NCBI RefSeq assembly: GCF_003334305.1
Contig: NZ_QOWS01000063.1
Strand: one strand, 5' to 3'
From: Escherichia coli
Lineage (GTDB): Bacteria > Pseudomonadota > Gammaproteobacteria > Enterobacterales > Enterobacteriaceae
DNA length: 1,046 nt
Shown here: piece after piece, positions 1 through 1,046 of the stretch
Position numbering within the stretch: the first letter of the stretch is position 1
How the letters are laid out: every line of letters begins with the position of its first letter
Translations under genes and position numbers: made by a program
The notes under the pieces: generated by a model
The model's database searches: none
What the model was told of the DNA's origin: nothing
Seen by the model: the letters and a program-made list of their open reading frames with translations, nothing else

Positions 1-92
1 GGCGCGCCAATTCTTACACCTGCCGAACCCTGGACAATGGGACCGCCATACTGAGTCATATCTCCCTGACGCGCCGCTGGTTTTCCGCTCAT
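1..92 (-). CDS. rhs: Rhs-family protein with N-terminal PAAR domain, first 30 codons only (3'-partial; continues beyond the left edge). Likely a T6SS cargo toxin carried on the VgrG tip.
   Basis: Seen in sequence: ATG at 92..90 (minus strand) opens a frame reading MSGKPAARQGDMTQYGGPIVQGSAGVRIGA(P) with no stop before the window edge. It contains a literal P-A-A-R tetrapeptide at residues 5-8 followed by a GG-x-I-x-x-GS-x-x-V-x-IG pattern typical of PAAR-domain starts. From memory this N-terminus matches that of Escherichia coli Rhs core proteins; the specific paralogue cannot be assigned from 30 residues. It lies 66 bp downstream of the vgrG stop on the same strand. This ORF is absent from the supplied track because it is short and runs off the edge. 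Confidence 0.85.
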   Translation of the reverse strand, partial: MSGKPAARQGDMTQYGGPIVQGSAGVRIGA

Positions 93-99
93 GATTCAA

Positions 100-105
100 T
101 TCCTT
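100..105 (-). promoter_or_regulatory. Shine-Dalgarno sequence for the rhs start codon
   Basis: Minus-strand AAGGAA (plus-strand ttcctt at 100-105) sits 7 nt upstream of the ATG at 92..90 (spacer ATTGAAT), a good match in composition and spacing to an enterobacterial ribosome-binding site. Confidence 0.55.
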
Positions 106-158
106 CTTCTGTTTATTTTTAATGCTTGTTTGTTACTGAATACCGAACAGGTACGGGA

Positions 159-1046
159 TCAGTACTCTCTCATATCCGGCGTATCCTGCTTTTCATCAGG
201 GGTCTTCGGTGGGGATTTCGAGGCTGCACAGTTCCAGTTAATCAACAGTGAGTCACCATTAACCTGCTCCTTACCCTGCAAATGAATTTTTGTGCCGTTG
301 AGAAAAATTTGTCCGTCCTTCGTCAGCACCAGCCTTGCCTTACCACAGCAGAGCTCCAGATGCTCACCGGCGGAGTAAATCGCGGTCTGCCCGGTATCAT
401 CCTTTTTCGTTTTACCAACGGTGAAGGTAACGTTATTTCCGACTTTGACGTCATAACCCAGCCCGACCCTCAACGATTTATGCAAACCGATCTGCGAGGA
501 CTGCATCAGAGCCACCGAAGTGTTCATAATGCCACCTACCGTCGTCTGGTACGCCACGCCCACGGTCAGCGCACGAACAAGTCCAATCGTTTCCACCTGA
601 ACAGAACCCACGTTAATGATCTGGTTACTGCCCACCGTCTCTATCTGGTTAACGCCCACCGTCTGTATCTGATTGTTGGTAACCGCAATCATCTGATTGT
701 TGCCAATGGTCTCAGCATGGTTGTTTATCACATCCGTGGTGCGGTTATTCAGCACCTCGGTGTTCATGTTCTTCTGCGCGTGGATGTAGACCTGTTCTTT
801 CCCTGTCGCATCGTCAAACTTCAGTTCATTAAACCCGCTGCCCTTATAGGTTTTCGAACGAATGGTCATCTGCGTCTTTGTTCCCGGCAGGCTGCCGGGT
901 GTGCGGTTTTCCTGGTGGTAGGTACGCCCCATAATAATCGGCTGGTCCGGATCGCCGTTGAGGAAGTCCACAATCACCTCCTGACCCACACGCGGTATCG
1001 CCAGGTGGCCAAAACCGGTGCCTGCCCACGCCTGTGCCACACGGAT
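159..1046 (-). CDS. vgrG: T6SS spike protein VgrG, C-terminal portion (5'-partial; N-terminus lies beyond the right edge). Stop codon TGA at 159-161.
   Basis: Seen in sequence: the 293-aa ORF 159..1040 stays open to the window edge (codons 1041-1046 read I-R in frame; codon 1038-1040 is GTG, so the track's M is an internal Val). The translation contains the VgrG/gp5 OB-fold region motif (R)VAQAWAGTGFG...PRVGQEVIVDFLNGDPDQPIIMGRTY, then regularly spaced Val-Gly octapeptide repeats (TTDVINNH/AETIGNNQ/MIAVTNNQ/IQTVGVNQ/IETVGSNQ/IINVGSVQ/VETIGLVR) typical of the gp5-like beta-helix, then a ~100-aa C-terminal region ending ...SKSPPKTPDEKQDTPDMREY*. Family assignment is from recalled knowledge of VgrG/Rhs-associated vgr proteins; no search was run. 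Confidence 0.92.
   Translation of the reverse strand: MRVAQAWAGTGFGHLAIPRVGQEVIVDFLNGDPDQPIIMGRTYHQENRTPGSLPGTKTQMTIRSKTYKGSGFNELKFDDATGKEQVYIHAQKNMNTEVLNNRTTDVINNHAETIGNNQMIAVTNNQIQTVGVNQIETVGSNQIINVGSVQVETIGLVRALTVGVAYQTTVGGIMNTSVALMQSSQIGLHKSLRVGLGYDVKVGNNVTFTVGKTKKDDTGQTAIYSAGEHLELCCGKARLVLTKDGQIFLNGTKIHLQGKEQVNGDSLLINWNCAASKSPPKTPDEKQDTPDMREY
573..740 (-). repeat. Intragenic 24-nt (8-codon) tandem repeats encoding the VgrG gp5-like beta-helix, seven units
   Basis: Seen in sequence: consecutive 24-nt units at 573-596, 597-620, 621-644, 645-668, 669-692, 693-716 and 717-740 each encode an octapeptide ending in Q/H/R with V/I-G spacing. Units 621-644 (ctggttactgcccaccgtctctat) and 645-668 (ctggttaacgcccaccgtctgtat) match at 21 of 24 positions. 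This is a coding repeat inside vgrG, not an independent element. Confidence 0.7.

Follow-up and report, generated by a model that had tools for sequence, protein, structure and literature searches.

The junction of a probable orphan vgrG-rhs cargo module at the classical RhsE locus of Escherichia coli

Background

Where the end of an orphan vgrG gene meets the start of an rhs gene in Escherichia coli, the question arises what kind of module the two genes form, how the Rhs protein would be attached to the VgrG spike, and whether the rhs gene still encodes an intact effector. Rhs elements were reportedly described by Hill and co-workers, and RhsE is among the earliest Rhs/vgr loci described. The systematics of rhs genes was treated by Jackson et al. 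2009 (PMC2935791), and vgrG islands of E. coli with Rhs effectors are present in the literature (PMC6730261, PMC7216683).

Here we report the analysis of a stretch of 1046 bases (the window), in which every feature sits on the minus strand. The window very probably covers the point where vgrG and rhs meet within an orphan cargo module of the E. coli type VI secretion system (T6SS), located at the classical RhsE locus. Comparison with complete genomes carrying the same sequence provides insight into what lies beyond its left edge: a predicted protease tip, a candidate immunity gene and, in some strains, a frameshifted copy of the effector gene.

Results

In the window, the 3' end of vgrG adjoins the first 30 codons of rhs on the same strand (Table 1). 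A megablast search of 5426 complete E. coli genomes matched the window in 4050 of them; coverage reached 80% or more of its length in 2713, i.e. about half of the genomes, and these counts exclude a chance resemblance. Four genomes, A7, A28, DETEC-E601 (E601) and NCTC9088, are 100% identical to the window. It is located between yncH and pptA (nhoA) in all four, which corresponds to the classical RhsE locus, and the locus is littered with ISAs1 and IS1 fragments. A promoter and terminator scan of the window gave no site resembling either, and an Rfam search at E ≤ 1 was negative for the window, spacer included. Two plus-strand open reading frames over the spacer (91-285, 64 aa; 126-251, 41 aa) are annotated in none of the four exact-match genomes and were therefore treated as spurious antisense frames.

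Table 1. Features of the window with their coordinates
Feature	Coordinates	Strand	Basis
3' part of orphan vgrG ('vgrE' position), codons 408-702 and TGA	159..1046	-	ORF list, RefSeq identity
End of OB-fold domain, gp5-like beta-helix and C-terminal extension (~80 residues)	within 159..1046	-	
gp5-like C-terminal trimerisation beta-helix, VgrG residues 467-576	540..869	-	Pfam Gp5_trimer_C, E = 5.6e-26
C-terminal 81 residues of VgrG (622-702), past the last Pfam match	162..404	-	Pfam
vgrG-rhs spacer, 66 bp, AT-rich (34.8% G+C)	93..158	-	sequence, G+C content
5' end of rhs, ATG at 92..90, 30 codons and 2 nt	1..92	-	translation
Single P-A-A-R motif, Rhs residues 5-8	69..80	-	translation, Pfam

The vgrG frame enters the window at its right edge (1046) and runs without a stop to the TGA at 161..159, and the encoded part is identical to residues 408-702 of the 702-aa protein WP_064503131.1 of A7, A28 and NCTC9088, which is annotated as T6SS tip protein VgrG. 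The full-length protein of the exact-match genomes scored 627.5 bits with TIGR03361 (cut-off 186.35) and 446.9 bits with TIGR01646 (cut-off 121.8), and Pfam gave matches to Phage_GPD (3.6e-74), Phage_base_V (3.4e-15) and Gp5_trimer_C (5.6e-26). Judged from its sequence, i.e. gp27-like hub, gp5 OB-fold and gp5-like beta-helix together with scores above the curated cut-offs, the protein is a T6SS spike protein VgrG (TssI). Its Val-Gly octapeptide repeats correspond to a 24-nt tandem repeat at 619-671 (2.2 copies; Tandem Repeats Finder). Pfam detected no domain past VgrG residue 621, and residues 622-702 constitute a candidate docking region for the N-terminal piece of Rhs. The vgrG frame is uninterrupted in all four exact-match genomes, and the VgrG of the main T6SS cluster of A7 is 90% identical to the orphan VgrG over the full length.

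As the preliminary description had stated, rhs starts 66 bp past the vgrG stop on the same strand; positions 158..93 are exactly 66 bp. A Shine-Dalgarno sequence (AAGGA) is present at 105..101, 8 nt upstream of the rhs ATG, and since the spacer is devoid of a terminator-like site the two genes are likely to be co-transcribed. The rhs gene of the main T6SS cluster is preceded by a similar spacer, ending AGAAGGAATTGATTC. The visible rhs codons translate to MSGKPAARQGDMTQYGGPIVQGSAGVRIGA, the same residues with which RefSeq 'RHS element core protein' genes begin. They cover most of the flexible stretch in a 47-residue N-terminal 'PAAR-like' piece upstream of the conserved PVNP site (P48).

This piece had been described as a PAAR domain, and a true complete domain would form a single folded cone capping the VgrG tip. 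E. coli Rhs proteins are commonly termed 'PAAR-Rhs' in reviews (PMC6730261), and the literal PAAR together with a GD...G.IV.GS..V.IG pattern resembles one PAAR repeat. However, Pfam PAAR_motif (PF05488) matched only the 18 residues 3-20, at model positions 52-69 of 70 and with E = 0.28, while the solved PAAR protein 4JIV and the PAAR protein 9RCE align with Rhs only by their last 27 (E = 0.67) and last 27-28 residues (E = 0.12), respectively. Moreover, only 47 residues are located upstream of the DUF6531 plug (Pfam E = 2.9e-18, from residue 46), which is about half the length of the matched PAAR proteins (93-99 residues), and residues 30-47 of Pseudomonas aeruginosa Tse5 are buried in the shell. 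On these Pfam and PDB sequence comparisons we rejected a full PAAR domain (a three-repeat cone of ~90 residues) and consider such a cap very unlikely; what had been taken for a domain is one PAAR-like motif.

The features present are instead those of the Tse5 type: a piece of ~47 residues with one PAAR-like motif, PVNP at residue 48 and a DUF6531 plug. Rhs residues 48 onward align to the start (PVNPMLG) of 8cp6_B, the shell chain of Tse5, whose first residue is P48. Tse5-NT, a short 'PAAR-like' N-terminal piece, consists of residues 1-47 and is cleaved at K47|P48, and it is for Tse5 only that autoproteolytic cleavage of both ends and a dependence of secretion on VgrG are known (PMC10684867). 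For this Tse5-like N-terminus in E. coli, three copies together might build a PAAR-like cone on VgrG, or the piece might instead bind the 81-residue C-terminal extension of VgrG. A long hydrophobic stretch was not found in the 47 residues; an eag (DUF1795) gene has no room in the 66-bp spacer and none is annotated nearby. The Eag-chaperone-dependent class (prePAAR, EagR/DUF1795) was rejected because both the eag gene and a transmembrane segment are absent.

To the left of the window, the vgrG-linked rhs gene of A7 is intact and encodes a Rhs protein of 1417 aa. It scored 2675.8 bits with NCBIfam RHS_core (cut-off 2000), YD_repeat_2x matched seven stretches, and Pfam gave 14 RHS_repeat matches at E ≤ 0.01 as well as a match to RHS. 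Sequence comparison with solved Rhs shells gave E values from 4.6e-122 (Tse5) to 1.5e-44, with 4.5e-90 for P. protegens RhsA. The RHS-associated core model TIGR03696 matched residues 1180-1257 (1.9e-23), and the demarcation motif PxxxxDPxGL reads YDPLQGRYITQDPIGL, with DPIGL at 1231. Past DPIGL there is an AT-rich tip of 160 aa followed by a 149-aa open reading frame, dsORF-h1, which is a candidate immunity gene; core, tip and dsORF-h1 have G+C contents of 63.6%, 36.0% and 32.9%, respectively. The Rhs interpretation given in the preliminary description is thus borne out in A7, where YD repeats, DPIGL, a variable tip and a candidate immunity frame all lie to the left. The main-cluster Rhs of A7 is 88% identical to the orphan Rhs.

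The other three exact-match genomes, A28, E601 and NCTC9088, have a different arrangement. In their vgrG-linked copy, rhs1, a tandem duplication of 7 bp (ACGGTGA) at codon 713 disrupts the frame and leads to stops at codons 727-728, and the gene is flagged as frameshifted by PGAP; removal of one 7-mer copy regains a 1402-aa open reading frame. This rhs1 carries a glycine-rich tip and is followed by dsORF-e4, a lipoprotein candidate immunity gene. About 7 kb downstream there is an intact rhs2 with the same M91-like tip as in A7, followed by dsORF-h1. Both dsORF-h1 and dsORF-e4 begin 11 nt past the respective rhs stop. The two tips at the RhsE locus are unrelated, with 41-57% nucleotide identity over the tip vs 66-89% over the core. 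These arrangements are consistent with a deletion by recombination between rhs1 and rhs2 that re-joined vgrG to the intact effector.

The rhs gene of the window itself might accordingly be a pseudogene with the duplication at codon 713, the working effector being the intact second rhs downstream. That three of the four exact matches carry the allele, in assemblies made independently and from different sources, argues for this reading, as do the PGAP flag, the open reading frame restored by removing one 7-mer, and the intact rhs2 with its dsORF-h1. Against it, the gene is intact in A7, the remaining exact match, and the window ends short of codon 713. The duplication allele is also rare: a 94-bp probe across the duplication gave 13 genomes at ≥ 99% identity and ~2519 genomes at 90-95%, where among the matches listed (92.6% or 91.5%) all span 87 bp and are without the duplication. 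We consider the evidence for and against a pseudogene in the window to be evenly balanced. Interruption by stops had been named beforehand as an observation that would speak against a cargo toxin; A28, E601 and NCTC9088 show it, while the cargo-toxin interpretation holds for A7.

An orphan module might also be a silent, never-fired relic in a host whose T6SS is not working or is repressed. E. coli K-12 is not known to have a working T6SS and presumably keeps only a pseudogene at the RhsE site. Repression of the T6SS under in vitro conditions is common in E. coli (PMC13141884), and the IS fragments at the locus also fit a relic. In A7, the genome checked for this purpose, there is however a complete T6SS cluster at aspV with tssA, B, C, E, F, G, H, J, K and M, a DotU-type tssL, tagH and two hcp genes, and no T6SS core gene carries a pseudogene flag. 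Together with the vgrG frame, intact in all four exact-match genomes, this makes a silent relic improbable.

The A7-type tip is predicted to be a distant M91, botulinum-light-chain-like HExxH zinc endopeptidase. The HExxH motif reads HEFAH at residue 1341 of Rhs. Across 17 homologues there is no variation in H84, E85 and H88 of the tip or in the motif QSPALGLGHE..HA. The match of the tip to Pfam M91 (PF14891) is weak (E = 0.002-0.0065, 60 of 176 model positions), while among the 17 homologues PF14891 matched 10 at E ≤ 0.001 and all 17 at E ≤ 0.1, the best being 6.6e-9. NCBI assigns the name M91 to homologues from Hafnia that are 43-45% identical, and the test for a zincin protease fold was positive for the A7-type tip. 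A Tox-MPTase4 (Rhs-CT1) identity was rejected, there being no PF15640 match in Pfam. A sequence search of the PDB matched the core part of Rhs only and gave no solved structure for the tip. For dsORF-h1 there was no Pfam or NCBIfam match even at E ≤ 10. It carries a signal peptide, and the toxin therefore probably acts in the periplasm of the prey.

Discussion

The E. coli RhsE element with its upstream vgr occupies the same chromosomal site (yncH ... pptA/nhoA) as the module of the window and shares its build, in which a G+C-rich core is followed by an AT-rich tip and then by a small open reading frame, with remnants of ISAs1 (H-repeat). There is no difference in kind between the two; core subfamily and tip vary by strain.

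Among solved structures the best relative is P. aeruginosa VgrG1c (VgrG4)-Tse5 (PA2685-PA2684; PDB 8CP6, E = 4.6e-122). Tse5 and the E. coli Rhs protein are alike in the 47-residue PAAR-like piece, the P48 PVNP.LG plug, the YD-repeat shell and the DPxGL end; both genes adjoin the cognate vgrG, without an Eag chaperone and without a transmembrane segment. They differ in the residue before P48, which is Lys in Tse5 and Asn in E. coli Rhs, and in the tip, which is a pore-forming toxin in Tse5 but has a predicted zinc-protease fold in A7.

The VgrGO1-EagR-Rhs-CT islands of E. coli (Ma et al. 2017, cited after PMC6730261) likewise have an orphan vgrG, polymorphic Rhs tips and adjacent immunity genes. 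Compared with the islands as described there, the present module is without eagR/DUF1795, its spacer is only 66 bp and its tip is not Tox-MPTase4. A C-terminal HExxH M91-like tip is also present in the Rhs-Peptidase M91 of the STEC O22:H8 island 'PI2' (bioRxiv 10.1101/2024.03.05.583533) and in the PAAR-RHS-M91 of Salmonella SPI-19 (PMC8867033); as here, both have vgrG upstream and are without EagR, and both reports are bioinformatic only. Two rhs genes stand in tandem in the PI2 island, as they do in E601 and NCTC9088, while the immunity candidate in Salmonella is a 110-aa membrane protein vs the 149-aa signal-peptide protein dsORF-h1 here. NleD (M91), the botulinum light chains (M27) and the metallopeptidase domain of VgrG2b show 12-19% sequence identity to the A7 tip, which with its 160 aa is far smaller than the matched botulinum light chains (390-436 residues). 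Moreover, the A7 tip would be delivered in an Rhs cage, in contrast to delivery by a T3SS or as an AB toxin.

By analogy with the homologues Tse5, P. protegens RhsA and Tre23, a VgrG trimer would form the spike, to which the 47-residue PAAR-like piece would attach the Rhs cage. The tip would be enclosed in this cage and freed by an autoproteolytic cut at the DPxGL motif, and sheath contraction would propel the complex into a neighbouring cell. Likewise, we infer by homology that the module is secreted, that secretion depends on VgrG, and that the module confers toxicity and immunity. The 160-aa tip may represent a miniature botulinum-light-chain-like M91 protease with a periplasmic bacterial substrate, neutralised by a secreted immunity protein. 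We are doubtful about the further suggestion that the locus combines an undescribed docking of the 47-residue piece with a miniature M91 tip acting in the periplasm; both would fall within a catalogued protein family, with nothing specific to the window.

Novelty had been expected to the left of the window and none was found, both tips being named in RefSeq. The names in use there, dsORF-h1 and dsORF-e4, are of the Hill type.

In conclusion, this is an ordinary module of a known kind, annotated before and present in thousands of E. coli genomes. As such it has little discovery value and is useful as a pointer. The RhsE locus offers a compact view of Rhs evolution, with swapping of tip and core among strains and frameshift decay of one copy, and the M91-like protease tip to which it leads is widespread yet uncharacterised, being present in ~20% of complete E. 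coli genomes.

Distribution and chromosomal site of the module

In a megablast search of 5426 complete E. coli genomes the window was matched in 4050, covered to at least 80% in 2713 and found at 100% identity in four (A7, A28, DETEC-E601 and NCTC9088); with a median of three places per genome, vgrG/rhs is thus a multi-copy family. The window sits between yncH and pptA/yddH/nhoA/narZ in all four exact-match genomes, an interval that is the classical RhsE element site, where E. coli K-12 presumably retains only an rhsE pseudogene. RefSeq names the two genes 'type VI secretion system tip protein VgrG' and 'RHS element core protein'. The module is the already annotated E. coli RhsE/vgr module, which earlier publications on T6SS and Rhs in E. 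coli cover (PMC6730261, PMC7216683, PMC2935791), and while the preliminary description expected any novelty further left, neither the window nor the leftward extensions hold anything new in kind.

The vgrG-rhs junction and VgrG

Both genes lie on the minus strand, and the distance between them and the number of visible Rhs residues were exactly as first described (see table). The site scan detected neither a sigma-70-like promoter nor an intrinsic-terminator-like site in the window, and no Rfam family matched it; vgrG and rhs are therefore probably co-transcribed. Two plus-strand antisense ORFs extend over the spacer into the 3' end of vgrG; these are unannotated in every matching genome and most likely spurious.

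Features of the window and of the extended loci (L001, A7 locus; L003, DETEC-E601 locus; L006, A7 aspV T6SS cluster)
Feature	Position	Strand	Description
vgrG ORF, 3' part	open from right edge 1046 to TGA at 161..159	minus	ORF list
vgrG-rhs spacer	158..93, 66 bases	minus	AT-rich, 34.8% G+C; sequence
AAGGA	105..101	minus	8 nt ahead of rhs ATG; sequence
rhs 5' end	ATG at 92..90	minus	30 codons + 2 bases, MSGKPAARQGDMTQYGGPIVQGSAGVRIGA; translation
24-nt tandem repeat in vgrG	619-671	minus	VgrG residues about 533-550; 2.2 copies, 89% matches
VgrG last 81 residues (622-702)	162-404	minus	no Pfam assignment
Antisense ORF	91-285	plus	64 aa
Antisense ORF	126-251	plus	41 aa
rhs1 7-bp tandem duplication	L003:10091-10104		ACGGTGA ACGGTGA
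rhs1 tip	L003:11700-12170		glycine-rich: GGHAGLGVAFA, GHAGIGGGINAA, VGGGVGGHFA
dsORF-e4, after rhs1 tip	L003:12182-12577		begins MKKYIFLVLFLLCGC; lipoprotein-like signal (LLCGC)
ISAs1-to-rhs cassette	L003:13085-14936; L006:41821-43899		

The full VgrG has 702 residues, of which 408-702 are encoded in the window, and it scores 627.5 bits against TIGR03361 (cut-off 186) and 446.9 bits against TIGR01646, with the Pfam domains Phage_GPD, Phage_base_V and Gp5_trimer_C. The tandem repeat encodes Val-Gly octapeptide repeats of the gp5-like beta-helix. VgrG closes with a Pro/Lys/Asp-rich tail, SKSPPKTPDEKQDTPDMREY, and the final residues differ in the T6SS-cluster paralogue; residues 622-702 could be a specificity region for the cognate Rhs.

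An intact Rhs in A7

Two architectures lie behind one and the same window, one in A7 and the other in A28, DETEC-E601 and NCTC9088. In A7 the leftward extension yields an intact Rhs of 1417 aa, which has the anticipated YD-repeat core (seven NCBIfam YD_repeat_2x stretches and Rhs_assc_core; RHS_core at 2675.8 bits against a cut-off of 2000, residues 1-1257), with Pfam DUF6531 at 46-123, 14 RHS_repeat matches (E ≤ 0.01) and RHS. The expected DPxGL-type demarcation motif is DPIGL at residue 1231, with a second D.LGL at 1253, followed by a C-terminal tip of 160 aa (residues 1258-1417; HEFAH at 1341). A small candidate immunity ORF, also foreseen, starts 11 bases past the rhs stop: dsORF-h1 (149 aa; RefSeq 'RHS element protein dsORF-h1') has a signal-peptide-like N-terminus, MMKYLMVLLSLFSGSVLG, and no Pfam or NCBIfam match. 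The core has 63.6% G+C, against 36.0% for the tip and 32.9% for dsORF-h1, a composite make-up that is a classical mark of Rhs elements.

The preliminary description was right about the module and overstated the 'PAAR domain'. Pfam PAAR_motif covers residues 3-20 only (E = 0.28; model positions 52-69 of 70), of the solved 93-residue structure of PAAR protein 4JIV and of the PAAR-like 9RCE just the last 27-28 residues align (E = 0.67 and 0.12, respectively), and only 47 residues, with one PAAR-like repeat, precede the plug; by these tests the N-terminus is not a full PAAR domain. Nor is the protein of the EagR/prePAAR class, as no Eag chaperone gene is present in the spacer or annotated nearby and the Rhs N-terminal piece has no transmembrane segment. 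P. protegens RhsA (7Q97) aligns non-significantly through its residues 147-180 with Rhs residues 2-32, upstream of 238-340, the segment aligned with the plug region. The plug begins with PVNP at P48, the position aligned with residue 1 of chain 8cp6_B, the Tse5 shell. In the Tse5 structure a 5-kDa N-terminal fragment (1-47) is cleaved at K47|P48, with residues 30-47 anchored within the shell and 1-29 disordered (PMC10684867). Judged by its sequence, the E. coli Rhs is therefore of the same short-N-terminus class, and VgrG1c-Tse5 is the closest architecture to the module.

The A7-type tip together with dsORF-h1 is present in 1083 of the 5426 genomes (at least 99% identity in 1027). Its Hafnia alvei homologues, named 'M91 family zinc metallopeptidase' by NCBI, are 43-45% identical (E about 1e-22), and 17 aligned homologues share the invariant motifs QSPALGLGHE..HA and EE.RV...E..AAKTL.E..R. 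PF14891 is matched by 10 of the 17 at E ≤ 0.001 and by all of them at E ≤ 0.1; for the tip from E. coli the match is weak (E = 0.002-0.0065). Together with an AlphaFold2 model (mean pLDDT 88, pTM 0.86), these data make the tip a predicted minimal zincin endopeptidase in the M91/M27 neighbourhood. That its immunity candidate carries a signal peptide suggests action in the periplasm, for which VgrG2b, a T6SS metallopeptidase toxin active in that compartment, offers an analogue (PMC6899460). Rhs-M91 was described bioinformatically, with its substrate stated to be unknown, in an EagR-less vgrG island of STEC O22:H8 (bioRxiv 10.1101/2024.03.05.583533), and likewise noted in Salmonella SPI-19 (PMC8867033).

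A frameshifted rhs1 followed by rhs2

The preliminary description held that a pseudogene would overturn the cargo-toxin reading; the vgrG-linked gene (rhs1) is indeed interrupted in A28, DETEC-E601 and NCTC9088, while A7 rhs is intact. The first 662 nt of rhs1 are identical to A7 rhs, after which the sequence changes to that of another core subfamily (nt identity about 66-89% in windows of 150 nt). In all three genomes (L003, likewise L002 and L004) a 7-bp tandem duplication at codon 713 is followed by stops at codons 727-728, and PGAP marks the gene as frameshifted; the window ends short of codon 713, and the rhs that begins in it may be intact or frameshifted. When one 7-mer is removed, an ORF of 1402 aa is restored, whose glycine-rich tip is by composition a possible membrane-active toxin and recalls glycine-zipper pore formers, e.g. 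Tse5-CT; its immunity candidate, dsORF-e4, looks like a lipoprotein. Downstream in DETEC-E601 follow an IS1 fragment, an ISAs1 pseudogene, a 150-aa hypothetical gene, a DUF3969 gene and, right before pptA, an intact rhs2 (1420 aa) with the HEFAH tip as in A7 and dsORF-h1; A28 and NCTC9088 have the same gene order (first 15 kb of each locus, the rhs2 tips being read in DETEC-E601 only).

A 94-bp probe across the duplication matched at ≥99% identity in 13 of 3173 genomes and at 90-95% in about 2519, where all among the matches listed span only 87 bp of genome and hence lack the duplication. The frameshift allele is thus rare overall, and it is frequent among the closest relatives of the window.

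Secretion apparatus and proposed mechanism

The T6SS cluster of A7, beside tRNA-Asp (aspV) and yafT, is complete: it comprises tssB, C, E, F, G, J, K, DotU-type tssL, H, A and M, together with tagH, vasI, two hcp genes and a VasL-domain gene, and is followed by a vgrG and an rhs of its own. Along its entire length the orphan VgrG shares 90% identity with the VgrG of this cluster, and the orphan Rhs shares 88% with the Rhs of the cluster as far as residue 1311, from which we infer that the orphan pair may be a paralogous extra 'warhead' for this T6SS.

The analysis itself shows the order of the genes, their intact domains and motifs, the fold, and, in one exact-match genome, the presence of the apparatus; the following steps are drawn from solved or tested homologues (Tse5, P. 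protegens RhsA and Tre23). The VgrG trimer would be the spike, to which the Rhs cage would be attached via its N-terminal piece; the tip would be sheltered by the cage and freed through aspartyl autoproteolysis at DPxGL, the load would be delivered into a neighbouring cell on sheath contraction, and sister cells would be guarded by the adjacent immunity protein.

Possible recombination between rhs genes

A cassette consisting of the ISAs1 pseudogene, the 150-aa WP_000960005.1, the DUF3969 protein gene and rhs is present at the RhsE locus of DETEC-E601, NCTC9088 and A28, and in A7 within the T6SS cluster at aspV; entire rhs cassettes thus appear to be mobile among Rhs loci. Comparison of L001:12955-17208 with L003:7955-12170 and L007:2147-6409 shows A7 rhs to be chimeric, 100% identical to rhs1 of DETEC-E601 from nt 1 to about 660 and essentially identical to rhs2 from about nt 750 to the end. 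This fits a deletion of roughly 7 kb through recombination between tandem rhs1 and rhs2, which would put an intact effector directly behind vgrG.

What the first reader, a model, noticed from the sequence alone, without database searches (positions are those of the whole stretch)
57..92. Two candidate start codons for rhs
ATG at 92 gives MSGKPAARQGD... and has a well-spaced AAGGAA ribosome-binding site. An in-frame ATG at 59 gives MTQYGG... and is preceded by AGGGAG with only a 2-nt spacer. Starting at 59 would remove the PAAR tetrapeptide itself. Automated annotation could pick either, which changes whether the first PAAR motif is annotated as present.
Basis: seen in the sequence. Interest (0 to 1): 0.2.

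Follow-up and report, generated by a model that had tools for sequence, protein, structure and literature searches.

The report
Rhs start codon is ATG 92
The E. coli Rhs toxin gene in this window starts at the upstream ATG (position 92, minus strand), which keeps its single PAAR motif; the second ATG at 59 is just an ordinary internal methionine codon.

Summary
On the minus strand, ATG 92-90 (MSGKPAARQGD...) and an in-frame ATG 59-57 (codon 12, MTQYGG...) both exist. Their SD-like hexamers are AAGGAA with a 7-nt spacer and AGGGAG with a 2-nt spacer. The window is the vgrG-rhs junction of the E. coli RhsE locus.

All comparative evidence favours ATG 92:
- RefSeq annotates it, and the NCBIfam RHS_core model starts there.
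- A TGA lies two codons upstream.
- Across eight loci from five genera with unrelated upstream genes, homology begins at this ATG (27% identity upstream, 83% in codons 1-11).
- Codons 2-11 vary mainly at third positions.
- A GGA-type SD is kept 6-9 nt upstream.
- G3, K4, P5, A6, A7, R8 and D11 are near-invariant family-wide and align to the interior of three-unit PAAR domains in relatives.

Met12 is replaced by A, L, K, R or G in many relatives, and AGGGAG is not conserved; it comes from the Q-G-D codons.

Gene callers almost always choose ATG 92. I found two clean miscalls at a downstream Met and one forced by a 2-nt deletion in the assembly.

One correction: PAAR at residues 5-8 is the only PAAR tetrapeptide in the protein, not the "first".

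This is ordinary and already correctly annotated.

The parts
90..92 (-). Initiation codon ATG of the rhs (RHS element core protein) gene, codon 1
   Evidence: It is the first ATG/GTG/TTG codon after the in-frame TGA at 98-96. RefSeq places the CDS start here (L001 6955), and rhsD of BL21 starts at the same ATG. NCBIfam NF041261 profile position 1 aligns here. Homology among 8 loci begins here.
100..105 (-). Shine-Dalgarno sequence AAGGAA (GAAGGA core), 7 nt before ATG 92, in an A-rich, unstructured leader
   Evidence: Anti-SD duplex energy is -5.7 kcal/mol at a spacing of 7 nt. An AAGG/AGGA element is present 6-9 nt upstream of the start in all 8 loci, although the rest of the upstream DNA is unrelated. 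The leader shows no significant structure (z = +1.07).
69..80 (-). Codons 5-8, encoding the only PAAR tetrapeptide of the protein
   Evidence: Translation. Regex over the full 1417-aa protein finds one PAAR. P5, A6, A7 and R8 are present in 101-106 of about 109 family N-termini.
57..59 (-). Internal Met codon (codon 12), not a start codon
   Evidence: It is GCC, GGC or CTG in Yokenella, C. amalonaticus and C. portucalensis. The column is Met in 65 of 112 occupied rows, and otherwise A, L, K, R or G. None of 120 near-homologue representatives starts here.
62..67 (-). SD-like hexamer AGGGAG formed by codons CAG-GGA-GAT (Q9-G10-D11), only 2 nt from ATG 59
   Evidence: Duplex energy is -8.2 kcal/mol, but the spacing is 1-2 nt. 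The Gly10 wobble base is A, G, C or T in homologues, so the hexamer is not conserved. 39% of synonymous codings do as well.
1..92 (-). 5' end of the rhs CDS (codons 1-30 and part of 31), encoding the single PAAR-like unit (residues 2-29)
   Evidence: Residues 2-29 align to the last PAAR unit of 4JIV (67-93) and SalCis10 (71-98), and to the third unit of three-unit relatives.
93..158 (-). 66-nt vgrG-rhs intergenic spacer
   Evidence: It lies between the vgrG stop and the rhs start. It has no promoter-like or terminator-like site and no Rfam match.
159..1046 (-). 3' part of vgrG (T6SS spike protein), with its TGA stop at 161-159
   Evidence: ORF list. RefSeq annotates it as 'type VI secretion system tip protein VgrG'. 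TIGR03361/TIGR01646 match the C-terminal part of those models.

Best explanation
ATG 92-90 on the minus strand is the single functional initiation codon of an E. coli rhs gene (RhsE-locus type) that lies 66 nt downstream of vgrG. The ribosome is recruited by the GAAGGA Shine-Dalgarno 7 nt upstream, in an A-rich, unstructured leader. Translation yields MSGKPAARQGD..., so the protein begins directly with its one PAAR-like unit (residues 2-29). By analogy with Tse5, this unit is the module that docks the toxin on the VgrG spike. ATG 59-57 is the ordinary internal codon Met12. The AGGGAG in front of it is a by-product of the codons for the conserved Q-G-D and lies too close (2 nt) to act as an SD.

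Shown here: the sequence features, annotation practice, conservation, and where homology begins.
Inferred: actual ribosome usage, VgrG docking, and N-terminal cleavage at N47|P48.
For: 1. ORF logic. A TGA lies two codons upstream, and ATG 92 is the first ATG/GTG/TTG codon in the ORF.
2. Curated annotation. PGAP starts the CDS here in strain A7 and at the same ATG in BL21 rhsD. The NCBIfam RHS_core profile aligns position 1 to this Met, while a Met12-start protein aligns from profile position 12.
3. Homology boundary. I compared 8 loci (E. coli x3, E. cloacae, Yokenella, two Citrobacter, Salmonella) whose upstream genes are unrelated (vgrG, ybbP, MFS, hydrolase, LysR). Ungapped identity is 27% at -60..-16 and 83% in codons 1-11. 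The megablast match to rhsD starts exactly at this ATG (H27-H29).
4. Protein-level selection on codons 2-11. Variable sites by codon position are 2, 2 and 7. Pairwise codon differences are 100 synonymous against 40 non-synonymous, compared with 58:69 for codons 12-17.
5. Family-wide conservation. G3, K4, P5, A6, A7, R8 and D11 are near-invariant. They align with internal residues, the start of unit 3, in relatives that have complete three-unit PAAR domains, where translation of that stretch is not in doubt.
6. A GGA-type SD is kept 6-9 nt upstream of this ATG in all 8 loci.
7. Gene calls. About 112 of 120 representatives start M[SG]GKPAAR, and 82 of 121 distinct N-termini start at residue 1.
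8. [quoted passage not shown] Its P48 aligns with P48 here.
Against: - There is no direct experimental mapping of the N-terminus or of initiation for this gene. Literature searches found none.
- The anti-SD pairing in front of ATG 59 is nominally stronger than that in front of ATG 92 (-8.2 against -5.7 kcal/mol).
- Met12 is the commonest residue in its column (65 of 112).
- Some gene callers did choose the downstream Met (P0145, P0233).
Confidence: 0.95

Rival explanations
1. Dual initiation. ATG 92 is the main start, but ATG 59 is also used at a low level and yields a minor Rhs isoform that lacks the PAAR tetrapeptide, for example a non-secreted form.
For: There is an SD-like AGGGAG with strong anti-SD pairing (-8.2 kcal/mol). 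E. cloacae also has a G-rich SD-like stretch there (-8.4). Met is the majority residue at position 12.
Against: - The spacer is only 2 nt. From established knowledge of E. coli initiation, optimal SD-to-start spacing is about 5-9 nt and such short spacings initiate very poorly.
- The hexamer is lost through synonymous Gly10 changes in most homologues.
- Met12 is A, G, L, K or R in many relatives, so no conserved function can depend on it.
- 39% of synonymous codings of the conserved peptide give an equal or better SD-like match.
Confidence: 0.03
2. ATG 59 is the true and only start, and codons 1-11 are untranslated leader.
For: Only the SD-like hexamer and a few gene calls that start at the downstream Met (P0145, P0233, P0238, P0242).
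Against: - Codons 2-11 show a synonymous-dominated substitution pattern.
- They encode the most conserved residues of the N-terminus.
- They are homologous to internal residues of three-unit PAAR domains.
- Three genera have no start codon at position 12.
- The two clean downstream-Met calls have intact in-frame MGGGKPAAR or MGKPAAR codons with an SD upstream.
- P0242 starts at this Met because of a 2-nt deletion in the assembly.
Confidence: 0.01

Closest known systems
E. coli RHS element core proteins (RhsA-E; NCBIfam NF041261 'RHS_core')
   Same: The full-length protein from the identical locus scores 2675.8 bits against a cut-off of 2000 and aligns 1-1257 to profile 1-1261. The first 92 nt of the CDS are 100% identical to rhsD of BL21. 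The locus lies between yncH and pptA, which from my own knowledge is the RhsE position of K-12.
   Different: Nothing relevant to the start codon differs. Here the gene sits behind an intact vgrG, whereas rhsD of BL21 follows ybbP.
Pseudomonas aeruginosa Tse5 (PDB 8CP6; PMC10684867)
   Same: Both have a short N-terminal fragment of about 47 residues that carries one PAAR-like unit, followed by the DUF6531 plug. Tse5 chain B begins at P48 of PVNPMLG, which aligns to P48 of PVNPLLG here (E = 7.5e-17). [quoted passage not shown]
   Different: The residue before the cleavage site is N47 here and K47 in Tse5. Cleavage has not been tested for the E. coli protein. The C-terminal toxin is different.
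Canonical three-repeat PAAR proteins (Pfam PF05488; PDB 4JIV)
   Same: Residues 2-29 (GKPAARxGD...GG.IvqGs..V.IG) match one PAAR repeat unit, namely the last unit of 4JIV (67-93, E = 0.033) and of SalCis10 (71-98, E = 0.027). They also match the third unit of three-unit Rhs relatives.
   Different: There is one unit instead of three. The Pfam match is below significance (E = 0.14).

Membership tests
Canonical SD-led bacterial translation start (applied to ATG 92) | Start codon that is first in the ORF, with an in-frame stop upstream | tested here: met
   TGA at 98-96, two codons upstream; no other ATG, GTG or TTG lies between.
Canonical SD-led bacterial translation start (applied to ATG 92) | SD complementary to the 16S 3' end at about 5-9 nt spacing, conserved in homologues | tested here: met
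   GAAGGA, -5.7 kcal/mol, 7-nt spacer. An AAGG/AGGA element lies 6-9 nt upstream in 8 of 8 loci.
Canonical SD-led bacterial translation start (applied to ATG 92) | Amino-acid-level conservation begins at this codon | tested here: met
   27% identity upstream against 83% in codons 1-11. Synonymous to non-synonymous differences are 100:40 in codons 2-11. 82 of 121 distinct N-termini start here.
Canonical SD-led bacterial translation start (applied to ATG 92) | Experimentally observed initiation or N-terminus | not testable with these tools
   No paper in the searchable library contains the N-terminal string MSGKPAAR, and none pairs retapamulin ribosome profiling with a K-12 rhs gene name.
Canonical SD-led bacterial translation start (applied to ATG 59) | SD at functional spacing | tested here: not met
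   AGGGAG ends 2 nt before the ATG.
Canonical SD-led bacterial translation start (applied to ATG 59) | Start codon and SD conserved in homologues | tested here: not met
   Codon 12 is GCC, GGC or CTG in 3 of 8 loci, and the hexamer is broken by Gly10 wobble changes. Column 12 is Met in 65 of 112 rows.
RHS element core protein (NCBIfam NF041261) | Full-length score above the curated cut-off (2000 bits), aligned from profile position 1 | tested here: met
   2675.8 bits, residues 1-1257 to profile 1-1261, for the CDS of the 100%-identical locus L001. The window itself holds only codons 1-30.
PAAR domain (Pfam PF05488) | Significant match to the Pfam model | tested here: not met
   Best hits have E = 0.14 (residues 2-20) and E = 1.4 (residues 9-29).
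PAAR domain (Pfam PF05488) | Three PAAR repeat units forming the cone | tested here: not met
   There is a single PAAR tetrapeptide in 1417 aa. The unit aligns with unit 3 of three-unit relatives.
Tse5-type Rhs N-terminal fragment | About 47-residue N-terminal piece ending just before a P-V-N-P motif at the start of DUF6531 | tested here: met
   DUF6531 covers residues 46-123. Query residue 48 aligns to residue 1 of Tse5 chain B. Cleavage in Tse5 is at K47|P48 (PMC10684867).
Tse5-type Rhs N-terminal fragment | Autoproteolytic cleavage and a requirement of the fragment for T6SS export | not testable with these tools
   This needs biochemistry and competition assays.

The most novel reading that the evidence does not exclude
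In the E. coli lineage only, the internal ATG 59 with its strong but tightly spaced AGGGAG supports low-level secondary initiation. This would produce an Rhs isoform without the PAAR tetrapeptide that cannot dock on VgrG.
Probability: 0.02. Interest if true: 0.3.

Novelty: already known. Interest (0 to 1): 0.06.

Why it matters
It matters only for annotation hygiene. A start miscalled at Met12, or at another downstream Met, deletes the sole PAAR tetrapeptide. That motif is the marker by which these Rhs toxins are recognised as T6SS spike-borne effectors. Such miscalls occur at a low rate in public gene predictions. For this window, the reference annotation is already correct.

Tried and rejected
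- Literature search for direct evidence on the start. No searchable paper contains the string MSGKPAAR, and no paper pairs retapamulin profiling with K-12 rhs gene names. A search on Rhs-element terms (vgrE, rhsE, core ORF) gave nothing useful.
- mRNA folding around both ATGs. There is no significant structure (z = +1.07), so folding does not discriminate between them.
- Promoter/terminator scan of window 1-400 found 0 sites. An Rfam scan of the whole window found 0 matches at E <= 1. There is no sign of a regulatory RNA or an independent promoter in the 66-nt spacer.
- Anti-SD duplex energy alone would favour ATG 59. I rejected it as a criterion because of the 2-nt spacing, and because G-rich coding of A-A-R-Q-G-D gives such values in 39% of synonymous recodings.
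- A start further upstream is excluded by the TGA at 98-96.
- PDB sequence search with residues 1-64 gave only marginal hits to single PAAR units (E about 0.03). These are useful for defining the unit boundaries but do not prove domain membership.

Full report
**What is in the window.** Both genes lie on the minus strand. An ORF runs from the window edge at 1046 down to a TGA at 161-159. It is the 3' part of a vgrG gene. A 66-nt spacer (158-93) follows, and then an ORF that starts at ATG 92-90 and runs off the window at position 1. The whole window is 100% identical to E. coli strain A7 (NZ_CP028767). There it lies between yncH and pptA and is annotated 'type VI secretion system tip protein VgrG' followed by 'RHS element core protein'. 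From my own knowledge, this is the RhsE position of K-12. 4050 of 5426 complete E. coli genomes hold a match to at least part of the window, and 2713 hold at least 80% of it.

**Check of the observation.** Every sequence statement in the finding is correct once read on the minus strand.
- ATG 92-90 is preceded by AAGGAA (105-100) and a 7-nt spacer.
- ATG 59-57 is in frame, as codon 12, and is preceded by AGGGAG (67-62) and a 2-nt spacer.
- PAAR is codons 5-8 (80-69).
- A TGA lies two codons upstream of ATG 92, and no GTG or TTG lies in frame within the first 30 codons. These are therefore the only two candidates.

The configuration is not unusual.
- About one gene in three is expected to have a Met within codons 2-15 (analytic estimate at an assumed 2.8% Met frequency).
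- 39% of all synonymous codings of A-A-R-Q-G-D pair with the anti-SD at least as well as the observed one.
- 2 of the 17 internal in-frame ATGs of this same rhs ORF have an equally good SD-like match upstream.

**Which ATG is the start.**

*Annotation.* PGAP starts the CDS at the position-92 ATG in strain A7 (L001 6955). It uses the same ATG for rhsD of BL21(DE3). The curated NCBIfam model NF041261 (RHS_core) aligns its position 1 to this Met. A protein truncated to start at Met12 aligns from profile position 12.

*Homology boundary.* I fetched rhs 5' regions from E. cloacae, Yokenella, Citrobacter amalonaticus, C. portucalensis, Salmonella Enteritidis and a second E. coli paralogue. In most of these the upstream gene is not vgrG but an MFS transporter, a hydrolase or a LysR regulator. 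In the 8-sequence alignment, ungapped identity is 27% at -60..-16 and 83% over codons 1-11. The megablast match of the window to rhsD begins exactly at the ATG (H27-H29).

*Selection on codons 2-11.* Variable sites fall 2, 2 and 7 on codon positions 1, 2 and 3. Pairwise codon differences are 100 synonymous to 40 non-synonymous. For codons 12-17 the ratio is 58:69. The stretch before Met12 is therefore under stronger protein-level constraint than the stretch after it.

*The ribosome-binding site.* An AAGG/AGGA element sits 6-9 nt before the ATG in all eight loci, although the rest of the upstream DNA is unrelated.

*The alternative start is not conserved.* Codon 12 is GCC, GGC or CTG in three genera. 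The AGGGAG is destroyed by wobble changes in Gly10 (GGG, GGC, GGT) or by G10D in most homologues.

**Wider family.** A word-indexed search gave 120 listed cluster representatives. About 112 of them begin M[SG]GKPAAR and none begins at MTQY. An exhaustive phmmer search of 1.84 billion representatives added more distant relatives. Across 121 distinct N-terminal segments:
- 82 start exactly at residue 1.
- G3, K4, P5, A6, A7, R8 and D11 are near-invariant.
- Column 12 is Met in 65 of 112 occupied rows, and otherwise A, L, K, R or G.

Several relatives (P0172, P0199, P0211, P0225) carry a complete three-unit PAAR domain. The E. coli residues 2-29 align to their third unit, so 'GKPAARxxD' is internal protein sequence there. 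This agrees with the marginal PDB matches of residues 2-29 to the last unit of 4JIV (67-93) and SalCis10 (71-98).

**Do gene callers ever pick the downstream Met?** They do, but rarely.
- P0145 (847 aa) starts at the Met12 equivalent, and P0233 (1145 aa) starts at a Met aligned to residue 9.
- In both, the DNA shows intact in-frame upstream codons (ATG GGC GGC GGA AAA CCG GCG GCG CGG..., and ATG GGC AAG CCA GCA GCC AGG) with an SD in front. These are miscalls.
- P0242 starts at the downstream Met because its assembly has a 2-nt deletion in codons 6-7.
- P0238 also starts there and reads as frameshifted, but I did not examine its DNA.

**What the N-terminus is.**
- Pfam finds DUF6531 at residues 46-123. 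It gives only sub-threshold PAAR_motif hits (E = 0.14 and 1.4) at residues 2-29.
- The 1417-aa protein has a single PAAR tetrapeptide.
- The closest solved relative is P. aeruginosa Tse5. Its structure chain begins at P48 of PVNPMLG, which aligns to P48 of PVNPLLG here (E = 7.5e-17).
[quoted passage not shown] Its last 18 residues are anchored inside the shell, and N-terminal sequencing mapped cleavage at K47|P48 (PMC10684867).
- By analogy, only about 29 residues of the E. coli fragment are free to contact VgrG. A Met12 start would delete over a third of them, including the motif. This last step is inference.

**Mechanism.** Transcription probably continues from vgrG across the 66-nt spacer. 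No terminator-like site, promoter-like site or Rfam element is found there. The 30S subunit binds GAAGGA in an A-rich, unstructured leader and initiates at ATG 92. ATG 59 is read as Met12 by elongating ribosomes. Actual ribosome usage was not measured and remains inferred.

**Verdict.** ATG 92 is the start, and the reference annotation already has it. The correction is that the PAAR at residues 5-8 is the only one, not the first. This is an ordinary, already-known feature of low interest.

Noticed in passing
window 6-89 (minus strand; Rhs residues 2-29), and L001 6955-11208: The E. coli Rhs core has only one PAAR-like unit, and only one PAAR tetrapeptide in 1417 aa. Pfam's PAAR model is not significant on it. 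Relatives P0172, P0199, P0211 and P0225 have three units, and the E. coli unit aligns to their third. How one unit would cap a trimeric VgrG tip is not explained by anything I ran.
   Followed up: partly
L009 565-603; L010 580-603; L011 570-603: Public gene predictions contain Rhs start miscalls. P0145 and P0233 begin at a downstream Met although intact MGGGKPAAR or MGKPAAR codons with an SD lie upstream. P0242 begins at the Met12 equivalent because its assembly has a 2-nt deletion in codons 6-7.
   Followed up: yes
L003-L006 (1-1200 of each): In E. cloacae, Yokenella and two Citrobacter species, the homologous rhs gene follows an MFS transporter, an alpha/beta-hydrolase or a LysR regulator rather than vgrG. 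The intergenic gaps are about 160-330 nt. These are orphan rhs genes, like those of K-12.
   Followed up: no
window 162-227 (minus strand; last ~22 codons of vgrG) and spacer 93-158: Matches to other vgrG paralogues (83% identity) stop at query 820, which is about window 227. The VgrG C-terminal tail (NWNCAASKSPPKTPDEKQDTPDMREY) and the spacer are therefore specific to this locus, while the rhs similarity resumes exactly at the ATG. This gives a mosaic junction.
   Followed up: no
window 91-285, + strand: A 64-aa ORF (MIQFLLLFIFNACLLL...) runs antisense across the rhs start, the spacer and the vgrG 3' end. Its hydrophobic start is simply the complement of the A-rich leader, so it is probably spurious. 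RefSeq does not annotate it.
   Followed up: no
P0104, P0116: Two predicted proteins begin at Met43 (MTSG[NH]PVNP...), just before the presumed N47|P48 cleavage site. They are probably truncated or miscalled genes. I did not examine their DNA.
   Followed up: no

Follow-up and report, generated by a model that had tools for sequence, protein, structure and literature searches.

The vgrG–rhs junction of an Escherichia coli RhsE-type island: a plain spacer, no chaperone gene and a short-N-terminus Rhs

How is an Rhs effector loaded onto a VgrG spike, and from which transcript is it made, when the two genes lie almost back to back and no chaperone or adaptor gene separates them? This question is raised by a 1,046-nt stretch of Escherichia coli DNA (hereafter the window, meaning the whole stretch that was analyzed), in which both genes, vgrG and rhs, lie on the minus strand. 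Its features, in window positions, are the following.

159..1046, minus strand: 3' part of vgrG, the last 295 codons (293+ residues) and the TGA at 161-159, from the ORF list
619..671, minus strand: 24-nt tandem repeat in vgrG, 2.2 copies (Tandem Repeats Finder, period 24, 89% matches)
93..158, minus strand: intercistronic vgrG/rhs spacer of 66 nt, 34.8% GC, A-rich, unstructured, without terminator or promoter consensus
101..105, minus strand: Shine-Dalgarno AAGGA of rhs, 8 nt 5' of the ATG, from the sequence
1..92, minus strand: 5' end of rhs, the first 30 codons of an RHS element core protein of the RhsD/E subfamily, from the translation
6-89, minus strand: single PAAR repeat, Rhs residues 2-29, from alignment, with the letters PAAR as residues 5-8 (69-80)

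The vgrG-encoded part of the window comprises a gp5-like beta-helix, the Val-Gly repeats and then a C-terminal extension running to ...PDMREY. The 24-nt repeat corresponds to the octapeptide Val-Gly repeat (translated ...NNQIQTVGVNQIETVGSNQIINVG...) that gave Vgr its name. The name was reportedly coined by Wang, Zhao & Hill in 1998 for genes upstream of RhsE and RhsG. Its attribution to that 1998 paper appears in print as ref. 36 of PMC2660368. The rhs reading frame opens at the ATG at 92-90 and encodes the N-terminus MSGKPAARQGDMTQYGGPIVQGSAGVRIGA; a start further upstream is impossible because an in-frame TGA lies at 98-96, only 6 nt away. Two plus-strand ORFs over the spacer (91..285 and 126..251) were set aside as mechanical, since they are antisense to the well-supported vgrG and rhs frames.

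E. coli strain A7 (NZ_CP028767.1) contains the window with 100% identity, and there the 41-kb context is the classical RhsE site: yncH on one side, vgrG–rhs–dsORF-h1–ISAs1 in the middle and pptA on the other. The three island proteins (VgrG, 702 aa; Rhs, 1417 aa; dsORF-h1, 149 aa) are all intact in A7, and the ISAs1 element (H-repeat) is a remnant. VgrG, scored on the full 702-aa gene in region L001, matched NCBIfam TIGR03361 at 627.5 bits (cutoff 186.35) and the Pfam families Phage_GPD, Phage_base_V and Gp5_trimer_C, and Rhs matched the RHS_core equivalog NF041261 at 2675.8 bits (cutoff 2000), with residues 1-1257 on model positions 1-1261. At least 80% of the window was found in 2713 of 5426 complete E. 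coli genomes, and 2648 carried the vgrG–rhs junction itself, counted with a 200-nt probe centred on the junction at coverage of at least 80% and identity of at least 98%. A PADLOC search with four proteins gave no match.

Two further vgrG–rhs junctions in the A7 genome serve for comparison. In the cusS island, vgrG (632 aa) is followed after 27 nt by the gene of a DcrB-related protein (153 aa) and, after another 19 nt, by rhs. The Sakai orthologue of the 153-aa protein matches Pfam DcrB (PF08786, E 2.7e-27), a family that has been equated with DUF1795/EagR (PMC7216683; STEC O22:H8 preprint). The Rhs of this island starts ...PPAARLGDEIQHKSFLGALAGAVLGAIVTIAEGCLIMAACATGPYALVLVPALMYA..., with AARLGDEIQH followed by transmembrane segments and further PAAR motifs, and thus has what is, by its predicted features, the textbook combination of AARxxDxxxH, transmembrane domain and PAAR. 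This Eag-linked rhs (L004 27498-32014) is annotated as frameshifted, its DcrB/DUF1795 and vgrG neighbours being intact. The other junction lies at aspV, in a complete T6SS cluster (tssB to tssM, two hcp; L010, which is 945001-990000 of NZ_CP028767.1), where vgrG (713 aa) and the gene of an RHS element core protein are separated by a featureless 75-nt spacer (z = +0.67) and the chaperone gene is again absent. Elsewhere in the cluster, a 73-aa ORF between tssC and tssB is a tssC fragment, and a 303-aa hypothetical protein adjoining hcp gave no NCBIfam match.

Among the 5426 genomes, the window type of junction occurred in 2648, the Eag type in 2179 and the aspV type in 2056. Because of these counts, the chaperone-less layout is to be seen as one of two standard E. 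coli layouts and no oddity. The first-pass annotation of this DNA had treated the arrangement as unusual; that view has to be given up, the more so as the layout is in print (10.1101/2024.03.05.583533; PMC7216683). Adjacency of vgrG and rhs at RhsE has been known for decades, and a 2009 catalogue lists E. coli Rhs loci both with a contiguous vgr gene and without one (PMC2935791). The absence of EagR has been stated in recent E. coli papers: in EDL933, rhsE lies downstream of its own vgrG, and eagR (z0706) lies directly upstream of rhsF (PMC7216683); in STEC O22:H8, island 1 is vgrGO1–eagR–rhs and island 2 is vgrG–rhs (10.1101/2024.03.05.583533). Further, a review credits Ma et al. 2017 with setting EagR-chaperoned Rhs-CTs against a distinct “neighborless” family (PMC6730261). 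The absence of a chaperone gene is, in short, real, already described and normal for this Rhs class.

The spacer itself had been described, from its letters, as a gap of 66 bp with about 35% GC, A-rich towards rhs and free of any GC-rich stem followed by a T run, and this description proved accurate throughout. It is exactly 66 nt long, with 34.8% GC against 51.8% for the whole window; the coding strand carries A at 28 of the 66 positions and at 17 of the last 30, and the longest T run is 2. There are stops in all three frames and the gap is too small for a gene, leaving no chaperone or adaptor gene between vgrG and rhs, as had been claimed. A consensus scan, which non-canonical promoters escape, found no terminator-like site and no sigma-70-like -35/-10 pair anywhere in the window on either strand, and Rfam gave no match for the whole window at E <= 1. 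The fold of the spacer RNA, at -5.1 kcal/mol (z = +0.29), is no more stable than those of shuffled sequences, so that the expected lack of a stable hairpin was borne out. As a positive control, the identical scan and fold picked up the hcp 3' terminator of the paralogous T6SS cluster (14-bp stem with 8 GC pairs and a T run; -28.6 kcal/mol, z = -3.36), at a position that matches a terminator predicted downstream of hcp3 in EHEC, where RT-PCR places hcp3 and vgrG3 in separate operons (PMC13141884). Over the island as a whole, the coding strand shows promoter-like sites 5' of vgrG and nowhere else; on that strand, no terminator-like site follows until past the end of dsORF-h1, the immunity gene. 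Read from the absence of intervening signals, this pattern is consistent with one vgrG–rhs–dsORF-h1 transcript.

A larger fold of 141 nt (window 60-200, minus strand) encloses the spacer and the start codon, and within it the last vgrG codons, CCUGAUG, pair with rhs codons 7-9, CGUCAGG. At -30.8 kcal/mol (z = -1.83), equaled by 6 of 200 shuffles, it was judged not significant as a real structure, and the pairing of vgrG and rhs codons is probably chance.

When the two chaperone-less junctions of A7 are compared, conservation is confined to the final ~22 nt of the spacer, as CAGAAGGAATTGA(A/T)TC ATG; the AAGGA Shine-Dalgarno sequence sits within CAGAAGGAATTGA(A/T)TC, the sole conserved part, and the 5' two-thirds of the spacer diverge freely between the paralogues. 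Further, CAGAAGGA is also found upstream of orphan rhs genes in Enterobacter, Salmonella (salamae) and Yokenella. The constraint on the spacer is that of translation initiation, the remainder drifting, and a conserved promoter or regulatory RNA in 93-158 is argued against because only the Shine-Dalgarno-bearing end is conserved. In K-12 rhsD, which has ybbP upstream, homology sets in precisely at the ATG, so it is vgrG, and not rhs, that the spacer accompanies. The gene contexts of distant relatives, mostly orphan rhs without DUF1795, are uninformative on the spacer.

The island also offers no chaperone at a greater distance. The flanking sequence, scanned for DUF1795, DUF4123 and DUF2169 genes in line with the first-pass annotation, held none of them in the island (41-kb context), whose content is only vgrG, rhs, dsORF-h1 and the ISAs1 remnant; the adaptors of the DUF4123 (Tap) and DUF2169 (Tvp) kinds are thus absent from this vgrG island as well. 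No further ORF of at least 80 aa lies in its intergenic space, and the unannotated ones overlap genes in other frames. The dsORF-h1 product is of Eag size, yet it matched neither Pfam nor NCBIfam families and does not resemble the DcrB/Eag protein of E. coli. In the examined A7 regions there is one DcrB/DUF1795 gene, ~0.96 Mb away and beside another Rhs, and DUF1795 was found upstream of rhs in none of 10 examined gene contexts of this Rhs class.

Eag chaperones bind the transmembrane helices of their effectors and the prePAAR helix (Ahmad et al. 2020, PMC7773334). The absence of a transmembrane segment, previously noted for the visible N-terminus, extends to the full-length Rhs (1417 aa): by a Kyte-Doolittle hydropathy scan, not TMHMM, the highest 19-residue mean is 0.87, against 2.13, with 19 windows of at least 1.6, in an Eag-linked control Rhs (Sakai ECs_0605). 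The N-terminus reads AARQGDMTQY, with P5-A6-A7-R8 as the literal motif and Y15 at the prePAAR histidine position, both as previously read from the translation. Relatives were drawn from a search of 1.84 billion representative proteins, many of them full-length; among those with a short N-terminus, this position is Y in 112, K in 70 and H in 4, so that the would-be Zn-binding position of the Rhs class is Y or K. In the window Rhs we found neither the AARxxDxxxH signature nor transmembrane domains, a downstream PAAR or an adjacent DUF1795/DcrB gene. The sequence evidence supports the earlier proposal that the window Rhs does not have an Eag-dependent architecture, because it would offer Eag neither the transmembrane helix nor the prePAAR helix to which it binds. 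Every refuting condition of the first-pass annotation that lends itself to computation came out in favour of its interpretation.

The same N-terminus bears on what had been called a PAAR motif. The four letters are there; a full PAAR domain is not. Pfam PAAR_motif (PF05488) aligned with Rhs residues 2-29 only, at non-significant E values of 0.14 and 1.4, and within residues 1-400 Pfam placed DUF6531 at 46-123 and RHS repeats after residue 46, with no PAAR domain downstream of the N-terminus. PDB searches matched residues 2-29 to the final PAAR repeat in VCA0105 (4JIV) and likewise in SalCis10. Three long-form relatives (P0205, P0221 and P0171) carry a full three-repeat PAAR directly before the ACSxCPGG...PVNPxLGAKVL junction, and in alignment with such relatives Met1 of the E. 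coli Rhs falls just before repeat 3; Pfam PAAR_motif is recorded for a long-form relative, not for the short-form ones. The short form is dominant, the first Cys lying at 30-39 in 210 of 232 proteins that carry the junction motif. Judged by these alignments, the Rhs “PAAR” is a single repeat equivalent to repeat 3, about one third of the three-repeat cone (Shneider et al. 2013), and not a full domain.

The usual one-chain cone is impossible for this Rhs because its N-terminus has a single repeat, and one PAAR repeat is not known to suffice for capping a VgrG trimer. We tentatively consider, as an unlikely alternative to ordinary docking, that the Rhs class caps the spike by an undescribed route, using repeat 3 only, with its Zn-ligand position lost. 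Up to three Rhs molecules might each contribute one repeat on the threefold VgrG tip, or the ~45-residue extension of the chaperone-less VgrGs (ending PDMR(E/Q)(Y/F)) might share in the docking; against the latter, a Pfam search of the VgrG C-terminus brought up nothing PAAR-like. Capping may also involve some undescribed type of accessory factor or a PAAR protein encoded elsewhere; the annotation of the aspV T6SS cluster in A7 includes no orphan PAAR gene. If true, undescribed capping would cover a very common Rhs class (E. coli RhsA-E type, Tse5).

The VgrG side of the junction was compared among the three A7 paralogues (L001 18780-20888, the window gene; L004 32523-34424, cusS; L010 24819-26960, aspV). 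All three are at least 90% identical up to residue ~525-537 and then continue into one of two unrelated C-terminal modules; in the window, the stretch concerned is 159-~700 (minus strand). Specifically, the window VgrG shares 90% identity with its aspV counterpart from end to end. With the Eag-linked VgrG it shares 93%, but only as far as residue ~537, and the remaining ~170 C-terminal residues are unrelated. The Eag-linked VgrG stops at ...GGSVFIN; the chaperone-less ones are ~45 residues longer and end PDMR(E/Q)(Y/F), the extension in the window VgrG being residues ~655-702 (window 159-300, minus strand). Across the three junctions, the module that a VgrG carries goes together with the kind of N-terminus on its Rhs and with whether there is an Eag gene, as would be predicted by the rule that the VgrG C-terminus specifies cargo. 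The modules switch in the Val-Gly repeat region, which suggests recombination there. As a separate observation, S. enterica subsp. salamae has a PDMRQY-stop remnant (L006 ~5911-5933) just upstream of an “orphan” rhs that starts at 6001.

Taken together, we hold it quite probable that 93-158 is a plain spacer in a vgrG–rhs–dsORF-h1 effector module at the RhsE site, with read-through transcription, no need of Eag and direct docking on VgrG. RNA polymerase starting upstream of vgrG would read through the spacer, since nothing in it can terminate transcription, and ribosomes would initiate independently on rhs through AAGGA in an A-rich, unfolded leader. The window Rhs would need no Eag-type chaperone because Eag/DUF1795 shields N-terminal transmembrane helices and this Rhs has none. 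It belongs, like Tse5, to a short-N-terminus class with a single PAAR-like repeat, a CxxC-PGG linker and a DUF6531 plug, and its exposed PAAR-like repeat would dock on the tip of the cognate VgrG, with docking specificity contributed by the VgrG C-terminal module (Val-Gly repeats and the ~45-residue extension). The aspV-encoded T6SS of the same genome would then fire the loaded spike.

Against read-through stands the view that rhs is transcribed separately, its own promoter lying either in the AT-rich spacer or within the 3' end of vgrG, so that there is no single operon. We regard this as decidedly unlikely. Besides the base composition of the spacer, it can appeal to the occurrence of this rhs class without vgrG in K-12 rhsD, Enterobacter, Citrobacter and Yokenella; such orphans imply other promoters, and an internal promoter in the vgrG 3' end may thus exist. 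However, no -35/-10 pair was found in the window, nor on the coding strand from vgrG to the end of rhs, the conservation of the spacer is limited to the Shine-Dalgarno region with the 5' two-thirds differing between paralogues, and homology to K-12 rhsD starting at the ATG means that the spacer is no portable promoter. Another view is that a required chaperone or adaptor is encoded elsewhere, whether the cusS-island DcrB/DUF1795 protein or an accessory protein of the aspV cluster, which seems quite improbable. The DcrB gene is packed, with gaps of 27 nt and 19 nt, between its own VgrG and Rhs genes, the VgrG linked to it has a different C-terminal module, and both Eag targets, the transmembrane helices and the prePAAR helix (PMC7773334), are absent from the window Rhs; the characterized relative Tse5 is, moreover, without a reported chaperone (PMC10684867). 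What speaks for a chaperone at a distance is that A7 does encode a DcrB/DUF1795 protein, that the aspV T6SS has uncharacterized genes such as the 303-aa hypothetical without a family match, and that new accessory families are still emerging (PMC13373197, PMC11582642).

A further view takes the island for an Rhs element that is silent or in decay and no longer serves secretion, in which the absence of a chaperone would be mechanistically meaningless. ISAs1 remnants flank Rhs elements, the Eag-linked Rhs of A7 is frameshifted, and the K-12 RhsE copy, which we take to be a relic, counts on the same side. In EHEC, Rhs and T6SS proteins were not detected in vitro, and the T6SS is H-NS-silenced with extra post-transcriptional control in vitro (PMC13141884). 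Nevertheless, we find decay highly improbable, given that A7 has intact copies of vgrG (702 aa), of rhs (1417 aa) and of the gene that follows them, that the junction is at least 98% conserved in 2648 genomes and that the A7 genome encodes a complete T6SS.

As for the cargo, the toxin tip (L001 ~24720-25208) follows a PxxxxDPxGL-type boundary and contains HEFAH, with a weak match to Peptidase_M91 (E 0.0022). The neighbouring dsORF-h1 (L001 25220-25669) has a signal-peptide-like start, MMKYLMVLLSLFSGSVLG, and no family match. The HEFAH tip and this signal-peptide-like start together hint at a target exposed to the periplasm.

The value of the locus lies in an internal contrast rather than in the spacer: in one genome, VgrG cores that are >90% identical carry two different C-terminal modules, one paired with DUF1795 and a prePAAR-TMD Rhs and the other directly with a short-N-terminus Rhs. 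E. coli thus lends itself well to studying what it is that docks an Rhs on the spike when no chaperone is involved, and the single PAAR repeat at the Rhs N-terminus may be a more useful observation than the spacer finding.

Among known systems, the closest in locus type is the E. coli RhsE element, or “vgrG island without EagR” (Hill-lab Rhs elements; EDL933; pathogenic island 2 of STEC O22:H8), with which the window island shares the yncH/pptA site, the order vgrG–rhs–immunity–H-rpt/ISAs1 and the RhsD/E-type core family NF041261. The structure is the same, and between strains only the C-terminal toxin tip and the downstream gene vary; the tip that the window island brings to this RhsE-type locus is the HEFAH, weakly M91-like peptidase.

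The closest solved relative of the protein is Tse5, in which residue 1 of the shell chain (8cp6_B) corresponds to P48 of the Rhs (PVNPMLGSKLLP vs PVNPLLGAKVLP), the aligned Rhs stretch being P48 VNPLLGAKVLP. Both have a PAAR-like N-terminal fragment of ~47 residues, then a P-V-N-P shell start and a DUF6531 plug, and in P. aeruginosa vgrG1c (PA2685)–tse5 (PA2684)–tsi5, as here, the Rhs effector adjoins its cognate vgrG and a chaperone gene is absent. The 47-residue N-terminal fragment of Tse5 has been described as “PAAR-like” or “cryptic PAAR-like” and as lacking a membrane-binding module; its residues 1-29 are disordered and unresolved, residues 30-47 are anchored inside the cage, and the protein undergoes cleavage at K47|P48 and leaves the cell together with VgrG1c (PMC10684867, PMC9637101, PMC7376260). 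No chaperone has been reported for Tse5 (PMC10684867). By alignment with K47|P48, the E. coli Rhs should cleave itself at N47|P48 (L001 21093-21098, outside the window), and its residues ~30-47, which include a conserved C36xxC39-PGG, should be threaded into the cage; cleavage at 47|48 and dependence on VgrG have been tested for Tse5 only. The two proteins differ in that the Tse5 N-terminal fragment is reportedly without a literal PAAR motif, whereas the E. coli Rhs retains P5-R8, and in their toxins, Tse5 being a pore former and the E. coli Rhs carrying a putative metallopeptidase.

Class I prePAAR effectors (vgrGO1–eagR–rhs, Salmonella Rhs1–SciW, Serratia Rhs–EagR, Enterobacter RhsA–EagRA) are likewise Rhs cages encoded downstream of a vgrG paralogue; they share with the window Rhs a start with AARxxD, and the VgrG cores are >90% identical in A7. 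Unlike them, the window Rhs is without the DxxxH histidine, the transmembrane domain, the full PAAR and the DUF1795 gene, and the C-terminal ~170 residues of its VgrG are unrelated. Orphan PAAR proteins (E. coli c1882, V. cholerae VCA0105) resemble it in that Rhs residues 2-29 align with a PAAR repeat of 4JIV. In Rhs proteins with a full N-terminal PAAR, the domain takes the equivalent place in the protein, of which the window Rhs has one repeat of three. Finally, cargo of the DUF4123 (Tap) and DUF2169 (Tvp) kinds, such as RhsP2–Tap14, differs from the window island, which is without an adaptor gene and whose effector bears its own PAAR-like element in place of an adaptor tether (PMC11582642, PMC13373197); there too, the VgrG C-terminus sets the effector.

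What the first reader, a model, noticed from the sequence alone, without database searches (positions are those of the whole stretch)
162..240. Short charged, Pro/Lys-rich C-terminal tail on VgrG
The last ~22 residues (AASKSPPKTPDEKQDTPDMREY) are low-complexity and rich in Ser, Pro, Lys, Asp, Glu and Thr, directly after the region following the beta-helix, and are likely disordered. VgrG C-terminal extensions are known to determine which PAAR, adaptor or effector partner binds, so this tail may be the specificity element for the adjacent Rhs. An unusual Cys-Cys dipeptide (LELCCGKARL) lies just upstream in the same region. Whether a complete DUF2345-type domain is present cannot be judged by eye.
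Basis: inference. Interest (0 to 1): 0.35.

Follow-up and report, generated by a model that had tools for sequence, protein, structure and literature searches.

The report
Short flexible tail on E. coli VgrG
The last 23 residues of this E. coli type VI secretion spike protein (VgrG) are a real, probably floppy add-on to the normal spike end, seen only in VgrGs that sit next to Rhs toxins with a miniature tip domain, but it does not look like the code that picks the toxin.

Summary
On the minus strand the window encodes the last 295 residues of a 702-aa E. coli VgrG at the yncH/RhsE locus (EHEC "vgrG2"), a 66-nt spacer, and the start of an Rhs toxin gene. Residues 681-702 (window 227-162) are the most Pro/Lys/Asp/Glu/Ser/Thr-rich 22-mer in the protein and have low AlphaFold confidence. 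No DUF2345 or TTR domain is present.

The new points are these. 37 of 39 distant VgrGs sharing this C-terminal module end exactly at the Asn aligned to N679. So C680 plus 22 residues is an extension beyond the canonical spike end. In every tail-bearing locus I examined where the downstream sequence was present (many genera, one lineage only 36-38% identical), the next gene is an Rhs. In all but two of these the Rhs N-terminus is a single PAAR-like unit of about 47 aa, homologous to the P. aeruginosa Tse5 N-terminal fragment. No Eag chaperone gene lies between them.

The tail-less E. coli paralogue instead pairs with EagR and a prePAAR/TMD/PAAR-type Rhs. Paralogues differ across the last ~190 residues, not only in the tail. 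The tail shows no covariation with the Rhs N-terminus, and its distal half is naturally missing in some genera.

Verdict: an ordinary but uncharacterised VgrG extension. A role in loading the Rhs is plausible and unproven.

The parts
162..1046 (-). C-terminal 295 codons of a 702-aa VgrG (aa 408-702). The gene runs off the right edge of the window.
   Evidence: Pfam and NCBIfam VgrG domains. PDB VgrG1 structures match at E 1e-100.
231..233 (-). N679, the Asn at which canonical VgrGs of this C-terminal module type terminate.
   Evidence: Invariant column in a 55-sequence alignment. 37 of 39 distant representatives end exactly here.
228..230 (-). C680, the first residue of the extension (the 'WNC' Cys).
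   Evidence: Invariant in alignments A1 and A2. It is Thr in the divergent lineage L045. The neighbouring W678 is Leu in strain APEC37.
198..227 (-). Proximal half of the tail, AASKSPPKTP (aa 681-690). This is the conserved Pro motif [GA]-A/T-x-x-x-[PV]-P-x-[AT]-P.
   Evidence: P687 and P690 are invariant and P686 is P or V in alignment A1. The motif is kept in the 36-38%-identical lineage as GASEAPPSTP. It is retained in all naturally truncated tails.
180..197 (-). Variable acidic middle of the tail, DEKQDT (aa 691-696).
   Evidence: Length and sequence vary between genera and between E. coli classes A and B.
162..179 (-). Semi-conserved C-terminal motif PDMREY (aa 697-702), consensus PDMR[EKQ][FY].
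   Evidence: Present in Escherichia, Salmonella, Trabulsiella and Buttiauxella. Replaced or absent in Citrobacter, Yokenella, Pseudocitrobacter, Serratia and Pragia. It forms an island of DNA identity between classes A and B.
159..161 (-). VgrG stop codon (TGA).
93..158 (-). 66-nt vgrG-rhs spacer with the ribosome-binding site AAGGA at 101-105.
   Evidence: Read directly from the sequence. No promoter-like or terminator-like site in the window. No Rfam match. Only 48% identical between classes A and B.
1..92 (-). Start of the Rhs core gene, MSGKPAARQGDMTQYGGPIVQGSAGVRIGA... This is a single PAAR-like unit.
   Evidence: Pfam gives only a weak PAAR_motif hit (E 0.098) and then DUF6531 at 46-123. 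Homologous to Tse5, whose shell chain starts at the equivalent PVNP.
345..350 (-). Cys-Cys dipeptide C640-C641 in LELCCGKARL.
   Evidence: C641 is invariant and C640 varies (C/R/V/S). LxCG is also present in Pseudomonas VgrG1.
619..714 (-). 24-nt direct repeats encoding the 8-residue Val-Gly repeats of the beta-helix.
   Evidence: Class B carries one extra 8-residue unit here.

Best explanation
The 23 residues after N679 (C680 plus the 22-residue tail) are a flexible extension specific to one VgrG subfamily. They are appended to the point where canonical VgrG spikes end. From established knowledge (Shneider et al. 2013, recalled, not tested here), that point is where a PAAR cone docks. The extension belongs to the VgrG subfamily that carries Tse5-type Rhs toxins. 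These Rhs proteins have only a ~47-residue, single-repeat 'PAAR-like' N-terminal fragment and no Eag chaperone.

I infer that the three tails of the VgrG trimer help hold or cover this undersized tip piece and the Rhs plug. They would act as a generic collar rather than a lock-and-key. The conserved proximal Pro motif (AS-x-S/A-PP-x-TP) would be the working part. The acidic middle and the PDMR-x-F/Y end would be dispensable or accessory.

Discrimination between effectors among E. coli VgrG paralogues lies in the whole last ~190 residues, with the tail as one component.

Shown here: the anatomy, the position of the extension, the co-occurrence, the conservation pattern and the predicted flexibility. 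Inferred: any physical contact with the Rhs and any role in loading.
For: 1. Position. 37 of 39 distant VgrG representatives (26-38% identity) that share the C-terminal module end exactly at the Asn aligned to N679.
2. Co-occurrence. All 24 GTDB loci found through the C-terminal module carry an Rhs gene 18-170 nt downstream with no Eag gene between. Twenty-two have the single-unit N-terminus (M.GKPAARxGD..GGPIVQGS..V.IG..G.ACS.CPGG, then NPVNP). The other two, Mixta and a Propionibacteriaceae MAG contig, have multi-unit PAAR-like N-termini. The further loci where the downstream sequence was recovered also have the single-unit type. The same pairing holds in a lineage only 36-38% identical, whose VgrG ends INLN-TGASEAPPSTPEDEE....
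3. Contrast. The E. coli paralogue ending at the canonical Asn (..GGSVFIN, 633 aa) is followed by a DUF1795/EagR gene and an Rhs with a prePAAR motif, a hydrophobic (TMD-like) stretch and a further PAAR motif. A distant canonical VgrG is followed by DUF2169 and Tox-PAAR-like genes.
4. Partner identity. The Rhs N-terminus gives no significant PAAR domain hit (E 0.098) before DUF6531. It aligns to Tse5 from the PVNP cleavage point onward. The Tse5 N-terminal fragment (1-47) is a 5-kDa PAAR-like piece that the Tse5 authors infer serves mainly VgrG-spike interaction and describe as needed for secretion. Its residues 30-47 are buried in the plug (PMC10684867).
5. Constraint. The proximal prolines are invariant across genera. 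Tail A is unchanged in protein sequence in a 94.9%-identical allele. Tail plus spacer is at least 95% identical in DNA in nearly all of the 2,734 genomes carrying it.
6. Flexibility. See the composition figures and AlphaFold2 pLDDT of 42-57 with no secondary structure.
Against: There is no direct evidence of contact. The only complex model I could build was a single-chain fusion of three VgrG C-termini and the Rhs N-terminus. It failed (mean pLDDT 28.6). The tail is the fastest-evolving segment (mean pairwise difference 0.67, against 0.29 for the preceding 100 residues). That is also what a functionless linker would show. Natural tails as short as 10-11 residues exist. Mixta keeps a short tail although its Rhs has three PAAR-like units. 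Co-occurrence may reflect shared descent of one vgrG-rhs module, and I have only two tail-less controls. I could not examine P. aeruginosa VgrG1c, the carrier of Tse5.
Confidence: 0.4

Rival explanations
1. The tail is the specificity element that selects the cognate Rhs or PAAR, so each tail type matches one partner type.
For: Tails differ between paralogues of one genome. DNA homology between classes A and B breaks exactly at the first tail codon (query position 820). The segment identities are 77% for the helix end, 50% for the tail, 48% for the spacer and 79% for the Rhs start. In E. coli, tail A sits with Rhs N-terminus ..MTQYGGPIV.. and tail B with ..MTRKGLDIV... VgrG C-terminal regions are known specificity determinants in other systems (established knowledge: Bondage et al. 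2016, recalled).
Against: There is no covariation between tail and Rhs N-terminus over 16 loci (rho -0.02, partial -0.12, permutation p 0.88). Near-identical Rhs N-termini pair with the full tail in E. coli and with an 11-residue tail in Pseudocitrobacter. Identical short tails pair with different Rhs N-termini in L019 and L020. The conserved part of the tail is the part nearest the spike. Paralogue differences extend over about 190 residues. The A/B association in E. coli is trivially explained by the two genes lying 66-75 nt apart.
Confidence: 0.2
2. The tail is a functionless, weakly constrained leftover. It could be a remnant of an interdomain linker from an ancestral VgrG-Rhs fusion, or simply sequence before a drifting stop codon.
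For: It evolves fastest of all segments and has many indels. Length varies naturally from 10 to 26 residues in Enterobacterales, and longer Gly/Ala-rich versions occur in Comamonadaceae. It is predicted disordered. vgrG and rhs are in the same reading frame in E. coli classes A and B. VgrG-Rhs fusion proteins exist, for example PDB 8qja.
Against: The proximal Pro motif is kept across lineages only 36-38% identical. A minimum of about 10 residues is always retained. Tail A is invariant in protein within E. coli, including in a 5%-diverged allele. The terminal PDMR-x-F/Y motif is kept across several genera. In other genera the spacer length is not a multiple of three, so the shared frame is probably coincidence.
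Confidence: 0.2
3. The tail is a short linear motif that binds something other than the Rhs. Candidates are an unlinked adaptor or chaperone, a baseplate or membrane-complex component, or a protease.
For: Disordered tails ending in a conserved motif with a terminal aromatic residue (PDMR-x-F/Y) are typical docking peptides (general knowledge). Adaptors are known to bind VgrG C-termini in other systems (cited in bioRxiv 10.1101/2024.12.20.629533).
Against: No adaptor gene (DUF4123, DUF2169 or DUF1795) is linked in any of the loci I examined. The terminal motif is missing in several genera whose loci are otherwise intact.
Confidence: 0.1

Closest known systems
E. coli vgrE / EHEC O157:H7 vgrG2 (z2262), upstream of rhsE
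   Same: This is the same gene and locus: yncH | vgrG | Rhs core | ... | pptA. PMC7216683 names the VgrG next to rhsE 'vgrG2'. The tail-plus-spacer sequence is present in 2,734 of 5,426 complete E. coli genomes.
   Different: Nothing differs in sequence. In the papers I could search, the tail itself is not described or tested.
P. aeruginosa VgrG1c (VgrG4, PA2685) with Tse5/RhsP1 (PA2684)
   Same: It has adjacent vgrG and rhs genes, and delivery is VgrG-specific (PMC4067218). Like Tse5, the Rhs here has a ~47-residue PAAR-like N-terminal fragment, then PVNP, then a DUF6531 plug.
   Different: I could not obtain the VgrG1c C-terminus, so I do not know whether it carries a comparable extension. 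Autoproteolysis of the E. coli Rhs at N47|P48 is inferred from the alignment only.
Agrobacterium tumefaciens VgrG1/VgrG2 C-terminal variable regions (Bondage et al. 2016, recalled from memory)
   Same: The paralogues are near-identical over most of their length and diverge at the C-terminus. Each is encoded next to its own effector.
   Different: There the variable region binds adaptor-effector complexes and PAAR, and was shown by swaps to confer specificity. Here the tail is 23 residues, no adaptor gene is linked, and covariation with the partner was tested and not found.
EAEC VgrG1 C-terminal extension (DUF2345 plus TTR) that binds Tle1
   Same: It is a VgrG extension beyond the gp5-like needle that is used for cargo loading.
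   Different: That extension is a folded ~200-residue module. Here DUF2345 and TTR are absent and the extension is short and predicted disordered. The PDB 6sjl match covers only residues 6-505.
Salmonella Typhimurium VgrS short C-terminal tail (residues 711-729)
   Same: It is a short tail on a VgrG of an enteric T6SS, proposed but not shown to be an effector-loading site (bioRxiv 10.1101/2024.12.20.629533).
   Different: It belongs to a different VgrG lineage. The probably corresponding PDB entry 9mlp aligns mainly over residues 8-556, with only a weak C-terminal module match (E 0.2). In that structure the tail is ordered as an extension of the beta-prism. Per my recollection, not checked here, that locus also carries an EagR-type chaperone.

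Membership tests
VgrG / TssI spike protein (TIGR03361) | gp27-like Phage_GPD domain, gp5 OB-fold domain and gp5-type C-terminal beta-helix | tested here: met
   Pfam: Phage_GPD E 3.6e-74, Phage_base_V E 3.4e-15, Gp5_trimer_C E 5.6e-26. TIGR03361 scores 627.5 bits against a cut-off of 186. PDB VgrG1 structures match at E 1e-100.
VgrG / TssI spike protein (TIGR03361) | Genomic association with a T6SS (hcp and tss genes) | tested here: met
   The class A copy sits in an orphan vgrG-rhs island. The 91%-identical class B copy lies directly after hcp in the aspV T6SS island of O157:H7 Sakai. O157:H7 PV15-279 carries both copies.
VgrG / TssI spike protein (TIGR03361) | Trimeric spike secreted by the T6SS | not testable with these tools
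   Requires biochemistry or secretion assays.
Evolved or extended VgrG with DUF2345/TTR or an effector domain | Folded C-terminal domain (DUF2345, TTR or an enzymatic domain) after the beta-helix | tested here: not met
   No such Pfam hit at E up to 10. Only 23 residues follow the canonical end, and they are predicted unstructured.
VgrG C-terminal specificity region (Agrobacterium-type) | The C-terminal region differs between paralogues that are otherwise near-identical | tested here: met
   A against C: about 97% identical up to about aa 505, then unrelated. A against B: lowest identity in the last ~50 residues.
VgrG C-terminal specificity region (Agrobacterium-type) | The tail varies in step with the cognate partner | tested here: not met
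   Spearman -0.02, partial -0.12, permutation p 0.88 over 16 loci. Natural truncations pair with a near-identical partner N-terminus. Power is low with 16 loci.
VgrG C-terminal specificity region (Agrobacterium-type) | The tail is necessary and sufficient for partner binding | not testable with these tools
   Needs swaps, deletions and pull-downs. The surrogate AlphaFold fusion model was uninformative.
Intrinsically disordered C-terminal tail | Low-complexity composition biased to Pro and charged residues, with no predicted structure | tested here: met
   73% P/K/D/E/S/T and 5% hydrophobic residues. pLDDT 42-57 with no DSSP elements after residue 657. This is a prediction for the monomer only.
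Tse5-type Rhs (the partner gene) | About 47-residue PAAR-like N-terminal fragment, then PVNP and a DUF6531 plug | tested here: met
   DUF6531 at 46-123, E 3.8e-19, and PAAR_motif only at E 0.098. Aligns to the Tse5 shell from its first residue P48, E 3.9e-18. Fragment boundaries come from PMC10684867.
Tse5-type Rhs (the partner gene) | N-terminal autoproteolysis and VgrG-dependent secretion | not testable with these tools
   Requires protein work.

The most novel reading that the evidence does not exclude
The three VgrG tails are a structural substitute for the missing two-thirds of a PAAR cone. In this vgrG-rhs module the Rhs supplies only one PAAR repeat. The conserved Cys plus the Pro-rich proximal segments of the trimer would then complete or clamp the tip. 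On this reading the spike tip is built jointly from VgrG and effector, which would be a distinct way of mounting an Rhs toxin without a full PAAR domain or an Eag chaperone.
Probability: 0.15. Interest if true: 0.6.

Novelty: new member of a known kind. Interest (0 to 1): 0.3.

Why it matters
VgrG C-terminal ends decide which toxins a type VI secretion system fires. This vgrG-rhs module is present in about half of complete E. coli genomes, including O157:H7. How the common E. coli Rhs toxins attach to the spike is not known. They have only a 5-kDa PAAR-like piece, as Tse5 does. If the tail helps mount them, it would be a simple and testable handle: a 23-residue deletion or a tail swap. That would let one study or disable Rhs delivery. 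If the tail does nothing, paralogue specificity must lie in the divergent beta-helix instead. Either result narrows where to look.

Tried and rejected
1. A protein search with only the last 102 residues returned just short fragments. I repeated it with the full-length protein.
2. I ran an AlphaFold2 surrogate complex: one chain made of Rhs 1-125 plus three copies of VgrG 573-702 joined by Gly/Ser linkers, with a 17-row paired alignment. It gave mean pLDDT 28.6 and pTM 0.19, so I drew nothing from it.
3. A regulatory or RNA element under the tail or spacer is rejected. There is no Rfam match at E up to 1, no promoter-like or terminator-like site and no inverted repeat.
4. The plus-strand ORFs antisense to the tail (91-285, 64 aa; 126-251, 41 aa) are rejected as mechanical ORFs. 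The region is fully explained by the annotated vgrG and rhs genes.
5. DUF2345 or TTR membership is rejected.
6. I considered a metal site formed by the WNC cysteines of the trimer with the Rhs CxxC. By homology to Tse5 the CxxC region is buried in the Rhs plug. The Cys is Thr in lineage L045. I therefore did not pursue it.
7. Read-through fusion of VgrG to Rhs is judged unlikely. The two genes share a frame in E. coli, but two TGA stops intervene, and spacer lengths elsewhere are not multiples of three.
8. I could not retrieve P. aeruginosa VgrG1c with the collections available.
Full report
**What is in the window**

The coding strand is the minus strand. One frame reads through the last 295 codons of a large ORF that runs off the right edge of the window. 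It ends ...LELCCGKARLVLTKDGQIFLNGTKIHLQGKEQVNGDSLLINWNCAASKSPPKTPDEKQDTPDMREY, with the stop at window 161-159. A 66-nt spacer follows (158-93), carrying an AAGGA ribosome-binding site at 101-105. A second ORF then starts at 92-90 and reads MSGKPAARQGDMTQYGGPIVQGSAGVRIGA.

The window is 100% identical to E. coli chromosomes, where the two genes are annotated as 'type VI secretion system tip protein VgrG' and 'RHS element core protein'. In strain A7 the locus reads yncH | vgrG (702 aa) | Rhs core (1,417 aa) | dsORF-h1 | ISAs1 remnant | pptA. This is the RhsE locus. Every copy of this VgrG class that I located sits at the same place. It corresponds to the 'vgrG2' (z2262) next to rhsE in EHEC EDL933 (PMC7216683).

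**Check of the observation**

The 22 residues quoted are aa 681-702, at window 227-162. The stated range 162-240 also covers N677 to C680.

- The tail is 73% P/K/D/E/S/T, against 32% for the rest of the protein.
- It is 18% Pro, 41% charged and 5% hydrophobic.
- No 22-residue window outside the tail reaches that bias.

The full protein has Phage_GPD, Phage_base_V and Gp5_trimer_C domains. It has no DUF2345 and no TTR. It scores far above the NCBIfam VgrG cut-offs and matches solved VgrG1 structures at E 1e-100.

AlphaFold2 was run on the full protein with a 55-sequence alignment. The mean pLDDT was 82.7. The last four 10-residue blocks gave 50, 57, 49 and 42, and no secondary structure was assigned after residue 657. 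So the tail is real, compositionally exceptional and predicted flexible. This prediction is for a monomer only.

**Where the tail starts, and why that matters**

I searched the last 130 residues against representatives of 1.8 billion protein clusters. I then aligned 39 distant full-length VgrGs (26-38% identity) that share the C-terminal module with the close homologues.

Thirty-seven of the 39 end exactly at an Asn, in endings such as ..KIDLN..KILEN and ..KVGVN. That Asn is an invariant column aligned to N679 of INWN. The other two have one more residue. So C680 and the 22 residues after it are an extension beyond the canonical C-terminus of the spike. They are not merely the ragged end of the beta-helix. 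By established knowledge (Shneider et al. 2013, recalled, not tested here), this blunt end is where PAAR proteins dock.

**The tail across relatives**

Homologues from Escherichia, Salmonella, Citrobacter, Kluyvera, Trabulsiella, Buttiauxella and others share one layout:

- WNC, then G or A.
- A proximal Pro motif (x-x-x-[PV]-P-x-[AT]-P) whose prolines are invariant in alignment A1.
- An acidic stretch of variable length.
- Often a terminal PDMR[EKQ][FY].

Some genera have naturally short tails that keep only the proximal part:

| Genus | Tail |
|---|---|
| Pseudocitrobacter | AASKAPPKTPG |
| Yokenella | GATETVPDAPK |
| Citrobacter / Phytobacter | G..xNPPDAPEQ |

A lineage only 36-38% identical in this module ends INLN-TGASEAPPSTPEDEEIENKDDSYFDS. 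It keeps the proximal motif but not the Cys.

Within E. coli the tail is essentially fixed. Tail plus spacer occurs in 2,734 of 5,426 complete genomes, at 95% DNA identity or more in all but one. A 94.9%-identical allele has an unchanged tail protein sequence.

**The partner**

All 24 loci recovered from species-representative genomes through the C-terminal module have an Rhs gene 18-170 nt downstream, with no Eag chaperone gene between. So do the additional loci where the downstream sequence was present.

In 22 of the 24, the Rhs begins with a single PAAR-like unit followed by a CxxC and NPVNP. The other two differ. Mixta has three tandem PAAR-like units. A contig binned to a Propionibacteriaceae MAG has two.

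Pfam finds no significant PAAR domain in the E. coli Rhs N-terminus (best E 0.098). It does find DUF6531 at residues 46-123. The sequence aligns to P. aeruginosa Tse5 starting exactly at the first residue of the Tse5 shell chain, PVNP (E 3.9e-18). The Tse5 paper reports the following (PMC10684867):

- Residues 1-47 are a 5-kDa 'PAAR-like' fragment cleaved at K47|P48.
- Residues 30-47 are buried in the DUF6531 plug.
- The authors infer that the fragment's role is reduced to VgrG-spike interaction, and they describe it as needed for secretion.

Tse5 is delivered specifically by the adjacent VgrG1c (PMC4067218). The E. coli Rhs is therefore a Tse5-type effector with a miniature tip piece.

**Paralogues**

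E. coli has three VgrG classes that are 90-100% identical up to about residue 505.

| Class | Length | Tail | Location and partner |
|---|---|---|---|
| A (this one) | 702 aa | AASKSPPKTPDEKQDTPDMREY | yncH locus, followed by a Tse5-type Rhs |
| B | 713 aa | GATQPVPDAPVPKDLPPGMPDMRQF | After hcp in the aspV T6SS island (Sakai ECs_0236), sometimes at yncH; tail-plus-spacer sequence found in 2,059 genomes; followed by a Tse5-type Rhs |
| C | 633 aa | None (ends at the canonical Asn..GGSVFIN) | cusS locus, followed by a DUF1795/EagR gene and an Rhs with a prePAAR motif, a hydrophobic (TMD-like) stretch and a further PAAR motif |

O157:H7 PV15-279 carries both A and B. DNA similarity between A and B stops at the first tail codon in the megablast search. 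By segment it is 77% for the helix end, 50% for the tail, 48% for the spacer and 79% for the Rhs start.

But class C differs over about 190 residues, and class B differs throughout the helix. The tail is not the sole variable element.

**Test of the specificity idea**

Over 16 non-redundant loci I compared pairwise divergence of four segments: the tail, the Rhs N-terminus (residues 1-30), the Rhs plug and the preceding 100 residues of VgrG.

- The tail is the fastest-evolving segment: 0.67, against 0.29 for the VgrG helix, 0.19 for the Rhs N-terminus and 0.21 for the plug.
- Its divergence is uncorrelated with that of the Rhs N-terminus (rho -0.02).
- After removing the helix background the partial correlation is -0.12, with permutation p 0.88.

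Natural cases point the same way. Near-identical Rhs N-termini pair with a full or an 11-residue tail. Identical short tails pair with different Rhs N-termini. With 16 loci the test has low power. What there is argues against a lock-and-key code.

**Most likely mechanism**

Four things together make a role in mounting the undersized Rhs tip piece the best-supported reading:

- the position of the extension, directly after the docking end;
- its strict association with Tse5-type Rhs genes;
- its absence from the paralogue that uses an EagR gene and a prePAAR/PAAR-type Rhs;
- the conservation of the proximal Pro motif.

On this reading the tail works generically rather than selectively. I put this at about 0.4. 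No step involving physical contact is shown.

The rivals are:

- a functionless linker or remnant (0.2);
- a docking peptide for some unlinked factor (0.1).

My attempt to model the complex as a single fused chain failed (pLDDT 28.6).

**Other checks**

No Rfam family, promoter-like site, terminator-like site or inverted repeat lies under the tail or spacer. So the two genes are probably co-transcribed. The plus-strand ORFs are mechanical.

Of the Cys-Cys pair, the second Cys (C641) is invariant in alignments A1 and A2, which hold about 28 close homologues. It is shared with Pseudomonas VgrG1 (LVCG). The first (C640) is C, R, V or S in relatives.

**Comparison with known systems and novelty**

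The gene is already annotated in thousands of genomes. VgrG C-terminal extensions are a well-known way of attaching cargo. In the literature I could search, this particular short extension and its link to Tse5-type Rhs proteins are not described. The library covers only open-access papers. Ma et al. 2017 on E. coli PAAR-Rhs proteins was not readable.

I rate it a new member of a known kind, of modest interest.

Noticed in passing
window 1-92 (minus strand); L001 12955-13854: The Rhs N-terminus is not a full PAAR domain. It is one PAAR-like repeat plus CxxC (47 aa) ahead of PVNP and a DUF6531 plug. It is homologous to the autocleaved 5-kDa N-terminal fragment of P. aeruginosa Tse5. The same 92 nt are 100% identical to the start of rhsD in E. 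coli K-12, which has no adjacent vgrG.
   Followed up: partly
L003 6001-7460 (strain C21, aspV locus); protein P0069: There are in-frame VgrG-Rhs deletion fusions. A class B VgrG is joined at ..IHLE to the Rhs C-terminal core (PEVTWYGWDGDRL..) and toxin, losing the tail and the Rhs N-terminus. One 1,046-aa version is recorded on 764 contigs, so it is common rather than a one-off artefact.
   Followed up: partly
L025 (Mixta tenebrionis), Rhs start about 57 nt after the vgrG stop: This Rhs begins with three tandem copies of the PAAR-like unit (GKPAARQGD..GGPIVQG..), where the enterobacterial ones have one. Its VgrG still has a short WNC-GATQAPPSAPGE tail.
   Followed up: no
L005, L007, L008: Short contigs binned into Lentisphaerae, Collinsella and Akkermansia metagenome-assembled genomes carry vgrG-rhs junctions whose VgrG C-termini and Rhs N-termini match the E. 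coli class A or class B proteins. L005 is identical over the compared stretch. L007 and L008 are near-identical, with small differences. These are most likely mis-binned Escherichia contigs.
   Followed up: no
window 619-714: Three 24-nt direct repeats encode the 8-residue Val-Gly repeats (VGxNQIxT) that gave Vgr proteins their name. Class B VgrG has one extra 8-residue unit here. That unit accounts for most of the 702 against 713 aa length difference.
   Followed up: partly
window 96-98 and 159-161: vgrG and rhs are in the same reading frame, separated by two TGA codons (66-nt spacer). Class B is also in frame (75 nt). In other genera the spacer length is not a multiple of three, so this is probably coincidence.
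   Followed up: partly
L042 (strain APEC37), VgrG residue 678: The otherwise invariant Trp of the WNC motif is Leu in this 94.9%-identical allele, while the tail is unchanged.
   Followed up: no
L001 17220-17669, compared with L029, L042 and L043 downstream of the Rhs core: The same VgrG and Rhs N-terminus are followed in different strains by different Rhs C-terminal toxin tips and different downstream small ORFs (dsORF-h1, a DUF6973 tip, others). In some strains the genes are disrupted: an internal stop in vgrG, and IS3 in rhs in strain E62.
   Followed up: no

What the first reader, a model, noticed from the sequence alone, without database searches (positions are those of the whole stretch)
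573..740. Near-identical 24-nt tandem repeats inside vgrG
Seven in-phase 24-nt units encode the beta-helix, and two adjacent units are 21/24 identical. Such repeats can drive unit gain or loss by slippage or recombination (changing spike length) and can collapse or misassemble in short-read assemblies. This is expected biology for VgrG rather than a novelty, but worth checking if repeat number looks odd against relatives.
Basis: seen in the sequence. Interest (0 to 1): 0.2.

Follow-up and report, generated by a model that had tools for sequence, protein, structure and literature searches.

The report
Ordinary VgrG spike repeats, rarely length-variable
The 24-base repeats are the normal eight-amino-acid repeats that build the needle of an E. 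coli type VI secretion spike protein (VgrG); this window has the usual repeat number, and only about 7 of roughly 2,760 complete E. coli genomes have gained or lost whole repeats here, so the finding is real but ordinary.

Summary
Observation confirmed. Window 619-642 and 643-666 are 21/24 identical. They sit in a 24-nt periodic tract that is longer than reported: 15 in-phase octapeptide units (396-755), not 7.

The window is E. coli chromosome, minus strand. It holds the 3' 888 nt of vgrG, a 66-nt spacer and the start of an Rhs core gene, in the yncH-vgrG-rhs island. The repeats encode the gp5-like triple-stranded beta-helix of the spike.

The pair is more alike than the protein requires (synonymous-codon shuffle P=0.0034). 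The rest of the array shows no DNA-level homogenisation.

Among 5,426 complete E. coli genomes, about 2,750 records carry this exact length. At the same locus I found:
- two different +1-unit alleles, both predicted misalignment products of the 21/24 pair;
- a -1-unit allele in four genomes, deleted between a 12-nt perfect repeat in the neighbouring pair;
- a -10-unit in-frame allele in one genome.

The T6SS-island paralogue and one Salmonella homologue have +1 unit at the same spot. Most other genera share the window's spacing.

This is known biology and of low interest.

The parts
159..1046 (-). 3' part of vgrG (last 295 codons plus stop at 159-161). The gene runs off the right end of the window. 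The full gene is 702 aa in E. coli A7.
   Evidence: ORF and translation. 100% match to an annotated VgrG CDS. TIGR03361 scores 627.5 bits against a cut-off of 186 on the full-length protein.
918..1046 (-). End of the OB-fold (gp5 N-terminal-like) domain of VgrG.
   Evidence: Pfam Phage_base_V, E=7.5e-10, fragment residues 1-43. These residues align to solved VgrG structures 7q5p, 4mtk and 9mlp.
540..869 (-). Gp5_trimer_C match, the beta-helix trimerisation domain.
   Evidence: Pfam PF22178, E=1.1e-26, fragment residues 60-169, with a weaker second match at residues 169-214.
396..755 (-). Array of 15 in-phase 24-nt units. They encode the octapeptides V/I-G-x-N-x-x-x-T, from VLNNRTTD to VGKTKKDD.
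   Evidence: Register table. Lag-24 self-match of 47.6% against a background of about 27%.
619..666 (-). The near-identical pair, 619-642 and 643-666 (21/24). In coding sense they are QIETVGSN and QIQTVGVN. Both natural +1-unit alleles arose here.
   Evidence: Synonymous-codon shuffle P=0.0034. L008 and L009 insertions match the simulated misalignment products.
667..702 (-). 12-nt perfect direct repeat ATCTGATTGTTG at 667-678 and 691-702. These are the end-points of the natural -24-nt (-1 unit) allele.
   Evidence: Lag-24 exact runs. Alignment of the SC516 allele L006 shows IGNNQMIA+VTNNQIQT becoming IGNNQIQT. The allele is present in 4 complete genomes.
513..767 (-). Imperfect 15-nt direct repeat at 513-527 and 753-767, with an 8-nt perfect core GTGTTCAT at 520-527 and 760-767. 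The copies are 240 nt (10 units) apart. These are the end-points of the natural -10-unit in-frame allele.
   Evidence: the repeat finder family D3. E. coli EC50 allele of 622 aa with junction KNMNT|SVALMQ. The same junction occurs in draft-assembly proteins P0023-P0025.
162..395 (-). C-terminal end of VgrG after the regular repeats (TGQTAIYSAGEHLELCCGKARLVLTKDG... and a polar tail). It is presumably the distal beta-prism end and platform plus a flexible tail.
   Evidence: Aligns to the last strands of solved VgrGs: query 205-268 against 7q5p 549-611 and 4mtk 543-601. The motif L-x-L-x-C-G is conserved in homologues. The function assignment is inferred.
93..158 (-). 66-nt spacer between vgrG and rhs, with an AAGGA Shine-Dalgarno-like motif about 8 nt before the rhs ATG.
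   Evidence: Read directly from the sequence. No Rfam family matches.
1..92 (-). Start of the Rhs core protein gene (MSGKPAARQGDMTQYGGPIVQGSAGVRIGA...). The gene runs off the left end of the window.
   Evidence: Translation. Annotated as 'RHS element core protein'. In its first 200 aa DUF6531 matches at E=1.7e-19, while the PAAR motif is only weak at E=0.058.

Best explanation
The tract is the coding sequence of the gp5-like triple-stranded beta-helix (needle) of an E. coli VgrG spike protein. This is the orphan yncH-vgrG-rhs island, probably the gene called vgrG2/z2262 in EHEC.

Each 24-nt unit encodes one octapeptide, which is one beta-strand plus turn on one face of the trimeric prism. The DNA periodicity is therefore mainly a by-product of protein architecture.

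One pair of units (619-666) is also unusually alike at synonymous sites. That points to a fairly recent duplication or conversion.

Short direct repeats lying one or more helical periods apart occasionally misalign, by replication slippage or unequal recombination. The result is in-frame gain or loss of whole units. Such changes are structurally tolerated because adding a unit to all three chains only lengthens the prism by about one strand spacing (about 4.8 A) and preserves three-fold symmetry.

Shown here: the gene identity, the periodicity, the excess nucleotide similarity, and the existence and exact junctions of +1, -1 and -10 unit alleles.

Inferred: the slippage or recombination mechanism itself, the structural tolerance, and any effect on function.
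For: Identity: the window is 100% identical to annotated VgrG plus RHS genes in E. coli A7, lying between yncH and pptA. Pfam gives Phage_base_V and Gp5_trimer_C. TIGR03361 scores 627 bits. There are sequence matches to solved VgrG spikes 7q5p, 4mtk, 9mlp and 8qja.

Periodicity: 15 in-phase octapeptides and lag-24 identity of 47.6%.

Excess similarity: with the protein held fixed and synonymous codons shuffled, the best adjacent identity is usually 17-18, and P(>=21)=0.0034. Array-wide codon identity at lag-8 identical residues is 17 of 39 against 18.5 expected, so only this pair is homogenised.

Natural indels at the same locus among 5,426 complete genomes:
- +24 nt in O111:H8 strain 8E (VGVNQIET twice) and in SC422 (VGVNQIET VGSNQIET). 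These equal the simulated crossover products at positions 7-18 and 20-24 of the pair.
- -24 nt in SC516, M159-1, M171-1 and PEC148, between the 12-nt perfect repeat.
- -240 nt in EC50, between GTGTTCAT repeats. It is in frame and gives 622 aa.

Older events: the T6SS-island paralogue has +1 unit at the same spot, and so does Salmonella homologue P0012. Citrobacter, Enterobacter, S. bongori and others keep the window's spacing.

Geometry: the gp5 prism is 110 A for 23 strands, and each octapeptide gives one strand at 75 degrees to the axis plus a kink (PMC3004832).
Against: Events are rare, about 7 of roughly 2,760 ortholog-bearing records. The tract is therefore not a hypermutable locus.

The two +1 alleles are singletons, and one (SC422) also carries a frameshift elsewhere in the gene. 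Sequencing or assembly artefacts cannot be excluded for those two.

No collapse of the 21/24 pair itself was found.

P=0.0034 for the pair is suggestive, not overwhelming.

The beta-helix fold was not confirmed by a model. The AlphaFold2 monomer had mean pLDDT 48.

Nothing shows that the length variants still function. In EC50 the downstream rhs is cut by IS26.
Confidence: 0.92

Rival explanations
1. This is pure protein-driven periodicity. The 21/24 identity is a coincidence of similar octapeptides and codon bias, and the repeats have no DNA-level dynamics.
For: Across the array, codon identity at lag-8 identical residues is no higher than expected (17 against 18.5). About 99.7% of orthologs have the same length.
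Against: The synonymous-codon shuffle gives P=0.0034 for >=21/24. Natural +1 alleles are exactly the misalignment products of this pair. The -1 and -10 junctions lie in exact direct repeats spaced by multiples of 24 nt.
Confidence: 0.05
2. The length variants seen in databases are sequencing or assembly artefacts, and the true gene is invariant.
For: The two +1 alleles are singletons. SC422's gene also has a 1-nt frameshift. P0023-P0025 come from 1-2 kb draft contigs.
Against: The -1 allele is in 4 complete genomes from different hosts and carries linked substitutions. The -10 allele occurs both in a complete genome and in independent draft assemblies. A +1 unit is fixed in the T6SS-island paralogue across many genomes and in a Salmonella homologue.
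Confidence: 0.1
3. This is an adaptive contingency locus. Repeat-number switching tunes spike length or cargo fit and is under selection.
For: Indels are always in frame and in whole units. Different vgrG paralogues have fixed different unit numbers.
Against: There are only 2.2 near-identical copies. The variant frequency is about 0.25%. There is no array-wide homogenisation. The -10 allele sits in a decaying locus. In-frame whole-unit bias is expected simply because the direct repeats are spaced by 24 nt.
Confidence: 0.05

Closest known systems
Bacteriophage T4 gp5 C-terminal beta-helix (VXGXXXXX octapeptide repeats)
   Same: It has an eight-residue repeat with V and G at fixed positions, and the window matches Pfam Gp5_trimer_C. 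It forms a three-start intertwined triangular prism in which each octapeptide is one strand plus a kink (PMC3004832).
   Different: This is a bacterial T6SS protein, not a phage protein. The consensus here is V/I-G-x-N-Q-x-x-T, with 15 recognisable units against 11 in gp5. There is no lysozyme domain. The trimeric fold here is inferred from sequence, not modelled.
Solved T6SS VgrG spikes (P. aeruginosa VgrG1 4mtk/4uhv; 7q5p; 9mlp; VgrG-Rhs 8qja)
   Same: The OB-fold and the first helix strands align at E=1e-36 to 1e-38. The last strands (query 205-268) align to the distal end of these spikes.
   Different: In the phmmer alignment, query residues about 140-204 have no counterpart in 4mtk or 7q5p. 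The E. coli helix therefore appears longer by several octapeptides. This is an approximate reading from the local alignments.
EHEC O157:H7 vgrG2 (z2262)-rhsE orphan island and vgrG3 (z0267) in the T6SS-2 island
   Same: O157:H7 genomes carry window 480-800 at 100% identity. The literature describes three VgrGs with conserved N-termini and divergent C-termini, two of them followed by rhs genes (PMC7216683). The hcp/tssB-linked paralogue (L002, L007) fits vgrG3.
   Different: I inferred the assignment of this window to z2262 from gene order (yncH...rhs). I did not check it against the EDL933 record. The paper does not discuss repeat-number variation.
Slipped-strand or unequal-crossover variable-number tandem repeats in bacterial surface-protein genes
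   Same: Whole units are gained or lost in frame, with junctions in direct repeats.
   Different: There are only 2.2 copies with high DNA identity. Variation is rare (about 0.25%) and there is no evidence of switching or selection.

Membership tests
T6SS spike protein VgrG/TssI | gp27-like plus gp5-OB core matching the curated family model above its cut-off | tested here: met
   TIGR03361 scores 627.5 bits (cut-off 186.35) and TIGR01646 scores 446.9 bits (cut-off 121.8) on the 702-aa protein of L001, whose 3' end is 100% identical to the window.
T6SS spike protein VgrG/TssI | OB-fold (Phage_base_V) followed by a gp5-type C-terminal trimerisation beta-helix | tested here: met
   PF04717 E=7.5e-10 and PF22178 E=1.1e-26, in the expected order.
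T6SS spike protein VgrG/TssI | Valine-glycine octapeptide periodicity in the C-terminal region | tested here: met
   There are 15 consecutive 8-residue units starting with V or I, 10 of them with G at position 2. Lag-24 nt identity is 47.6%.
T6SS spike protein VgrG/TssI | Genomic linkage to T6SS cargo or tip genes (PAAR, Rhs, Hcp) | tested here: met
   An Rhs core gene starts 66 nt downstream. The paralogue lies next to hcp and tssB. The PAAR motif in the Rhs N-terminus is only weak, E=0.058.
T6SS spike protein VgrG/TssI | Trimeric intertwined beta-helix in three dimensions | tested here: inconclusive
   The AlphaFold2 monomer model had mean pLDDT 48 and pTM 0.28, which is unusable. Only sequence alignment to solved spikes is available.
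T6SS spike protein VgrG/TssI | Secretion by, and requirement for, a T6SS | not testable with these tools
   This needs experiments.
Hypervariable tandem-repeat (contingency / VNTR) locus | Several repeat copies of high DNA identity | tested here: not met
   TRF finds only 2.2 copies at 89%. The other units are 5-16/24 identical to one another. There is no excess codon identity across the array.
Hypervariable tandem-repeat (contingency / VNTR) locus | Frequent copy-number differences among close relatives | tested here: not met
   About 2,753 records have >=95% identity and the same length. Only 4 (-1), 2 (+1) and 1 (-10) variants were found.

The most novel reading that the evidence does not exclude
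The VgrG needle of this E. coli island is a naturally length-polymorphic module, with -10, -1, 0 and +1 octapeptide units. Unit number would be functionally tuned, for example to fit the cognate Rhs/PAAR cargo or the target envelope. Direct repeats spaced one helical period apart would act as a built-in length-adjustment mechanism.
Probability: 0.07. Interest if true: 0.35.

Novelty: already known. Interest (0 to 1): 0.13.

Why it matters
It matters little beyond housekeeping. The window is correctly assembled and carries the standard repeat number, so no correction or follow-up is needed.

There is a small practical point. vgrG alleles that differ by exactly 24 or 240 nt do exist in E. coli, so annotation or typing pipelines should not treat such length differences automatically as errors.

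There is also a small conceptual point. Whole-octapeptide indels appear to be tolerated in a trimeric beta-helix. That is consistent with its geometry and could be used to engineer spike length.

Tried and rejected
- AlphaFold2 on the 295-aa fragment with a 26-sequence alignment gave mean pLDDT 48, so the model is unusable. A monomer cannot form the intertwined trimer. I therefore ran no fold search.
- The Rfam scan of the window found nothing, so there is no structured RNA alternative.
- Plus-strand ORFs are short and overlap the well-supported minus-strand genes. I rejected them.
- A search with a hypothetical collapse of 619-642 and 643-666 found no such allele in complete genomes.
- The first search for the -10-unit allele was uninformative, because normal alleles matched as two joined pieces with equal rank. 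Repeating it with max_evalue 1e-100 solved this.
- Three of the 9 records in the 90-95% identity band remain unassigned. They may be partial matches or further length variants away from the central units.
- A literature search for repeat-number variation in VgrG found nothing relevant.
- The homologous-protein output listed only proteins up to about 400 aa, mostly fragments. It was adequate for counting units but not for full-length comparison.
- I checked the junction of the truncated vgrG in SMN013SH2 (L003) against the A7 Rhs gene. It did not map there, so I did not establish its mechanism.

Full report
WHAT THE WINDOW IS

The 1,046-nt window is E. coli chromosomal DNA, 100% identical to strain A7 (NZ_CP028767.1). 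It is present at >=80% coverage in 2,713 of 5,426 complete E. coli genomes. Everything of interest is on the minus strand.
- An ORF enters from the right edge and stops at 159-161. It gives 295 codons in the window.
- A 66-nt spacer follows.
- A second gene starts at 92 and runs off the left edge. Its product begins MSGKPAARQGDMTQYGG....

In strain A7 these are annotated as 'type VI secretion system tip protein VgrG' (702 aa) and 'RHS element core protein'. They lie between yncH and pptA.

The full-length protein scores 627.5 bits on NCBIfam TIGR03361 against a cut-off of 186. The window fragment matches Pfam Phage_base_V at residues 1-43 (E=7.5e-10) and Gp5_trimer_C at residues 60-169 (E=1.1e-26). 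It also aligns to solved VgrG spikes 7q5p, 4mtk/4uhv, 9mlp and 8qja at E=1e-26 to 1e-38.

The Rhs N-terminus has a strong DUF6531 match and only a weak PAAR-motif match, E=0.058. No Rfam family matches the window.

By gene order this is probably the orphan vgrG2 (z2262)-rhsE island described in EHEC (PMC7216683). That assignment is my inference.

CHECKING THE OBSERVATION

The near-identical pair is real.
- TRF reports 619-671, period 24, 2.2 copies, 89% matches.
- The repeat finder gives 619-642 against 643-666 at 21/24, plus a 71% copy at 691-714.
- In 2,000 base shuffles the best adjacent-24 identity never exceeded 17.

The periodicity is in phase with the minus-strand frame. When the protein is printed in blocks of eight, 15 consecutive units begin with V or I, from VLNNRTTD at 732-755 to VGKTKKDD at 396-419. 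Lag-24 nucleotide identity across 396-755 is 47.6%, against 23-32% at other multiples of three.

IS THE PAIR MORE ALIKE THAN THE PROTEIN REQUIRES?

Yes, modestly. I held the protein fixed and shuffled synonymous codons within the gene. The best adjacent identity was usually 17-18 of 24 and reached 21 in only 0.34% of 5,000 trials.

The array as a whole shows no DNA-level homogenisation. At residues identical eight positions apart, 17 of 39 codons are identical against 18.5 expected.

The array is therefore old and diverged. Only the units at 619-666 look like a relatively recent duplication or conversion.

I used window 480-800 as the query against the complete genomes. This gave 1,139 records at >=99% identity and 1,614 at 95-99%. 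Every full-length hit sampled in those two identity bands had the same 321-nt length.

Four kinds of exception emerged, all at the same yncH-vgrG-rhs locus.

(a) A -24-nt allele of 694 aa occurs in SC516, M159-1, M171-1 and PEC148. The alignment shows IGNNQMIA+VTNNQIQT fused to IGNNQIQT. The deletion lies between the 12-nt perfect direct repeat ATCTGATTGTTG at 667-678 and 691-702. It carries linked substitutions, so it is an inherited allele.

(b) Two +24-nt alleles exist. O111:H8 strain 8E (710 aa) has VGVNQIET twice. SC422 has VGVNQIET VGSNQIET. I simulated misalignment of the 21/24 pair by one period. It predicts exactly these two products, for exchange at positions 7-18 and 20-24 of the unit. 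Both are singletons, and SC422's gene also has a frameshift, so artefact cannot be excluded for these two.

(c) A -240-nt allele of 622 aa, in frame and lacking exactly 10 units, occurs in strain EC50. Its junction is KNMNT|SVALMQ, inside the 8-nt repeat GTGTTCAT at 520-527 and 760-767. The same junction occurs in draft-assembly proteins P0023-P0025. In EC50 the downstream rhs is cut by IS26, so this locus may be decaying.

(d) No genome has the hypothetical collapse of 619-642 and 643-666.

Older events also exist. The hcp/tssB-linked paralogue is 78-83% identical and has one extra unit at the same spot...QIQN IGVNQIQT VGVNQVET VGSNQ.... A Salmonella enterica homologue (P0012) has the same extra unit. 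Homologues from Citrobacter, Enterobacter, S. bongori and a 53%-identical metagenomic protein keep the window's spacing of 133 residues from the YIHAQKN anchor to L-x-L-x-C-G.

The window therefore carries the modal and probably ancestral unit number.

MECHANISM

Established knowledge comes from T4 gp5 (PMC3004832). Each octapeptide forms one beta-strand, running at 75 degrees to the axis, plus a kink. Three chains intertwine into a triangular prism, 110 A long for 23 strands.

My arithmetic from those figures gives about 4.8 A per strand. By inference, adding or removing one unit in each of the three identical chains changes the needle length by about 4.8 A. It also rotates the distal part by 120 degrees, which a three-fold symmetric trimer maps onto itself. 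That would explain why whole-unit indels leave an intact reading frame and a plausible protein.

The DNA events have junctions in short direct repeats spaced by 24 or 240 nt. This fits replication slippage or unequal recombination. Which of the two operates, and whether the variants function, was not tested.

The frequency is about 7 in 2,760, which is that of ordinary short direct repeats and not of a contingency locus.

ASSEMBLY CONCERN

The window is identical to many independently finished genomes, so it is not misassembled. A 48-nt near-repeat is shorter than typical reads, so collapse seems unlikely. That is inference and was not tested.

Public data do contain thousands of fragmentary VgrG proteins on contigs of about 1 kb, for example P0002 with 1,519 members and P0068 with 1,527. 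The likelier cause is that genomes hold 2-4 vgrG copies (median 3 places per genome). Their N-terminal parts, including window 736-1046, are about 93-97% identical (H23 and H24).

VERDICT

The feature is the namesake valine-glycine repeat region of VgrG. It is already known, with a standard repeat number, and of low interest.

The only mildly new item is the documented set of natural whole-unit length alleles (+1, -1, -10), whose junctions fall exactly where the direct repeats predict.

Noticed in passing
window 520-527 and 760-767; L010 4780-6648: An in-frame allele lacking exactly 10 octapeptide units (240 nt; 622 aa) exists in E. coli EC50 and in draft-assembly proteins P0023-P0025. Its junction lies in the 8-nt repeat GTGTTCAT. 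In EC50 the rhs gene downstream is truncated by IS26.
   Followed up: yes
window 642/643; L003 2960-3040: In strain SMN013SH2 the vgrG gene is cut exactly at the boundary between the two near-identical units and joined to an internal Rhs fragment, with an IS1 upstream. The left flank did not map to the A7 Rhs gene, so the event was not reconstructed.
   Followed up: partly
proteins P0028, P0038, P0043, P0049 (relatives of window 159-1046): Public databases hold other rearranged derivatives of this gene. They include a 95-aa internal deletion (VGS|KARLVL), an in-frame VgrG-Rhs fusion after VGVAYQTTV, a deletion joining the gp27 domain to the C-terminal cap, and a NADAR-domain protein carrying the last 60 or so residues of this VgrG.
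   Followed up: no
window 736-1046: This part is shared at about 93-97% identity with paralogous vgrG genes whose C-termini are unrelated, for example L004, which is followed by a DcrB-related gene and an Rhs. The mosaic boundary falls at the first octapeptide units, which suggests modular exchange of C-terminal cargo-specific parts.
   Followed up: partly
window 1-92 (minus strand); L001 5493-6092: The Rhs protein begins with K-P-A-A-R, but Pfam gives only a weak PAAR-motif match (E=0.058). DUF6531 is strong (E=1.7e-19). This may be a divergent or split PAAR-like tip domain.
   Followed up: partly
proteins P0002, P0006, P0007, P0068: Thousands of 'partial' VgrG sequences sit on contigs of about 1 kb. 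This shows that short-read assemblies commonly break inside vgrG. The likely cause is 2-4 near-identical paralogues per genome rather than the 24-nt repeats.
   Followed up: no
window 306-347 (residues LELCCGKARLVLTKDG): The motif L-x-L-x-C-G-x-A-R-L-V-L/M-T-K/Q-D-G at the distal end of the helix is strongly conserved in homologues down to 53% identity. It aligns to the last strands of solved VgrGs and is possibly the tip-binding platform.
   Followed up: no
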